From: Terriglobia bacterium
GTDB lineage: Bacteria; Acidobacteriota; Terriglobia; JAJPHL01; JAPKYU01
Assembly: GCA_965206645.1 (NCBI GenBank)
Contig: CBDBKE010000003.1
Span: 672,001 to 736,000 of the forward strand
Length of the DNA stretch: 64,000 nt
Direction of reading: 5' to 3'
Shown: in pieces, positions 1 through 64,000 of the stretch
How positions within the stretch are numbered: the stretch's first letter is position 1
Layout of the letters: each line of letters begins with the position of its first letter
Translations under genes and position numbers: made by a program
The notes under the pieces: generated by a model
The model's input: the letters and a program-made list of their open reading frames with translations, nothing else
Database searches by the model: none
What the model was told of the DNA's origin: nothing

Positions 1-1034
1 AGCGGGCCACAGATGCCTTCGAGAGCACCCGTCGCAAGGTCAAAGGGTTCTTGAATGCCGCCGACCTACGGGAAATCATCTTCGTGCGGGGCGCCACCGA
101 GGCCATCAACCTGGTAGCGCACAGCTTCGGCCGCACGCACGTCGAGCGGGGCGACGAGGTGCTCATCTCGGCCATGGAGCACCACTCCAACATCGTCCCC
201 TGGCAGATCCTGTGCGAGGAGAAGGGGGCCATGCTGCGGGTGGCGCCCATCAACGACCGCGGGGAACTGCTGCTGGAGGAGTTCGAGAAGCTACTGAACG
301 AGCGCACTCGGCTGGTGGCGGTGGCCCACGTCTCCAATGCCCTGGGAACCATCAACCCGATCCGGAAGATCATCGAGATTGCCCACCGCCGGAATGTGCC
401 GGTGCTGGTGGATGGAGCGCAGGCGGCGCCGCACCTGAAGGTGGACGTACAGGCGCTGGACTGCGACTTCTACACATTCTCCGGGCACAAGATGTTTGGC
501 CCCACCGGCATCGGCGTGCTCTACGGCAAGGCGCGGTGGCTGGAAGAGATGCCCCCCTACCAGGGCGGCGGCGACATGATCAGCTCCGTCACCTTCGAGA
601 AAACTATCTACAACACGCTGCCCTACAAATTTGAGGCCGGCACGCCCAACATCGCCGCTACCATCGGGCTGGGCGCAGCCATTGACTATCTGACCCAGGT
701 GGGACTGGAGAACGTCGCCGCCTACGAGCACGAGCTGCTCGGCTACGGCACCGAGGCCCTTCGGCAGATTCCGGGCGTACGTCTGATCGGTACCGCGCGG
801 GAGAAGGCCAGCGTGCTGTCGTTCCTCATTGATGGGATTCACCCCCACGACGCGGGCACTGTGCTGGACTACGAAGGCATTGCCGTTCGCACCGGCCATC
901 ATTGCGCCCAGCCGGTGATGCGGCGCTTCGGCGTTCCAGCCACTACGCGCGCCTCGCTGGCCTTCTACAACACCCGGGAAGAGCTGGACGCGCTAGCGGC
1001 CGGCATCCGCAAGGTGCAGGGGGTGTTTCGCTGA
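1..1034 (+). CDS. sufS: SufS-type cysteine desulfurase (5' end outside window)
   Basis: MEHHSN, SGHKMFGPTG PLP-lysine motif, RTGHHCAQP catalytic Cys motif of group II desulfurases. Confidence 0.95.
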   Translation, partial: RATDAFESTRRKVKGFLNAADLREIIFVRGATEAINLVAHSFGRTHVERGDEVLISAMEHHSNIVPWQILCEEKGAMLRVAPINDRGELLLEEFEKLLNERTRLVAVAHVSNALGTINPIRKIIEIAHRRNVPVLVDGAQAAPHLKVDVQALDCDFYTFSGHKMFGPTGIGVLYGKARWLEEMPPYQGGGDMISSVTFEKTIYNTLPYKFEAGTPNIAATIGLGAAIDYLTQVGLENVAAYEHELLGYGTEALRQIPGVRLIGTAREKASVLSFLIDGIHPHDAGTVLDYEGIAVRTGHHCAQPVMRRFGVPATTRASLAFYNTREELDALAAGIRKVQGVFR

Positions 1035-1501
1035 TGCCCGAGGAGATGCTGGCGGACCTGAACGATCTCTACCAGGAGGTCATCATCGACCACAGCCGGA
1101 GGCCCCGCAACTTCAAGGAGCTGGAAGGAGCGACCGGCGACGCGGAAGGGTATAATCCGCTGTGTGGCGACCGGGTTCGGATTTACGTGAAGCTGGAGGA
1201 TGACCGGGTGCGCGACATCAGCTTTGAGGGCTCCGGCTGTGCTATCTCCACCGCTTCAGCTTCCATCCTGACCGAGAGCCTGAAAGGCAAGAGCCGGGTG
1301 GAGGCGGAAACCCTGTTTGAGAAGTTTCATCAGCTGGTGACCGAAGGAGACCGCGGCGGCGTACCGGCGGCCGAACTGGGTAAGCTGGCGGTGTTCTCCG
1401 GCGTTTCGAAGTATCCGGTGCGGGTCAAGTGCGCCACGCTGGCCTGGCACACCCTGCGCGCCGCCATGCGGGGAAGCGGCGAAATCACCTCCACGGAGTG
1501 A
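1034..1501 (+). CDS. sufU: SufU/NifU-like Fe-S assembly sulfur-transfer protein
   Basis: ATG overlaps sufS TGA; LYQEVIIDH, NPLCGD, GCAIS, RVKCATLAW. Confidence 0.93.
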   Translation: MPEEMLADLNDLYQEVIIDHSRRPRNFKELEGATGDAEGYNPLCGDRVRIYVKLEDDRVRDISFEGSGCAISTASASILTESLKGKSRVEAETLFEKFHQLVTEGDRGGVPAAELGKLAVFSGVSKYPVRVKCATLAWHTLRAAMRGSGEITSTE

Positions 1502-1506
1502 TTCCA

Positions 1507-1827
1507 ATGGGATTTCACGAACTGATTGCCATCGAAGAGAAAGCGATCGAGCAGTTGACCACCTGCTACGATCCGGAGATTCCAGTCAACATTTACGAGC
1601 TGGGGTTGATCTACGAGGTGAAGGTAGAGCCCCCCGGGCAGGTCAACGTCAAGATGACCCTCACCTCGCCCTCCTGTCCGGTGGCGGGCACCCTGCCCCT
1701 GGAGGTGGAGGCCAAGCTGAAGGCCGTTCCCGGCGTCACCGGGGCCAAAGTGGAGGTGGTTTGGGACCCGCCCTGGGACCAGAGCAAGATGTCGGAAAGC
1801 GCCAAGCTCAACCTTGGTTTTATGTGA
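1507..1827 (+). CDS. sufT: SufT/DUF59 (PaaD-like) Fe-S assembly protein
   Basis: DPEIPVNIYELGLIY, TSPSCPVA, WDPPW motifs. Confidence 0.9.
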   Translation: MGFHELIAIEEKAIEQLTTCYDPEIPVNIYELGLIYEVKVEPPGQVNVKMTLTSPSCPVAGTLPLEVEAKLKAVPGVTGAKVEVVWDPPWDQSKMSESAKLNLGFM

Positions 1828-1883
1828 GGGGCTTTATGTGAAGGGGCTTCGTGTTCGATCCGGTCCGGTAGGAGGATTTGACG

Positions 1884-2390
1884 ATGAAATTGAGTGCCCA
1901 AGAAGAATACGGGTTGCGCTGCCTGCTCCAGATCGGGCGTCTGGGGGCTGGGGGGAGCCTGGCGATTTCCGAGATCAGCCGAGCCGAGGGAATCTCCAAC
2001 CATTATGTGGGCAAACTCATGGGGATTCTGCGGCGCGGCGGGCTGGTGAAGAGCGTGCGTGGCCACACAGGAGGCTATACCCTGGCGCGCGCACCCGATC
2101 AGATCAATGTGGGTCAGGTGCTGGCAGTGCTCGGGGAACGGTTGTTTGAACCAGAGTTTTGCGAACGGCACTCAGGCACCGAGGAGGTTTGCACGCACTC
2201 AGTGGATTGCTCCATCCGCTCGCTGTGGCGCGCGGTGCAACTGGTCCTGGACCAGGTGTTGAGCAGGACCACTCTGAAGGACCTGCTGGGCAACGAGCAG
2301 GAGATGAGTGACTGGGTCGGCAACCTGGTCGAGGTGTCCGGGGTCATGGACTATCCGCGCCTTCCTTTTGTCTCCGGCAAGAGAGTGTGA
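1884..2390 (+). CDS. Rrf2-family Fe-S assembly transcriptional regulator
   Basis: EYGLR..., SVRGHTGGYTLAR wing, three C-terminal Cys (FC...VC...DC). Confidence 0.9.
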   Translation: MKLSAQEEYGLRCLLQIGRLGAGGSLAISEISRAEGISNHYVGKLMGILRRGGLVKSVRGHTGGYTLARAPDQINVGQVLAVLGERLFEPEFCERHSGTEEVCTHSVDCSIRSLWRAVQLVLDQVLSRTTLKDLLGNEQEMSDWVGNLVEVSGVMDYPRLPFVSGKRV

Positions 2391-2441
2391 GCGCCGGCGT
2401 GAGGCTGCAGACTTGAGGCTGGAGGCCGGGGACTTGCGAAA

Positions 2442-3662
2442 ATGGCGGTGAAGCTGCCGATCTACATGGACCATCACGCCACCACCCCGGTGGACCCGCG
2501 GGTGTTTGAGGCAATGGCACCCTTCTTTCTGGAGAAGTTCGGCAATGCGGCCAGCCGCAACCACGTCTTCGGCTGGGAAGCCGAGCAGGCGGTGGAGGAG
2601 GCCCGCAAGCAGGTGGCCGCGCTCATTCACGCCAGCTCCAAGGAGATCATCTTCACCTCCGGGGCCACCGAAAGCGACAATTTGGCCATCAAGGGTGTGG
2701 CGTGGCGGCACCGCGAACGCGGTAATCATATCGTCACCTGTGTAACGGAGCACCGGGCAGTGCTGGATACCTGCCGGCGCCTGGAGCAGGAAGGTTTCCG
2801 GGTGAGCTACCTGCCGGTAAACGAATCAGGCCAGGTGGACCCCGACGATGTGCGGCGGGCCATCGGGGACCAAACCATTCTGGTGACGCTGATGGCCGCC
2901 AACAACGAGATCGGCGTGCTGCACCCGCTAGCGGAGGTCGGACGCATCTGTCACGACAGGCACGACAGGCGCGACAGGGAAGTGCTGTTCCACTGCGACG
3001 CCACTCAGGCGGCGGGCAAGGTACCGTTTGACGTCGAGAAAGTGCAGGTGGACCTGGCCTCACTCTCGGCTCACAAGATGTACGGGCCCAAAGGCGTAGG
3101 CGCCCTCTACGTCCGACGGCGCGATCGGCGTGTGGAGTTGGCCCCCCTGCTGGATGGCGGCGGGCACGAGCGTGGACTGCGCTCCGGCACCCTGCCGGTG
3201 CCCAGCATTGTGGGCTTCGGCAAGGCGTGCGAGTTGGCCCAGCGGGAGATGCCCGAGGAGGCCCGACGTCTGGCGGGCCTGCGCGACCGGCTGCAAGAGG
3301 GAATCCTGGCCCGGCTGGACGAAGTCCATCTGAACGGGCACCCGAGGGAGCGGCTGCCAGCCAACCTTAACCTAAGCTTCGCTTACGTGGAAGGCGAGTC
3401 GCTGCTGATGGGGCTAAACGACGTGGCGGTTTCTAGCGGCTCGGCTTGCACTTCGGCCTCCCAGGAGCCCTCCTATGTGCTGCGGGCGCTGGGACTGGAG
3501 GAAGATCTGGCCCAGGCTTCCCTTCGCTTCGGCCTCGGCCGCTTCAACACCGAGGAGGAGGTGGACTACGTGGTGGAGCGCGTCGCCAGTGTCGTCCACC
3601 AGTTGCGCGAACTCTCGCCGCTGTACGAAGCTGAGCGGCTGGGTTCCTCCAAAGTCTCCTAA
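2442..3662 (+). CDS. iscS: IscS-type cysteine desulfurase
   Basis: [28 protein letters not shown] group I motif. Confidence 0.95.
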
Positions 3663-3712
3663 GGCAGCCAGGCGCGTGAAGGGGCCTGGTCCTGCGCGAT
3701 GAAGGAACGGAT

Positions 3713-4030
3713 ATGATTCAGTTGACCGAGAGCGCCATCCGCAAGGTGCGGACGATGATGGAGCAGGAACACCAGGCCGGGTTGCGCCTGGGCGTTCGGG
3801 GAGGAGGATGTTCGGGACTCACCTACGTTATCCGGTTTGAGAAGGCGCCCGGCCGCAAGGACCGCACCTTTGAATTTGATGGAGCCAAGGTCTTCATGGA
3901 CCCCAAGAGCTTGCTCTACCTGAAAGGGTTGACCCTGGACTGGAAGGAAACGCTGATGGAGCAGTGCTTCCTGCTCGAGAATCCCAACGCCCAGAAGAGT
4001 TGTGGATGCGGCGCTTCCTTCAGCCCCTGA
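3713..4030 (+). CDS. iscA: HesB/IscA A-type Fe-S carrier
   Basis: GGGCSG and CGCGASF motifs. Confidence 0.92.
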   Translation: MIQLTESAIRKVRTMMEQEHQAGLRLGVRGGGCSGLTYVIRFEKAPGRKDRTFEFDGAKVFMDPKSLLYLKGLTLDWKETLMEQCFLLENPNAQKSCGCGASFSP

Positions 4031-4102
4031 ACTTCTCGTGGCCCGCTGATGTGTGTTTTGGATGTCCTGGTGGGGAAATAGCTAGCGCTTTGTAGGAGTC
4101 AG

Positions 4103-4672
4103 TTAAGGCCCTTGTTTCTTTTCCTTTGCTTTTTCCTCGGGCGGTATCCGAAGTCCGTAGTCTACGGGCTCCGGCTGAGGGAGCAATTCCTTCTTTGATC
4201 TCTGGATTTCCCCCAGCTTGGTGCGGTCCATCGCCAATTGGTTATCCAGCTTCAGCAGTTCCTTCCGCTTTTCCTCGAATTGCGCGTTGATGGCCAGCTG
4301 CTCCAGTTGAGAGGAGGCCGCGCTCATCCGTTTTTCCAAGGCTCGGATTCCCGTCAGCAACTCCTCGCGTCGCCCCTGGAGCCAGTCCACTTCACCCTGG
4401 GCTCTTACTTCCCGCGAGTCCAGTTCTTCAAGCGCCTCCTTCAGCGCGGCCTCTTTCTTGCTCACGGGCTCTTCCTTGAGCCCGGATTCGGCCTTGATCT
4501 CCTCTCTGAGCGCCGGGCGTTCCGGGAAATCGTCGTTGGTCCAGACCTTTTTTGCCTTCCGAGGTTGTTTCTTCTTTGCCGCCTCCGCTAGCGTCGTCTG
4601 CTGGGCCCCGACCCCAGAGCCCCCCAGCGCCAGAATCAATGCGATCATCAGATTCACCCAAGCCTGCCTCAT
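4103..4672 (-). CDS. Secreted coiled-coil hypothetical protein
   Basis: Signal peptide, KKVWTNDD motif, long heptad-rich helix; starts 12 bp after pilX-like stop. Confidence 0.75.
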   Translation of the reverse strand: MRQAWVNLMIALILALGGSGVGAQQTTLAEAAKKKQPRKAKKVWTNDDFPERPALREEIKAESGLKEEPVSKKEAALKEALEELDSREVRAQGEVDWLQGRREELLTGIRALEKRMSAASSQLEQLAINAQFEEKRKELLKLDNQLAMDRTKLGEIQRSKKELLPQPEPVDYGLRIPPEEKAKEKKQGP

Positions 4673-4683
4673 GAAATTCCCCC

Positions 4684-6303
4684 TCAGAAAACGTCGCGGC
4701 TCTGATTCACGGTTCGGAACGGAGCCACCATGACTTTCAACCGGGCCAGCGCCAGATCATAGTGGATCTGCACACCACCCATGGTGATTATGTCCCTTGC
4801 GGTGATGGCCCCATAGACTTGCGTGTTGCCGTGTATTTTCACCGTCGCATTGGGGGCATAAATGGTGCCACAGAATCCACTTTCGCCGCCCAGCTCGACC
4901 TGGGTCGTACCCGAGTAGAAAATGGCAAATCGGGTGGGATCACAATTGCCCGCTGATGCCGCAAGTAAGCCACCACCAGCCAAGTCCAAAAGGTTAGTTA
5001 CATAAACATATACCGGAGGGCAGCGAGCCGTGACCGGATCGGCACCCGAGCACAGAACGCTGGTTGTTCCCTTGACAATCCTTACCGTAGTCATCCCAGC
5101 CTGGACGAAACCTCCTGCGAAGAACCTACTCGGCGCGGCTGGCCCTGAACTCTCGTCCACAGGGGTAACGCTAATCTCCAAATTTTCCCCACCGGTAAGA
5201 CCGCAACCTCCATACAAGTTGTCAGTAGGCGTGTTCGGAGTGTACCTGTACAAGTTCTTACTGACTAGGTAGGTCGTCCCTGAGCAACTATCTCCCTTGC
5301 CGGCAGTAAAAGTCGGAGTAATCGGCGGGTACGGCATTGAGGGGTACTCCTCGAGGTCCACTTGTACGATACTGTCGGCCACACTTTCACCTGGGGTGGT
5401 GGTGCAGGCGGGTGTTGCCGCGGGGTCGTTCACCGCGCCGTAGTAGAGATCGCCATTGATCACGGCGTCGGTTCCCGAGGCACCAGTGAAAGAGTTGGAG
5501 GCGACCGAGGCGCCCGCATCCGGCCCGGTGAATAAGTTCGAGCCCCCGTAAGATCCGTTGCTCGAATTAAAGGCATCGGTGGTGAGCTCGCCATTCATTT
5601 GCAGCGAGCACTGGCCCTGGAGCGCATTGCCGAATATGGGAAGTGGCGCCGTCTGGAGGACGGCGGTCTCCTCTACCACGGCCAGCTCTCTGCCCGCCCC
5701 GTCTCTTATCCTGCCCTGCACGCGCAGCCGCCAACGCTCGACGATGCGGCCCGTGACACCATCGAAGGCCTTGTAGCGGTCATGAGAGAGCAGCGTGGCG
5801 TCCTTGATGGTGAAGTCGCCGGTCGTGTTTTCAAGCGCGATCGTGTTCAGTGTGCTGCGCATGCTGCTGAAACTGTTCGCAATGGTATTGGAAGAGACGG
5901 TGGGGAAGTTAGCGCTGTCGCCCAGCACGACAGGGTTGCTGCTGAGGGTGGGTGCGTTCGAGGTGCCCCCGTAAGTGCTGGCGAGGACCGGCGGGTTGGT
6001 CGCCGCGAGCGGACTTCCCGTCACGGAATTGAGCCACGGGCTGTAAGTAACGCGGAACCAGTCCACCGTCCGATGCACACCCGCTAGGGCGGTATAGCTG
6101 GCCTGAATCTGATTCTTGTAGTTGAAGCTGGCAAGGGCGTCCGCGTTGGTCACAACCAGCAGGGCGGCCGCCAGCAGCGACAGTATGAGGATGCCCATCA
6201 GGGCGAAGACCAGGGCCATGCCACGCTCGTCTTTTCTCTTCTGAGATGGGCCCTTTTGAACTGGGCCAGCTATGCGAGGTTGTGGGTTCGGCGTTCGGTG
6301 CAT
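4684..6303 (-). CDS. PilX-like type IV pilus assembly protein with large C-terminal domain
   Basis: ERG|MALVFALMGILILSLL PilX-type N-terminus (no Glu5); C-terminal GTIYAPNATV..G...YGAI..IHYD motif. Confidence 0.85.
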   Translation of the reverse strand: MHRTPNPQPRIAGPVQKGPSQKRKDERGMALVFALMGILILSLLAAALLVVTNADALASFNYKNQIQASYTALAGVHRTVDWFRVTYSPWLNSVTGSPLAATNPPVLASTYGGTSNAPTLSSNPVVLGDSANFPTVSSNTIANSFSSMRSTLNTIALENTTGDFTIKDATLLSHDRYKAFDGVTGRIVERWRLRVQGRIRDGAGRELAVVEETAVLQTAPLPIFGNALQGQCSLQMNGELTTDAFNSSNGSYGGSNLFTGPDAGASVASNSFTGASGTDAVINGDLYYGAVNDPAATPACTTTPGESVADSIVQVDLEEYPSMPYPPITPTFTAGKGDSCSGTTYLVSKNLYRYTPNTPTDNLYGGCGLTGGENLEISVTPVDESSGPAAPSRFFAGGFVQAGMTTVRIVKGTTSVLCSGADPVTARCPPVYVYVTNLLDLAGGGLLAASAGNCDPTRFAIFYSGTTQVELGGESGFCGTIYAPNATVKIHGNTQVYGAITARDIITMGGVQIHYDLALARLKVMVAPFRTVNQSRDVF

Positions 6304-6316
6304 TTTCTTCCCCCTC

Positions 6317-7471
6317 CTATGGCGCCAGCGGAACAGCCGGGGGCTTGTCAGGCACCCAACGCTGCAGCCCGTCCAGGCTGACCTCCAGAGCGTGCCGGAT
6401 GTTGCGCGGCGCAAAGGTTTGCCGCACTTCGACGGTGGTGGTCCCGCCGGTTCCGCGCTCCACCGAGGCCTGGGTGCGCAATTGCAGGTTCACTTCGACC
6501 CCTAGCACGTAAAAGTGGGCCACAGAAGCACAGGGAGTCACCGCTGTAGCGTACGAGGAGTTCAGGTACGTAACGTAAGCGAGCGTGGGAAGCGTGCCGG
6601 TACGGCACAGCACGAAATAGTTGAACACACCCTCTGTCGGCGTGTTCATCAGGTTGTCGGCGACGATGACTGCTGCATTCTGCGTGGTGATGGTGCAACC
6701 GGTGGCGGTGCCGGGCACGCAGGAGTCGGACCGCCACAGAGCGCAAGGCGGCGTGGTGCAAGCCGTCGTGCTGCCGGTGGCGGCGCGATAGCGGTATTCA
6801 ACGTAGCGCAGGGTGCCGTCGTCGCGGAAGTCTCCCATGAGTTTCAAAGTGGTTGCGTTGGAGCCTGTGGTGTTGGTAATAAGATTGCCAGTGGCAGGAT
6901 CTCTCGTCACCGGTGCCAGGATTCCCTCCGGGTAGGGCACATCGCTGAGCCGTACTGGACGCGTGGCGGCATGATCCACCCGGAAAAGCCCGGTGACCGA
7001 ATTGCTGCTGTGGGTCACAGCTGACAGCGGTACAGGTTCCTGATCCATGCCGGTGTCCACAATGATGACGCTGCCCGGAAAAATACCAGTGCTATCGGCC
7101 AGCGTGACGGTCTGGGTGCCGATGGCGATGATCGCCGAATTTGTGGTGCTCCTTCCCCTATAAAAACCCGCCTGGCCGATGTCCATGGCCAGCAGGTCCG
7201 TGGTCGACTTGCCCGTCTGACCGATCCCGCTGGTGCGCTGAGCCTGGGTGTAGCGTTGCTGGAGCATACTCATGAACTGCATCAGCGCCCCCAGGATGAT
7301 GCTCAGCACTACGATGCTAATCAACAACTCCACCAGGGAGAAACCACGGCTGCCGGCAGGCCAGCTGGCGGCAGGAATGATCCGTCCAGCTCCCTTATGC
7401 AAGCGAACTGGCTTATGCGAGCGAACTGGGAAAATCGTCATGTCTGTCATCGCGCCAATCCATGAATCCAC
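6317..7471 (-). CDS. PilW-like minor pilin
   Basis: RG|FSLVELLISIVV prepilin motif, MDIGQAG. Confidence 0.85.
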   Translation of the reverse strand: MDSWIGAMTDMTIFPVRSHKPVRLHKGAGRIIPAASWPAGSRGFSLVELLISIVVLSIILGALMQFMSMLQQRYTQAQRTSGIGQTGKSTTDLLAMDIGQAGFYRGRSTTNSAIIAIGTQTVTLADSTGIFPGSVIIVDTGMDQEPVPLSAVTHSSNSVTGLFRVDHAATRPVRLSDVPYPEGILAPVTRDPATGNLITNTTGSNATTLKLMGDFRDDGTLRYVEYRYRAATGSTTACTTPPCALWRSDSCVPGTATGCTITTQNAAVIVADNLMNTPTEGVFNYFVLCRTGTLPTLAYVTYLNSSYATAVTPCASVAHFYVLGVEVNLQLRTQASVERGTGGTTTVEVRQTFAPRNIRHALEVSLDGLQRWVPDKPPAVPLAP

Positions 7472-7514
7472 GGGCTACGGCGCCGGAAGCACATTTCGTT
7501 CACGCTGTGGCCGT

Positions 7515-7988
7515 TCACACTGTGGGCGTGGGTGCTTGCTCATTGCTCTTGTAAGCGCCCACCGTGGCCGCAGGGCTCCTTCCCTGTCCGATCGCCTTGC
7601 CCAGGACCCGCACCCGAATCAGCTTGAGGCCGGCCGGCAGGCCAGTGGTGCTTACAACCCAGCGCCGGGTGAAGAAGAGGTCGACCGCACCGCTGGTGGT
7701 GGAGGTCCCATCAACTTTCAGGTAGTCCACGTAGCCGCTGGTATTCGTGGTCAAGCTGCCTCCGGCATTGAGCTGTGTGTCGGCAAACCTGAGTGCCATG
7801 AAGATGTCCATTTGCTCAGCGGCCAGCGCAGCAGCCTGAGCCGCAGTGGTGCCCATGTCCTTGCTCTGCCGGGTGGCCAGGGTCACCAGTCCCGCCAGAC
7901 TGAACACCACGATCGTGCAGATGGCGACGGCGATCATCGTTTCGATCAGCGTGGTCCCGCTTTGCGAGTTAGAAGCTCGTTTCTGCAT
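7515..7988 (-). CDS. PilV-like minor pilin
   Basis: SG|TTLIETMIAVAI prepilin motif. Confidence 0.85.
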   Translation of the reverse strand: MQKRASNSQSGTTLIETMIAVAICTIVVFSLAGLVTLATRQSKDMGTTAAQAAALAAEQMDIFMALRFADTQLNAGGSLTTNTSGYVDYLKVDGTSTTSGAVDLFFTRRWVVSTTGLPAGLKLIRVRVLGKAIGQGRSPAATVGAYKSNEQAPTPTV

Positions 7989-8000
7989 GAACCCTCCGTG

Positions 8001-8600
8001 CTACTGCACCTCCCAGACGCTGCCGAAGCGCCGGTACACCGTTACCTTTCCCGCCAGGTTCGCACATACGGCAAGCGGCCGATCGGTGTCGCCCTGCAAG
8101 TAGAAGCAACGACCATTGACCGGAACTCCGGTGCTGGGATTGATCAGCAGACCGCGCGTGTTAAAGACCATGTCGGTGGCCTGGGTCGTGCTCTGTCCCG
8201 GCGGAGCCGCGCTGATTCCGGTGGTGCTGAAGTTGACGCCCGCAGCCAGGAGGTTAGAGGGCCACGGAACTTGCTGCGAGGCCGCCCCAACATCGAAAGT
8301 CAACCAGCCAGTGCCGCCCCGGGGGTAACGCTGCACCTGGTAGGTGCGCGCCGTGGTGTTCACCAGCGTCCGGTAGCGGGCGTCCCCGGTCGTGGCCTTG
8401 ATCCGGGCCAACCTCGCCGTGGCGGCAATCTCGAACGCAGTGCCGCTGAGCCGGTAGCTACGGATGGCCGGCGACATCCACTTAGCCGCCATGCCGGCCA
8501 GCACCATAATGATAACCACGACGATAATCAGTTCGATGATGCTAAAGCCGCTTTGGGAACTGCGCGTGCCTTCTGTTTCGTCGATCATTGGATGCCGCAT
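8001..8600 (-). CDS. FimT/GspH-like minor pilin
   Basis: SG|FSIIELIIVVVII, RLARIKA, VFNTRG. Confidence 0.87.
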   Translation of the reverse strand: MRHPMIDETEGTRSSQSGFSIIELIIVVVIIMVLAGMAAKWMSPAIRSYRLSGTAFEIAATARLARIKATTGDARYRTLVNTTARTYQVQRYPRGGTGWLTFDVGAASQQVPWPSNLLAAGVNFSTTGISAAPPGQSTTQATDMVFNTRGLLINPSTGVPVNGRCFYLQGDTDRPLAVCANLAGKVTVYRRFGSVWEVQ

Positions 8601-8904
8601 GAGAAAATCCTTCTCAACTACCAGCGGGGGATGAGCTTTTCGGGTTACCTCAGCAACCCAACTACAAAAGTCTACTCTCCGGACTTGCCCTTGTAAAGCC
8701 GCAACCGGCCCCCGGCGGAACCAAACGCCGCGAGTACCAAACTACACACGAAGGAGTTGCACGCTGGCGGCCAAATGTGCGGTTGCCGGATAAGGCCCGG
8801 GCCTACAACAGATTCCGAAACGGGTGAAGGTGCAAGGCGGTTGCCGAAACGGGGCGGGATGTTGCGTTTCTTCCCATTTTTCCCTCGTTGAGTAAACTGT
8901 TCAG

Positions 8905-9273
8905 GTGGGCAGCCGCCCCCTACGCCGCGTCAAGAGCTATTCCGGGGAGACCGGAGTTGTCTACCAGTACGTGTTTGTCAGCCAGCGGCGGGCAAAGCGC
9001 GGGTGGTGGCGCTCCGGCACCGAGTACGTGTTCGACGTCTCCGTGAACCGCAAGACCAACTTTCCGGTTCCGGTGTTCATCTATGACGACGCGGTGCGAT
9101 CCTGGGACAAGGTACACCGGCGCCCGCTGTCTCCCACCGAGCAATACGCCGCCGCCAAGATGCGGCTGTTCCGCGCCTTCGATCAGAGCGAGCAGCTTCA
9201 GCAGGAAGCCGCCAGCATCGTAGTGGATGCCGCCACCATCGAGGAGCTGCTGTCGGCGCTCGACATCAGCTAG
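8905..9273 (+). CDS. Hypothetical protein
   Basis: 122-aa ORF with normal codon usage (RRVKSYSGETGVVYQY...YAAAKMRLFRAFD). Confidence 0.75.
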   Translation: MGSRPLRRVKSYSGETGVVYQYVFVSQRRAKRGWWRSGTEYVFDVSVNRKTNFPVPVFIYDDAVRSWDKVHRRPLSPTEQYAAAKMRLFRAFDQSEQLQQEAASIVVDAATIEELLSALDIS

Positions 9274-9472
9274 CGTGCCGGTGAAATAGCTGGCACAGGT
9301 AGGAACGGCTGCACAGCCGCTCAGAAACCCAACAGTGCGATACAGACATTCTGTTGTGCGTCTCGCTGGAATCGTTCAAAGGAAGACGTTTCAGCGGCCT
9401 GCAGTGGTTTCTGCGGAAGGTCGACTCCTCGCTACGCAGTCTGCCGGGCGTGGGCGTGCGACGCGGAGACCA

Positions 9473-9506
9473 AAAAAGTAAATGGGCCTCGCTGTTGGCG
9501 AGGCCC
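9473..9506 (-). terminator. Intrinsic terminator of Lys-rich mini gene
   Basis: GGGCCTCGC-N5-GCGAGGCCC hairpin followed on - strand by ATTTACTTTTTT. Confidence 0.8.
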
Positions 9507-9531
9507 GGTCGAATCTTGACGAAGTTGAAAG

Positions 9532-9597
9532 CTACTTCTTTTTCTTTTTGCCTTTTGCTTTCTTCTTCGCCGCTTTCTTCTTAGCTGCGCATTTCAT
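9532..9597 (-). CDS. 21-aa Lys-rich peptide MKCAAKKKAAKKKAKGKKKKK
   Basis: SD-like AAGGGAGA upstream of ATG, own promoter and terminator; below ORF-track size limit. Confidence 0.7.
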   Translation of the reverse strand: MKCAAKKKAAKKKAKGKKKKK

Positions 9598-9649
9598 CAG
9601 CTTTTCTCCCTTCTCATCACAATGCATTCTGCATCGTGATGATGTTCCA

Positions 9650-9678
9650 TGTATAGAGGTTGACTACGTTGATGTCAA
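9650..9678 (-). promoter_or_regulatory. sigma70 promoter
   Basis: TTGACA-N17-TATACA on - strand. Confidence 0.75.
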
Positions 9679-9879
9679 GAGAAAAGTGAATCGAGGAATA
9701 CAACCATCCAATCGGAAACCTTCGCCGATGAACGACGATTGAAACTAGGGGTTCGCTACTTGCGTCCAGTTTAAGTGGGAATCGAGCGAGAAGAGTGACC
9801 GCGCGCTGCGCTGCATTGTCGGAGAAACAGTCTGCTGCTTTGACAGGCCAGTAGCTGCGAAACGATCGGATTTCCCAAA

Positions 9880-10968
9880 GTGCCTCGGGTGGCCTACAAT
9901 GAAACCCCTACAATGAAACCAATGAGTCTTGCTGGGCGAGTCGCGTGTGTTCTGAGTTGCCTCTGCTGCCTGCCCGGCTGGCTGTTCGCTCCTACGCCGG
10001 AACGCCCGGTAGAGCGCAATCCGGGTCGTGTTGCGGTGGACGCGGCGGCGCGTGAGCCGACGCTGCCCACAATCCGCGTGGACGTGGACGTGGTCAACGT
10101 CTTGTGCACGGTAAAAGACCGCAAGGGGAAACTCGTCAACACTCTCGCCAAAGAGGACTTCAAGATTTTCGAAGACGGGCAGCGACAGCAGATCCGCTAC
10201 TTCTCGCGCGAGACCAACCTGCCGCTGACCGTGGGGTTGCTGGTGGACACCAGCGTCAGCCAGTGGCGACTGGTTCCTGCCGAACAGGAAGCGGGGGAGG
10301 TCTTCTTTCGCCGCGTGATCGGATCGAAGGAACTAGCGTTCCTGATTAGCTTCGACACGCACGTGGACCTGCTGCAGGATCTGACGGGCAGCCATGTTTT
10401 GCTGCGCCGGGCGCTTGAGCGGTTACGGGTGAACTCTCCCACACCGGCGCCGGTGCCCACCTCCGGGGGGCCCTTTCCCAATCTGCGCGCGGGAGGCACT
10501 CACCTTTACGACGCGGTCTTTCTGGCCGCCCGCGAAAAGCTGGCTCGCGAGGTGGGACGCAAGGCCATTGTGGTCATCAGTGATGGAGAGGACCAGGGCA
10601 GCAAGGTAAAGCGGAGGGAAGCGATCGAGGCCGCGCAGAAGGCCGACGTCGTTCTCTACGGAATCCTGTTCCTCGACCCCCGCTTCTACAGCCGCTACAG
10701 TCGTGGAGGCTACTCGGGCGACCGCGCTCTGAGGAAGATGTCGGAGCAGACCGGCGGGCGCATGATTCGGGTGGAACGCAGCAGAAACCTGCCGGAGGCG
10801 TTTGAGGAAATCTCCCGGGAGCTTCGCAGTCAGTACAGCCTGGGCTACACCTCATCCAATTCGCGTCGCGACGGGAAATTCCGGAAGCTCCGCATCAAGA
10901 CCCGCAGCAAAGATCTCCGCGTCCAGGCCCGCAAGGGCTACTACGCCACCGGCGAGGAGAGTCCCTGA
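9880..10968 (+). CDS. VWA-domain protein (Acidobacterial VWFA type)
   Basis: Signal peptide, DTSVS MIDAS, SDGEDQGS, ELRSQYSLGY, ARKGYYA. Confidence 0.9.
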   Translation: MPRVAYNETPTMKPMSLAGRVACVLSCLCCLPGWLFAPTPERPVERNPGRVAVDAAAREPTLPTIRVDVDVVNVLCTVKDRKGKLVNTLAKEDFKIFEDGQRQQIRYFSRETNLPLTVGLLVDTSVSQWRLVPAEQEAGEVFFRRVIGSKELAFLISFDTHVDLLQDLTGSHVLLRRALERLRVNSPTPAPVPTSGGPFPNLRAGGTHLYDAVFLAAREKLAREVGRKAIVVISDGEDQGSKVKRREAIEAAQKADVVLYGILFLDPRFYSRYSRGGYSGDRALRKMSEQTGGRMIRVERSRNLPEAFEEISRELRSQYSLGYTSSNSRRDGKFRKLRIKTRSKDLRVQARKGYYATGEESP

Positions 10969-11033
10969 ACAGAGAACAGGTAAGAACGCAAACCGACCCT
11001 TCTTCCATATCTCCCTGTCGTCCTGATTCCTGA

Positions 11034-12257
11034 TCAGGCGGCACTCTTCAGTCTTGATTCGCTTCGTTCCACAGCCAGCGCAACTGCGTTACCCCCACCC
11101 AGGCAGAGCGCAGCCACGCCCCGGCGAGCGTTGCGGGCGATCATCTCGTGCAGCAGCGTCACCAGGATTCGTGCGCCGCTGGCCCCAATGGGATGACCTA
11201 AGGCCACGGCGCCGCCATTGACGTTGACCCTGGCGGGGCCCAGTCGCAGTTCGCGGATCACCGCCAGCGCCTGCACCGCAAAGGCTTCGTTCAATTCGTA
11301 GAGGTCCACGCCGTCACGGTCCCAACCGACCTTGGCCAGCAATTGATTCACCGCTTCCACCGGAGCCATCATCACCATGCGGGGAGCGATGCCGCTGGTG
11401 GACTGGCCCACCACGCGGGCCAGAGGGGCGCGTCCCAGTCGGCTCGCCACCGATTCGGAGGCCACGACCACAGCGGCCGCCCCGTCGTTCATTCCCGGAG
11501 CATTGCCGGCGGTCACCGTGCCGTCCTTCTGGAAAACTGGCTTCAGCCGGGCCAGCGCCTCGAGCGAGCTGTCCTCGCGCGGCGATTCGTCCTTCTCGAT
11601 GCGAACCGTTCGGCTCTTACTCTGCGGCACCTCCACCGGGACCATCTGCGACTCAAAGCGGCAGGCCCGCGTGGCGGCCACCGCCTTGCGGTGACTCTGA
11701 ACCGCAAACTCATCCTGTTCTTCGCGACAGATGCCATACTTCGTCGCCACCACTTCAGCCGTGATGCCCATGTGGCAATCTTCGTAGACATCCCAAAGGC
11801 CATCTAGGATCATTGAATCCACTAGTTTGCCGTGTCCCAGGCGCAGCCCGGAACGTGCCTTGGGAATCAGGTAGGGCGCGTTGGACATCGACTCCATGCC
11901 ACCAGCCACCACCACCTCCGCGTTGCCGGTTTGAATCGCCTGAACCGCCAGGCCGACGGCCTTCAGGCCAGAACCACAAACCTTGTTGATAGTCATGGCA
12001 GAAACTCGGTGGGCGAGACCGCCGCGGAGCGCCGCTTGCCGTGCCGGGTTTTGCCCCAATCCGGCGCTTAACGCGTTTCCCAGAATGACCTCGTCCACCT
12101 GCTCTGGCTCGATGCCTGCCCGGTGGACCGCCTCACGCACGACGGTTGCTCCCAGCAGCGTCGCGGGCATCGGAGCCAGGCCTCCCTGAAATTTGCCCAC
12201 CGGCGTGCGGACCGCGCTTAGAAGGACGGCTTGCTCCACGGAAGATTCTCTCTTCAA
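11034..12257 (-). CDS. Acetyl-CoA C-acetyltransferase (thiolase)
   Basis: [25 protein letters not shown]. Confidence 0.95.
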
Positions 12258-12360
12258 TCATTTTATCACCGTTCCGGAATCGCCCTGGCCCCTAGTACTA
12301 GTAGTCCCGGGTTCTGCGATGAGAAGTTCGTACTGCGTCAAAAATGTGCCTTCCGGTCTA

Positions 12361-12389
12361 TTGAAGGTCCGGCACCGGCTCCCTACAAT
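12361..12389 (+). promoter_or_regulatory. Putative sigma70 promoter of PilZ gene
   Basis: TTGAAG-N17-TACAAT. Confidence 0.55.
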
Positions 12390-12398
12390 GCCTCCATT

Positions 12399-12470
12399 CT
12401 TGATCGAGGTGCAGGCCTTGATCGAGGTGCAGGCCTTGATCGAGGTACAGGTCTTGTTCGAGGTGCACGC
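12399..12470 (+). repeat. 4 x 18-bp tandem repeat containing SD (CTTGATCGAGGTGCAGGC)
   Basis: Units at 12399, 12417, 12435, 12453; the last supplies the RBS for ATG 12473. Confidence 0.9.
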
Positions 12471-12472
12471 GC

Positions 12473-12859
12473 ATGATAAGGAAAGAAAAACGCAGCGCTC
12501 GCCGTTTTGAGTTGGCCTTGCCGGTGATTCTCATGGCGGAGGATCCGGAGGAGTCGCCCCGGACGGTCCATACCAGAGACATCAGCTCCGCGGGCGTTTT
12601 GCTGCACTACGACGAGGAAGTACATCCGGGGATGGCGATGGAACTAGTGGTGACCTTGCCGGAATTCGTCACCCAAGCCACCCCTGTGCGGTTGCGCTGC
12701 ATAGGCCGTGTGGTGCGGGTGGACCGCGGTCGTCGGAACCGGATGGGCGTCGCCGTGAAGATCGAACGGCACGAATTCATGCGCCTTCGAGACAAGTCCG
12801 ACCAGGGGGTTCTCCAGGACTCAAACGTTCGAACCACCCGTGCCGCCAGCTCTGCCTAA
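12473..12859 (+). CDS. PilZ-domain protein
   Basis: KRSARR (RxxxR) and DISSAG (DxSxxG) c-di-GMP motifs. Confidence 0.88.
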   Translation: MIRKEKRSARRFELALPVILMAEDPEESPRTVHTRDISSAGVLLHYDEEVHPGMAMELVVTLPEFVTQATPVRLRCIGRVVRVDRGRRNRMGVAVKIERHEFMRLRDKSDQGVLQDSNVRTTRAASSA

Positions 12860-13017
12860 CAGGGCCGGGCTGGTCAAAGAAAAACAAAAGCTTCCTTCGG
12901 CGAGCAAACAACCCGGATTTCCTTTTTGAAAACGCAGCGGCAACCTTCAGCTAACCTCCAACGTCAATATTGATACTGGTTGCAGCATCAATCGGAGCGT
13001 TTGGAGGCGTAAACCCA

Positions 13018-14346
13018 ATGGGTGAGAGCGAAAAACAGGGATTTCAGCTGTCGTTCAACCGATTTCTGCGAGTCGGGTTTCAGGGATCACGGGTGACTTC
13101 CAATGGTGGACTGATTCTGGTCCGGGAGTTGGATGAGCGTCTGGGATTCAGCGAACTCATTGACGAGCACCTGACCGATTCGCGGGCAAACAATGCTCGG
13201 TTTTCTTTCGCGGACTTGCTGCGGCAGTCGGTCTACAGTCGCCTAGCTGGATACGAGGATGTCAATGATGCCGAGCGGCTGTCGCAAGACCCGACCTTTC
13301 GGCCGATTGGTTCAGAGAAGACTTGGGAACGAGGCGCGGCGCTGACCTCCAGGTTGCAAACTTTCGAGACGGAGATGCTGGCGAAGGTGGAGAACTTCGT
13401 CGGGTTAGCCCGGATCAACCGGGAACTGATCGGAAAGGTCGAAGCCTTCCAGTGGCACTACCGAGCGGTGCTGGATATGGACTCAACCGAGATTCCGGTC
13501 TACGGGGAGCAGGAACAGAGCGCCTACAACGGACACTTCGAGTCCACTTGCTATCACCCGCTGCTTTTGTTCAATCGAGACGGCGACTGTCTGGCGGCCC
13601 AGCTCCGTCCGGGCAACGTGCACAGTGCCGAGGGTTGGGAGAAACTCCTGTTGCCCGAGATTGAGCGCCAGCAAAGAATGGGAAAAGAGATTGCGTTTCG
13701 GGCGGACGCGGCCTTTGCCAAGCCGGAGGTGTACGAGGCATTGGAGGAACGGGGTGTGAAGTACGCAATTCGCATCCCGGCCAACGATATTCTGCAGCGA
13801 GACATCGAAGAGCTACTGAAACGCCCCGTGGGAAGGCCCACCAAGAAACCGCTGGTCGAGCACAAGGGGTTCTTGTACCAGGCAGCCGGTTGGAAGACGG
13901 CTCGAAGAGTGGTGGCGAAAGTAGAGCATCATTCCGGGGAGTTGTTCCCGCGAGTGGGGTTCATTGTAACGAATCTGACGCTGCCGAATCGGGCGGTGGT
14001 GCGGTTCTATAACAAGCGCGGCACCGCAGAACAGTGGATCAAGGAAGGCAAGCAGGCGGTGAAGATGACGCGGCTCAGTTGCCACAAGTTCCGATCTAAC
14101 GAGGTACGGCTTTGGCTGACGATCATCGCCTACAACCTGGGCAACCTGTGGCGACGGCTAGTGCTGCCACAGAGAATCGAGAAATGGTCCTTGACGAGCC
14201 TCCAGCAGCGGCTGGTGAAAACCGGAGGACGGCTCCTAAAACACTCACGGTACTACTGGCTCCTGCTGGCCGAGGGCCATTTGACCCGACGGCTGTTTGC
14301 CAGCATGCTGGGGCGGATCGATGGATTGGCACTCCCGTCGGGATAG
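13018..14346 (+). CDS. IS1380-family transposase
   Basis: GYEDVND, LDMDST, RADAAF, YNKRGTAEQWIKEGK. Confidence 0.95.
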   Translation: MGESEKQGFQLSFNRFLRVGFQGSRVTSNGGLILVRELDERLGFSELIDEHLTDSRANNARFSFADLLRQSVYSRLAGYEDVNDAERLSQDPTFRPIGSEKTWERGAALTSRLQTFETEMLAKVENFVGLARINRELIGKVEAFQWHYRAVLDMDSTEIPVYGEQEQSAYNGHFESTCYHPLLLFNRDGDCLAAQLRPGNVHSAEGWEKLLLPEIERQQRMGKEIAFRADAAFAKPEVYEALEERGVKYAIRIPANDILQRDIEELLKRPVGRPTKKPLVEHKGFLYQAAGWKTARRVVAKVEHHSGELFPRVGFIVTNLTLPNRAVVRFYNKRGTAEQWIKEGKQAVKMTRLSCHKFRSNEVRLWLTIIAYNLGNLWRRLVLPQRIEKWSLTSLQQRLVKTGGRLLKHSRYYWLLLAEGHLTRRLFASMLGRIDGLALPSG

Positions 14347-14414
14347 CCTGGGCTACGGCACACAAGAAAACGATGCCGCTATCCCCCAGGTATGGAGAGT
14401 TGTCTGAAAAAGCT

Positions 14415-15643
14415 TGCCAGCTCAACCGGTCGATGCAACACAAGCGTTAAATCGTTCTGCCGGAGTTTCAAACTCCAGCGTCTGACGGGGCCGTTCGTTC
14501 AGCTGACGTGCCACCTTGTTCAGATGCGCCTGAGAGTGCACCGACAAGTCCGTTCCCTTGGGGAAGTACTGTCGGAGTAGACCGTTGGTGTTCTCATTCG
14601 AACCGCGCTGCCATGGACTCTGAGGATCACAGAAGTATACGTCAATGTCGGTCGCCAACGTGAACCGTCGATGCTCGGCGAGCTCCAGGCCTCGATCCCA
14701 AGTCAGAGATTTGTACAGTTCCGTCGGCAGCTTCTTCGCGTGCTTGATGAGCGCCGACACGACCGTCTCCGTTTTCTTGCTGGATACTTTCGTAAGCATC
14801 ACGTAGCGCGTATGACGTTCGACCAGAGTCGCAATGTGGCTGTTCTTCGATCCGGACAGCAGATCGCCTTCCCAATGACCGGGCACGGCACGATCTTCGA
14901 CCGAGGCCGGGCGCTCACGGATCGATACGATGTCGGTGATCTGTCCTCGTCCATGGCCTCTCAGACTTGCATGTCGGGATCGACGAATCGTCCGCTTTGA
15001 CCGCAGATGCTGCATCAGCTCTGCCTTCAGCGCACCGCGGGCTTGAACAAACAGGCTGCGGTAGATGGTCTCGTGAGACACGTGATAGGACGGATCCTTC
15101 GGATAGGCTCGTTTCAGCCAGCTGGCGATCTGCTCAGGCGACCAGTTTATGCTGAGCTTTCTGGCCACTACCCGTCGTAGTTGTGGATGCTTGACCAGCT
15201 GACACCGCTTCGGCCGGCGGGCCCTCTCCCCGGCTTGCTCATCGGCCTCCGCTGCTCGATAGTCATTATCGCCGCCATTCCGCCGAATCTCCCGGCTCAC
15301 CGTCGATGGTGAGCGACCCAGCAACCCGGCGATGGATCGTATCGATTGATGTGCCGCAATGCCTCGAGAGATCTCTTCGCGCTCCGACAACGTCAGTGCC
15401 CAACATGAACGGCGTGGTGGCCGAGGACGGATGCCTCCGTACGGAGCAAGCTGATGGTAAACAGACGATGGCTGCTTACAAAACACTCGTCCAATCGACT
15501 TGAGCGACTCCCCTCGTTTCCACCGATCCCACACCTCCTCCAGTTCCGCCAGCGTGTAACCGCGACGAGCTCTTTGCTTCATCCGCATACACTCCACCTC
15601 CTCCTTTCAAGGCAAAGTGTTGCGTCGATGGGTTGAGACCACC
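14415..15643 (-). mobile_element. IS30-family element
   Basis: Imperfect IRs (CTCAACCGGTCGATGCAACAC / GTGTTGCGTCGATGGGTTGAG) with 2-bp CT duplication defined by the intact IS1380 copy. Confidence 0.92.
14422..15597 (-). CDS. IS30-family transposase
   Basis: HTH (GRSPSTVSREIRRN), GHWEGD, LTWDRG, PWQRGSNENTNGLLRQYFPKG. Confidence 0.95.
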   Translation of the reverse strand: MECMRMKQRARRGYTLAELEEVWDRWKRGESLKSIGRVFCKQPSSVYHQLAPYGGIRPRPPRRSCWALTLSEREEISRGIAAHQSIRSIAGLLGRSPSTVSREIRRNGGDNDYRAAEADEQAGERARRPKRCQLVKHPQLRRVVARKLSINWSPEQIASWLKRAYPKDPSYHVSHETIYRSLFVQARGALKAELMQHLRSKRTIRRSRHASLRGHGRGQITDIVSIRERPASVEDRAVPGHWEGDLLSGSKNSHIATLVERHTRYVMLTKVSSKKTETVVSALIKHAKKLPTELYKSLTWDRGLELAEHRRFTLATDIDVYFCDPQSPWQRGSNENTNGLLRQYFPKGTDLSVHSQAHLNKVARQLNERPRQTLEFETPAERFNACVASTG

Positions 15644-15790
15644 CTGGGTTTGGATGCTGATTGGACGGTTTTAGGGGACCCCGAAAGGGACGCTCGGAGC
15701 CGATGGTCCTCTCGGAGAAAACATTGTACTCGCTGGGACGCAGATGCGTGTATATTTTCAATCGCCGGAAGGCCGAAAAGGAAATTCCGG

Positions 15791-15928
15791 ATAAAGCCTA
15801 TCGTAGGCTATCGTCCGATAAGTTCTCACGGACACCGGCGGCATATCTGGATCTTAATCGACCCCGAGATCGATACCCTCTCGATCCGGAACGGGTTGGA
15901 GGTGCGCTTCAACTATTGGAGTGCCTAA
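15791..15928 (+). pseudogene. Possible 3' remnant of a gene truncated by IS1380
   Basis: Open frame running from the IS end to ...LEVRFNYWSA*, with no start. Confidence 0.35.
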
Positions 15929-15957
15929 TCCCTGGGTAGCGAACGCGAAACTGTCTA

Positions 15958-16587
15958 ATGCCTCATAAACAGGTCAACGCGACGGCCAAACCATCAAGCG
16001 ATTTGGTTTCCTCCGTGCCTACGCGCTGTCCCTGGCCCAAAGACAACCAGCTGATGATTCAGTACCACGATCAGGAGTGGGGCTCACCCCTGCACGACGA
16101 CCAAAGGCTGTTCGAGTACATCGTGCTCGACGGCATGCAGGCAGGCCTGAGCTGGCAGACGATCATCAACAAGCGCGAGAACTTCCGCCGGGCTTTCCAC
16201 GATTTCGACCCCCGGCGTGTCGCCAGGTATACCGCCAGAGATCACGCGCGCCTCCTTGCCGATGCTGGCATCATCCGCAACCGTGCGAAGGTGGCCGCTG
16301 CAATCGTCAACGCCCAGCACTTCCTCAAGGTACAGGAAGAGCACAGGACCTTCGACCGTTACATCTGGCAATTCACACGCGGCAAGACAATCAACCACCG
16401 GCTCAGGAGCATGGCCGACTGTCCGACAGTCTCGGCCGAGGCCGTGGCCATGAGCAAAGACCTCGTCAGGCGCGGCTTCAAGTTCGTCGGGCCGACGATT
16501 TGCTACGCGTTCATGCAGGCGGCCGGCATGGTCAACGATCACATGGTCCGATGTTTCAGATATCGGGAGCTCGCGCAGTCGCGGTAG
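15958..16587 (+). CDS. tag: DNA-3-methyladenine glycosylase I
   Basis: RCPW, YHDQEWG, QAGLSW, IIRNRAK, FVGPTICYAFMQAAGMVNDH...C. Confidence 0.95.
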   Translation: MPHKQVNATAKPSSDLVSSVPTRCPWPKDNQLMIQYHDQEWGSPLHDDQRLFEYIVLDGMQAGLSWQTIINKRENFRRAFHDFDPRRVARYTARDHARLLADAGIIRNRAKVAAAIVNAQHFLKVQEEHRTFDRYIWQFTRGKTINHRLRSMADCPTVSAEAVAMSKDLVRRGFKFVGPTICYAFMQAAGMVNDHMVRCFRYRELAQSR

Positions 16588-16608
16588 CTCGGGCCCTATC
16601 CAGGCGGC

Positions 16609-16740
16609 TCACTCCACGCCGAACGCCAGCAGCACGACCGTGCCCACCGCGATGAACCGCACGCCCACCGGCACCCGCCGCAGGTCGGACGCCGCGATGA
16701 AGGCTTCGTAGCCTTCACTCACGATGTAGCTCATGTTCAT
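16609..16740 (-). CDS. 43-aa hypothetical or truncated remnant (MNMSYIVSEGYEAF...)
   Basis: AAGGAGA SD directly upstream; follows the ssDNA-binding-like gene. Confidence 0.35.
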   Translation of the reverse strand: MNMSYIVSEGYEAFIAASDLRRVPVGVRFIAVGTVVLLAFGVE

Positions 16741-16812
16741 TCTCCTTGTCGAAGGATCGGGGAGCGGCGGGGACCAAGACCGGCCCCGCCGCTCTCTGAT
16801 GCCTGCCGCACA

Positions 16813-17061
16813 CTAGGACTCCGCCTCCGGTTCTTCTTCCTGCTGAAGCTCGAAGATGCGCGAGTGGGCCTGATCGGCCATTTTGGCAAGCACCAACAGG
16901 TCGTTGCGACCGAAGCTCTGCGTCCTCTTCCATTCATCACCGTCCTTGTAGAGGCGGGAGAAGGTGACGTTGTGCCTCATGCGGCCTTCGGTTTCGTTAC
17001 TCCAAATCGCCGCCTTGACACGACCGATACGGACTTCAGTAACGGGTTTAGGGTTAGCCAT
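16813..17061 (-). CDS. Small mobile-element protein, probable PC4-like ssDNA binder
   Basis: AGGAGG SD; VKAAIW.N...VTFSRLYKDGDEWK.TQSF...DL pattern; acidic tail. Confidence 0.7.
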   Translation of the reverse strand: MANPKPVTEVRIGRVKAAIWSNETEGRMRHNVTFSRLYKDGDEWKRTQSFGRNDLLVLAKMADQAHSRIFELQQEEEPEAES

Positions 17062-17517
17062 GATGTGTTTCCTCCTGAACGTTTAAGGGTTTGTGAGCGT
17101 TTCTGCTCACCCCCGAATGGCGGAAACGGCCAAACCCTGACGCGGGAGGAACAGCGCCGCCGAAGCCAGCGACGGGCAGGGCCGACAAGGGCACGAGCGA
17201 GTGCCGGACACCCCCAGGTGAGGGAACCGTTCTGGCGCGAGCCGTGCGTCGGAACCAACCGGAATCGGTGAAGGCCAGCGGTAAATGGCGCAACCCAGAC
17301 CCGTTCTCCGGTCGGCGGCGGCAAGCCAGATTGGCGCATCGCCCGCGCCAACGTCACCGGGTCGCGTCCGCTATCGCTCGATGAATGGAGCACGGAGCGC
17401 CCGGTGCAACCGGCTCCTTGCCAAAGTGAACGGTGCTGCCGCGATTTCGTGGGGAGGACTGCCTGGTGACAAGGTGTGAATAAACTGTGTAAGGACTTGC
17501 GAGGACCGATTTACGAC

Positions 17518-17540
17518 CGTGACAAAACCGTGACAAAACC
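17518..17540. repeat. Tandem 11-bp repeat CCGTGACAAAA, putative integrase arm sites
   Basis: Two direct copies about 100 bp from the broken tRNA junction. Confidence 0.6.
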
Positions 17541-17640
17541 CCCGAATCTGAGTCGGTTGGGATTAGCTTTGAGCGAAAAGCAGAGTCCCTAAGTTATTGA
17601 ACAATATAGAAGCAGATAGACGCAATAGAGAGGAGTTCAG

Positions 17641-17682
17641 TGCTTGTAAGGCAGGCGCTCTGACCAACTGAGCTAACCGCCC
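17641..17682 (-). pseudogene. 5' half of tRNA-Val(TAC), att junction
   Basis: GGGCGGTTAGCTCAGTTGGTCAGAGCGCCTGCCTTACAAGCA followed by non-tRNA sequence; no T arm or 3' acceptor strand. Confidence 0.88.
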
Positions 17683-17800
17683 GGGAGCATTCGGCGACTA
17701 CAAAGGCAAATCCTACCATAAGTTACGGACGCCCACCAGGAGCAGCTTGCCGCTCCCCGAGCGAGAACCCGCTGAGCTGGCCTTCACAGTAAGATTTCTC

Positions 17801-17907
17801 TTGCATTCGCCACTTCTGTGGGGTATAAGAGGAGTACCCACCAAGCGGGGGACGGGCTCATCTCGCCTAACTAGACTTGACCGCTGCCCGTCCCCTTTTT
17901 CTTTTTT
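17801..17907 (+). ncRNA. Candidate sRNA of about 70 nt with promoter
   Basis: TTGCAT-N17-TATAAG, then GGGGACGGGC...GCCCGTCCCC stem and long T tract. Confidence 0.45.
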
Positions 17908-18148
17908 GCCATTCCAGGTGTTGCGCGGCGACGAGAACTTTTCGCGGTGGCGATGCGGTACGCTGCCCTTCCAAAGTCTACAAACTAATTTGCCAATCCT
18001 GCGGTAGAAAGAGTGGGCTGGTTTGTTGTATTGTCAATCCCTTGTAACAGCAGTCGCAACCCGGAATCCCGAGGCATACTGGCGCCCTCCGTGTGGGCAT
18101 ATTCGCATCGGTAATGACCGACGGAAGGCATCGTGAGGGGAGCAAGCA

Positions 18149-18346
18149 ATGGTCAGTGGAGAACTGATTCGTCTAAAAACTCTGGTGGATGATTGCAGCC
18201 GCATGGCACGCATCATCCAGCGCGAATACCCGCGTCTGGACCCCAGCGAACAGGTCGAACTGGCCGAGTACATTCGGAAACACGCGCCTAGGTTAGACGA
18301 CGTGATTGGCCCTGCCCCGGCTTCGAACCAAACACCGCAAAGCTGA
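18149..18346 (+). CDS. 65-aa hypothetical protein
   Basis: GAGGGGGAG SD; amphipathic helical sequence. Confidence 0.5.
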   Translation: MVSGELIRLKTLVDDCSRMARIIQREYPRLDPSEQVELAEYIRKHAPRLDDVIGPAPASNQTPQS

Positions 18347-18558
18347 GAGGTCACCACGGATGGCAGTTTCACTCACGAAGCCAGCTAGCCACGAAGCCAA
18401 CTAGAGGGATACACCGCGCCGCGCTCCCGGCCACAGCAGGCAGAATCCGGTGAGCGGCAACCCCAGCCTTGAGACAGCCTCGCTCATGTCCACCCGCAGC
18501 CGAATTTCATCGGGCGAGTAGGCCAGCCAGACTGTTGCTGGGATGTTTTCTCAAACTT

Positions 18559-19965
18559 TCAACGTACCGTTGGTGTGTCCGGATGCGGAGTTGCGTGGTA
18601 AAGGTAGCGGGTTCCGCCAGCGAGCGCGAGGTTGCGTCCCACGCAGAAGAACTTGTGCAGGCAACTCTCAAATGAGGGACGGCCATAGTCGTCGTAGGTG
18701 TCGTCTTTGTTGAGCAGAAGCTGACGAACCATGGGATCGTCTTTGCTCACGAACTCGATGATCAGGGAAGTCTCCAAGCTGGACAACCACGCAATGAGAG
18801 ACTCCACAGGTATGTTGGCGCTTATAGCCATGTGGTGAATCAAAGCTAAGCACAGCACCAAATCCGGCTTGCCCCGGTCCGGCAGGGACTGGCGCTCGCT
18901 ACCCGCCCATCCCTGCCTGGGAGAAATATTGGCCAGGTTCATCACCAGTGGGAGGATGTTCTGGCAGCGTTCTTTTCCTAGGTTTCGATAAAGGACCTCA
19001 ACAGAAGCATGGTCGGCATCCATGGCGACCACATAGTCAGCGTGTTCGGCAGCGACTCGGCTGAAATGGCCAATGTTGCAGCCTAGATCCCACACCAGAC
19101 GATGTTTCCGGCTGGACACTATTTGGCGGACGAAATCCTCCTTTTGTCGCATGCCAACATCGCTATAGCTGCGAGCTTCATCGTAGTCCACCCAAGTGGA
19201 GTCACTCGCTTCTACCCTCAATTTGTGGATCACATGGCGCAAGCCGCGGAGGTTGTTGACAATCGCACTTTTCGGCAAGCCAGCTGCCTTGATCTTGCTG
19301 CGCACGCTGGTGCGAGCCGCGGCTAGACGCTTCTGCATCACCGCTTGCAAATAAACGTGCGTGAACACTCCGGGGCGAAGCAGGTCCAGAGTTCCAAAAA
19401 GCTGAGAGAAGGTGGCAGGATCCAAACCTTCTAATTGGCTCCGCAGCCAGCTTTGGAACGGAACTTGCTTGTGGGCTTGGAGCATCAGAGGGAAGAGGAA
19501 CATTTTGCAAAATTGGTTGTAGCCGATCCAGGGTTCACCGAGGTTGAAGCGGGCGAATGAGAGAACGTCGATGAAGATGGGGCGGGCTCCTATGTACTGG
19601 ACGTTAAAGGCCGAGGAGTCTTTGAGGATCAGATCGTGAGAGAGGCACCTTTCCAGTATATCGAGATGCAGGAGGGCGGCGTCCTTGAGCATCCCAAACG
19701 GCCACTCGTATGGGTAGGAGACAAAAGGGACGCGCTCGTGTTCGACCACAGCCCTGCTTGCATCCACGACCTGCTCCAGAAACATGGAGCGCACGTCTAC
19801 CGCATGAGTTGGGATTAGTAGACGATCTTTCTGCAAATCCTGGAACAAAGGCGAAGCCGAAAAGCAGTTCCAGTCTTCCAGCGAATGTTGACCAATGGCA
19901 CGGAAGACCTTCCCATCCATCAGAAAAATAAAGCCCCCTGGGTCCCGGTACGAGCCGGCGTCCAC
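18559..19965 (-). CDS. NoeA-like kinase-like / class I SAM methyltransferase protein
   Basis: SYRDPGG, SYPYEW, LKDSSAFN, FID; C-terminal WDLGCNIG, LALIHH, IEFV. Confidence 0.85.
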   Translation of the reverse strand: MDAGSYRDPGGFIFLMDGKVFRAIGQHSLEDWNCFSASPLFQDLQKDRLLIPTHAVDVRSMFLEQVVDASRAVVEHERVPFVSYPYEWPFGMLKDAALLHLDILERCLSHDLILKDSSAFNVQYIGARPIFIDVLSFARFNLGEPWIGYNQFCKMFLFPLMLQAHKQVPFQSWLRSQLEGLDPATFSQLFGTLDLLRPGVFTHVYLQAVMQKRLAAARTSVRSKIKAAGLPKSAIVNNLRGLRHVIHKLRVEASDSTWVDYDEARSYSDVGMRQKEDFVRQIVSSRKHRLVWDLGCNIGHFSRVAAEHADYVVAMDADHASVEVLYRNLGKERCQNILPLVMNLANISPRQGWAGSERQSLPDRGKPDLVLCLALIHHMAISANIPVESLIAWLSSLETSLIIEFVSKDDPMVRQLLLNKDDTYDDYGRPSFESCLHKFFCVGRNLALAGGTRYLYHATPHPDTPTVR

Positions 19966-20199
19966 CTGGATAGCCTTTCCTCCTGGAATCGGGGCCTTGC
20001 CGTGAGGATGAGGCAGGAAATTCGAGCACGGGTTGTTATCGATGACGTGGCTCCTTACGACATGGGAAACAGGGTCAACCTCAACGGAACACGCTGTTGT
20101 AGATCACAGAAATATAGTGGTGGCTCGTGGGCCACAGAAGGCCCTATATGAGAGCTTCCAGGCAATCCATGCTTTCGCCATAAGATATGAACTAGATAA

Positions 20200-20397
20200 T
20201 TACTTCTCTTGTTTCCCAAGGCCAAGCAGTCTGTAAAGCCTTTGCTTGAACAGCCGGAAAAAGACGAATGCCCCGGCCGCACCACCTAGTAGCAACTGTA
20301 ACAGCATGCTTCCTGCGCCCGGATCGACGTATGCGTGGGCGGCTAGTGGATTGGCTAGCAGGGCTAGCAGGGTAAGAATCACGTGAGGGTTCTTCAT
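20200..20397 (-). CDS. Small membrane protein with AHAYVDPGAGS motif
   Basis: Signal-like N-terminus, YxDPGxGS, TM helix, basic tail. Confidence 0.75.
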   Translation of the reverse strand: MKNPHVILTLLALLANPLAAHAYVDPGAGSMLLQLLLGGAAGAFVFFRLFKQRLYRLLGLGKQEK

Positions 20398-21684
20398 TCA
20401 AGCACCCCAAAGCAGTCTAAAGATCGTGCAACGCTTCATAGAAGCCATCTATCTACCCAGAGAATACCATTCTAGAGGATGATGGGCATAGCATGAATCT
20501 GCCAGCTCCGGCCCGGGTTGCCGCGAACGACAAAGTGAGTCGCCAGTTGCTGCTACTCAAGCGGGTCCAAGCCGACATAGGCGAACACTATTGACAGGTG
20601 GCGCCGATCCATTTCAACTTTCAGCGCTTTGCCCATGGCAAACTCAATCGTGTTGACCTCCTTGCGCGGCAGTTCGTCCGGCACTGAGATGACGTGCCTT
20701 TTGCTTCCAGTCAACTCCTGCTCGCCCAATTTGGCGAGCGCCTTGCCATTGATGGAAACCTCAACAGATTGCCCCGTGATCTCGGGCGGTACGTGGGTTT
20801 CGAACACCAGTTGAGCCCTCCCCGCCGTCGGAAAGGAAAGATAGACGCGGGCGAGTTTGCCCACAACCCAGCGCATTGGTCGGCCATGGGTCTCCAACCC
20901 GCTGAAGCCTACGGCGAAACTACGGAAATTCTCGCGATTCATCGGCAGGACCGACGGACTCTCTCCGATGTCGGACAAGTTGGGCAAGATCCAGCCGTAC
21001 TCATTAAATAGATTGCCACGAATACGATACCGCTGCATGTTTGGCAGTACCTGCAACAGAGCGACTCTTGAGAGGAACTCGTGCGAAAAATACTGCCGCT
21101 CACGCTTGGCTCTCTCATCGAGATGGAACATCGGAATGCCAGAGAATTCGCCATGCAGTTTGAAAGCGTCGTTGATAGTCGCCGGAACGTCACCGATACT
21201 CACCGGAGCAGTAGAGAATTTCAGAGGTCCCCGCGTCCTCAGCGGTTTTACCAACATAACCGGGTTTGCGACAGCCATCAGGTATTCGGGTATGATCGCT
21301 CCCACTTGAGAGGGGGACGGTATCGACGGTGACAGCCATGGGCTACCGTGGTCACCGTGCACTATAATGAGGGTTTCATCGTAGACACCAAGTCGGTTGA
21401 GAGTTTGAATCAGATGCTCTAATTGCAATAGACAACAGGTGACCGGCGCGCGTGCGTTGTCGTAATTCGACTCTCGCGTCCCAACGTAGTTACACCTGTC
21501 GTCAAACTGCATCGGTGGGTGTCCGCCAGGATGATGAAAATAGTTGTAAGAGGCAGGACGGTTATCCGTGGTCATCCTCTCAATGAACAGATCTAGAATG
21601 CCTGAATAAGTGCGAGTGTCACTTGCTAGGCGGCTTAGAAACCATTGCTCCTCATTGTAAATATGGCGGCGAATTGCGAGAGGC

Positions 21685-22964
21685 TGACCTGCCGGCTTTC
21701 TTCGGACCACCGATTACTGGAGAACAGCGCCAGTCGGCATGGTTAAGTCGCTCTCGTGTTCTTCTTGGTCAGCGTGAGCCGGCATCGCCGGCGAGCGCCC
21801 ACCGTCATCCGAGCCAGCACGGAGCTGCGCTTTGAACTCGGCTGGCGTCAGATAGCCAAGGCTCGAGTGCGGTCGCACGTCGTTGTAGTGCCGTCGCCAT
21901 TGCTCGATCCCCACCTTCGCGTCCACGCGGTTCCGAAACCACTGCAGGCTCAGATACTCGTCGCGGAACTTCCCGTTGAACGATTCGTCGGTCGCATTCT
22001 GCCACGGCTTGCCCGGCTCGATGAGCGCGGTTTCGATCTGCGCCTGGAGCAGCCACCGGAGAATCGCACCCGCGACAAACTCGGGGCCGTTGTCGGACCG
22101 GAGGTAACGTGGGGCTCCGTGGACGCTCACGAGCTGCGTGAGCACCTCGATAACGCGCCCGGACCGAATGCCGCCGGCCACGTCGATCGCGAGTGACTCG
22201 CGGGTCCATTCGTCGACGACGGTGAGGCACTTGAGCGTCTGCCCATTCGCGCAGGTGTCGAACACGAAGTTGTACGCCCAGACGTGATTGACCGCAGTGG
22301 CGGGCACCGGGCGGGGCCGGCTCAGGGCGACCCGGCGCCGCGGCCGCCGCCGAGGCACCTGCAACCCCGCCTGGCGCCAGAGGCGATGGGTCCGGTCCGT
22401 GCTCATCGTGTGCCCTTCGCGTTTTAGGAAAATCCGAATCCGGCGATAGCCGTACCGCGGATACTGCGCCGCCAGACGACGCATCGCGGCCAGCGCCGGG
22501 GCATCCCGGTCGACCAGCCGCGACTGGTAGCCCAGCGTGGACCGTGCGACGGAGAGCAAGGCGCACGCGCGGCGACCCGACAGACCGCGTGCACGTGCAT
22601 ACGCGACCTGCGGCCGGCGCACGCGTGCGCCTACCATTTTTTTCGGGTGATCTCCTTGAGCACGTCGATCTCCAGATCTCGATCGGCCACCATCTTTTCC
22701 AGCCGGCCGTTCTCCTGCTCGAGCTGCCGCAGCCGCTTCACATCGGCGGGCTCCAACGTGCCGAAGTGTTTCCGCCAGGCGTAGAGCGTCTGGGCGCTGA
22801 CGCCGTTCTTTTTGGCCACCTCCGGAACGGGCCGCTGATCGGCCTCGCGGAGGATCGTCACCATCTGCTCTTCGGTAAACCGGGTCTTCTTCATGGCTCC
22901 CTCGTTTCTCCGAGGGCGCCATTCTCTCAGGCTTCAGCTGGTCCGGAAATCGCCAGGCAGGTCA
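21685..22964 (-). mobile_element. IS3-family element (IS407-like)
   Basis: TGACCTGCC...GGCAGGTCA IRs, 4-bp TSD AGGC. Confidence 0.93.
21714..22894 (-). CDS. IS3 transposase OrfAB with -1 frameshift (orfA 22631-22894)
   Basis: MKKTRFTEEQ HTH; A7 slippery run at orfA end; rve domain (RSDNGPEF, PGKPWQN, ESFNGKFRDE). Confidence 0.9.
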
Positions 22965-23357
22965 AGGCGCTACGCGAAACAATGCGACATCTAGCAGTTC
23001 CAGGGCGGTCTTTGCAGTGTTCGCCATGCCGACGGATTTAATTGGCAGCCCATCGAAAATCCTCCCGCCTGTACAGGCGGTGTACATTCCCTCGCAGCTG
23101 AGTTCACCGAACTGAAAACCGAAGGCCTTGAAGCCTTTCCCTGCTAGTGTGTTTACGATCGAATGTTCCCTGAGAGTTGTGCGGATATAGTCCCATGTGT
23201 ACGGCTGAGACGGAACCATATCTCGGCTAGGATCGGGGGCGCGGCCAGTCATGTAGAAGGGGACCGAGGCATAGGTGCTCGGATATCGGCCAGCTGCATG
23301 GGTGAAGAGGTGTCAAGGGCGGAGTAAAACTAGACCACTCCGGCGGAGAGAAAGTAG

Positions 23358-25016
23358 CCGGAATTTCCATTTTGAGCTTCCCCTTCACCCGAAAACCTAT
23401 GCCTCTTACCCTGTCGTGTCAATCGCAAATCGCCCGGGCCTCTTTGAGGTGGTAGTGCGGCACATTTTGGCTGTTCTTCGGAGTCGCTGTGCGGGTTTCG
23501 CCTGCCCAGCCTGCCTCGCCGCTGACACTTGTCCGGCCCGACCACTTCTGAGCACCTAAAATTACCCTCTCTCCTGGGTCGCTAGCCGTCTGGCAGCGGC
23601 AGTGCCGAGATCGTTCGCAGCATGCTGCTGAACAGCCTCCGGCTCAAGTGCCCTTCGGCCAGCAAAAGCCAGTAATATCGCGCATGTTTCACCAGCCGTC
23701 CGCCCGTTTTCACCAGCCGCTGCTGCAAACTCGTCAGCGACCAGTTGTTGATCCTCTTCGGTAGCACCAGCCGCCGCCACAGGTTTCCCAAGTTGTAGGC
23801 GATCAGGCTCAGCCATAGGCGCACCTCGTTCGACCGAAACCGATGGCAACTCAGCCGGGTCATCTTTACCGCCTGCTTGCCTTCCTTGATCCATTGCTCT
23901 GCGGTGCCCCGCTTGTTGTAGAACCGGACCACCGCCCGGCTGTCGGTCTCCAGATTGGTGACGATGAACCCCACGCGAGGGAACAGTTCGCCAAAGTGGA
24001 ACTCCACCTTCGCCACCACCCGCCGCGCCTTTTTCCAACTGGCTGCCTGGTAGAGAAAGCTCTTGTACCAGACCACCGGCTTGTGGCTCGGTCGCCCCAC
24101 TGACCGCGTCAACAACTCCGCGATGTCCCTCTCCAGACTGTCGTTGGCCGGGATGCGAATCGCATACTTCACGTCCCGCTCCTCCAGTGCGTCGTAGATC
24201 TCCGGCTTGGCGAAGGCGGCGTCGGCGCGAAACACCACTTCCTTGCCCAGCTTCTGCTGCCGTTCGATCTCTGGCAGGAGAAGTTCTTCCCAATCCTCGG
24301 CGCTGTGCACGTTGCCGGGTCGCAGCTTGGCCGCCAGACAGTCACCCTCGCGACTGAACAGCAACAACGGGTGATAGCAACTCGACTCGAAATGCCCGTT
24401 GTAGGCGCTCTGCTCCTGTTCGCCGTAGACCGGGATCTCGGTGCTGTCCATGTCCAGCACCACCCGGCGCGGCGCATCCATAGCTTCCGCCCTGGCGATC
24501 AAATCCCGGTTGATCGCTGCCAAACCAGCAAGGTTCTCGTCTTGCGTCAGCAGTTCTGTCTCGAACGACTGTAACCGGGAAGTCAGGGCTGCGCCACGTT
24601 CCCAGATCTTCTCCGAACCGATCAGCCGGAACGTCGGATCTTGGGAAAGCCGCTCGGCGTCGTTGACGTCTTCGTATCCTGCCAAGCGGCTGTAGATGGA
24701 CTGCCGCAGCAAGTCAGCGAGGGGCAACCGGGTGTTCTTCCCCCGAGAGTCGATCAAGTGCTGTTCGATAAGTTCGCCGAACCCCAAACGTTCGTCCAAC
24801 TCGCGCACCACAATCAGACCGCCGTCGGAAGTGATTCGCGATCCCTGAAATGTGACCCGCAGAAACCGGTTGAATGACAGTTGAAACGCCTGTTTTTGGC
24901 TCTCACCCATTCGGTGTACACCTCCGGAAGGCAATGTTGATGCTGGAACCCGCATCAATACTGACGTTGGAGTCATTCAGAAGGTTGCCGCCGATAGTTC
25001 ATAAAGGAAATCCGGG
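23358..25016 (-). mobile_element. IS1380-family element (diverged from copies 1 and 2)
   Basis: CCGGAATTTCC / GGAAATCCGGG ends, 5-bp TSD AGTAG. Confidence 0.93.
23582..24910 (-). CDS. IS1380-family transposase
   Basis: Same motifs as 13018-14346, diverged sequence. Confidence 0.95.
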   Translation of the reverse strand: MGESQKQAFQLSFNRFLRVTFQGSRITSDGGLIVVRELDERLGFGELIEQHLIDSRGKNTRLPLADLLRQSIYSRLAGYEDVNDAERLSQDPTFRLIGSEKIWERGAALTSRLQSFETELLTQDENLAGLAAINRDLIARAEAMDAPRRVVLDMDSTEIPVYGEQEQSAYNGHFESSCYHPLLLFSREGDCLAAKLRPGNVHSAEDWEELLLPEIERQQKLGKEVVFRADAAFAKPEIYDALEERDVKYAIRIPANDSLERDIAELLTRSVGRPSHKPVVWYKSFLYQAASWKKARRVVAKVEFHFGELFPRVGFIVTNLETDSRAVVRFYNKRGTAEQWIKEGKQAVKMTRLSCHRFRSNEVRLWLSLIAYNLGNLWRRLVLPKRINNWSLTSLQQRLVKTGGRLVKHARYYWLLLAEGHLSRRLFSSMLRTISALPLPDG

Positions 25017-25164
25017 AGTAGACCAGTTCAGGGGTGGTGGAAGCTTTGATTTGAGAGGGAGTTGCGGGGGCGGTTGGAGCGGAGGCCTGCGACGCCCGCA
25101 GGGCGGCGCGGTTAGGCCGGAGTGGAAGCCGCCCTCGCAACTCGTCGCCCAGTATTGGGTGAGA

Positions 25165-25929
25165 TCAGGCGCGAGGCTTTCCGGAACGCCTTCGTTTGCT
25201 GTCCTTGAGCCGGTAACTTTCCCCGTTCATCTCCAGGATGTGGACATGGTGGGTGAGACGATCCAGCAGGGCTCCGGTCAGCCGCTCCGATCCGAAGGCC
25301 TCCGTCCATTCGTTGAACGGCAGGTTGCTGGTCACCACGGTGGCGCTGCGTTCGTAGCGCCGGCTGAAGACCTCAAACAGCAACTCCGCCCCAGTCTTGG
25401 ATAGCGGCACGAAACCCAGCTCGTCAATGATCAACAGCTCGAAACTGGAGAGCATCTTCTGGAACCGCATCAGGCGCCGCTCGTCCTTGGCCTCGATCAG
25501 CTCATGCGCCAGGGAGGCCGCCGTAGTGAACCGGACCCGGAACCCTTTCTGACAGGCGGCCAGTCCCAGCGCCAACACAATGTGGGTTTTTCCCGTGCCC
25601 GAGTTCCCTAAAGCCAGGATGTTCTCCTTGCGTTCGATGAACTCGCCTCGGGCCAGCTCGAGCACCAAGGCCTTATTCAGCGACGGAAGGGCCAGGAAAT
25701 CGAAACTGTCGAGGCTCTTCACCACGTCGAACCTGGCTTGGTGAATGCGCCGCTCGGTGGCGCGCCGTTCCCGGTCCAGCAGCTCCAGCTCCGTCAACCG
25801 CAGCAGGTAGCGCGGGAAGTCCACGCCCTCGGCAGCGCACTGCTGCGCCACCTTGTCGTACTCACGCAAAAAGGTGGGTAATTGCAGGGCCTTCAGATGG
25901 TGTTCCAGCAACACCTGGGGCGTGTCCAT
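25165..25929 (-). CDS. istB: IS21 helper ATPase IstB
   Basis: GNSGTGKTH Walker A, LIIDELG, LLDRLTHH, GESYR. Confidence 0.95.
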   Translation of the reverse strand: MDTPQVLLEHHLKALQLPTFLREYDKVAQQCAAEGVDFPRYLLRLTELELLDRERRATERRIHQARFDVVKSLDSFDFLALPSLNKALVLELARGEFIERKENILALGNSGTGKTHIVLALGLAACQKGFRVRFTTAASLAHELIEAKDERRLMRFQKMLSSFELLIIDELGFVPLSKTGAELLFEVFSRRYERSATVVTSNLPFNEWTEAFGSERLTGALLDRLTHHVHILEMNGESYRLKDSKRRRSGKPRA

Positions 25930-27428
25930 CAGCAGACTCCTTCCCGGAGCAGGGTCAGATAGTCGGCGGCGGCTGTGGTGGCCACCTGCGTCGCCGGCAG
26001 GTGCGGATAGTGCTCCAGGTCCAGCCGCGCCGGCCGCTGCTCGATCCGGCCCAGCAGCAGATGCTTGACCGCGTCAGACCAGATCGCCCCCAGCCGCAAG
26101 GCGTCCTCGACGGCCAGCGACACTTCCGTCCAACGGAACGTCTCCAGCCGTCGCAGGACCTGCACATACTCCCGCTTGCCCTTCTTGCCTAACCGCGCCT
26201 CCATCAGCCGCCGCAGTTGCGCGAAGCCTTCCGGCAACTCCCAGCCGGCCAGGGGGGCGGCCTGGTTCAACGCGTTCGGCTTCTGCTCCAGCAGCGCCAG
26301 ATAGTGCAACGGATCGAAGATCATCTCTTCCCGTTCCTAGCTCCGGACATGGCGTGCGATCACTTCGCTCGCTGCACAGATCACCACTTCCTCGACGAAT
26401 CCCTTCACCAGCACCTCCCGGTGCCCCCAAGCCACCGGCACCGAATAGTCGTTGGATCGATACCGCACCAGCGACAGTGACGTCACCCGTGTGGTCCGTT
26501 TGTCGCAGGCCTCATAGGGCGTCGCCGGCAGGGGCAGCAGCCTCTGTTGATCCTTCGCGAACCGCTCGCCGATCGTCTCTTGATGTCCTCGCAGACGCCG
26601 CTCTCGCCGCCGGGTGCACTGTTCCCGCAGCTTCGCGTGCAACTCCTCCCAGCTGGCACACCGCGGCACCGGCACCAGGAAGTTCCGCCGCACGTAACCC
26701 ACTAGTCCTTCCACTTTCCCTTTGTCATTGCCCTTGCCCGGTCGTCCGAACTTCTCCGCAAACAGGTAGTGACTCTGCAGTTCGGAGAACGCCCGCGTCT
26801 TGTTCCGTGTTCCGTCACCCAGGATCTGCCTCACCGCCAGCTTGGTGTTGTCGTACAGGATCGTGCGAGGCACTCCGCCGAAGTAGCCGAACGCCTGGTT
26901 GTGCCCTTCTAAGAACGCTTCGGTCGTCTCAGCCGGAAACGCCATCACGAAGCAGTCGTCCGATTGCGGCAGCTCCATCACGAAATAGTGCGCCTTGCGC
27001 TCCACCCCGCCGATCACCACTTGCGCTTCGCCAAAGTCGGCCTGGGCCTCCCCCGGTGGATGCTCTAGCGGCACGAACATCTCCCGCTGGCTCAGCTTCC
27101 GCAGCCGCACGTAGTCCTTCACGATGGTGTAGCCGCCCGGGAATCCGTGCTCCTCCCGCAGCCGCTCAAAAACCCGCTTGGCCGTGTGGCGTTGCTTCTT
27201 GCTCTGGGCCTTATCTTGCTCCAGGATCTGGTCGATGATCCCCACCCAGGCATCCAGCTTCGGCCGCCGCGCCGGCTGCTGCCGCCGATAGCCCGGAGGG
27301 ATCGAGTACCGCAGCATCTTGCGGACCGTCTCGCGGGCTAGCCCGAACTGCCGCGCCGCCTCCCGTTCACTGATCCCCTCAGCCTGAACTGCTCGTCGAA
27401 CACGCGCATAGAGTTCCACTGTGTGCAC
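25929..27428 (-). pseudogene. istA: IS21 transposase IstA with in-frame TAG at 26337-26339
   Basis: AQADFG, YDN, KGKVE; same frame continues S*EREEMIFDPLHY. Confidence 0.9.
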
Positions 27429-27517
27429 ACCTCCGGTGTTTCACAAAACACATCAGAATCACAATGTTTCCTCTTTATCCCCTTGACATACTTACAGGGG
27501 GCTGCTAGATTGGCCGG

Positions 27518-28039
27518 ATGCAGAAGCGAAAACTCTTGCAAGCCGTGTTCGGCATTAAAGATTTATTTGAAATCGCCTGTTGGGCAGTACCCTCTGGTGC
27601 TATCGGGGCGATTGTTGGGGGCATCATGAATGCGCTGGGATTATCTCCGGAAACATCCATCATGTTTGTTGTTGGTGCGTTCTTATTGGCCCTGTCTTTT
27701 CTGCCTAGAGTGAAGGGCATAAGAAGGCTATTTGGACTGGCTACAGACCGCCCTGAAACAAAGTTAAAGGCCGTGCATGGTCTGAAGGTAAAGAACCAGA
27801 CTATCTCACTGGACTGGAAGAGTTTCTATAATTGTGAATTCGAGTCGTGTACTTTCCGTTGGAATGGAGGTTTTTGGCTGATGCGCGATTGCAAGATGTC
27901 GGGCACAAAGCGCATCGAAACACAAAATAAAACCGCTCTTCTAACAATAGAGACGCTAAGAATCTTCGGCTTTTTAGAGCCTGGATTTGCTGCAAGCTGG
28001 AAGATGCTTCCGGAAGAACATTTTAACTTAATGCAATGA
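27518..28039 (+). CDS. IS1595 passenger: 2-TM hypothetical with LDxxxFxNCxFxxC domain
   Basis: AT-richer 173-aa ORF inside the IRs. Confidence 0.75.
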   Translation: MQKRKLLQAVFGIKDLFEIACWAVPSGAIGAIVGGIMNALGLSPETSIMFVVGAFLLALSFLPRVKGIRRLFGLATDRPETKLKAVHGLKVKNQTISLDWKSFYNCEFESCTFRWNGGFWLMRDCKMSGTKRIETQNKTALLTIETLRIFGFLEPGFAASWKMLPEEHFNLMQ

Positions 28040-28081
28040 GTAAACCAAACCGGTTCGATGCTCTGCTTGAAGCGATGATCG

Positions 28082-28939
28082 TTAGAGGCTCGCCACCAGA
28101 TCGGAGAAAATCAAAGCGGGCTGCCGCCTCCGATTGTAGCGATACTCAAACTCCTTCACGTACTTCCAAAGGTGTGTCCGGGAAACGTGGACGTGCGTCC
28201 CGCGAATCGAGTTCTTCAACCGGGACCAAAAGCCCTCGACGGAGTTGACGTGGCAGTTGCCTCTCACATATTCACCCGCGCTATGGTTGACAACGCCATG
28301 CTTGTATCCGGCAGCAGGAAGGCGAAGATAGGAGCGGAGATCGTCTGTATGAACAGTCGAACCAGCCGCCACGTTCTCACGGATCAAGGGCTCCAGGGTG
28401 CGCCGCTTCACGTTCGGAACCACCTTGGTCATAATGTCGCCCCCGCGCTTTGCCATGCCGAAAACAACGGTCTTATTCTTCCGGTATCCGTGGCCCCAGC
28501 CCCGAACGCGGCCTCCGATGTAGGTTTCATCCGCTTCAATCAGGCCTCCCAGGGCAGCCTCGCCGTCAACATCGGCCATGTACTTTCGTATTTCGTGCGC
28601 CATGCGCCACGCCGTTTTGTAAGTAACCTTGAGCTGGCGTTGGAGTTCTCTGGCCGCAACCCCGTGGCGGGAAGTGGAAAACAGGAAGATCGCAAAGAAC
28701 CACTTGTGAAGGGCAATGCGCGACCGCTCCATAGGTGTTCCCACGCAAGGGTAGATGTGGTGTCCACAATACTGGCAGACGTAGTTTCTCTGGTTCTTCA
28801 TGCGGTGAAACTTGCTGTTGCGCTTGCACTTAGGACATTCCAGGCGAGTGCCGCCGTAGCGCGAAACCATGATTTTATGAAGGCAGGCCTCATCATTCGG
28901 AAACTGCTTTTGAAACTCGTAAAAACTTGTCATTCCCAA
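28082..28939 (-). CDS. IS1595-family transposase
   Basis: CPKC..CQYC Zn ribbon, EADETYIGG, VHTDD, VNSVEGFWS, EFEYRYNRR. Confidence 0.95.
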   Translation of the reverse strand: MGMTSFYEFQKQFPNDEACLHKIMVSRYGGTRLECPKCKRNSKFHRMKNQRNYVCQYCGHHIYPCVGTPMERSRIALHKWFFAIFLFSTSRHGVAARELQRQLKVTYKTAWRMAHEIRKYMADVDGEAALGGLIEADETYIGGRVRGWGHGYRKNKTVVFGMAKRGGDIMTKVVPNVKRRTLEPLIRENVAAGSTVHTDDLRSYLRLPAAGYKHGVVNHSAGEYVRGNCHVNSVEGFWSRLKNSIRGTHVHVSRTHLWKYVKEFEYRYNRRRQPALIFSDLVASL

Positions 28940-29088
28940 CCTCCTGCGTACATTCTACAGGAAGTCTATAAGTATGTCAAGGGGATAGTTACGCAATGTT
29001 TGATGGAATCGAACTGCGCTGGTCTAATTTTGCACCGCCAGAAACCGCCGCTTACGCGGCGCTCCCTGGTCTATTATTGCTCCGGCGT

Positions 29089-29943
29089 TCATACCAGGCT
29101 GGCGGAGCCCAGGGCCCCGATGATGAAATAGACCGCAAAGGGTGACTCCTGCATGGGCAGGTGGATGTTCATGCCGTAAAAGCCGGTCACCACCACCAGG
29201 GGGATGCTGATGGTCCCGATGATGGTGAGCAATTTCACGACGTCGCCGGTGCGGTTGGCGACCGCCGACAGGTAAATGTCCAGGGCGCCGGTGAGCAGGT
29301 CGCGGTAGCTCTCGATGAAGTCCAGCGCGCGCACCAAGTGGTCGTAGACGTCGCGGTAATAGGGATAGAGGCTGTTGGGCTGCTCGGGCCGCTCCGCCCG
29401 CATCAGGTGGTTAAGCACTTCGCGCATCGCCGTGGCATTGCGCCGGAACGCGACCAGCACAGACTTCAGGTGGAGAATCTTTTGCAGCACCTCGGGGGTG
29501 GGCCTCGCCAGGACCTCATCCTCGATGGCCTCAATCATGTTGCCCACCTCGTCCAGCACCGGCTGGTACTCATCCACCGCCCGGTCCATCAGCAGGTAGG
29601 CGACGCCTTGGGCGTGGTGGAATTCCGGCTCCTGGGGCAGTTTCTCCTGGGTGCGGGCCACAACGCTGGTGGACCCCTCAGCCACCGTCAGCAGCAACTG
29701 GGGCAGGATAAACAGATCGAAGTCTTCAAACAGAACTTCTCCGGTGGCTTGGTCATATTGCACGGTCTTGATGACCACGAAGTTGTAGTTGGCCTGGCTG
29801 GTCAACTTGGCCACTTGGCGGCGGTGCCGGCAGTCCTCCACGTCCAGTTCGTGCAATCCGTGCTGCTGCGCCAGCAAGTCCAGCGCTGTGTCGTCGGGGT
29901 CCGTAAGGTGAATCCAGGGGACGCCGGGAAACGGTTCCGCCAT
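29089..29943 (-). CDS. corA: CorA Mg/Co transporter, C-terminus cut by IS21
   Basis: GFYGMN signature; stop codon supplied by the IS21 end. Confidence 0.88.
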   Translation of the reverse strand: MAEPFPGVPWIHLTDPDDTALDLLAQQHGLHELDVEDCRHRRQVAKLTSQANYNFVVIKTVQYDQATGEVLFEDFDLFILPQLLLTVAEGSTSVVARTQEKLPQEPEFHHAQGVAYLLMDRAVDEYQPVLDEVGNMIEAIEDEVLARPTPEVLQKILHLKSVLVAFRRNATAMREVLNHLMRAERPEQPNSLYPYYRDVYDHLVRALDFIESYRDLLTGALDIYLSAVANRTGDVVKLLTIIGTISIPLVVVTGFYGMNIHLPMQESPFAVYFIIGALGSASLV

Positions 29944-30233
29944 GGCTATCTTTCAATCAATGGGATTTCCAACGCCCGTAGTCTAGTGCCGTTCCAGCTT
30001 GATTTGCTAGTCACTTGGTTTGCGGCAGCTAGCCAAAAAACAGCTGGAACAGCGCTGGTCGAAACCCTTTCCCCGCCGTCTGCCGCTGCTCGGCCCGCGC
30101 TCCGGACCAGGCACCCAGGGTGCCTCGTGGCGAGCCGGCCTCTGGCACAAAGCTCGAATTCCCCCGGCCGGGGTTTCCGTGCTAGATTAGTGTCCTCGTT
30201 CGGACAAGAAATTCTGTTGGGAGAAGAGGTCTT

Positions 30234-31364
30234 ATGGCGGAAGCCGTTGCCAAAGCTGGTTTGGAAGGAGTGGTCGCTGCGGATTCTTCGATCTGCTTTA
30301 TCGACGGGGAGGCGGGCATTCTCAGTTACCGGGGTTATAACATCCATACGCTGGCCGAAAACGCCACCTTCGAGGAAACAGCGTACCTGCTTTGGTTTGG
30401 ACGCCTGCCAAGGCGCGCCGAACTGGAGGAGCTCCAGCAAAAACTGGCCGCCGCGCGGGGCTTGCCGGCGGCGGTCACGGACTTCCTCCGCGCACTGCCG
30501 CCGAAAACGGTCCCCATGCACATGCTACGCACCGCTGTGTCGGCGCTGGGCGTCTACGACCCGGACGCGGAAGACATGTCGGAGCAGGCCAATGTGGCCA
30601 AGGCCATCCGGCTGACGGCCCAGATGGGCACCATAGTTGCGGCCTTCGCGCGCCTGCGCAATGGAAAGAAACCGGTGGATCCGGACCCGGCGCTCTCCTA
30701 CGCGGCGAATTTCCTTTACATGCTGAACGGGACTCACCCGGCTGAAGTGTCGGCCAAGACGCTGGACATCGCCTTAATCCTGCACGCCGACCACGAGTTC
30801 AACGCCTCCACCTTTGCCGGGCGAGTGACAGCGGGTACGCTGGCCGACCTGCATTCGGCGGTGACCTCAGCGCTGGGCGCGCTAAAGGGACCGCTGCATG
30901 GTGGAGCCAACCAGGCGGTGATGAAGATACTGGCGCCGATCGGCAGCGCCGACGAGGCCGTGGCTCACGTGCGGGAGATGCTGGCCGCCAAGAAGAAGGT
31001 GCCCGGGTTCGGGCACCGCGTCTATCGAACCGAAGACCCGCGCGCCACGCACCTGCGCCGCATGTCGGAAGCTCTTGGGCGCCAGCACAACGATCCGAAG
31101 TGGTTTGAAATGTCGCGGGCCATCGAGCAGTTGGTGAACAGCGAAAAGCGGCTCAATGCCAACGTGGACTTTTACTCAGCTTCCACCTACCACGTGCTGG
31201 GTATCCCCATTGACCTGTTCACCCCGGTGTTCGCTATGAGCCGGATCACAGGCTGGACCGCGCATTTCCTGGAGCAGTATGCCAACAACCGCCTGATCCG
31301 TCCGCGCTCGGCCTACGTCGGCCCGCCCGTGGGGCAGCCCTGGGTTCCTATCGAGCAGCGGTAG
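30234..31364 (+). CDS. Citrate synthase
   Basis: GLEGV, HADHEFNAST, GPLHGGAN, GFGHRVY, NVDFYS. Confidence 0.95.
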   Translation: MAEAVAKAGLEGVVAADSSICFIDGEAGILSYRGYNIHTLAENATFEETAYLLWFGRLPRRAELEELQQKLAAARGLPAAVTDFLRALPPKTVPMHMLRTAVSALGVYDPDAEDMSEQANVAKAIRLTAQMGTIVAAFARLRNGKKPVDPDPALSYAANFLYMLNGTHPAEVSAKTLDIALILHADHEFNASTFAGRVTAGTLADLHSAVTSALGALKGPLHGGANQAVMKILAPIGSADEAVAHVREMLAAKKKVPGFGHRVYRTEDPRATHLRRMSEALGRQHNDPKWFEMSRAIEQLVNSEKRLNANVDFYSASTYHVLGIPIDLFTPVFAMSRITGWTAHFLEQYANNRLIRPRSAYVGPPVGQPWVPIEQR

Positions 31365-31446
31365 GGCTGCAGGGGCCGAGGTTCAAAGCTCGAAGTCCAA
31401 GGCCCAGAATCCAAAGGCCCAGACTCTAAGACTCGCTGGCGTCCCG

Positions 31447-31701
31447 CTACCGTCTCTTGGGTTGCGCCGACTGCCCGCTGCCTTCCATCTCCTCGACCCA
31501 CTTTAGAAAAGCCCGCAGGCGTCGTCGCTCCCGCCACAGGAACCGCCAAAATTCTCCGAACCCGATCCGCTCCGCCCTGCCGCCAGCGTAGGTTTCGATG
31601 CGCCAGCGCAGATAGGGACTGCGCCATGGCCGGAGCCGATGGCCGCGCGAGACGACCCACAGGAACCGCAGGGCGGACCGCATCCCCGGGCATTGAACCA
31701 C
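31447..31701 (-). CDS. Hypothetical protein
   Basis: RLRPWRSPYLRWRIETY...FLKWVEEM; follows VWA operon. Confidence 0.7.
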   Translation of the reverse strand: MVQCPGMRSALRFLWVVSRGHRLRPWRSPYLRWRIETYAGGRAERIGFGEFWRFLWRERRRLRAFLKWVEEMEGSGQSAQPKRR

Positions 31702-31785
31702 AAAGCCACAACGGAAGGTACATGGTTCGGGCCCGAGGAGTTACTTGCAAGAAGTGAGGACAGAGCCGGAAGAGACGGCGGGGAC

Positions 31786-32820
31786 CTATCCCCCCGGGCG
31801 GCGGGCGATCGCCGACTTGGACTCGGCGGTAGCGTAGTAGCCTGTCCGGGTGCGCACGAAGAGCCTGCCCTTCCCCGGCGCATGGACCTTGACCTTCACG
31901 GAGCGATAGCCGCCGTCAGCGGCCGCGTTGGAAGGCTTGTAGGTCAGCAAGTACTGGTTTCGGATGTCGTGCGCGATCCTGGCAGCAATTCCTTCCACCT
32001 CGTCGATGTTCGCCGGGAAGAAGGCGGCGCCGCCGGTGGCTTCAGAGACCGCTTCGATGGATTTGCGCGCCCGACGGGCCGCTCGGGCGCTATCGTCGCC
32101 CAAGAGGCCGACGCTGTAAATGACCACGTCGGTTTGCTGAATGTACTTGATGAGCCGCTCCAGAGTGAAGCGGCTGGCATTGTCCTCGCCGTCGGTGATC
32201 ACCAGCAGCACCCTCTTGGTCCTCCGACCGCGCCCAGTCACATGGTCCAGCGACATCCGGATGGTGTCGTAGTAGGCGGTGCCCCCGCGGGAATCGATCT
32301 TCTCCAGCCCTTCCTTCAGCTCCTCCAAATTGGAGGTGAAGTCCTTGTCCAGGAAAGCCTCGTCATTGAAGTTGACGATGAAGACCTCGTCATTGCGGTT
32401 GCTGGTGCGAACGAAGGTCAGTGCGGCGGCATTGACCCTGACCCGTTTGTCCCGCATGCTGCCGCTATTGTCCACCAGGATGCCCACCGAGACCGGGATG
32501 TCCTCCCGCTTGAAGTCTTTTATCTCCTGCCTGACGTTGTCTTCCAAGACCTTGAAGTGTTCCCGGCGCAGGTCGGTCACCAGGTGCTTCTGCTTGTCCA
32601 GCACAGTCGCGTGCAGGACCACCAGCTTGGTTTCCACCGCAAACCGGGGAACGCCCTTCGGCCGGGCTCGGGATGGCTTGCTTTCCGGAGCCGCTCGCGC
32701 CGCGCCCGACTTCCCGCGCTGTGGCGCGGTACGCTGCGCTGGCGTGCTGCCACACCACAGTAGCGCCACCAGGACCAGCGGGACAGCCCGGCGGGCGGAA
32801 TGGCTACTCTGTAGGGGCAT
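31786..32820 (-). CDS. VWA-domain protein
   Basis: DNSGS MIDAS, TDGEDNAS, IRNQYLLTY, RTGYYA. Confidence 0.9.
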   Translation of the reverse strand: MPLQSSHSARRAVPLVLVALLWCGSTPAQRTAPQRGKSGAARAAPESKPSRARPKGVPRFAVETKLVVLHATVLDKQKHLVTDLRREHFKVLEDNVRQEIKDFKREDIPVSVGILVDNSGSMRDKRVRVNAAALTFVRTSNRNDEVFIVNFNDEAFLDKDFTSNLEELKEGLEKIDSRGGTAYYDTIRMSLDHVTGRGRRTKRVLLVITDGEDNASRFTLERLIKYIQQTDVVIYSVGLLGDDSARAARRARKSIEAVSEATGGAAFFPANIDEVEGIAARIAHDIRNQYLLTYKPSNAAADGGYRSVKVKVHAPGKGRLFVRTRTGYYATAESKSAIARRPGG

Positions 32821-33802
32821 AGTAACCCGTCTTGGCGTACACGTGCAGCGGGGGAAGGCCGCGCGGCGGATTCAGCTTCACCTTGATCTTCCGCCACTTG
32901 CCGTCCTTGTCCCTATTGGCGGAGACGTAACCGAGCACGTACTGGTTGCGCAGCTCCAAGCCGATCTTGGCGGCCACATCGGGCAGAGCATTCAGGTTGC
33001 TCACAGAGAACTGCCGGCCGCCGGTCGACTCGGCTAGACCCGTCAGCAGGCCGGGGCCGGCCATTTCTTCCGGCGTGCCACGCGCACTGTAAGAATTGTA
33101 AATGCCGATGGCGTAGATCTGCACATCGGCTTCCCGAACCAGCGACTTGATTTCGTTCTGGCTGTAGCGGCTGTTATTGTCCCCGCCATCGGAGATAATC
33201 AGCGTTGCCTTCTTTTGATGAACGCCATGGCGCATGTGGTTCAGAGCCATGTAGATGGCGTCCAGCAACGCGGTCCGTCCCTTGGCCGCGGTAAAAATCA
33301 GCCGGTCCTGGATGTCCTCGATGCGGCGGGTGAAATCCGACACCAGCCGTGGCCGGTCGTTGAAGTCCACCAGGAAGAATTCGTCCTGAGGGTTCGCCGA
33401 CCTGAAAAATTCCAGCGCCGCCATGCGTGACTTGCGGATCTTGTTCGACATGCTGCCGCTGGCATCGAACACCAGACCCAATGAAATGGGCACGTCCTCA
33501 CTGCTGAAGTGCAGCACCTCCTGCTCCTGCTTGTCCTCAAACACGCGGAAGTGCTCTTTTTCCAGGCCGGTCACCAGCCGGTTGAGCGGGTCGGTGACCG
33601 TTACGGTCACCAGCACCAAGTTGACGTCCACCTGAATGGGGCGCTGGCGCGTTTCCAGTGCCTTGCGGGACTGTCGGGTCTTGGAAGGCTGGGCGGGCGA
33701 TTTGGCCAGATCGTCGGCCGACAGCAGCCAGCCCGCACAGGTGAGCGCGAACAGTAAGAGGGGAAGTGTGAAAAACGCGCGCTGTAGCTTGCCCAATCTC
33801 AT
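32804..33802 (-). CDS. VWA-domain protein
   Basis: DASGS MIDAS, SDGGDNNS, ELRNQYVLGY, KTGYYA. Confidence 0.9.
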   Translation of the reverse strand: MRLGKLQRAFFTLPLLLFALTCAGWLLSADDLAKSPAQPSKTRQSRKALETRQRPIQVDVNLVLVTVTVTDPLNRLVTGLEKEHFRVFEDKQEQEVLHFSSEDVPISLGLVFDASGSMSNKIRKSRMAALEFFRSANPQDEFFLVDFNDRPRLVSDFTRRIEDIQDRLIFTAAKGRTALLDAIYMALNHMRHGVHQKKATLIISDGGDNNSRYSQNEIKSLVREADVQIYAIGIYNSYSARGTPEEMAGPGLLTGLAESTGGRQFSVSNLNALPDVAAKIGLELRNQYVLGYVSANRDKDGKWRKIKVKLNPPRGLPPLHVYAKTGYYAPTE

Positions 33803-33948
33803 GACTTGCTTAGCGCCGGTGCGTGTTGTCTCCGGCCTCCCTGTAGACCGCCTCTGACTTTATATTACCACGGCCATGCAAGCCTGTGCTAAACTGGCCA
33901 GTACTCACTTCCCAGGGCCGACTCCATTCTGATTCGGGTTGGAACCGA

Positions 33949-36936
<2,988 letters not shown>

Positions 36937-36963
36937 CAGGGAAGGGGAGAGAATGTGGCGCTG

Positions 36964-37350
36964 CTAGCGCTGGCTGATCCGCATGGTTTCGTCAACGCTC
37001 AGCTCGGGCATGCCGGTGGCCGGCCCGTGGTAGCTGGCGGTGATGACGAAGTGGTTGCCGCTAATATCAATGGAATAGGTGTAGCCAAAGCGTCCCTCGG
37101 AGTTCACGTAGACGTGGCCTTCCGAGCTCAGCTCCTCCAGGGTGGCGTACTTGCCGTTCAGCGCCCTGTAGGACCGTTCGGCGTTGGCCATGGTCATCAA
37201 GTCGTTTTTCACCCCAGACAGATCGGCGGCGGCCCGCGGGTTGTTGGTGCCCTGGGTGATCGAGCTCGTGCCGGTAAATTGTGCGCGGTAAATGAACATG
37301 CCGATGCCCAGAGTCAAGATTAGTCCTATCAAACCCATTACGCCACGCAT
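36964..37350 (-). CDS. Pilin-like small membrane-anchored protein
   Basis: N-terminal TM, AERSYRALNGKYATLEEL, GYTYSI...FVITA. Confidence 0.7.
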   Translation of the reverse strand: MRGVMGLIGLILTLGIGMFIYRAQFTGTSSITQGTNNPRAAADLSGVKNDLMTMANAERSYRALNGKYATLEELSSEGHVYVNSEGRFGYTYSIDISGNHFVITASYHGPATGMPELSVDETMRISQR

Positions 37351-37549
37351 GCTGACTTGCTACCCCCCTCCGTTGCGATAGCCCCCCTTGCGATAGCTTG
37401 ACGGTAGGAGAACCGTTCGGGAGAGTCAACCGTGAGGCTTTGCGCCTGCTGATTCAAACGGGTGGCCCAGTCGCTCCAATAAAAGCACTTGACACCTGCG
37501 GGCCAACACCTGAAACCTGACACCTGACAGTCGGCTGCTAGGGGCAAAA

Positions 37550-39178
37550 GTGAAGATCCTGACTGCTGCACAAATGCGGGAAGTGGACCGCGTCACCATC
37601 CGGGAGCTGGGGGTGCCGGGCGTGCTGCTGATGGAGAACGCCGGCATCAGCGTGGTCCGCGTGTTGGAAGAGCGCTTTCGCCCGTTGGCCCGGCATCGTA
37701 TCGCCATCCTGTGCGGCAAAGGCAACAACGGCGGCGACGGCTTCGTGGTGGCGCGGCAGCTGTGGATGCGCGGCCTGCGGCCCCGGGTGTTGCTGCTGGC
37801 CGATCCGGATAGTATTCGCGGCGATGCGCGCATCAACTTCGACATCCTGCTCAAGACAGGCTGCCTGCCCGGTCTGGTGCGCGACCGGAACGACTGGCTG
37901 GCCGTGAAGGCTGACCTGCGCGGGTCCACTCTTCTGGTGGATGCGCTGCTGGGCACTGGCCTGTCCGGCCCCGTCGAGGGCTTTCTGGCCGACGTGGTGA
38001 GCGACCTCAACGCCAGGCTCTCCCACGTTCCCCTGGTTGCGGTGGACATCCCCTCCGGGCTGCCCAGCGACAGTGGCAGGCCCCTGGGAGAATCGCTCCG
38101 GGCCGACATCACTGTCACCTTTACGGCACCCAAAGTTGCCCAGATCTTTCCGCCTAACTGCGAGCGCGTTGGAGAGCTTGTGGTCTGCCCCATCGGGACG
38201 CCACCCGAAGTCTACGAACGACGCGCCGACGTGTACCTGAATCTGATCACTCCAGCGGAACTGGCTCCCTTTGCTCGTCCGCGAGCACGAGCCGCGCATA
38301 AGGGTAACTTCGGTCACGTGCTGGTGGTGTCCGGGGGGCGCGGCAAGACTGGCGCGGCAGCTATGACCGGGGAGTCGGCGCTGAAGATCGGCGCCGGACT
38401 GGTCACTGTGGCCACGGCGGAAAGCGCGCTGTCGGTGGTGGCGGGCTTCGAGCCGGAGCTGATGACCGAGCCGCTGGCCGAAAACGAAGCAGGCAGCATC
38501 TCGGGGAGCGCCCTGGACTACGGGCGGTTCCAGCAGATTCTGGAGAACAAGGACGTGCTCGCCATGGGCCCTGGTCTGTCCACTCATCCTGATACGCTGG
38601 GCTTTGTGCGCCGAGTGGTTCGCGACTTCGCCATCCCTGCCGTCCTCGACGCCGATGCCCTGAATGCCTTCGCCGGGGATCGGGAGCTGCTCCGGGACCG
38701 AAGCTCCCCGCTGGTGCTCACCCCGCATCCCGGTGAGATGGCGCGCCTGATGGGAATTTCCACCGGTGAGGTGCAAGGCAATCGGGTGGAAGTGGCGCGC
38801 CGGCTGGCCATTGAGCTCGGTGTCTTCGTCGTCCTGAAAGGCTTCCGCACCCTGGTGGCTGCTCCCGAAGGACAGGTTTACGTCAACCCCACCGGCAATC
38901 CGGGCATGGCCAGCGGGGGAACCGGGGACGTGCTGACTGGCTTCATTGCCGGGCTGATAGGGCAGTTCGCCCACGAGCCGCTGGCCGAGGTGCTGTGTGC
39001 CGCCGTCTACGTGCACGGCCTGGCGGGGGATCTGGCGCTGGCGAGAACCGGCGAGAAGGCCCTGGTGGCCACCGACTTGATCCGCTCCCTGCCCCAGGTC
39101 TGGGAGCAGCTTGGCGCCCCCGCGCCCGCTTCCGGTTCCGGCGACGCGCTACAGAAGGACGAGCCGGCGCACCGCTGA
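37550..39178 (+). CDS. nnr: Bifunctional NAD(P)H-hydrate epimerase/dehydratase
   Basis: GKGNNGGDG, DIPSG, HKGNFG, TPHPGEM, GGTGDVL. Confidence 0.95.
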   Translation: MKILTAAQMREVDRVTIRELGVPGVLLMENAGISVVRVLEERFRPLARHRIAILCGKGNNGGDGFVVARQLWMRGLRPRVLLLADPDSIRGDARINFDILLKTGCLPGLVRDRNDWLAVKADLRGSTLLVDALLGTGLSGPVEGFLADVVSDLNARLSHVPLVAVDIPSGLPSDSGRPLGESLRADITVTFTAPKVAQIFPPNCERVGELVVCPIGTPPEVYERRADVYLNLITPAELAPFARPRARAAHKGNFGHVLVVSGGRGKTGAAAMTGESALKIGAGLVTVATAESALSVVAGFEPELMTEPLAENEAGSISGSALDYGRFQQILENKDVLAMGPGLSTHPDTLGFVRRVVRDFAIPAVLDADALNAFAGDRELLRDRSSPLVLTPHPGEMARLMGISTGEVQGNRVEVARRLAIELGVFVVLKGFRTLVAAPEGQVYVNPTGNPGMASGGTGDVLTGFIAGLIGQFAHEPLAEVLCAAVYVHGLAGDLALARTGEKALVATDLIRSLPQVWEQLGAPAPASGSGDALQKDEPAHR

Positions 39179-39184
39179 GACACC

Positions 39185-39640
39185 GTGGCTGGGGAGCAGC
39201 GCAGGCGCGAGTACATCACCGAATCGCACGAACAGACGGTAGGGCTGGGCCGGGAACTGGCCCGGCAGATGCGCCCGCCGTTGCTCGCGCTGCTGGTGGG
39301 CAACCTGGGGAGTGGAAAAACCACCCTGGCCAAGGGCATCGTCAGCAACTTGGGCGGCGCCCCGGAAGAGGATGTGACCAGCCCTTCGTTCACCCTGATC
39401 CACGAATACAGGCACGGCAGTTCAAAAGTGTTTCACGTGGATCTGTACCGGCTGGAGAGCCCGCGCGAAATTGACACGCTGGGCCTGGAAGACCTGTTCG
39501 ACGAGACCGAGCCGGCTGTCGTGCTGGTGGAGTGGGGCGAAAAACTGCGTCAGATGATGCCGGGGCCGCGCTGGGAGATTCACTTGGCCGATTTGGGCGA
39601 GGACCGCCGTAAAATAGTGGTGGAGGAATGGAATGGTTGA
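39185..39640 (+). CDS. tsaE: t6A biosynthesis ATPase TsaE
   Basis: GNLGSGKTT, SPSFTL, HVDLYRL, VEW. Confidence 0.95.
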   Translation: MAGEQRRREYITESHEQTVGLGRELARQMRPPLLALLVGNLGSGKTTLAKGIVSNLGGAPEEDVTSPSFTLIHEYRHGSSKVFHVDLYRLESPREIDTLGLEDLFDETEPAVVLVEWGEKLRQMMPGPRWEIHLADLGEDRRKIVVEEWNG

Positions 39641-40436
39641 AAACAACAAGCGGCTGTGGGCGCTGATCTTGGGCGCCTCCAGCGGTTTCGGCGAGGCCAA
39701 TGCGCGCGAACTGGCGCGGCTGGGCTACAACATCCTGGGCGTGCACCTGGACCGCCGGGCCACGCTCCCGCACGTGGAGGAGATCATTGCGGCCATCCGC
39801 GCCGAGGGCTCCGAGCCGGTTTTTTTCAATGTCAACGCCGCCGACGCCGAAAAGCGTAAGCAGGTGATCACGCAGATCCGGGCCCGTCTGGACGGCAGCC
39901 AGGGCCCGCCAGGAACCGTTCGCGTCCTGCTGCATTCGCTGGCGTTCGGCACGCTGAAGCCGTTCGTCAATATAGAAAACCCAGTAGTGCGGGACCAAAT
40001 CGAGATGACCGTGGATGTGATGGCACATAGCCTGGTCTACTGGGTCCAGGACCTGCTGGCCTGCCACCTGCTAGAGCGTGGAGCCCGTGTTTTCGCCATG
40101 ACCAGTTCCGGCGGCACGCGCGTGTTGCCCACCTACGGCCCGGTTTCGGCCGCCAAGGCGGCCCTGGAATCCCACATCCGGCAACTGGCCATGGAACTTG
40201 CCCCGCTGGGCATTACTGCCAATGCCATACGCGCCGGTGTCACCGACACCCCGGCTCTGCGAAAGATCCCGGGACACGAAAAGCTGATTGAGTTTGCGCG
40301 CCAGCGGAACCCGCACGGTCGCCTGACCACTCCGCAGGACGTAGCGGCCGCCATTGGGGTGCTTGCCCGACCGGAAACTTACTGGATCACGGGCAACGTC
40401 ATCGGTGCGGATGGTGGCGAAGACGTTGTTGGCTAG
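39633..40436 (+). CDS. SDR oxidoreductase (FabL/FabI-like enoyl-ACP reductase)
   Basis: GASSGFG, YGPVSAAK, TDTPAL. Confidence 0.85.
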   Translation: MVENNKRLWALILGASSGFGEANARELARLGYNILGVHLDRRATLPHVEEIIAAIRAEGSEPVFFNVNAADAEKRKQVITQIRARLDGSQGPPGTVRVLLHSLAFGTLKPFVNIENPVVRDQIEMTVDVMAHSLVYWVQDLLACHLLERGARVFAMTSSGGTRVLPTYGPVSAAKAALESHIRQLAMELAPLGITANAIRAGVTDTPALRKIPGHEKLIEFARQRNPHGRLTTPQDVAAAIGVLARPETYWITGNVIGADGGEDVVG

Positions 40437-40467
40437 CAAACAGCCGGTCGCGGCAAGCCGCGTGGAC

Positions 40468-40686
40468 TTAGTCGCCAAAGAGAAACTTCATCGTCACGTA
40501 GAATTGTAGCAAGAACAGGGCCAGCAGCAGCGCCGCGCCCCCGCGCCGGAGTAGGCGGTAGGTGAAAGGCAGTTCGATCGGTTCTTCCGAGGCTGACAGA
40601 GGGAGGTGCGCGTCACAGAATTCGGCGCCTTCTATAGGGACCATTGAGCAGCTTCTTCCGCGTGAATCAATGTGGAGGCAGCGCAT
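40468..40686 (-). CDS. Small protein with C-C-C-H motif and C-terminal TM
   Basis: RC....RGRSC........FCDAH then a hydrophobic helix. Confidence 0.6.
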   Translation of the reverse strand: MRCLHIDSRGRSCSMVPIEGAEFCDAHLPLSASEEPIELPFTYRLLRRGGAALLLALFLLQFYVTMKFLFGD

Positions 40687-40962
40687 CGTCTACAAACAGT
40701 TGCTCATTGAAAGTGTGCCTCAGTTTATCGCAACCCCCTGCCGAGTGCAGAATGTGCCGCAACCAAAGCTCGCGACAAACCTGGCTCGCAACAAAAATGC
40801 TCACCTTCCGGTGAGCATTTTGTGTCCCCTTCTCCTGGGGACCATAGGGAGAAAGCTCCGACGGATGCGCAGCCGCCAAAACTTTTCAGGGCCAGTGTAT
40901 TCCGCGGGCAGGGGGCTGTCAAGGGAAAACTCCTGCAAATCGTAATCCAATAAGTCTTTTTA

Positions 40963-40975
40963 AATCAAAAGATTA
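40963..40975 (+). promoter_or_regulatory. Putative IHF site
   Basis: AATCAAAAGATTA matches WATCAANNNNTTR. Confidence 0.35.
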
Positions 40976-41062
40976 TAGGGAAAAGCGTTTTCTCCTCCGC
41001 TTGCCTTCCGAAACCGGCGGCCCGGCCCAAGAAACCCCATTTCGGAACTAAACAGTGTTTTT

Positions 41063-42256
41063 TCAATGGCTTATGTTGAGGCGAATGATCTCCGTCTCTT
41101 CCAACCGGTCGAAGAACCGCCCAGGGTAGCGCTGCTTCAGCAGCATCCGTAGAAAACCGAATCCCAACCCGGCAATGAGCGCGAACACAAGCAGCGCTCC
41201 GATCAGCGCAATGATGTTTAAGATCAACTGCGCTAAATCGGATGCGGTCACTTCTTCCACCGGCTCATTCCACACAACATCGGCGGTGTAGGAGATGCGG
41301 TTCAGAAGCTGATCGGCTTGGCTCTTTTCCGTGGCGCCGAGAACAAATCCCACCAGCGGGCCAACTCGACGAGCGTATAACTTCTGAGCGACCGAGTCGC
41401 TACCTCCGGCAGGTAAGTCTTGCCAGGCTTTCATCTTGCTTGCCGCCAGTTGTGCTATGGGATAGCTGAGCAACAGCAAGGTCAACGGTGGCTTTCCCGG
41501 AAATTGGTAGAGGGCCAAGTTGGCTTCGGCGCCCATCTCGAAGTCCACCAGTTCCGACGGTATCTCGGGCGCTAAGCGAGCAAGGGCCACTGGCCCCAGG
41601 ATGTATTTGCGACTCTCGGGGAGAACACCACGCTTGGGAAGATACAGTCGCAGGGGCGGCAGCGGACCTCCGCCCAAGGTCTCAAGTCCAGCAGCCAATT
41701 CGCGGAGCTCGGCGACGCTGAGCCGGGCGTTGGACGAGCGCCCCTGCAAAGACGCACGGACCAGCACTTCCTCCTTCCGCAGCAAGAAATCAGTTCCGCG
41801 CCAGGCAAGCTGCTCCGTGCCGGTTTCCCGGGTGGTCCAGTCTTGCCCGCGATATAAGGTGAACAGCCCATAGCTGCCCGAGGCGTCTTTCAGGCGCACG
41901 GCTTCCACGCTCAGGGTCTGGCTCTCTTTGGTGAACTGCCGCCGCTCAGCCCCAACGTACCCGTATTCCACCAGGATGGGCGCTTCGTCTCCAGCCAGCG
42001 TGGCCGCGCTGTAGCGCCCAAAGGTCCGGGCAGCCGTGCCCGCCCATCCGGCAAAGGTGTCTGGGAGGATGGTGCCGCGCTTCGGGCCAGTCGTGGGAGT
42101 GGAACTTGCAGGAGGCCGGCTGGCCGTCTTCGCCGCGTCAGGCGGGGCGGCGGGAAGCTCCTTCAGCGCCCGCCGGCCTTCTTCGGGTGAAACCAGCGTG
42201 ACCTGACCGAAGACCGTGCTGGAAAAAAGGAAAAGCAGGACATGCCAGGACTTCAT
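41063..42256 (-). CDS. Exported membrane-anchored protein (DUF6599-like)
   Basis: Signal peptide, EYG...DASGSYGLFT, YILGP, C-terminal TM. Confidence 0.75.
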   Translation of the reverse strand: MKSWHVLLFLFSSTVFGQVTLVSPEEGRRALKELPAAPPDAAKTASRPPASSTPTTGPKRGTILPDTFAGWAGTAARTFGRYSAATLAGDEAPILVEYGYVGAERRQFTKESQTLSVEAVRLKDASGSYGLFTLYRGQDWTTRETGTEQLAWRGTDFLLRKEEVLVRASLQGRSSNARLSVAELRELAAGLETLGGGPLPPLRLYLPKRGVLPESRKYILGPVALARLAPEIPSELVDFEMGAEANLALYQFPGKPPLTLLLLSYPIAQLAASKMKAWQDLPAGGSDSVAQKLYARRVGPLVGFVLGATEKSQADQLLNRISYTADVVWNEPVEEVTASDLAQLILNIIALIGALLVFALIAGLGFGFLRMLLKQRYPGRFFDRLEETEIIRLNISH

Positions 42257-42521
42257 GACGGCCTGAGCTTGATCATAGCGCACCTTGCTCACGCTCGGAT
42301 AGTTTAAGTGGACTCCTCCGAAATTCAGGGCTAGCCGACCTACTCCCGCGGTGGGTCGTCCCCGGTCATCGCGCCAATGGCTGGTCACCTCGGACGAACC
42401 CGCACCGGCTCGCAGGCGGATGGGAAAGACGCTCGGCGCACGGTCGCTCCTGCCCTCTGCGAATTTTGGCCATCAACGCTCTGTTTCCGTTGTATATCTA
42501 CTTGTCTATCTGGCGGTTCGC

Positions 42522-43889
42522 ATGCTGGCTAACCGGTTGTTGGTAGTTGGAGGACAGGGTGCAGGACTGAGTGCGGCCAGCCGGGCGCGCCGGCTGGACT
42601 CGCAGCTGCATATCACCGTCTTGGAACAAGGGCACCATATCTCCTACAGCGCCTGTGGCTTGGCCTATTTACTCAGCGGACAGGTGCGGCGAGCCGAGGA
42701 TCTGCTGGTGTACTCGGCCGAATTTTTTCGGGAGCAGCGCAACATCGAGGTCCTGGTTGGCATGCGGGTGGTTGAGATCGAGCCGGGACAGCGGAGGGTA
42801 CGCGCCCTGGCCGTCGAGACCGGGCAAGAACACCTGTTCCCTTACGACCGGTTGGTTCTGGCAACGGGCACCCGGCCAGACTGGCCCTCCATTCCCGGCA
42901 TGGATTTACCCGGCGTCTTCCAAGGGAACAACCTGGCAGGGACGCTGGCCCTACAGGCCTTCCTGGAAACCGGCCAGCGGCCTCGTCGGGCCGTCGTCCT
43001 GGGCGGTGGCTATATCGGGCTGGAGTACGCCGAGGCGCTGCGCCAGCGAGGTCTGCACGTTGTGGTGCTCCACTGCAGCAGCGAGCTATTGGAGGGATTC
43101 GATCCGGAAATCACCGAGCTGGTGGAACAGAGGCTATTGCAACACGGCGTGGAAGTGTTCAAGGGCACTCCGGCTACCGCGATCCTGGGCCAGGGGCGCC
43201 TGCAGCAGGTGCTCTCTGCCGCCGGGCGGCACGAGGCGGACCTGGCGTTAGTGGCCACCGGCGTTGTGCCACGTTCCGAGGTGGCCCTGGCCGCCGGCCT
43301 GGCCACCGGGGTGAGGGGTGCAATCGTTGTGGATGAGCGGATGCAAACCAGCCTACCCGGCGTCTATGCCGCCGGCGATTGTGCTCATACGGTTCACCTG
43401 GTAACCGGGCGTCCTGTCTACATCCCCTTGGGCACGACCGCAAACAAACAGGGCCGCGTCGCGGGCGAGAATGCCGCCGGTGGCAACGCGCGATTTGCAG
43501 GCATCGTAGGCACCACTGTCACCCGGGTGTTCGAACTGGAGTGCGGCCGCACTGGTTTGTCGGAACCCGAAGCGCGCGCCGGCGGGTTCCGCGTGGTCAC
43601 CGCCGTCATCGAGCACGGGAGCCGTGCCCACTACTTTGGAGCCAAGCAGATGCGGGTGAAGCTGCTGGCTGACCGCGCCAGTGGACGCCTCCTAGGGGGG
43701 CAGCTGGTGGGCGAGGAAGGGGTGGCCAAGCGGGTCGACGTGGTGGCCACGGCCCTGCATGCGCGTATGAATATTGAGCAACTGGCTGGCCTGGACTTGA
43801 GTTATGCGCCGCCGTTCGCCCCGGTTTGGGACCCGCTTCTGATTGCCGCAAATGCTCTGGGCCGGAAACTTCGTGGCGGTCGTGACTGA
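42522..43889 (+). CDS. CoA-disulfide reductase / NADH oxidase family flavoprotein
   Basis: GGQGAG, SYSACG active Cys, GGGYIGLE, DLSYAPPF. Confidence 0.92.
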   Translation: MLANRLLVVGGQGAGLSAASRARRLDSQLHITVLEQGHHISYSACGLAYLLSGQVRRAEDLLVYSAEFFREQRNIEVLVGMRVVEIEPGQRRVRALAVETGQEHLFPYDRLVLATGTRPDWPSIPGMDLPGVFQGNNLAGTLALQAFLETGQRPRRAVVLGGGYIGLEYAEALRQRGLHVVVLHCSSELLEGFDPEITELVEQRLLQHGVEVFKGTPATAILGQGRLQQVLSAAGRHEADLALVATGVVPRSEVALAAGLATGVRGAIVVDERMQTSLPGVYAAGDCAHTVHLVTGRPVYIPLGTTANKQGRVAGENAAGGNARFAGIVGTTVTRVFELECGRTGLSEPEARAGGFRVVTAVIEHGSRAHYFGAKQMRVKLLADRASGRLLGGQLVGEEGVAKRVDVVATALHARMNIEQLAGLDLSYAPPFAPVWDPLLIAANALGRKLRGGRD

Positions 43890-44010
43890 CAGTGGCTTTC
43901 GTGGCTGGCAGTGGCCTGCGCTGACACTGGCCAGCTAGGATAAGCGCCGGCGCAAGTTGACACCTCATGCTCGGCAGTTTATATCCACACTGATAGGGAG
44001 GAAGCGACGT

Positions 44011-44526
44011 ATGAGTGCTTTGGAGGCAGAGTCGCGGGCGGCGGACTTTCTTCTGCCGGGCCTGGACAACAAGACATATTCGTTGGCGGAATCGTTGAAA
44101 GAGGGGCCGGTGCTGGCCGCTTTCTTCAAGTCAAGTTGTCCGGTCTGCCAACTCACCTTTCCATTCCTGGAACGGTTTCAGCGCCATTTCCGCGAAACCA
44201 AGGCGCACATCTGGGCTGTCAGCCAGGATGAGCCGGAGGAGGCGCTAACGTTCGCCACCGAATACGGGCTCAGCATGCCGGTGCTCCTGGAGAATGTAGA
44301 ACACAACTATCCGGTATCAAATGCCTACGGCCTGACTCACGTCCCCACGGTCTTCCTGATCGGTCAGGGCGGTGACATCCTGCAGACCTCGGTCGGTTTC
44401 GTACGCAAAGAGCTGGTCCAGATGGGCCGTAGGCTGGAGATGCTCACCGGCAGAAAGGGTTTCGTGCCTTTTGGGGAAGAGGACGAGGTCCCGGAATGGC
44501 AGTCCGGTTGAAGATCCAAGAACTAG
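44011..44526 (+). CDS. TlpA/AhpC-TSA thioredoxin-fold protein, probable C-terminal Sec (TGA 44509-44511)
   Basis: CPVC; ...EWQSG-TGA-RSKN-TAG; GCCCCC-GTC-GGGGGT hairpin 20 nt after TGA; selC adjacent. Confidence 0.8.
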
Positions 44527-44542
44527 CCCCCGTCGGGGGTTT

Positions 44543-44713
44543 CTAATCCCGGTCGACTTCCCGCAGCAGGTTTTTCTTGTGCTTGGGGGTCTTTCGTTTC
44601 CGCGTATCCGGAATGGGGCGGGAGGGAGGAGGCGTGCCCAGGCGCTCGCGCGCGATCGCCCGAACTTCTTTGCCAGAGCTGAACCGGCGGCGACGCCTAC
44701 CAGAACGAACCAT
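44543..44713 (-). CDS. Small basic hypothetical protein
   Basis: KEVRAIARERLGTPPPSRPIP...KHKK. Confidence 0.65.
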   Translation of the reverse strand: MVRSGRRRRRFSSGKEVRAIARERLGTPPPSRPIPDTRKRKTPKHKKNLLREVDRD

Positions 44714-44850
44714 CGGGTGATCCCAACATGAGGTGATCCCAACATGAACCGAGCGGTACGACAACTGTTTGCCCTTACCTGATCTTCGCGAGCCCTCGCC
44801 GAGGCTCACTCAATCGGCAATCAGCCCATCGGCAATGACTCAATCAGAGA

Positions 44851-44945
44851 TGGCGGAAGGTTATGGGAATCGAACCCATCGCTGCTCGTGAGAAACAGCC
44901 ACCGGCTTTGAAGGCCGGGCGAGTCACCAGACCCGATTACCTTCC
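44851..44945 (-). tRNA. selC: tRNA-Sec (TCA)
   Basis: 95 nt, GGAAGG start, CTTCAAA anticodon loop, long variable arm, GTTCGATTC, GCCA end. Confidence 0.96.
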
Positions 44946-44989
44946 AGGCCCAGTATAGCTCGATATCCGAAGGCGGCAGGCGGTGGCCG

Positions 44990-47464
44990 TCAACGAGAGG
45001 CAGTTCGTTCCAGAGCCCGCTCGGTGTACCGATACACCAGGTGGTTGGTGCATACTTCGTAGTAGCGCCGCTGGGTATACTCCTTCAAGCTGAAGGAGTG
45101 GGCATCCACAAAGGGAATCTGCGCTTCGCGCACCACCAGCCGCTGGAACACTTCGTTGGGCAAGGGGAAGGCACCACAGTGCAGCGTCACCTTTTCCGGC
45201 TGCCAGAGCAGGGGCATCTCCAGCTCGACCGGCTGGAGCGAAATCTCCTCTTGCAGTTTGTCAAACGCCTCCTCGCTCAGGCAAATCCCGGTGTTGTAGC
45301 GGACCAGGAACTCTTCCATGGCGCCTGCGGCGGCCTCTTCGGTGATGGTCTGGAACACGAACGCCCGGAAGAGCGACTGCTTGCTATCCAGCGCGCGGCG
45401 GGCCAGCTTGCTGCACCCGCTGAGCCGGTCGGCCAGGTTGATGGCCGAGGAGATCATGATCCGGGTCTCGCCGTCCAGCAGGTACATGGGCGTCGAGTTC
45501 TGCCAGCAGATTCCTATGCCAATCTCCAGCCGCGGCAAGTCCGCCTTCTCGGCCCTCGCATTGTACTGCTCGACCACGGCCATGATCTCCCGCGCCAAGC
45601 CACAGGCCCGGGCCACGGGATAACCGCCCAGCGCCGCACCTTATTTCTCGAACATTGCCAGAATCACCGCGTCGCCCTCAATGAACACCTTCTCACCGGC
45701 GTACTTGGGCAGCAGCTTGTTCAGCGGTTGGTAAAAGTTCAGACTGAAGTGGCTGGCCGGATTCAGGCCGCGGGCGAACAGGTCGGCGGTGAGCCGGGTG
45801 GAGTCACGCACGTCGGCTTTCAGAATCACGTGGCCTAGTATCTGTTCGCCCTGCGGCTTGTCCTCCGCCGGCAGCAGGAACTCGTACAGGGTGTTGTTGA
45901 TTCGGGAAAGCTGCCGGGTTTTTTCCTCAAATAGCAGGTTGACCCGCTCCATCAGGCCTTGCAGGGCCTGTAGTAGGCAATTGTCGCGGTGGTGCCGCAG
46001 GAAATCGCGAACGAAGCGAACGAGAAAGGCGCGGAGGTCACGTGGTTGATAGGTACGCACTCGCGCGGCGGCCTCTTCCAGGGTGCCTACGCTGGCCCGG
46101 GTCAGCTTGTAATGCGTGATCAGGTCGGTCACCTTCTTGAGTTCGGAAGGGTCCAGGAGGGCGCGTTTCAGTTGCTGCGGATGGATCGGCGGGCAGTAGT
46201 CCTGGTAGACGTTCGCCGTCTCGTAGGCGGCGGCGAAGCAGGGCAATAGCCCCAACTGCTGCGCTGCGTTATAAAATTCATCAACTAGCTGGCGCTGGAT
46301 CTCTAGCCTTTCCTTCAGGGCGCTCAGTTCTTTCCGCGGTGCCTTTCGCGCCTGCGCCTCAGCCAGCAGTTGCTCGGTGCGCACAGTACCGAGCAGCTGC
46401 TCCACATTTTCGGGGACGTTGAGCATCTCCGTCAGGTGCGCGTCGTAGGCTTCCGTCAACAGCCGCAGTTGTTCGGCCGACTGCCTCAGTTGTCTCTCCG
46501 GCTCCTCCAGGCGCCCCGCAAGATCGGGAGAGGCCGGAGGCGGGGTCTCGGGGCGGGGACCGAAGAGGCGTCCCAATCCCAATCCCAGCCCGCGCTCGGG
46601 AGGCTGGAGCTGGTCGCGCAGAGATGAGGTCCGGCTGGCCAATTGGTGATACTCCTGCTGACGGGTCTCCAGCTCGCGCGCCTCCGGTCCGACTGCGTCC
46701 ACCCCCTTGAGCATGGACTTCAGCCAGCGCTCCACGGATTCGTACAGGTCCGGGTCGCGGTGGAAGTTGCCCAACATGACGTACTTGGTTAGCTGAATGT
46801 AATCGTCACGGCCGGTTTCGGTGAACACCAACGGGTGAGAAAAGTAGGTGAACCAGGGACTGGCTTCGTCGCCGAAAAAGGATTCGCGCGTCTTGCGGAC
46901 CACACCAGCCTGCACTTCGTTAGCCAGCGACAGTAGTTCATTCGAAACGCGTCGGAAGACGTTCTTCTTGTCGGCCTGAAACTCGCTGAAGATTTCCTTC
47001 AGTTGGAAGGCGCGCAAGTTCCGATCGTGGCGCGGCCCTTCATACATCCGCAGCTTGTTCTTGCCCTCCATCTGGATGCGGCCGTACTGTTGCTGCACTT
47101 CCCAGCTCAGGTACTTGAAGAGGGCGACGTTTCCCAATAGGTCGATGTCGGGGTTGCGCGCCTCCTTGGCGTGACTGAGCGCACTGAGCAGTACCTCCTG
47201 CAACAGACGCTTGAATTCGTTGCGCTCCTGCGGCTTGGGCGGGCCCGGGTTCTGCTCCGCCAGCTCAGGCGCGCGGCTGTGCTTCATAAAGAGCTTGAGA
47301 ATGTAGCCCCTGGTGAAGCCGATGAAGCGGGAGCTCAGGTGGACGTCGTGGCGGACGTTGTCCACGCCCGGCACTAGCGATGGAAAGCGCAGGTCCGGCG
47401 CGGACCCGGCGAGGCGAACCGCCGCATACACGCGTTCCGGGCTGGAACGGGAGAACAGCGGCAT
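44990..47464 (-). pseudogene. Class III nucleotidyl-cyclase-like protein with in-frame TAA at 45641-45643
   Basis: KADVRDST, FIEGDA, then EIGIGI, AINLADRLSG in the same frame after the stop. Confidence 0.75.
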
Positions 47465-47872
47465 CGTTTCGGCAGTCTAGCAGAAAAACCGCGACCGGAG
47501 AGCAACAGAACACTGAGGGCCAAGTTCAAGTTGGAACCGGGAAGCTATGGTTTAGCCAGCGCTTCCTTGTTGCCAGCCATCCTTGCCAGCCCATCACACA
47601 CAGTGAGTTGCACCAAGCCAAAGAGATGGGAAAAATAGGGGTGCGCGGGAGAGTGATTTCCCGCCCGCAAGAACCCGTGATGGGGACGTGATCGAAATTG
47701 CCAGGGTCAAACTGCCGTTCAGTTTAAGAAAGTAGAGTCGAACACTCACTCACTCGCCCACCAGCCACGCGAACTAGCTCCGCACACAGCATTCTGCTGA
47801 AGGATCCCCGACGGATCGGGGGGCCACCAGTGATGGCGGCCCTGTCATCGAAGCAGCTCTGCCCGGGGCCGG

Positions 47873-48055
47873 CTATGAGGCTCGAAACAGCAGCGGACGT
47901 GCGCGGATGGCTTCCCCCGCTGCCTCCAGAGCCGCAAGTTCGCTGTCCATCACCGCAAGCCGCCGGGAAAAGCCGGCGCAACTCCAGCAAGCGGCTCGCT
48001 TCATCTCATCCCGCGTCATCAGGAGTTCTCCGCAGGCGCATTGGTTTGGTTTCAT
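47873..48055 (-). CDS. 60-aa CxC...CxxC small protein
   Basis: GGAGGT SD 5 nt before ATG; Zn-ribbon-like Cys pattern. Confidence 0.5.
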   Translation of the reverse strand: MKPNQCACGELLMTRDEMKRAACWSCAGFSRRLAVMDSELAALEAAGEAIRARPLLFRAS

Positions 48056-48204
48056 CTTTCACCTCCAACGCCTGCAAAGATATGCGCGCTCCACCCGACT
48101 GGCAATAGAACGCCCGTCTCATTTTGCGTGGAACTGCAGTACTGAGCCCGCCCACCCCGATGGTACTGCGTGTCCTAGCTGGCCCGAACCGCGCTGGCTC
48201 CCGC

Positions 48205-48750
<546 letters not shown>

Positions 48751-48928
48751 ATGCCTACCTCCAGTTTCTTGCAATTTCGGGATTCGCACAGGATTCCGTC
48801 CATGCGTTCGTTCCTTGCACGACCCCCGAATTATGCACCTAAATCCTGGCTTCGTCCAGTTTCTGGTAGCGGACACTCCAGTGCGGCAAGCGTCCTGCAT
48901 GGGCGGTGCGAGTTTACGGCTTTCCATC

Positions 48929-48957
48929 TTGACACCACGAGGACCCGAAGCTAGGAT
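48929..48957 (+). promoter_or_regulatory. sigma70 promoter
   Basis: TTGACA-N17-TAGGAT. Confidence 0.75.
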
Positions 48958-48963
48958 GCCCCT

Positions 48964-49160
48964 ACACGAGAAAGGAGGTGGTCGATGTTGCAGGATTCAT
49001 TATGTAGGGCCCGTGAGGTGGTCGCGCCTTAAGGCGGAATTTGCCTCAGAGCCGTCGTGTTTTCTTTCTGCTTGCCTGTGGCTGTAAAATTCCGCCCCAG
49101 GTAGTCTCACGCGGCTACCGGCGCCGGGCAGAAGGGGTCGGCCCTTCGGCCCGGCGTTTT
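48964..49160 (+). ncRNA. Candidate structured RNA of about 200 nt with 15-aa ORF (48985-49032)
   Basis: Promoter, AAAGGAGGTG SD, three hairpins, terminator. Confidence 0.55.
49122..49160 (+). terminator. Intrinsic terminator
   Basis: CGCCGGGC-AGAAGGG...CCCTTC-GGCCCGGCG-TTTT. Confidence 0.7.
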
Positions 49161-49267
49161 GCTTCTATCAGGGTGCTGGAAAACTAGCGGCTGGGGCCGC
49201 CCAGAACCGCTTGCTGACGCGCGCAGTTCCTTAACTGTAACCACTTGCCAAGCCGCAACCCACTGAT

Positions 49268-50341
49268 CTAAAACAGCTTGAACTTGATGGTCAGATACTT
49301 TTTCGGGTCCTTCCGGAAGTCGGCGATCAGGCCGCGCATCTCCAGGCTGAAGGTATTAACGTTCTCATAAAAAGCCTGGTCATGAAGGAACCTGCCGAAG
49401 GAACCCTCACCGCGTTCCAGCCGGGCGGCGATCTTGTCAATACGGTCCATCGCGGAATTGGCTCGGTTGTAAAACGACTCGTCCTTCAACAGCCGGCCGA
49501 CCGTCCCACGCCCAGCGTTCACGTCAGTTACCACACGATTGGCCCGGGTCATCAACTGGTCGGCGTTTTCGTAGAGCCCGGGATCATAGATGAACCTGCC
49601 CAAGGAACCCTTGCCCTCGTGCACTTCGTCAAGCACTCCGTCCACTTTCGTCACGCTGCTTCGGATCTCGTTGTACAGATCCTCGGTCATGAGCAGCTTG
49701 CCCAGGGTCCCCTTTCCCGCAGCAGCATTGGCAATTAGAAGGCGCGCGTCATTCACGGTCTGGTCCGCCTTCCGCCACAGCGCCTCGTCGTAGAGGAGCT
49801 TTCCCAGACTGCCTTCTCCGGACTCGACCTGCTCTATAACGCGGTCCACACGCCCCGCGATGCGGTTGAGTTTGGTCATTGCGTCGGCGCCCGTAGCTAG
49901 GACCTCACTGAGTTCCGGGGTTTCCTTGAGCTTGATCTCCCCGCCGGCCTGGATCAGCGGCTGCCCGGGACTACCCCGCGTAATATTGACGAAGCGTTGG
50001 CCCAGCAGCCCTTCGGCATCCAGCCTGGCCAGGGAGTCGGTGCGCAGTTCCTGCTGATACTTGCGCAGGATGCGCATGACCACCTCCACTGAGCGGTCGG
50101 TCTCGTGGCTGCCAGAGATGCGGATTTCCGCCACGTTGCCCACGTCAATGCCGGTCAGGCGCACCGGGTCGCCGGTCTTCAGCCCGGCGGCGTCCGCCAT
50201 GAAGACGCTGATGAGATATTTGCGCTCCAACAGGCCTTCGCCGGTCATCAGGAAGACCACGGTGGCAAAAATGATCAGGCTGGTCAGGACCAACAGGCCA
50301 ACGCGCAGTTGGGTCCACTGAAGTTGCTTGGGTTGCGGCAT
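49268..50341 (-). CDS. mlaD: MlaD/MCE family protein
   Basis: N-terminal TM, GLKTGDPVRLTGIDVG, GLLGQRFV, G(T/S)LG(K/R)L repeats. Confidence 0.9.
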   Translation of the reverse strand: MPQPKQLQWTQLRVGLLVLTSLIIFATVVFLMTGEGLLERKYLISVFMADAAGLKTGDPVRLTGIDVGNVAEIRISGSHETDRSVEVVMRILRKYQQELRTDSLARLDAEGLLGQRFVNITRGSPGQPLIQAGGEIKLKETPELSEVLATGADAMTKLNRIAGRVDRVIEQVESGEGSLGKLLYDEALWRKADQTVNDARLLIANAAAGKGTLGKLLMTEDLYNEIRSSVTKVDGVLDEVHEGKGSLGRFIYDPGLYENADQLMTRANRVVTDVNAGRGTVGRLLKDESFYNRANSAMDRIDKIAARLERGEGSFGRFLHDQAFYENVNTFSLEMRGLIADFRKDPKKYLTIKFKLF

Positions 50342-50359
50342 GGGACCTCCTCAAGGAAA

Positions 50360-51175
50360 CTACAAGACAAATTTTCGCACGTATGAGTCCTGCGAGCGAA
50401 ACAGTTCCTGATGGCTGCCGTCGAAGACGATTTCGCCTTCGCGCAGGACCAAGAACGAAGTGTTGGTGTCCACCTGTCGACCGTCGGAATCAGCGGGCAG
50501 CAGGCGACCAGCCGTTTCATCAAAATAGTAGTTGGCCACCACGTCGGCGTCCTGGAGGCGGTGCGTCACCAGCAGGCTGCTGACGTCCTGCAGGTCGCCC
50601 AGCCGGATGATCAACGAGACGATGGTGCGGCTGGTGACCGGGTCCAGGCCGCCGGTGGGCGAATCGTAGAGCATCAGCGGCGGCTCGCCGACGAAAGCCC
50701 GAGCAATCGCCACCCGGCGGCGCATGCCCCCGGACAGCTCCGAGGTCAGTTTTTGCATGGCGTCTTCCAGGTCCACAAAGCACAGCGCCTGGCGCACCCG
50801 TCGCTCCTCCTCCTCGGGCGGTAGGGCCCGGTCCCCCTGGAAGACGTAGCCGACGTTCTCGGCCACACTGAGCGAGTCGAACAGCGCGCTTTCCTGGAAC
50901 ACCATGCCGATTTTCCCGCGGATGGGATACAGCTCCCGCTCACGCAACTCCGTGATGTCCTGTCCAAACACCGAGACGCGACCCGAATCGGGACGGAACA
51001 GCCCCAGCGCCGTCTTCAGCAATACCGATTTTCCCGAGGCCGTGGCTCCCAGTAGCACCTTGGTTTCACTGCGCGCGAGCCGGAAGCTGATGTTGCGCAG
51101 CACGGGCGCATCGTCCAGGGTCAGTCGGACCCGGTCGAACTCCAGCATCACCTCCGAACTGCGCTTCAGCGCCAC
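50360..51175 (-). CDS. mlaF: MlaF-like ABC ATPase
   Basis: GATASGKS, FQESALFDS, LSGGMRRR. Confidence 0.9.
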   Translation of the reverse strand: MALKRSSEVMLEFDRVRLTLDDAPVLRNISFRLARSETKVLLGATASGKSVLLKTALGLFRPDSGRVSVFGQDITELRERELYPIRGKIGMVFQESALFDSLSVAENVGYVFQGDRALPPEEEERRVRQALCFVDLEDAMQKLTSELSGGMRRRVAIARAFVGEPPLMLYDSPTGGLDPVTSRTIVSLIIRLGDLQDVSSLLVTHRLQDADVVANYYFDETAGRLLPADSDGRQVDTNTSFLVLREGEIVFDGSHQELFRSQDSYVRKFVL

Positions 51176-51954
51176 TACATGACGGCCAGGAGGAACTTGG
51201 TAATGAAGAAATCGGTAGCCAGGATCAGCACCGAAGCGGCCACCACCGCCTGGGTCGTCGAGCGTCCCACCCCCTCGGTGCCGCCACGGGTGGTCAGTCC
51301 GAAATAACAGCCCACCACGGAGATGATGAAACCGAAGACGAACGGCTTCACCAGGCCCTGGAACACGTCTTCGAATTCCAGGGCCTGATAGGCGCTGGTC
51401 CAGTACTGGATCGGGTCCATTCGGATGATGAAGAAGGAGACCACGAAGCCGCCGACCAGACCCACGAAATCGGCGATCACCGTCAGCAGCGGCAACATCG
51501 TCACTGTAGCCACCACCCGAGGGGTCACCAGTTTCTTGCTGGGGTCGGTGCCCAGGGCGCGCATGGCGTCTATCTGCTCGCTCACCACCATGGAGCCCAG
51601 CTCACTGGCCATGCCAGAACTGTTGCGCCCGGCCACCATCAACGCCGTCAGAACCGGTCCCAGCTCTTTGACTAGCGACAGGGCCACCAGTTGACCGGCG
51701 AGGGAGACAGCGCCGAAAGTTTGCAGCATCTGGGAGGTCTGCAACGCCAGCACCGCCCCGGTGAAGAACCCGGCCAGGATCGCAATAGGCAGCGAGCCTA
51801 CACCGATGATGTCCATCTGGACCAGAATGTCGGCCCAATAACGGGGGCGGGAGAAGAGGTTTCCGATGGCCCGCGCGCCCAGAAAGGTGAACTCCTGGAC
51901 GGCGAAGACTTTGCCTTTGGCAAAATCGGCAGGCAGGGTGAAGATGCGGTTCAA
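51175..51954 (-). CDS. mlaE: MlaE-family ABC permease
   Basis: [25 protein letters not shown]. Confidence 0.92.
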
Positions 51955-52059
51955 GGTGATTCGTTTTTTCTCACCGCGCGGCTTCCAAATTCCAATGTAA
52001 CACAAACTGCCCGCTCCGACGCACGCGCTCCCAGCGGTACAATAGAATGCCAACGCGCG

Positions 52060-53199
52060 ATGAGTACCCCTATCCTAGGCATCGAGTCCTCTTGCGATGA
52101 GACGGCAGCCGCGGTCGTCGAACAGGGGTCGCGCGTGCTCTCCAATGTAGTGGCATCGCAGATCGCCACTCATCAGCCCTATGGCGGAGTGGTGCCCGAA
52201 CTGGCGTCGCGAGAGCACCTGAAGGCCATCGTGCCGATCGTCGGCAGGGCATTGGCGGAAGCCGGAATCGGCTGCGACGGGCTGGAGGCGGTCGCCGTCA
52301 CCCAGGGGCCCGGACTGGTCGGCTCCTTGCTGGTGGGGGTGACTTACGGCAAGGCGTTGGCCTTCTCGCGGAGCTTGCCGTTGATCAGCGTCAACCACCT
52401 GGAAGGCCACATCCACGCGGTGCTGCTAGAGCAGCGACTGGCGGGCAGCCCGGAGGTGGAGTTGCCGGCTCTGGCCCTGGTCGTCAGCGGCGGCCACACT
52501 CTAACTTGCCTGGTGGAGCGGGAGAGTGGCCGCTTCCGGTACCCGGTGCTGGGCAGGACCCGCGACGATGCAGCCGGCGAAGCCTTCGACAAAGTGGCTA
52601 AGCTTCTGGGGCTCGGCTATCCGGGCGGCCCAGTCATTGACCGCCTGGCTGCTCACGGCAATCCCCACGCGGTGCGCTTCACCCCGCCAAAGATCAAGGG
52701 CAACTCACTGGATTTTAGCTTCAGCGGCATCAAGACTGCCGTGCTGCGCTATGTGGAATCCCATGCGCTGGCCGCGGAAATCGAGCGCCGCCGCGTCCGG
52801 CTCGAGCGCCAACCCCTGGCCCCGATTGAATCTTTCCTGAAGCTCCCGACTGAATCTTTTCTGGAGCTATCGAGCCCGACCACGCTGGATCTGGTGGCCA
52901 GCTTCCAGCACTCTGTGGTCGAGCAACTGGTGGAGCGCACACTGGCTGCCGCCCAACTGCGCGACGTGCGCGCGATCATTGTTTCGGGCGGCGTGGCCTG
53001 CAATTCCCTGCTGCGCGCGCGCTTCCAGCAGCTCCCTGGCAACCGGCGGATTCCCGTGTTCTTCCCCAGCATGGCCCTTTCCACCGACAACGCAGTGATG
53101 ATCGCTGCGGCCGCCTATCCCAAGTTTCTGGCCCAGGATTTCGCCGGCTTCGACCTGCCCGCAGAGCCGGGCTTGCCGCTGGACGGAAGCGGCGGCTGA
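52060..53199 (+). CDS. tsaD: t6A transferase TsaD
   Basis: [43 protein letters not shown]. Confidence 0.96.
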
Positions 53200-53244
53200 T
53201 GGGCAGCCCTGGCGACGGGTGCCTTTTGGGGCGGCGATGCGTGC

Positions 53245-53568
53245 TTATTTGGCGCGGAACACGACCCAGGAGAAGACGATCGCAGCCAGGACGCTAATGA
53301 TCAGAAAGATTCCAGTGGGGATGAAGTTTCCGGTCTTGGCTACCCGCATGGAGAAATTGACCGTCAGCAACAGCGCCGCCACCGAAGCGATGGCAAACCC
53401 CGGCCGTGGGCGGGTGCGGGACACGGCGAAGGCGCCCAGCAGCACGATCGCGCTGCCGAAGCCCCCGATGAGGGAGGCGGTGCTTCCGGCGGCGCGGTAG
53501 CCCATGATGCCGCCGATCACCGTCAACGCAGCGTAAGTCAGAAGAGCAATCGTCGCAAATCTGGTCAT
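53245..53568 (-). CDS. TMEM14-family membrane protein
   Basis: YAAL...GGIMGY..AGS.ASL pattern with four TMs. Confidence 0.8.
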   Translation of the reverse strand: MTRFATIALLTYAALTVIGGIMGYRAAGSTASLIGGFGSAIVLLGAFAVSRTRPRPGFAIASVAALLLTVNFSMRVAKTGNFIPTGIFLIISVLAAIVFSWVVFRAK

Positions 53569-53586
53569 TGCCTGACTCTAATACTA

Positions 53587-55218
53587 TCAACGAATCGCCA
53601 CATTGACTTGGTTGCTGGTTACTCCTTCTACCGCAAGCGTCAGCGGAATTTCATCTCCGGTTGGCGCCAGCGAAGGCACACTCAGGTTGACCTGGCACAC
53701 CCCTGCGAAACCGGGCGCCAGCCCGGAAAACAGCACCGGCGCCGGAGTACCGCCTAGCATGGCCGTGACGGGCAGGGTGCTGGTCGTCAGGGGCAGAGCG
53801 GGTGCGGCCTGGCCTGCTTCGACTGGCGGCTGCACCGGTCCCAACCCGGCAGCAAACACAGCCAATACCTCGCCTGGCGTTGCCGGGGAGGAGTCGGTCA
53901 CCGGTTGGAAGGTGCTGTTGTGCAGCACCGCGCCGGCGAAGATGCCCGGCGCGGCTTGCTCCACGGTCACGTCGAATGTCGCGCCGTCACTCCGCGCATT
54001 GCGTAGCTGCACGGCAACCGTTCCCGTCGCGTTAAATGGCAACTGGAAGTTGACCTGGCTTTCACTGACGAAGAGCAGAGGGGCCGGCTGCCCGTTCACC
54101 CAGACGCTCGCCTCAAACAGGGAATCGGGCAAGGGGAATCGGGAGGCTTGAGCCGACGCATCCGCCAGCGCCGTCCCGAACAGAGAGACCAGGCCCCCGG
54201 CCGTCAGGCGCGGCTGAAAGGAAGCGGCGTCCACGACCCCTGCTTCGGTCGCCTCCGGTGGTCGGTCCGGCGGGAAGAAGAACACCTCGTTAACGGCGGA
54301 GGTGGACAACCCGGCGCGCGTGCCGCCGCCGGGGGCGTACAAGCGGCCGTTCAGCGCCACTCCATAGAAGCCGTGCCGCGGAGTGGGCAGCGGCGCCAGC
54401 GGCTGCCAGGTATTAGTGGCCGGCTCGTACTCCTCGTTCTCCTGAAACGTGCCGCCGGGTTGGGTGGAAGTTTCTCCTCCCAGCACCTGGATCCGCGCGC
54501 GCAGCGTGCCGGAAGCGATTCCGCTGCGCGGGGTCGGCATCGGCGCCACCGGTGTCCAGGTATTCGACTGCGGGTCGTACATCTCCACGGCTCCTGTCAG
54601 CGGAGGGCGGCCGCCAATGGCGTAGAATTTGCCGTCCAGCGCCTGCGCGGTGAGGTGGTTGCGCGGGGTCGGCATGGGAGGCAGCTCCGTCCAGGTGTTC
54701 GTTGCAGGGTCGAAGACGGCAAACTCCGCCACCGTGAGGCCGCCGCGCTGCCCCCCTGCGACATAGATTTTTCCACCCAATTCCGCAGTGCCGGCGGCGC
54801 CGCGGGCCGTCGGCAACGGCGCCTTTTCCGTCCAGGAGCTGGTGGCGGGATCGAACTCAAACGTCCTCGCAGTGGCCCGGCCCTGGACAATGGCCAGCCC
54901 GCCCAGTACGTAAAGCTTGCCGGCGGCGGCGGCCACGTTGGGGTGATCTATGCCACCTTCCAGGGGCAGGGGCGGGCCCAGGGTCCAACTGTCCAGGAAC
55001 GGATCATAGATTTGCAGCGTGGTGCTGGGCGCCCCGGTGATGGTCAGGCCTCCCACGACGTAGATCCTTCCCCCTACCGCGGCGGTCCCCACTTCGCTCA
55101 AGGGAACCGGCATCGGGCTGCGCGGCGCCCACATTCCTCCCGTCTGCTGGCTCGGCATTCTTGGGACCACTAAAAGGAGGAGAGAGAGGAGGAGAAGTCC
55201 AAGACGCCGGGGGTTCAT
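53587..55218 (-). CDS. Secreted Kelch-repeat protein with TIGR03437-like C-terminal domain
   Basis: Six GG...Y/FDP...W Kelch units; VSLFGT, QVNFQLP, GLAPGFAGV.QVN. Confidence 0.88.
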   Translation of the reverse strand: MNPRRLGLLLLSLLLLVVPRMPSQQTGGMWAPRSPMPVPLSEVGTAAVGGRIYVVGGLTITGAPSTTLQIYDPFLDSWTLGPPLPLEGGIDHPNVAAAAGKLYVLGGLAIVQGRATARTFEFDPATSSWTEKAPLPTARGAAGTAELGGKIYVAGGQRGGLTVAEFAVFDPATNTWTELPPMPTPRNHLTAQALDGKFYAIGGRPPLTGAVEMYDPQSNTWTPVAPMPTPRSGIASGTLRARIQVLGGETSTQPGGTFQENEEYEPATNTWQPLAPLPTPRHGFYGVALNGRLYAPGGGTRAGLSTSAVNEVFFFPPDRPPEATEAGVVDAASFQPRLTAGGLVSLFGTALADASAQASRFPLPDSLFEASVWVNGQPAPLLFVSESQVNFQLPFNATGTVAVQLRNARSDGATFDVTVEQAAPGIFAGAVLHNSTFQPVTDSSPATPGEVLAVFAAGLGPVQPPVEAGQAAPALPLTTSTLPVTAMLGGTPAPVLFSGLAPGFAGVCQVNLSVPSLAPTGDEIPLTLAVEGVTSNQVNVAIR

Positions 55219-55964
55219 CGAGTGAGCTTCCGGTAGTCCTCGGCGACGATATCAACCACGCGGCACATTTCTTGCAGACGGGACGTCACTCGCGCTCCCA
55301 GGCGCTCTTCGAAGGTTGCATACGTGCGGCGCTTTCCTGGCATGCCGCTCACGGGCTCCTCCTTCAGATTGGCCGTGAGTAGCGTGGGCTTCTTCTCGTT
55401 GTAGCGGTGATTGAGGAGGTAGTTGATAGTGTCTTCCACCCACTCGGAAACGCGGTTGGCTCCCAGATCGTCAATCACAACCACTTCGGTCTCCAGTACC
55501 GGCCGCATCACCTCGCGCTCGGCGGTCAGCGCTCTGTGGTCGTAACTGGACTGGATGCGCTTCAGCAGTTCCTGGTAGTCCAGGAACAGGACTTCGGCGC
55601 CCTTCTCGACGAGACCTTTCAGCAGAGCCACCGTCAGGTGGGTCTTGCCGACGCCGGTCTCCCCCATCAGTAGCAGGCCCTTGCCGTCCACCAGCGGGTA
55701 GTCGGCCAGGTACTGATCCACGACGCCTAAAGCTTTCCACAACGACTCGTTCCGCGGGCCGCCGCGCGGCGGGTACAGCTCAAAATTGGTGAAGGCGCAG
55801 GCCTGATACCGCGGCGGAATCCGCGCCGCAGCCAGTGCGCGCTCCAGGCGGGTCTGGGTGCGGCACTCACAGGGCTCCACGGCGTCGCCGGTTCCGCTGG
55901 AGCGCCAGCCGGTGCCCGAACACAGCGGACACGCCGCAGCCGCATTGCTCATCGGGGAAGCCAT
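55215..55964 (-). CDS. DnaC/DnaI-like ATPase (helicase loader)
   Basis: CPLC..CEC, GETGVGKTH, IDDLG, RVTSRL.EMC. Confidence 0.85.
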   Translation of the reverse strand: MASPMSNAAAACPLCSGTGWRSSGTGDAVEPCECRTQTRLERALAAARIPPRYQACAFTNFELYPPRGGPRNESLWKALGVVDQYLADYPLVDGKGLLLMGETGVGKTHLTVALLKGLVEKGAEVLFLDYQELLKRIQSSYDHRALTAEREVMRPVLETEVVVIDDLGANRVSEWVEDTINYLLNHRYNEKKPTLLTANLKEEPVSGMPGKRRTYATFEERLGARVTSRLQEMCRVVDIVAEDYRKLTR

Positions 55965-56070
55965 TTTACCCAATTCAAAACTGCTTTACAGCCAAGTGGA
56001 CCGCCCGGCGCGGTGATCCTCGAGCGCACGCTCCGCGAGGGAATCCAGCTTGCCAGCCTTCACATCCGCT

Positions 56071-56526
56071 TCAAACACGCTTGTGGATTCGTTGATCATC
56101 GGGGACTCTGCGCGAAAGCTTCCGCAGTTCGGAAACAGGAAACGACAACTGCTCCTTGCCGATGCCTTTGCGGTGGCAATACCGTTGAAATATTACATTA
56201 CCAGGACCGTTAAAGATTTCCTCGTATGTTCCGTCTTCAGCCAGTTTCAAGCCAAGATAGAAGTCGGGAACGGTCGTCAACGTAAGATGATCTTTGAACG
56301 TAGCTTTGATCTGAACTCGACGCCCGTCTGACGATTCTCCGTCGTGATTGGCCTGCGATGTCTTATTAAGTTTGACGTCGTATTCGCGAGCGGCAGTAAC
56401 CTCACCAATGTCGCCTACAAGACGTCCGTCGATTGTGAAGGCCCGGTTCGGAAACATCTTCTTGAGACGTTGAATCCCTTGGAATATGTCAGCCAAGGCC
56501 TGAGAGATGGCTTGGCGCTGAGGCAT
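56071..56526 (-). CDS. DUF6998-like hypothetical, PD-(D/E)xK-like
   Basis: FTIDGRLVGDIGE, HDG...VQIKAT; AT-richer than flanks. Confidence 0.75.
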   Translation of the reverse strand: MPQRQAISQALADIFQGIQRLKKMFPNRAFTIDGRLVGDIGEVTAAREYDVKLNKTSQANHDGESSDGRRVQIKATFKDHLTLTTVPDFYLGLKLAEDGTYEEIFNGPGNVIFQRYCHRKGIGKEQLSFPVSELRKLSRRVPDDQRIHKRV

Positions 56527-56841
56527 GGGTGAATCCTATCATCATGGGGCTCGCCCGCGGCCGCTCAAGTCTCGCGAGGCCGAGCAGTGCGACAAACACG
56601 AACTGGAACTCCCGAAGAATCGCCACAACCCGATTCGTAAGCACTGCTTCGGCAGACATAGACAAAAACATGCGAAACCGCCAACTTTAGGCCCCTACAG
56701 AAATTATACCTGACCGGGATTCCTCCCTGCGGTCGGGTCGTTGCTGCCTTTTTTTTGGTGTGCTAGGATGGGCGTTTTGTAAGGTGCCAGGAAGATCTAC
56801 CGGGGCGGAGCCTTCCCTTCCCGCCCCAAGGAGCTTCTGCC

Positions 56842-58947
56842 TTGAAGGTGTATCACGGCAAAGACATCCGCAACGTCGGCGTGGTCGGCCACGGGGATGC
56901 CGGTAAGACCACGCTGGTCTCCGGGCTGCTCTACACGGCCGGCATTGTGACCCGGCTGGGCCGCGTAGACGACGGCAACACGGTGACTGATTTCGACGAA
57001 GAGGAAATCCAGCGCCGGGTGAGCATCTCGACCGGGCTGGCCTACCTGGAATGGAAGAAGGTCAAGGTCAATCTGCTGGACACGCCCGGCTACAACATCT
57101 TTTTGAATGACGCCAAAGGCAGTCTGGTCGCCGCCGATACCGCGCTGGTGGTAGTGGACGGGGTGGCGGGGGTGGAAGTGCAGACCGAAAAAGTGTGGGG
57201 CTTTGCCGAGGAGAACAGCCAGCCCCGCCTGCTGGTGATCAACAAGATGGATCGGGAGCGGGCCAGCTTCGAGCGGGCGCTGGAATCCATCGGCAACGTA
57301 TTTGGCCGCGCGGCCATTCCCCTCCAGTTACCGATCGGAGAAGAACGCGGCTTCCGCGGCGTGGTGGATCTGCTCCGGATGAAGGCGTTCACCTACCAGA
57401 ATGACGGTGACGGCAAGGGAGCAGAAGGGGAGATTCCCCCGGAGCTGGCCGAGGCCGCCGGGGCTGCCCGCGACAAGCTGGTGGAGATGATCGCCGAGGG
57501 CAAAGATTTGCTCATGGAGGAGTTCTTCGACCAGGGCACCCTGAGTCCGGAACATCTGCAGGAGGGGCTGCAGGAAGCCATCCGCGCCAGCAGGATTTAT
57601 CCCGTGTTTTGTGTCTCCGGCTATCACAACGTGGGCAACGACCTGTTATTGGATTTTCTGGTGGATTTCTTGCCCACCGCGGTCGAGCGCGGTTCGGTCT
57701 CTGGCAGCGTTCCAGGAGACGGCGCCGGGCCGCTCGCCCGGAAGCTGGCGGACTCCGAACCTGTTTCCCTCTTTGTCTTCAAGACCAGCGCCGACCCGTT
57801 CGCCGGCCGCCTCTCTTACTTCAAGGTCTACTCCGGAGTGCTGAAGAACGACGCCACCCTGGTGAATTTCAACAAGGGACACCAGGAGCGGCTTGCTCAC
57901 ATCACGGTGGCGCAGGGCAAAGATCATGCCGGAGTGCAGGAGATCCGGGCGGGGGACCTGGGGGTGGTCACCAAGCTGAAAGACACCGTAACGGGCCAGA
58001 CGCTGGGGGACAAGGCGGCCCCGATTCTGTATTCCCCCGTGAAGCTGCCCGAGCCGCTGATTGCCTTCGCCATCCAGCCCAAGTCGCGGGCCGATGAGGA
58101 CCGCCTGGGCCCCGCCTTGCACAGGATCCTGGAGGAGGACCCGTCACTGCGCTTCTACCGCGACCCGCGAACCAACGAATTCCTGCTAGCCGGGGCCGGG
58201 CAGCAGCACGTGGAGGTGATCGTCTCCCGGCTCAAGCGGCGCTACCACGTGGAGGTGCAGTTGAAGGCGCCCAAGGTGCCCTACCGCGAGACCATCCGCG
58301 GCACTGCCGACGTAGAAGGCAAGCATAAGAAACAAACGGGCGGCCACGGCCAGTTCGGCGTCTGCCAAATCAAGATGGAGCCGACGCCGCGCGGGGCCGG
58401 CTTCGAGTTTGTCAACGACATCTTCGGTGGGGCCATCCCCAAGAACTACATCCCGGCGGTGGAGAAGGGCATCGTCGAGTCTGCCCACCGCGGCTTTCTG
58501 GCAGGCTATCCGGTGGTGGACTTCCGCGCCACCCTCCATGATGGGAAGTATCACGATGTGGATAGTTCAGAGTTGGCCTTCAAGATTGCCGGTTCGCTGG
58601 CCTTCAAGAGCGCCATGAAGGAGGCCAAGCCCATCTTACTGGAGCCGATCATGAGCGTGGAAGTCCTCTCGCCGGACCAATTCGCCGGCGACCTCATGGG
58701 AGACCTAAACTCCCGACGGGGCCGCATCCAGGGCATGGAGAACCGGGGGACGCTCACGGTGATCAAGGCGCAAGTGCCGATGGCCGAGATGCTAACCTAT
58801 GCCACCGACCTGACCTCCAAGACCCAGGGGCGCGCCAGCTATAGCATGGAATTCTCCCACTACGACACGGTGCCACAGCAGATTGCCGATAAGGTGATCG
58901 CTGCCACGAAAGCGGCGCGTGCGGCCGAGGGAGAGGGAGAAGCATAG
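56842..58947 (+). CDS. fusA: Elongation factor G (EF-G II type paralog)
   Basis: GHGDAGKTT, RRVSI, DTPG, NKMD, KKQTGGHGQF, HDVDSS. Confidence 0.93.
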   Translation: MKVYHGKDIRNVGVVGHGDAGKTTLVSGLLYTAGIVTRLGRVDDGNTVTDFDEEEIQRRVSISTGLAYLEWKKVKVNLLDTPGYNIFLNDAKGSLVAADTALVVVDGVAGVEVQTEKVWGFAEENSQPRLLVINKMDRERASFERALESIGNVFGRAAIPLQLPIGEERGFRGVVDLLRMKAFTYQNDGDGKGAEGEIPPELAEAAGAARDKLVEMIAEGKDLLMEEFFDQGTLSPEHLQEGLQEAIRASRIYPVFCVSGYHNVGNDLLLDFLVDFLPTAVERGSVSGSVPGDGAGPLARKLADSEPVSLFVFKTSADPFAGRLSYFKVYSGVLKNDATLVNFNKGHQERLAHITVAQGKDHAGVQEIRAGDLGVVTKLKDTVTGQTLGDKAAPILYSPVKLPEPLIAFAIQPKSRADEDRLGPALHRILEEDPSLRFYRDPRTNEFLLAGAGQQHVEVIVSRLKRRYHVEVQLKAPKVPYRETIRGTADVEGKHKKQTGGHGQFGVCQIKMEPTPRGAGFEFVNDIFGGAIPKNYIPAVEKGIVESAHRGFLAGYPVVDFRATLHDGKYHDVDSSELAFKIAGSLAFKSAMKEAKPILLEPIMSVEVLSPDQFAGDLMGDLNSRRGRIQGMENRGTLTVIKAQVPMAEMLTYATDLTSKTQGRASYSMEFSHYDTVPQQIADKVIAATKAARAAEGEGEA

Positions 58948-59205
58948 CCTGCGCGGGCAATCTTGTTAATCCTCTGAGCGCGCATTGCTTTCCGTTCTCA
59001 ACCGGCGGGTTCCAACCGGCTACCATCAAGATTCCATCCTTTTGGCAAACCTACACGCCTATTGGCGGGACACTACCCAGCAGGCTATTGGGTTGACCTG
59101 TGGCAATCCTGTGTAGTAAACTTTTTTGACGGATTGTAAACGTAGCGAGTGGGAAGCCAACCTAGTGGGAAGCAAACCTAGAGGGACAGCATTCTTAGAA
59201 AATTT

Positions 59206-61035
59206 ATGAAACGGGGAAGTGTTGTCCTCCTGCTTGGGCTAGTGTTCCTGTTGGTGGGGTTGTCGGGCTGCGAAATGCCCGGCAGAAAAAGGGTCCTGGT
59301 CGTTCCTCCCGTTAAACACATTCCTCCTCCTTTGCCTTTAAAGCCGGCCCCCGAGCTGGTGACCGAGAATGTGGTGGCGGCTTCGCCCGCGCTTCCACAG
59401 CCAAATCCCGCGCAGGAGCTGATTGTCCAGAGTGAGGCGGCGTATCAGGCGGGGGTCGCAGCGTATGAGTCTGGCCACCTGGAGCGAGCCAAGCGCGAGT
59501 TCGATCAGGCGGTGGACCTGCTACTGGAAGCACCAACCGACTTGGCGGCCGACGCCCGGATGGAGAAGCACTTAGAAAAGCTGGTGGACCAAATTCACAA
59601 TTATGAGCTGCTGGCTCTACAGGAGGGGGACGGCTTTACCGAGCAGCGTCCCGTGCCGGCTGCGGTGGACGAAATTGCCGACCTCACCTTCACCTTCTCC
59701 TCCAGCCCAATCCTCAAAGAAAAGGTCGAGCAGGAGGTCCGGGAAACAACCTCCGACCTTCCGCTGGTCATCAACGACCACGTGCTGGGCTACATCAATT
59801 ACTTGTCTACCCGGGGCAAAGGCGGCCTACAGACCACCTTGCAGCGGGCCGGCCGCTATCGGGCCATGATCTCCCGCATTCTGCGCGAGGAAGGCGTACC
59901 CCAGGACCTGATTTACCTAGCCCAGGCGGAATCGGCCTTTCAACCCTGGGCGGTTTCTCGAGCCGGGGCCCGCGGGCTGTGGCAGTTCATGCGCAGCCGC
60001 GGCCGCGAGTATGGCCTAAAAATCAACTGGTGGGTGGATGAGCGGCAGGACCCGGAAAAGTCCACCCGCGCGGCGGCTCGCCACTTGAAAGACCTCCATC
60101 AAGCCTTCGGGGATTGGTATCTGGCGATGGCCGCCTACAATTCCGGACCCGCCAGGGTGCAACGCGCGATTCAACGAACCGGGTATGCCGATTTCTGGGA
60201 GCTGCTGAAGCGCAACGTGCTGCCGCGCGAAACCCGGAACTATGTACCGATTATCTTGGCCATCACCATCGTGGCCAAAAACCCGGAAAAGTACGGGCTC
60301 GACCGTGTCTCACCGCAATTGCCGGTGGCGCTCGAGACGGTGACAATTTCCACTCCTACCGACCTGCGGCTGATCGCCGAGACCATAGATTGCAGCGTCA
60401 ATCTACTGCAAACCGTGAACCCCAGCCTCCTCCGGCTCGTTACTCCCAAAGGGGAGTTCGACTTGAAACTGCCTGCCGGGACGAAGCAGCGTTTCCTGGA
60501 GCAGATTGCCCGGATCCCGGAGAACAAGCGGGTGTTCTGGCGTTGGCACCGTGTGGCTCCAGGTGAGAGCCTCGGCAAGATCGCTGGCCGGTACAAGACG
60601 ACGGTGGCCGCCATCGCCAAAGTCAACGGACTGAAAGTCAAGGCTCCTTTGCCGGTGAACGCCAAGCTGGTGATTCCGGTCACCAGCAGGCAGGTGGCAC
60701 GCGCGGGGACGGTACGACTGCGCTACCGGATCCGGTGGGGCGATACCTTGTCCGAACTTGCCAAGCGCTTCGGTGTTTCCATCTCGAACCTCCGCCGGTG
60801 GAACCGCATCCGAGGCAGCCGCCTGATTGCCGGGCGCTTTCTGGTCATTTACGCCAAGCAGCCGGGCACGGGTCGCACGGTCTCCAGGCTGCGTTCGTCC
60901 AGCAAGGCGAGAGGAAAGGCGGTTCGCACTTCTGACGCCAACCACAAGGGAAACAATAGGTTAGCAAAGACCAGGACTTCCCCTGCCAGCCTTCCCCTGC
61001 CCCCTGTGACTGGAACGCGCCCCGCAGTTCGTTGA
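59206..61035 (+). CDS. mltD: MltD-like lytic transglycosylase lipoprotein with 2 LysM domains
   Basis: LSGC lipobox, AES, GLWQF, AAYNSG, ETRNYV, LysM repeats. Confidence 0.9.
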   Translation: MKRGSVVLLLGLVFLLVGLSGCEMPGRKRVLVVPPVKHIPPPLPLKPAPELVTENVVAASPALPQPNPAQELIVQSEAAYQAGVAAYESGHLERAKREFDQAVDLLLEAPTDLAADARMEKHLEKLVDQIHNYELLALQEGDGFTEQRPVPAAVDEIADLTFTFSSSPILKEKVEQEVRETTSDLPLVINDHVLGYINYLSTRGKGGLQTTLQRAGRYRAMISRILREEGVPQDLIYLAQAESAFQPWAVSRAGARGLWQFMRSRGREYGLKINWWVDERQDPEKSTRAAARHLKDLHQAFGDWYLAMAAYNSGPARVQRAIQRTGYADFWELLKRNVLPRETRNYVPIILAITIVAKNPEKYGLDRVSPQLPVALETVTISTPTDLRLIAETIDCSVNLLQTVNPSLLRLVTPKGEFDLKLPAGTKQRFLEQIARIPENKRVFWRWHRVAPGESLGKIAGRYKTTVAAIAKVNGLKVKAPLPVNAKLVIPVTSRQVARAGTVRLRYRIRWGDTLSELAKRFGVSISNLRRWNRIRGSRLIAGRFLVIYAKQPGTGRTVSRLRSSSKARGKAVRTSDANHKGNNRLAKTRTSPASLPLPPVTGTRPAVR

Positions 61036-61206
61036 AAATCATGCTCCCCTGCCCGTCTGACTTTTTCCTGTGCCGCATCTAGTCTGTTCTTGACAGCTTG
61101 GTGGCAGTGGAGTTAATTTCGCGGGGAAAACGTTTATCCGCGCATCTGTTTGATCAAGGTTCTCGTTGATCAAGGTTCTCGGAAATCTACACCAAAGCGG
61201 TAGTGA

Positions 61207-61686
61207 GTGGAGCACATGATGGCGATCGACTATCGGCAGGAGGAAGACAACGAGATGGAAGAGCTGGAACGAGGCTCCCAACATGAGGAAGAAGCGGAGG
61301 GGGAAACACTGGAACAAGAAGTGATCGGCGGCGTGCCTGAGCTGTTCCCACCTGCTCCCGTGCCTCTGCCAGCGCCGGCCGCTCCGGCACCCCCAAGGGT
61401 CCGGAGGGCAGCCAGGAAGAAGCCAGCCCGCAGGCCAGCCAGGAAGAGGCCAGCCAGGAGAAAGCCAGCCCGCAGGCCAGCCAGGAGAAAGCCAGCCCGC
61501 AGGCCAGCCAGGAGAAAGCCGGCTCGCAGGCCAGCCAGGAGAAAGCCGGCTCGCAGGCCAGCCAGGAGAAAGCCGGCTCGCAGGCCAGCCAGGAGAAAGC
61601 CGGCCCGCAGGCCAGCCAGGAGAAAGTCGGCTAGAGCCAGACCCAAGAGGAGAGCGAAGGCCAAGAAAACCCGGCGGCGGCGCTAG
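61207..61686 (+). CDS. Histone-H1-like protein with acidic N-terminus and RRKPARRPA repeats
   Basis: Glu-rich head, Pro linker, Arg/Lys repeats. Confidence 0.75.
   Translation: MEHMMAIDYRQEEDNEMEELERGSQHEEEAEGETLEQEVIGGVPELFPPAPVPLPAPAAPAPPRVRRAARKKPARRPARKRPARRKPARRPARRKPARRPARRKPARRPARRKPARRPARRKPARRPARRKPARRPARRKSARARPKRRAKAKKTRRRR
61447..61632 (+). repeat. 7 x 27-bp coding tandem repeat
   Basis: AGGAGAAAG recurs every 27 bp from 61456 to 61618. Confidence 0.92.
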
Positions 61687-61798
61687 GCTGAGCAGCGGCA
61701 GAACAAATCTTCCGCTGCTCACTGCTTCCCGATTGGCGTTCCGGCGGTTTTTGCTGCGGTGGGCTTGCTGAGCAGGTGGCTGAGCAACCTTCATTTAA

Positions 61799-63446
61799 CC
61801 CGGATTTCCTTTTTGAAAACGCAGCGGCAACCTTCAGCTAACCTCCAACGTCAATATTGATACTGGTTGCAGCATCAATCGGAGCGTTCGGAGGCGTAAA
61901 CCCAATGGGTGAGAGCGGAAAACAGGGATTTCAGCTGTCGTTCAACCGATTTCTGCGAGTCGGATTTCAGGGATCACGGGTGACTTCCAATGGTGGACTG
62001 ATTCTGGTCCGGGAGTTGGATGAGCGTCTGGGATTCAGCGAACTCATTGACGAGCACCTGACCGATTCGCGGGCAAACAATGCTCGGTTTTCTTTCGCGG
62101 ACTTGCTGCGGCAGTCGGTCTACAGTCGCCTAGCTGGATACGAGGATGTAAATGATACCGAGCGGCTGTCGCAAGACCCGACCTTTCGGCTGATTGGTTC
62201 AGAGAAGACTTGGGAACGAGGCGCGGCGCTGACCTCCAGGTTGCAAACTTTCGAGACGGAGATGCTGGCGAAGGTGGAGAACTTCGTCGGGTTAGCCCGG
62301 ATCAACCGGGAACTGATCGGAAAGGTCGAAGCCTTCCAGTGGCACTACCGAGCGGTGCTGGATATGGACTCAACCGAGATTCCGGTCTACGGGGAGCAGG
62401 AACAGAGCGCCTACAACGGGCACTTCGAGTCCACTTGCTATCACCCGCTGCTTTTGTTCAATCGAGACGGCGACTGTCTGGCGGCCCAGCTGCGTCCGGG
62501 CAACGTGCACAGTGCCGAGGGTTGGGAGAAACTCCTGTTACCCGAGATTGAGCGCCAGCAAAGAATGGGAAAAGAGATTGCGTTTCGGGCGGACGCGGCC
62601 TTTGCCAAGCCGGAGGTGTACGAGGCATTGGAGGAACGGGGTGTGAAGTACGCAATTCGCATCCCGGCCAACGATATTCTGCAGCGAGACATCGAAGAGC
62701 TACTGAAACGCCCCGTGGGAAGGCCCACCAAGAAACCGCTGGTCGAGTACAAGGGGTTCTTGTACCAGGCAGCCGGTTGGAAGACGGCTCGAAGGGTGGT
62801 GGCGAAAGTAGAGCATCATTCCGGGGAGTTGTTCCCGCGAGTGGGGTTCATTGTAACGAATCTGACGCTGCCGAATCGGGCGGTGGTGCGATTCTATAAC
62901 AAGCGCGGCACCGCAGAACAGTGGATCAAGGAAGGCAAGCAGGCGGTGAAGATGACGCGGCTCAGTTGCCACAAGTTCCGATCTAACGAGGTACGGCTTT
63001 GGCTGACGATCATCGCCTACAACCTGGGCAACCTGTGGCGACGGCTAGTGCTGCCACAGAGAATCGAGAAATGGTCCTTGACGAGCCTCCAGCAGCGGCT
63101 GGTGAAAACCGGAGGACGGCTCCTAAAACACTCACGGTACTACTGGCTCCTGCTGGCCGAGGGCCATTTGACCCGACGGCTGTTTGCCAGCATGCTGGGG
63201 CGGATCGATGGATTGGCACTCCCGTCGGGATAGCCTGGGCTACGGCACACAAGAAAACGATGCCGCTATCCCCCAGGTATGGAGAGTTGTCTGAAAAAGC
63301 TGGGTTTGGATGCTGATTGGACGGTTTTAGGGGACCCCGAAAGGGACGCTCGGAGCCGATGGTCCTCTCGGAGAAAACATTGTACTCGCTGGGACGCAGA
63401 TGCGTGTATATTTCCAATCGCCGGAAGGCCAAAAAGGAAATTCCGG
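61799..63446 (+). mobile_element. IS1380-family element copy 2 (intact)
   Basis: CCCGGATTTCCTTTTT / AAAAAGGAAATTCCGG; flanks TTTAA / TTTAC. Confidence 0.94.
61905..63233 (+). CDS. IS1380-family transposase
   Basis: Differs from copy 1 at four visible residues. Confidence 0.95.
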   Translation: MGESGKQGFQLSFNRFLRVGFQGSRVTSNGGLILVRELDERLGFSELIDEHLTDSRANNARFSFADLLRQSVYSRLAGYEDVNDTERLSQDPTFRLIGSEKTWERGAALTSRLQTFETEMLAKVENFVGLARINRELIGKVEAFQWHYRAVLDMDSTEIPVYGEQEQSAYNGHFESTCYHPLLLFNRDGDCLAAQLRPGNVHSAEGWEKLLLPEIERQQRMGKEIAFRADAAFAKPEVYEALEERGVKYAIRIPANDILQRDIEELLKRPVGRPTKKPLVEYKGFLYQAAGWKTARRVVAKVEHHSGELFPRVGFIVTNLTLPNRAVVRFYNKRGTAEQWIKEGKQAVKMTRLSCHKFRSNEVRLWLTIIAYNLGNLWRRLVLPQRIEKWSLTSLQQRLVKTGGRLLKHSRYYWLLLAEGHLTRRLFASMLGRIDGLALPSG

Positions 63447-63547
63447 TTTACGGCGCAAAAGGCAACGCTAGCCGTCCCGGGCTCTGCGGCTTGCTGGCGC
63501 AGGCGGAATACCCTTCCGCTTCCGGGCAGGAGTCGTAAGCTAGCTTG

Positions 63548-63769
63548 CTAGGCCGTTTCCACCGCTTTTTCCACCGCAGCCCGGCAACGGTGGTACAGTT
63601 TCAGCAAACTCTCAGCTGCGTCTTCGCTCTTCTCCGGCTTGGCCTGGAATCCTGCCGGGACAGCCGGGCGGTCGTATCCCGTTGTTATGGCGATGAACTT
63701 CATCAAGTCCAGGGCAATATCCTCCACCCGCCGCGTGCCCGATCCCACCGCAATGGATTCTTCCGGCAT
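63548..63769 (-). CDS. 73-aa hypothetical protein
   Basis: AGGAGAG SD; RRVEDIALDLMKFIA...LLKLYHRC. Confidence 0.75.
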   Translation of the reverse strand: MPEESIAVGSGTRRVEDIALDLMKFIAITTGYDRPAVPAGFQAKPEKSEDAAESLLKLYHRCRAAVEKAVETA

Positions 63770-63822
63770 GTGTGCTCTCCTAAAGATTTCGTCTGATGGC
63801 GCACAGCTACTATACTTGCTGT

Positions 63823-64000
63823 GTGGAAGACTGGGAAAGCGTCGCGTTACGGGGACCGGCGCTGGACTACGACTGGGTAACAGATCGGCTGGCCGTGGGC
63901 GGCGCCATTTGGACCCGCAGAAACATGCAATTGTTGGCCGCCGCCGGCATCACCCATGTTGTGAACATGCAGCTGGAGTTCAACGACTCGCAGATCTCCG
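63823..64000 (+). CDS. Dual-specificity phosphatase-like protein (runs off window)
   Basis: YDWVTDRLAVGG...AGITHVVNMQ N-terminal DSP pattern. Confidence 0.65.
   Translation, partial: MEDWESVALRGPALDYDWVTDRLAVGGAIWTRRNMQLLAAAGITHVVNMQLEFNDSQIS

Follow-up and report, generated by a model that had tools for sequence, protein, structure and literature searches.

The gene at positions 44011 to 44526 (+) of the window (the whole 64,000-nucleotide stretch of DNA that was analysed) is predicted to encode a selenoprotein of 171 amino acids with a ResA/TlpA-like thioredoxin fold, whose selenocysteine (Sec167) would stand 121 residues past Cys46 of an intact CxxC active site. Taken as a whole, the results are probably explained by a cytoplasmic ResA/TlpA-fold selenoprotein in which the docked Sec tail serves as a tethered, glutathione-like selenol. 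A Shine-Dalgarno-like GGAGG (43997 to 44001, +) is found in the sequence 9 nt 5' of the ATG, and the CPVC active site (Cys43 and Cys46; 44137 to 44148, +) is evident from both the sequence and the alignment. The frame meets a UGA codon at 44509 to 44511 (+), which we infer to specify Sec167 from the conservation of the TGA, the Cys-containing homologues and the phylogenetic tree, and it continues through a four-residue tail, RSKN (44512 to 44523, +; G/S-S-K-N in the family, according to the loci and the tree), to the true stop codon (44524 to 44526, +), which is TAG in the window and varies among relatives. The sequence details of the preliminary description (CPVC, SG-UGA-RSKN-UAG, a downstream hairpin, and a spacing of 20 nt from the UGA to the G of the loop) were all reproduced from the letters of the window.

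Conservation of the UGA codon and the tail

A genome scan uncovered at least 590 relatives of the gene, and the best 80, all titled Acidobacteriota, were analysed; these loci are mutually related, two of them (L017 and L019) belong to one genome, and the closest is a Terriglobia record with 95 to 97% DNA identity to the window. In every one of these best 80 of at least 590 loci, exactly four codons separate the TGA from the next stop. Among 379 ordinary ORFs of these loci that end in TGA, a stop five codons past the TGA is present in 17. The tails of the best 80 read GSKN (44), SSKN (27), GSRN (4), GAKN (3), DSKN (1) and GSLN (1), and the final stop is TAG in 35, TGA in 35 and TAA in 10. On a FastTree tree, the first TGA underwent no change and the final stop 13 changes. 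Tail codons +1, +2, +3 and +4 showed 34, 25, 21 and 13 changes in DNA and 18, 3, 4 and 0 in protein, respectively, so that codons +2 to +4 sum to 59 DNA changes versus 7 protein changes; for comparison, the 3'-UTR triplets of these loci underwent 63 to 65 and 56 to 58 changes. G166, which precedes the UGA, is invariant in the alignment. The preliminary description had named conservation past the TGA as a check on its reading, and the four codons prove to be constrained at the protein level in the best 80 loci. The available text of Haft and Gwadz (bioRxiv 2022.07.06.499078) sets at least ten examples with a universal TGA at the site as a criterion; here the TGA is present in 80 of the 80 best loci.

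The gene ends in a second UGA, 15 nt nearer to the hairpin, in 35 of the best 80 of at least 590 loci (for example, L004, 870 to 887, and L006, 10496 to 10513). Because the final stop in these loci is also UGA, a single 3'-UTR SECIS must have two UGA codons read differently, the one some 20 to 22 nt upstream of it as Sec and the nearer one as stop.

Of the 120 best protein homologues listed, 116 have as their last residue the Gly that precedes the window UGA, and the other four resemble fragments or frameshifts. Cys occupies the UGA column in 8 of 149 new 50%-cluster representatives recovered in a search made without Cys-form seeds, with tails such as GCASKN, GCGSKN and GCSSKN. A set of 384 database homologues contains 328 Gly-ended, 25 Cys-tailed (24 by pattern and P0350 by eye) and 31 other proteins, and its share of Cys forms is inflated by the inclusion of a search seeded with such forms. 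The Cys tails are mostly G-C-x-[SA]-K-N; Ca. Tectomicrobia is the named source of one, and the Cys forms need seven changes on a 212-row FastTree tree whose deep support is weak. The Cys at the UGA column that the preliminary description had proposed to look for in homologue C-termini is thus present in 25 of the 384 database proteins, and both this and the coding-type conservation after the UGA are criteria by which bacterial selenoproteins are recognized; the outcome that the preliminary description had named as refuting its reading did not arise. A constrained tail before a free final stop, with Cys in some homologues, is the mark of a translated tail that has a Sec/Cys pair, and the claim of a C-terminal Sec is supported by the universal TGA, the conserved tail, the Cys homologues and the downstream hairpin.

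A hairpin at and beyond the stop codon

The bSECIS model, as given in the available part of PMC13188914, comprises a loop of 3 to 9 nt with a G in position 1 or 2, located 16 to 37 nt from the UGA, and a stem of 4 to 16 bp with an energy of -7.5 kcal/mol or lower. The window hairpin in the 3' UTR (44525 to 44541, +; core CCCCC at 44527 to 44531 and GGGGG at 44535 to 44539) conforms to this model, with a GUC loop (44532 to 44534) whose G is 20 nt from the UGA, 7 bp and an energy of -10.9. By itself it is near chance, since its 29-nt piece gave a z score of -1.92, which 6 of 200 shuffles matched, and longer pieces of 52, 81 and 92 nt gave -0.29, +0.62 and -0.79, respectively. It is the relatives that carry the case.

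A bSECIS-type hairpin was found in 79 of the best 80 of at least 590 loci versus 26 of 379 control ORFs, and in 78 of the 80 versus 11 of 379 when a stricter test was applied; the test region, 25 nt from the stop codon, was picked after inspecting the family, and the controls were mechanical TGA-ended ORFs from the same loci subjected to the same test. In all but one of the 81 sequences (the best 80 loci and the window), the loop starts 19 to 22 nt past the UGA, and the commonest loop is GGUC. When a five-pair stem was examined in an unfitted alignment, 85% of the positions were paired versus 78% after shuffling (0 of 500 shuffles), and double-sided changes numbered 21 versus 5.8 (0 of 500 shuffles), but pairs with double changes were no more numerous than in the shuffles (3 versus 2.7; 304 of 500). 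Sliding the stem by -1 yielded 28 double-change cells versus 21, yet only 50% pairing. Unrelated stems occur at the same place, including CCCGC/GCGGG, CCCCC/GGGGG, GTTCC/GGAAC and GCTCC/GGAGC. Conservation of the sequence stops at about +30 after the UGA in the best 80 loci, and T is found in at most 17 of the 80 at each position from +31 to +38, so no U-tract is present. A scan of the window with Rfam detected tRNA-Sec only and no match to a SECIS model.

As first described, the hairpin consisted of AGAA (44519 to 44522), CTA, GCCCCC (44526 to 44531), GTC (44532 to 44534), GGGGGT (44535 to 44540) and TTCT (44541 to 44544). Its lower stem, AGAA/UUCU, can form in 2 of 81 sequences only, the window and the near-identical relative L001 from the best 80 of at least 590, and it was ruled out as a part of the SECIS. 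Since the lower stem is unconserved, the conserved SECIS core lies wholly at or past the stop codon. The earlier placement of a SECIS mostly in the 3' UTR is retained with respect to the hairpin past the stop, but the lower stem is lost from it and the core is shifted entirely to the stop codon and beyond. A second hairpin at 44556 to 44592 (+) appears 3' of the SECIS in the 92-nt fold and is followed by a U-rich stretch; it is possibly the terminator of the selenoprotein gene, and its sequence is not conserved across the loci.

Genomic context

The genome carries selC: a tRNA-Sec with a UCA anticodon (44851 to 44945, -; detected by ARAGORN and by Rfam RF01852 at 78.5 bits) is the only tRNA in the window and lies 325 nt from the gene on the opposite strand, in convergent orientation. 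A second gene with a UGA and a SECIS-type hairpin encodes an AhpC/TSA peroxiredoxin (48205 to 48750, -), with the UGA at 48526 to 48528 in the context T-G-G-UGA of the known TxxU type. Its G-loop hairpin (-10 kcal/mol) lies 23 nt downstream, the N-terminus of the protein resembles a signal peptide, and the product is a probable second selenoprotein of the window. We count the tRNA-Sec and this second gene as support for the Sec reading. The selA, selB and selD genes were not among the top NCBIfam matches of the 51 frames of at least 250 aa in the 64-kb window.

The tRNA-Sec gene is adjacent in 2 of the best 80 of at least 590 loci and 9 kb away in one more (L001, 3679 to 3773; L003, 10713 to 10813; L079, 19546 to 19644), and it is convergent in the window and in both adjacent cases; a conserved operon with tRNA-Sec is therefore not general. 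A CoA-disulfide-reductase/NADH-oxidase-like flavoprotein, below the NCBIfam cutoffs, is encoded directly upstream in the window (42522 to 43889, +). Its family has Sec forms according to the deep-Sep data available in PMC12013277, and the window protein has Cys at the corresponding residue. A conserved operon with this reductase was likewise rejected, as such a gene is found in 3 of the best 80 loci. No conserved redox partner was found among the neighbours in these 80 loci, of which 22 cluster representatives were scanned, the common ones being mutY-like, HIT, M28 peptidase and DPBB genes.

Two fusion proteins were encountered among the homologues, both of them CxxS members of the family: P0256 follows a GrdB-related domain (TIGR01918, 158 bits), and P0388, with an internal GCASKN, has an unnamed fusion partner of about 350 aa, the nearest named clusters of which carry UGSC at 16%. 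These fusions hint at links with other selenium reductase systems. Short tandem duplications lie between the gene and the tRNA-Sec gene, at 44711 to 44747 (16 nt; an exact 16-nt pair is seen by eye at 44716 to 44747) and 44806 to 44835 (15 nt). Insertion sequences are dense in the window, with transposases of IS1380 (12955 to 14346, 23582 to 24976 and 61842 to 63233), IS30 (14422 to 15606), IS3 (21714 to 22961) and IS1595 (28082 to 28954) and an IS21 element (istAB; 25165 to 27440); a plasmid search gave no match at E 1e-15.

Fold of the protein and position of the tail

The protein matches the Pfam families AhpC-TSA (57 bits) and Redoxin (52 bits). Its fold resembles that of ResA, with a TM-score of 0.71 by query length (about 0.7 across some 140 residues), and the structure search gave Z scores of about 18 to 20 to ResA/DsbE-type chains. 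The TlpA-like thioredoxin fold, the CxxC and the Pro loop that are expected of the ResA/TlpA/CcmG group are all present. The N-terminal signal or anchor is not, as there is no hydrophobic N-terminal segment and the fold match begins at residues 1 to 8; this was judged from the sequence and the start of the match, and suggests that the protein is cytoplasmic. It scored 61 bits with the NCBIfam ResA model versus a cutoff of 170, none of 11 models reached its cutoff, and 88 family members match generic models only. Some sources label the protein a peroxiredoxin; the PxxxT/SxxC(U) peroxidatic motif is absent, and the active site reads AAFFKSSCPVC. The Glutaredoxin Pfam model gave no match at E 0.01, and the ESM Atlas contained only generic 'peroxiredoxin family' clusters of Acidobacteriota, of 160 to 182 aa. 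Sequence and fold searches of the PDB led to ResA/DsbE-type cores, most rows of which stop by about residue 150, with 4 of 50 extending to residues 162 to 171.

Cys43 is invariant and Cys46 is present in at least 90% of 98 aligned sequences; Ser replaces Cys46 (CxxS) in 4 of 327 aligned Gly-ended homologues. Lys40 (44128 to 44130, +), three residues before the nucleophilic Cys in a glutaredoxin-like position, is kept in 322 of 327 Gly-ended and 23 of 24 Cys-tail homologues. In the His110-Val111-Pro112 loop (44338 to 44346, +), at the cis-Pro position of the fold, Val111 and Pro112 are found in 321 and 326 of the 327 Gly-ended homologues, respectively.

An AlphaFold model was obtained with the 98-row alignment and Cys in place of Sec. 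The pLDDT was 96 at residues 161 to 170, and its mean was 96.7 for the full-length protein and 96.5 for a 166-aa form. The C-terminal arm (residues 147 to 166; 44449 to 44508, +), with the pattern F-x-x-x-D/E-x-V-P-x-x-x-x-G, is modelled as a 20-residue loop without helices. Four short bridges, at 110-111, 130-131, 163-164 and 167-168, were seen in the full-length model; in the model lacking residues 167 to 171, the 110-111 bridge was lost and those at 130-131 and 163-164 remained. This pattern suggests that residues 163-164 bridge to 130-131 and that Sec167-Arg168 would pair through the backbone with His110-Val111, directly before Pro112. The docking was read indirectly from the secondary-structure strings of the models, and AlphaFold may bias a free Cys toward the CxxC. 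When the complex of the core (residues 1 to 145) and tail (146 to 175) of P0132, a natural Cys homologue, was predicted, the median score was 0.24 against a mark of 0.32 (runs of 0.24, 0.60 and 0.07), and this prediction counts neither for nor against docking. The preliminary description had likened the C-terminus to the flexible Sec tail of animal thioredoxin reductase; the models argue against this analogy, as the tail is predicted to be ordered (pLDDT 96) and docked in the groove of its own domain. The accompanying proposal that Sec is a resolving or shuttle residue fits the modelled docking.

Proposed mechanism and alternatives

We propose that SelB, bound to the G-loop hairpin that closely follows the stop codon, would insert Sec at the UGA and thereby add U-x-S-K-N to the protein; that the insertion is directed by a 3'-UTR SECIS appears, from the comparisons of loci and homologues, very likely. 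The C-terminal arm would then fold back over its own domain and bring Sec167 into the substrate groove, with a backbone pairing to Val111, the residue that precedes cis-Pro112. Docking in cis is judged likely from the models, and Sec167, so paired, would adjoin Cys43 and occupy the spot that the cysteine of glutathione takes in glutaredoxins. Sec could next exchange with Cys43 through a Cys43-Sec167 selenenylsulfide that would be resolved by Cys46 or an external thiol, so that two electrons pass between the CxxC and a substrate or reductant outside the protein; the direction from CxxC to Sec to substrate (peroxide, disulfide or mixed disulfide) is favoured. In glutaredoxins, according to the available text of PMC11724882, the valine of the VP loop is hydrogen-bonded through its backbone to the cysteine residue of the GSH ligand. 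Both GSH and the catalytic Cys are activated there by a Lys that shortly precedes the active site (PMC5382279, in the part used here; the -3 spacing of this Lys is our reading of the residue numbering in that paper). The invariance of Cys43, the occasional loss of Cys46 and the retention of G-C-A-S-K-N in one CxxS fusion support the proposed relay. A wider and more tentative possibility is a class of enzymes, widespread in Acidobacteriota, in which a genetically encoded G-U-G/S-S-K-N-COOH arm would sit as a built-in 'selenoglutathione' in the glutathione site of a thioredoxin fold; leaky insertion of Sec would then yield open-groove and Sec-armed forms according to the selenium supply.

The Sec could instead act in trans, as part of a mobile arm that carries electrons to a partner enzyme or second subunit, much as the tail of animal TrxR serves thioredoxin, with the cis-docked state being a resting state only. 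The 20-residue, helix-free loop of the modelled arm would allow this, as would the rare fusions to GrdB-related and unnamed domains and the CoA-disulfide-reductase-like gene that precedes the selenoprotein gene in the window and has counterparts in 3 of the best 80 loci. We consider this unlikely, given that the tail is modelled as ordered on its own domain and that its Sec lacks an adjoining Cys, unlike the GCUG of PMC10840350 (available text). In addition, the fused domains gave no tblastn match in the best 80 of at least 590 loci or in the window, and each fusion is represented by one unnamed protein cluster.

Bacterial Sec insertion competes with termination, and the 166-aa form is modelled as well folded as the full-length form. 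One could therefore envisage a selenium-dependent switch, in which termination at the UGA yields a CxxC reductase with an open groove and readthrough yields a form with the groove plugged by the Sec tail. Cys versions cannot switch, yet they carry the same tail and arise at seven places on the tree, as expected of a catalytic chalcogen, which leaves the switch with a small chance of being correct.

Conserved cis-Pro residues disfavour metal binding in thioredoxin folds. The cis-Pro is conserved here, and this speaks against a reading in which Cys43, Cys46 and Sec167, clustered according to the models, form a three-chalcogen site that, instead of relaying electrons, would bind or process an electrophile or a soft metal or metalloid (Hg, As or Cu). 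Metal handling was proposed by Haft and Gwadz for CU-motif selenoproteins (bioRxiv 2022.07.06.499078, available text), but the present family is without a CU motif, and none of the 22 scanned neighbour-cluster representatives is a metal-resistance gene. We regard such a site as very unlikely.

It is hardly credible that the UGA is a real stop followed by a non-coding tail and by a terminator of the gene or of the convergent tRNA-Sec gene: the window hairpin alone is unremarkable, it has a terminator-like score on the minus strand and TGA is the commonest stop of the control ORFs (388 of 961), but the changes in the four codons are mostly synonymous, the second stop varies freely, the Cys homologues share the tail, the U-tract is lacking and tRNA-Sec adjoins the gene in only 2 of the best 80 loci. 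In a few bacteria, unusual tRNAs are reported to bring about SECIS-linked insertion of Cys, and Cys homologues are known here, but readthrough of the UGA as Cys or another residue is equally hard to credit when the sole tRNA of the window is a canonical tRNA-Sec with UCA and TGA closes 36 of 70 mechanical ORFs of the window as an ordinary stop.

Implications

With the Sec-armed relay as the preferred reading, hundreds of database entries are apparently short by five residues and lack a probable catalytic residue, the scale being given by the 328 of 384 database homologues that end in Gly and the at least 590 genome relatives. If confirmed, the family would be a large addition to the selenoproteins of a major phylum of soil bacteria; its Sec would stand outside the CxxC, where none was seen among the catalogued redoxin-fold selenoproteins compared here in the available sources. 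It would also show that prediction methods overlook a Sec that stands only a few codons before the stop with its SECIS in the 3' UTR. Small, soluble and found in nature with either Cys or Sec, the enzyme would lend itself to testing the contribution of Sec to thiol-disulfide relays, and the natural two-UGA constructs offer a test of the positional rule of SelB, in which Sec and stop are distinguished by distance.

Comparison with known systems

The fold, the CxxC and the Pro loop are held in common with ResA/TlpA/CcmG(DsbE) proteins (PF00578/PF08534; PDB 1st9, 2f9s, 3gl3 and 3kcm). The window family differs from them in being without an N-terminal signal or membrane anchor and in having FFKxxC in place of WAxWC, and the 25-residue C-terminal arm of the window protein lies outside the top-ranked matches, which mostly end by about residue 150.

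The known redoxin-fold selenoproteins include Prx of the TxxU type, Trx, Grx and Prx-like proteins of the UxxC type, UGC-containing TlpA/Prx-like proteins (cf. NF041054), Redoxin UxxC, Prx-SUH and SelL-related proteins, and they share with the window family the thioredoxin fold, a single UGA-encoded Sec and Cys/Sec homologue pairs. In the catalogued members (PMC13188914, Table 1), Sec replaces an active-site Cys, whereas in the window family the CxxC is intact and Sec would be a third, C-terminal chalcogen. The deep-Sep representatives compared (PMC12013277, available part) likewise have Sec in the active-site motif, the UGC-containing TlpA/Prx-like proteins included, and the window protein has none of the UxxC, CxxU, TxxU or UGC arrangements. 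Its matches to NF041054, NF040769 and NF045827 were far below cutoff or absent. Table 1 of the 119-family 2026 catalogue (PMC13188914) has no redoxin-fold entry with a motif matching the G-U-x-S-K-N tail, no matching family was found in NCBIfam, and the available portions of the GOS paper and its supplements (PMC2398784) contain none of four family motifs. The literature covered, to which Haft & Tolstoy 2025, Deng et al. 2026 and BSepDB Table S2 (PMC13326102) do not belong, holds, in the parts available, no description of the family and no match to the tail motif.

A SECIS beyond a bacterial stop codon is not new. In the available text of bioRxiv 2022.07.06.499078, the UGA-UAG of SaoC precedes a 7-bp stem capped by a GGU loop, and SaoC is the precedent, while KCU-star ends in CU; SaoC and KCU-star/DUF466 resemble the window family in having Sec at or near the C-terminus and a SECIS past the stop. 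They are other protein families with terminal CU motifs, in contrast to the tail G-U-x-S-K-N, and Sec is found in 3 of 52 SaoC members compared with a TGA in 80 of the best 80 of at least 590 loci here. The window protein gave no match to NF040734 or NF033934 at E 0.01 and does not have their terminal Cys-Sec motif.

In animal thioredoxin reductase, the Sec of the C-terminal GCUG extension undergoes exchange with a CxxC (PMC10840350, available text), as is proposed here. That enzyme is a flavoenzyme with a flexible Cys-Sec pair acting in trans, whereas a lone Sec on a thioredoxin-fold protein is predicted to dock in cis in the present case. Class I glutaredoxin with GSH has in common with the window protein the Lys at -3, the CPxC and the x-V-P loop, which in the models would pair with the incoming chalcogen. 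The larger ResA-type fold sets the window protein apart, as does a 'glutathione' that would be its own G-U-G/S tail, and the likeness is meant as a working analogy, not as membership. Set against these systems, the gene apparently represents a real, unlisted bacterial selenoprotein family in which Sec is the third chalcogen, borne on the C-terminal arm of an intact CxxC fold.

Follow-up and report, generated by a model that had tools for sequence, protein, structure and literature searches.

What kind of gene occupies positions 48929-49165 of the window, the whole 64,000-nucleotide stretch of a Terriglobia bacterium contig that was analysed here? The initial annotation, made from the sequence alone, described an orphan structured transcript with a very strong Shine-Dalgarno (SD) sequence, a 15-codon open reading frame and a duplicated GAGGTGGTCG motif, and proposed a ribosome-binding or sponge small RNA, a dual-function RNA or a micropeptide gene with switchable structure. 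All the sequence features that it listed were found in place, and the element is laid out as follows, together with the operon that faces it:

48929-49165, + strand: whole element, from promoter to terminator
48929-48957, + strand: promoter-like site, TTGACA at 48929-48934, a 17-base spacer and TAGGAT at 48952-48957
48964-48968, + strand: predicted 5' end of the RNA, ACACG
48965-48968 with 49012-49015, + strand: helix P0, CACG with CGTG (RNAalifold, covariation)
48969-48983, + strand: extended SD AGAAAGGAGGTGGTC, complementary to the 3' tail of the organism's own 16S rRNA
48985-49032, + strand: 15-codon frame MLQDSLCRAREVVAP, from ATG at 48985 to the stop codon TAA at 49030-49032
49017-49026, + strand: 5' strand of helix H1, GGTGGTCGCG, core of the second GAGGTGGTCG motif (49015-49024)
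49028-49042 with 49087-49101, + strand: helix H2, which contains the stop codon and closes a variable apical domain (49043-49086)
49102-49109, + strand: asymmetric internal loop TAGTCTCA (family consensus RAAUYC...)
49110-49119, + strand: 3' strand of H1, CGCGGCTACC (covariation)
49121-49165, + strand: intrinsic terminator, a two-tier GC hairpin (49121-49157) followed by TTTTGCTT
49268-52053, - strand: mlaD, ABC ATPase (mlaF) and mlaE, an operon convergent with the small RNA (Pfam)

Boundaries of the transcription unit

Judged by its sequence, the locus is probably a real, stand-alone, single-copy gene for an RNA of about 200 bases. The annotated promoter is the only promoter-like site on the + strand between 48300 and 49700, an interval in which the two strands together hold two such sites against 0.5 expected. 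Its arrangement is kept among relatives: TTGnnn-N16-18-TAnnnT ending 6-8 bases 5' of ACAC was found in 129 of 133 distinct relatives and in none of the control windows, which were placed 400 bases further downstream. The terminator was likewise borne out, as a folded GC hairpin with its 3' tract; the hairpin at 49121-49157 appears on folding and is absent from the output of a strict terminator scan, and a hairpin lies directly 3' of H1 in every relative examined.

The element is present in four metatranscriptome runs, all from one study. A contig of 252 bases spans 48973-49223 (one study; the contig carries no strand information and could derive from DNA carry-over), and a second of 171 bases, from a variant strain, covers 48985-49156 and ends at 49156 (again strandless, and weak as evidence). 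Further RNA contigs connect 49002-49400 with the mlaD side; these are strandless and such contigs can fuse convergent transcripts, but because they reach 49002 from the mlaD side, the 3' ends of the small RNA and the Mla transcripts may overlap. RNA contigs leave 48820-48963 uncovered, a gap that says nothing about where the transcript starts.

Membership of the Ms_IGR-5 family

The Rfam check proposed in the initial annotation returned no match at the locus at gathering thresholds, neither to tmRNA nor to any other curated family, but it did return a significant full-length match below threshold. When matches were reported by E-value, 48964-49164 (+) aligned to all 184 positions (1-184) of RF02471, the Ms_IGR-5 family, with a score of 31.8 bits against a gathering cut-off of 45 (E-values of 1.7e-5 in the region and 2.8e-5 genome-wide). 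This was the only sub-threshold Rfam match at the locus, and the alignment takes in both conserved blocks of the family, ACACnnGRAAGGAGGUGGUC and GUGAGGUGG. A second, weak RF02471 match in the genome, C4, had an E-value of 0.6 and was taken as noise.

At E ≤ 0.01, RF02471 matched 18 of 101 relatives and none of 14 control genomes, Corynebacterium glutamicum among the latter; one relative from the same order, G010, reached 55.2 bits and was the sole one of the 101 above the cut-off. The element was found by blastn in 19 of 61 relatives. A covariance model (R1), built from 36 acidobacterial and actinobacterial copies, matched each of 100 loci exactly once and over its full length; the score was 69.5 bits (E = 1.4e-14) for the window copy and 82-112 bits for actinobacterial copies, with the mycobacterial ones at 101-112 bits. 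Since RF02471 aligns over its full length, G010 exceeds the cut-off and a single model fits both phyla, the window element can be regarded as a divergent Ms_IGR-5 member. On these sequence comparisons it is an acidobacterial representative of a catalogued family for which no function was found in print, and the description as an orphan has to be given up.

The window copy shares with Ms_IGR-5 the order of its blocks (the first conserved block, a short frame, the second conserved block, a variable domain, the RAAUYC loop, CAGYCACC and a terminator), the helices P0, H1 and H2, its single-copy state and its own promoter. It differs in that its host belongs to Acidobacteriota, whereas Ms_IGR-5 has been described as actinobacterial; in its frame of 15 codons, against mostly 12 in Ms_IGR-5; in its terminator, a simple hairpin without the GUCC loop seen in actinobacterial copies; and in the distal sequence of H1 (UCGCG/CGCGG). 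P0 and H1 are missing from the RF02471 consensus structure in Rfam.

According to the passages that mention it, Ms_IGR-5 was first reported in Mycobacterium smegmatis, where IGR-5 corresponds to ncMSMEG15794c (PMC10454040), was validated by RNA-seq in S. lividans (PMC8079986) and forms a defined transcription unit in S. avermitilis (PMC8780764), and Ribo-seq placed ribosome-protected reads on it in M. abscessus and M. smegmatis (PMC4974804). The main-text passages that name Ms_IGR-5 or RF02471 in the papers searched give neither a function nor a host outside the actinobacteria. Literature searches under Rv0812/0813-type sRNA names found nothing, those for an anti-Shine-Dalgarno sRNA combined with an actinobacterial small ORF yielded no paper on Ms_IGR-5 among the titles and abstracts of the matches listed, and Shell et al. 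2015 (PMC4633059) contains no passage on the locus.

Distribution among genomes

Relatives were gathered by an exact-pattern scan of species-representative genomes, which demanded the SD and the second motif and left start, frame and stop free. The resulting collection of at least 120 loci comes from Actinomycetota, Acidobacteriota (Terriglobia, Blastocatellia, Pyrinomonadaceae) and one Zixibacteria genome. Surveys by phylum with R1 (E ≤ 1e-4, with filters that lose weak matches) gave the following counts:

Acidobacteriota: match in 15 of 151 genomes
Actinomycetota: match in 73 of 151 genomes (67 of 145 when six unpublished genomes are left out)
Phylum of the Zixibacteria-labelled genome: match in 38 of 101 genomes

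Nearly every matching genome carries one copy, and G264 and G454 carry two each. The host range under which RF02471 is filed, actinobacteria, does not describe this distribution, as the window is acidobacterial and Zixibacteria-labelled genomes are carriers too; the acidobacterial copy thus shows that the Ms_IGR-5 family is not confined to actinobacteria. The patchiness of the RNA, which was not found in 136 of the 151 sampled Acidobacteriota genomes by a survey that loses weak matches, argues against an essential housekeeping role.

Secondary structure and covariation

P0, H1 and H2 were all predicted unaided by RNAalifold from 10 close relatives, and the acidobacterial copies contribute independent covariation for these core helices. 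P0 joins the very start of the RNA to the reading frame, its 3' strand being codon CGT plus the G of GAG. The general rule is that ACACN pairs with N'GTG just before the second motif: in a set of 100 relatives three of the pairs hardly vary, and the fourth one passes through all four Watson-Crick types (GC 44, CG 22, UA 14, AU 11, other 9). A coupled change of ACAC to ACGC and of GTG to GCG is present in two relatives.

H1 is a long-range helix of GGUGGUCGCG with CGCGGCUACC, the latter just before the terminator. RNAalifold pairs GGTGGTCG at 49017-49024 with CGGCTACC at 49112-49119, extendable to 10 pairs in the window, and 7 of the 10 pairs change on both sides. The duplication reported in the initial annotation acquires a structural meaning here, for the second GAGGTGGTCG at 49015-49024 turned out to be the 5' strand of this helix; the 3' strand resembles the 16S tail, reading ..UCACC in most copies and GCUACC in the window. 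H2 was predicted as 49028-49030 with 49099-49101 and 49032-49036 with 49093-49097, and is continued by the long stem noted in the initial annotation, GGCGGAATTT with AAATTCCGCC at 49033-49042/49087-49096. All six modelled pairs of H2 change on both sides among 100 relatives. The apical domain that it closes ranges from about 20 to 180 bases, and the internal loop at 49102-49109 keeps its position and, in part, its sequence in two alignments (A1 and A3).

In a MAFFT alignment of 50 sequences, 90.0% of the cells of P0 and H1 were paired, compared with 81.2% after shuffling (none of 500 shuffles reached the observed value) and at most 52.6% in slid controls, and 9 of the 14 pairs change on both sides. 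The R1 alignment of 100 sequences, which was fitted to the model, gave 84.9% versus 74.9%, and two-sided changes at 15 of its 20 pairs. The last six codons of the frame and its stop codon lie within P0, H1 and H2.

In actinobacterial copies the data also support a pseudoknot between GGACN of the frame and N'GUCC, located in a hairpin loop of the terminator domain. Of 74 such copies, 73 contain GUCC, which falls in a predicted loop in 67; the fifth pair, N:N', has a Watson-Crick form in 46 of these 73 and a G-U form in 6. A search for a counterpart gave nothing in 47 copies, nearly all acidobacterial and among them the window copy. Two further pairings, seen by eye only, were inconsistent across clades and were rejected, namely a GGUCC/GGAC hairpin around the start codon and base pairs between the RAAUYC loop and a GAU codon in the frame.

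One structural proposal of the initial annotation, the local hairpin GGTAGTC/GGCTACC, already fails among members of the genus, where GGTAGTC is replaced by GGTAATC in L025 and by GGTACTC in L030; it is broken in L007 and L029 as well. Forcing it gave -73.6 kcal/mol, 16 kcal/mol worse than the minimum free energy (MFE) structure, and its 3' arm is the conserved H1 partner of the second GAGGTGGTCG.

Ribosome-binding site and reading frame

The sequence AGAAAGGAGGTG begins at 48969 (+), immediately after the predicted 5' end, and the 16S rRNA 3' end of the same genome reads ...GGATCACCTCCTTTCT. By direct comparison, 48969-48983 forms 15 contiguous pairs with this tail, one of them G-U, so that the very strong SD that had been annotated is indeed present. 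RNA bases 6-20 are the complement of essentially the whole free 16S 3' tail, and a match of about 15-16 bases is approximately as long as the free tail permits. In alignment A1 (50 sequences), AAGGAGGTG and two more bases of the SD block are invariant, although most of these were fixed by the collecting pattern; because that pattern required both the SD and the second motif, and because the relatives are not independent of each other, the invariance of the two blocks is in part an effect of ascertainment.

Start, frame and stop were left free in the collection and could be compared across 123 distinct 5' halves. An ATG, GTG or TTG located 5-14 bases past GGAGG, in frame with NGT-GAG-GTG-GCN and open up to the motif, was found in 122 of the 123, as against 5 and 0 with an open frame and a start in the other two frames. 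The annotated ORF is the window's version of this kept frame. The stop codon occupies one and the same place in 121 of the 122 (TAG 96, TGA 19, TAA 7, never TGG). The interval between the SD and the second motif fills all three classes modulo 3 (27/57/39), so the conservation of the frame is not a by-product of fixed RNA spacing. The ribosome-binding reading put forward in the initial annotation fits both the complementarity to the 16S tail and the conservation of start, frame and stop.

Pairing partners of the SD

The initial annotation had also suggested that a TTTCTTTCT loop pairs with the SD, yet the complementarity is no better than in shuffled sequences (z = +0.33). As a family trait, an internal anti-SD in the variable domain was rejected, with a median z of -0.27 (mononucleotide shuffles) and p ≤ 0.05 in 17 of 119 relatives; only certain lineages show it strongly, Pyrinomonadaceae with 13 pairs for example. 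In L052, L068, L111 and L123 (Pyrinomonadaceae) and in L088 (Phycicoccus), 9-13 bases of the variable domain imitate the 16S tail (CCUUCUUUCC and CCUCCUUUC are examples) and could mask the ribosome site of the same RNA, with z about -4 to -6; this mimic is lineage-specific and absent in the window. Long Terriglobales copies (L046, L048, L053, L060, L066, L080, L102 and others, with 200-280 bases to H1) have ACCACCUCUUGGUCAAUCC just 5' of the 3' strand of H1, and within it ACCACCUC, conserved in many genomes, is a near-perfect complement of GAGGUGGU in the SD.

A different alternative pairing arises in the window's genus. Because the 10-mer GAGGTGGTCG is common to the SD copy and the second motif, both are able to pair with 49110-49119. 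The fold in which the SD copy does so (fold B) is the single-sequence MFE structure, at -89.9 kcal/mol, and the conserved fold A, at -81.6 kcal/mol, is 8.3 kcal/mol less stable. Across 121 relatives, the MFE partner of the H1 3' strand was the second motif in 72, the SD in 9, another segment in 28 and none in 12; all four members of the window's genus are among the nine. From these models, competition between the SD and the second GGTGGTCG for one partner is a plausible switch in this genus, and that part of the annotated switchable structure stands; as a family trait it does not, since the SD-sequestering alternative occurs in 9 of 121 relatives only.

Candidate functions

Very few bacterial small RNAs are known to be common to several phyla, and those that are, such as tmRNA, 6S RNA, SRP RNA and RNase P RNA, serve core machines. 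The Ms_IGR-5 family is near-single-copy and multi-phylum, and its best-conserved part is the complement of the 16S tail, which points to a direct link with the ribosome. The best explanation, to which we give slightly less than an even chance, is that the locus encodes an acidobacterial Ms_IGR-5 RNA on which a ribosome docks and translates the mini-frame, that folding and translation exclude each other, and that the RNA serves as a decoy or gauge of free ribosomes. In such a scheme the partner would be the ribosome itself, as 30S or 70S, docking on the exposed super-strong site and initiating there. Translation would have to melt P0, H1 and H2, which would make ribosome passage and the compact fold mutually exclusive, and the RNA would alternate between a compact untranslated form and an opened translated one. 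H1 may mimic an SD:anti-SD duplex within the RNA; in the window's genus, the SD might take over the partner strand of H1 and thereby create an off state; and the fixed stop would keep ribosomes from entering the 3' domain. The RNA would thus act as a decoy or sensor of free ribosomes, via neither its peptide nor a neighbouring gene. With the ribosome as ligand, this is the role that we infer to be the most likely from the sequence features described above.

The logic recalls that of 6S RNA, a single-copy RNA of several phyla that acts as a decoy for RNA polymerase by mimicking the natural nucleic-acid ligand of this machine. The likeness, that of a housekeeping-type, single-copy, multi-phylum RNA imitating the ligand of a core machine, is one of analogy only: the proposed target here is the ribosome and not RNA polymerase, and the two RNAs are unrelated in sequence and fold. 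A broader version of the proposal, which we regard as speculative and rather doubtful, is that Ms_IGR-5-type RNAs are ribosome decoys across phyla with a 6S-like logic: they would capture the full anti-SD tail, hold an initiating ribosome at a helix junction mimicking the SD:anti-SD duplex, be reset by translation of the mini-frame to its fixed stop, and so tune the ribosomes free for SD-led versus leaderless mRNAs.

Somewhat less probable still is a small RNA that base-pairs with other mRNAs, or a dual-function RNA, in which the mini-frame gates or stabilises the molecule and the effector is a loop or the RAAUYC internal loop. Known dual-function RNAs, SgrS/SgrT, RNAIII/hld and SR1/SR1P, combine a conserved, active peptide with a separate mRNA-pairing seed. 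The window RNA resembles them as a small, separately transcribed and structured RNA with a small reading frame, but its peptide is unconserved, it has no evident seed and its frame lies inside the core helices. A single-copy gene with its own promoter and terminator is typical of trans-acting sRNAs, the conserved asymmetric loop at 49102-49109 has no assigned partner, and the title of Li et al. 2013, cited in PMC10454040, indicates that Ms_IGR-5 first came to light as an sRNA through a pull-down that used a foreign Hfq. Against this reading, the best-conserved bases are the anti-16S block and the helix strands, with no free seed, and the apical domain is hypervariable in both length and sequence. 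Conservation over three phyla next to unrelated neighbours would also be unusual for a target-specific regulator.

We consider it unlikely that the locus is a micropeptide gene, with a peptide of 11-20 residues as effector and the 3' structure as a stabilising untranslated region. The very strong ribosome site and the conserved start, frame and stop would suit a functional peptide as well, an Asp codon recurs at residues 3-5 in Terriglobia relatives, and the long acidobacterial frames, which are few and closely related, show a mildly lower second-position diversity (0.15-0.35). The pattern of conservation nevertheless follows the RNA. The C-terminal residues that are kept (x-E-V-A-x-x) are all coded by bases paired in P0 or H1, and since the last six codons and the stop are inside helices, the conserved 'EVA' can be ascribed to RNA constraint. 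Just ahead of Glu, R, C, S and G replace one another precisely as the RNA pair demands, because the first base of this codon, NGT, pairs with RNA base 5. Among the N-terminal codons, diversity was 0.43, 0.33 and 0.43 at the first, second and third positions, and the frame varies from 11 to 20 codons in length. The comparison of covariation with codon conservation suggested by the initial annotation was thus positive for the helices, which covary, and negative for the codons, which show no third-position excess. Outside the codons fixed by RNA pairing the peptide is unconserved, contrary to the micropeptide reading. Read from the alignments, start, frame and stop are under selection and the peptide sequence is not conserved; what the acidobacterial copies add is that selection acts on the frame, not on the peptide.

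Gene neighbourhood

There is no co-oriented gene directly downstream of the element, the adjacent genes being mlaD, mlaF and mlaE on the opposite strand, and the next + strand ORF of at least 70 amino acids clear of these genes starts at 51691. A Pfam survey of 132 flanking ORFs at 38 loci found downstream genes of mixed orientation and unrelated families, and no gene neighbourhood conserved across the 38 loci; synteny is clade-local only, as in mycobacteria, where the RNA is accompanied by a class IV aminotransferase and a convergent THAP4-type haem-binding protein. With flanking genes unrelated between clades and downstream orientation mixed, an attenuator or a dedicated partner gene is excluded, in agreement with the initial annotation, which had argued from the lack of a downstream gene. 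A comparable RNA that does derive from an attenuator is rnTrpL (peTrpL) of Sinorhizobium, which is reported to be released upstream of trpE(G) and to act in trans (PMC6614838); the window RNA is similar in being short, with a leader-type mini-frame and a terminator, and differs in its SD, which matches the entire 16S tail, and in lacking a downstream gene and regulatory codons. It is very hard to credit that the element works in cis, as a leader or attenuator, or that it belongs to the convergent Mla operon as part of its 3' untranslated region or as its terminator: a short frame followed by a terminator has the layout of leader-peptide attenuators, and strandless RNA contigs that may merge convergent transcripts link the locus to the mlaD side, but the promoter, the SD and the Rfam match are all on the + strand, opposite to the Mla genes, and the neighbours at the 38 loci are unrelated.

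On the other side of the element, two features of the - strand drew attention in their own right:

48205-48750, - strand: secreted-type AhpC/TSA peroxiredoxin gene, just upstream of the small RNA (Pfam)
44855-44945, - strand: tRNA-Sec, the sole Rfam gathering-level match in the window

The tRNA-Sec lies 3.3 kb from the peroxiredoxin gene, and between them is an ORF of 607 residues (45641-47464, -) that had no Pfam match at E ≤ 0.01. Ordinary ORF calling splits the peroxiredoxin gene into 48526-48927 and 48205-48516. It has an in-frame TGA at codon 75, in the context FTGG-U-TKE, and when read through this codon it matches the full Pfam AhpC-TSA profile (1-124 of 124, 135 bits), making the peroxiredoxin a likely selenoprotein.
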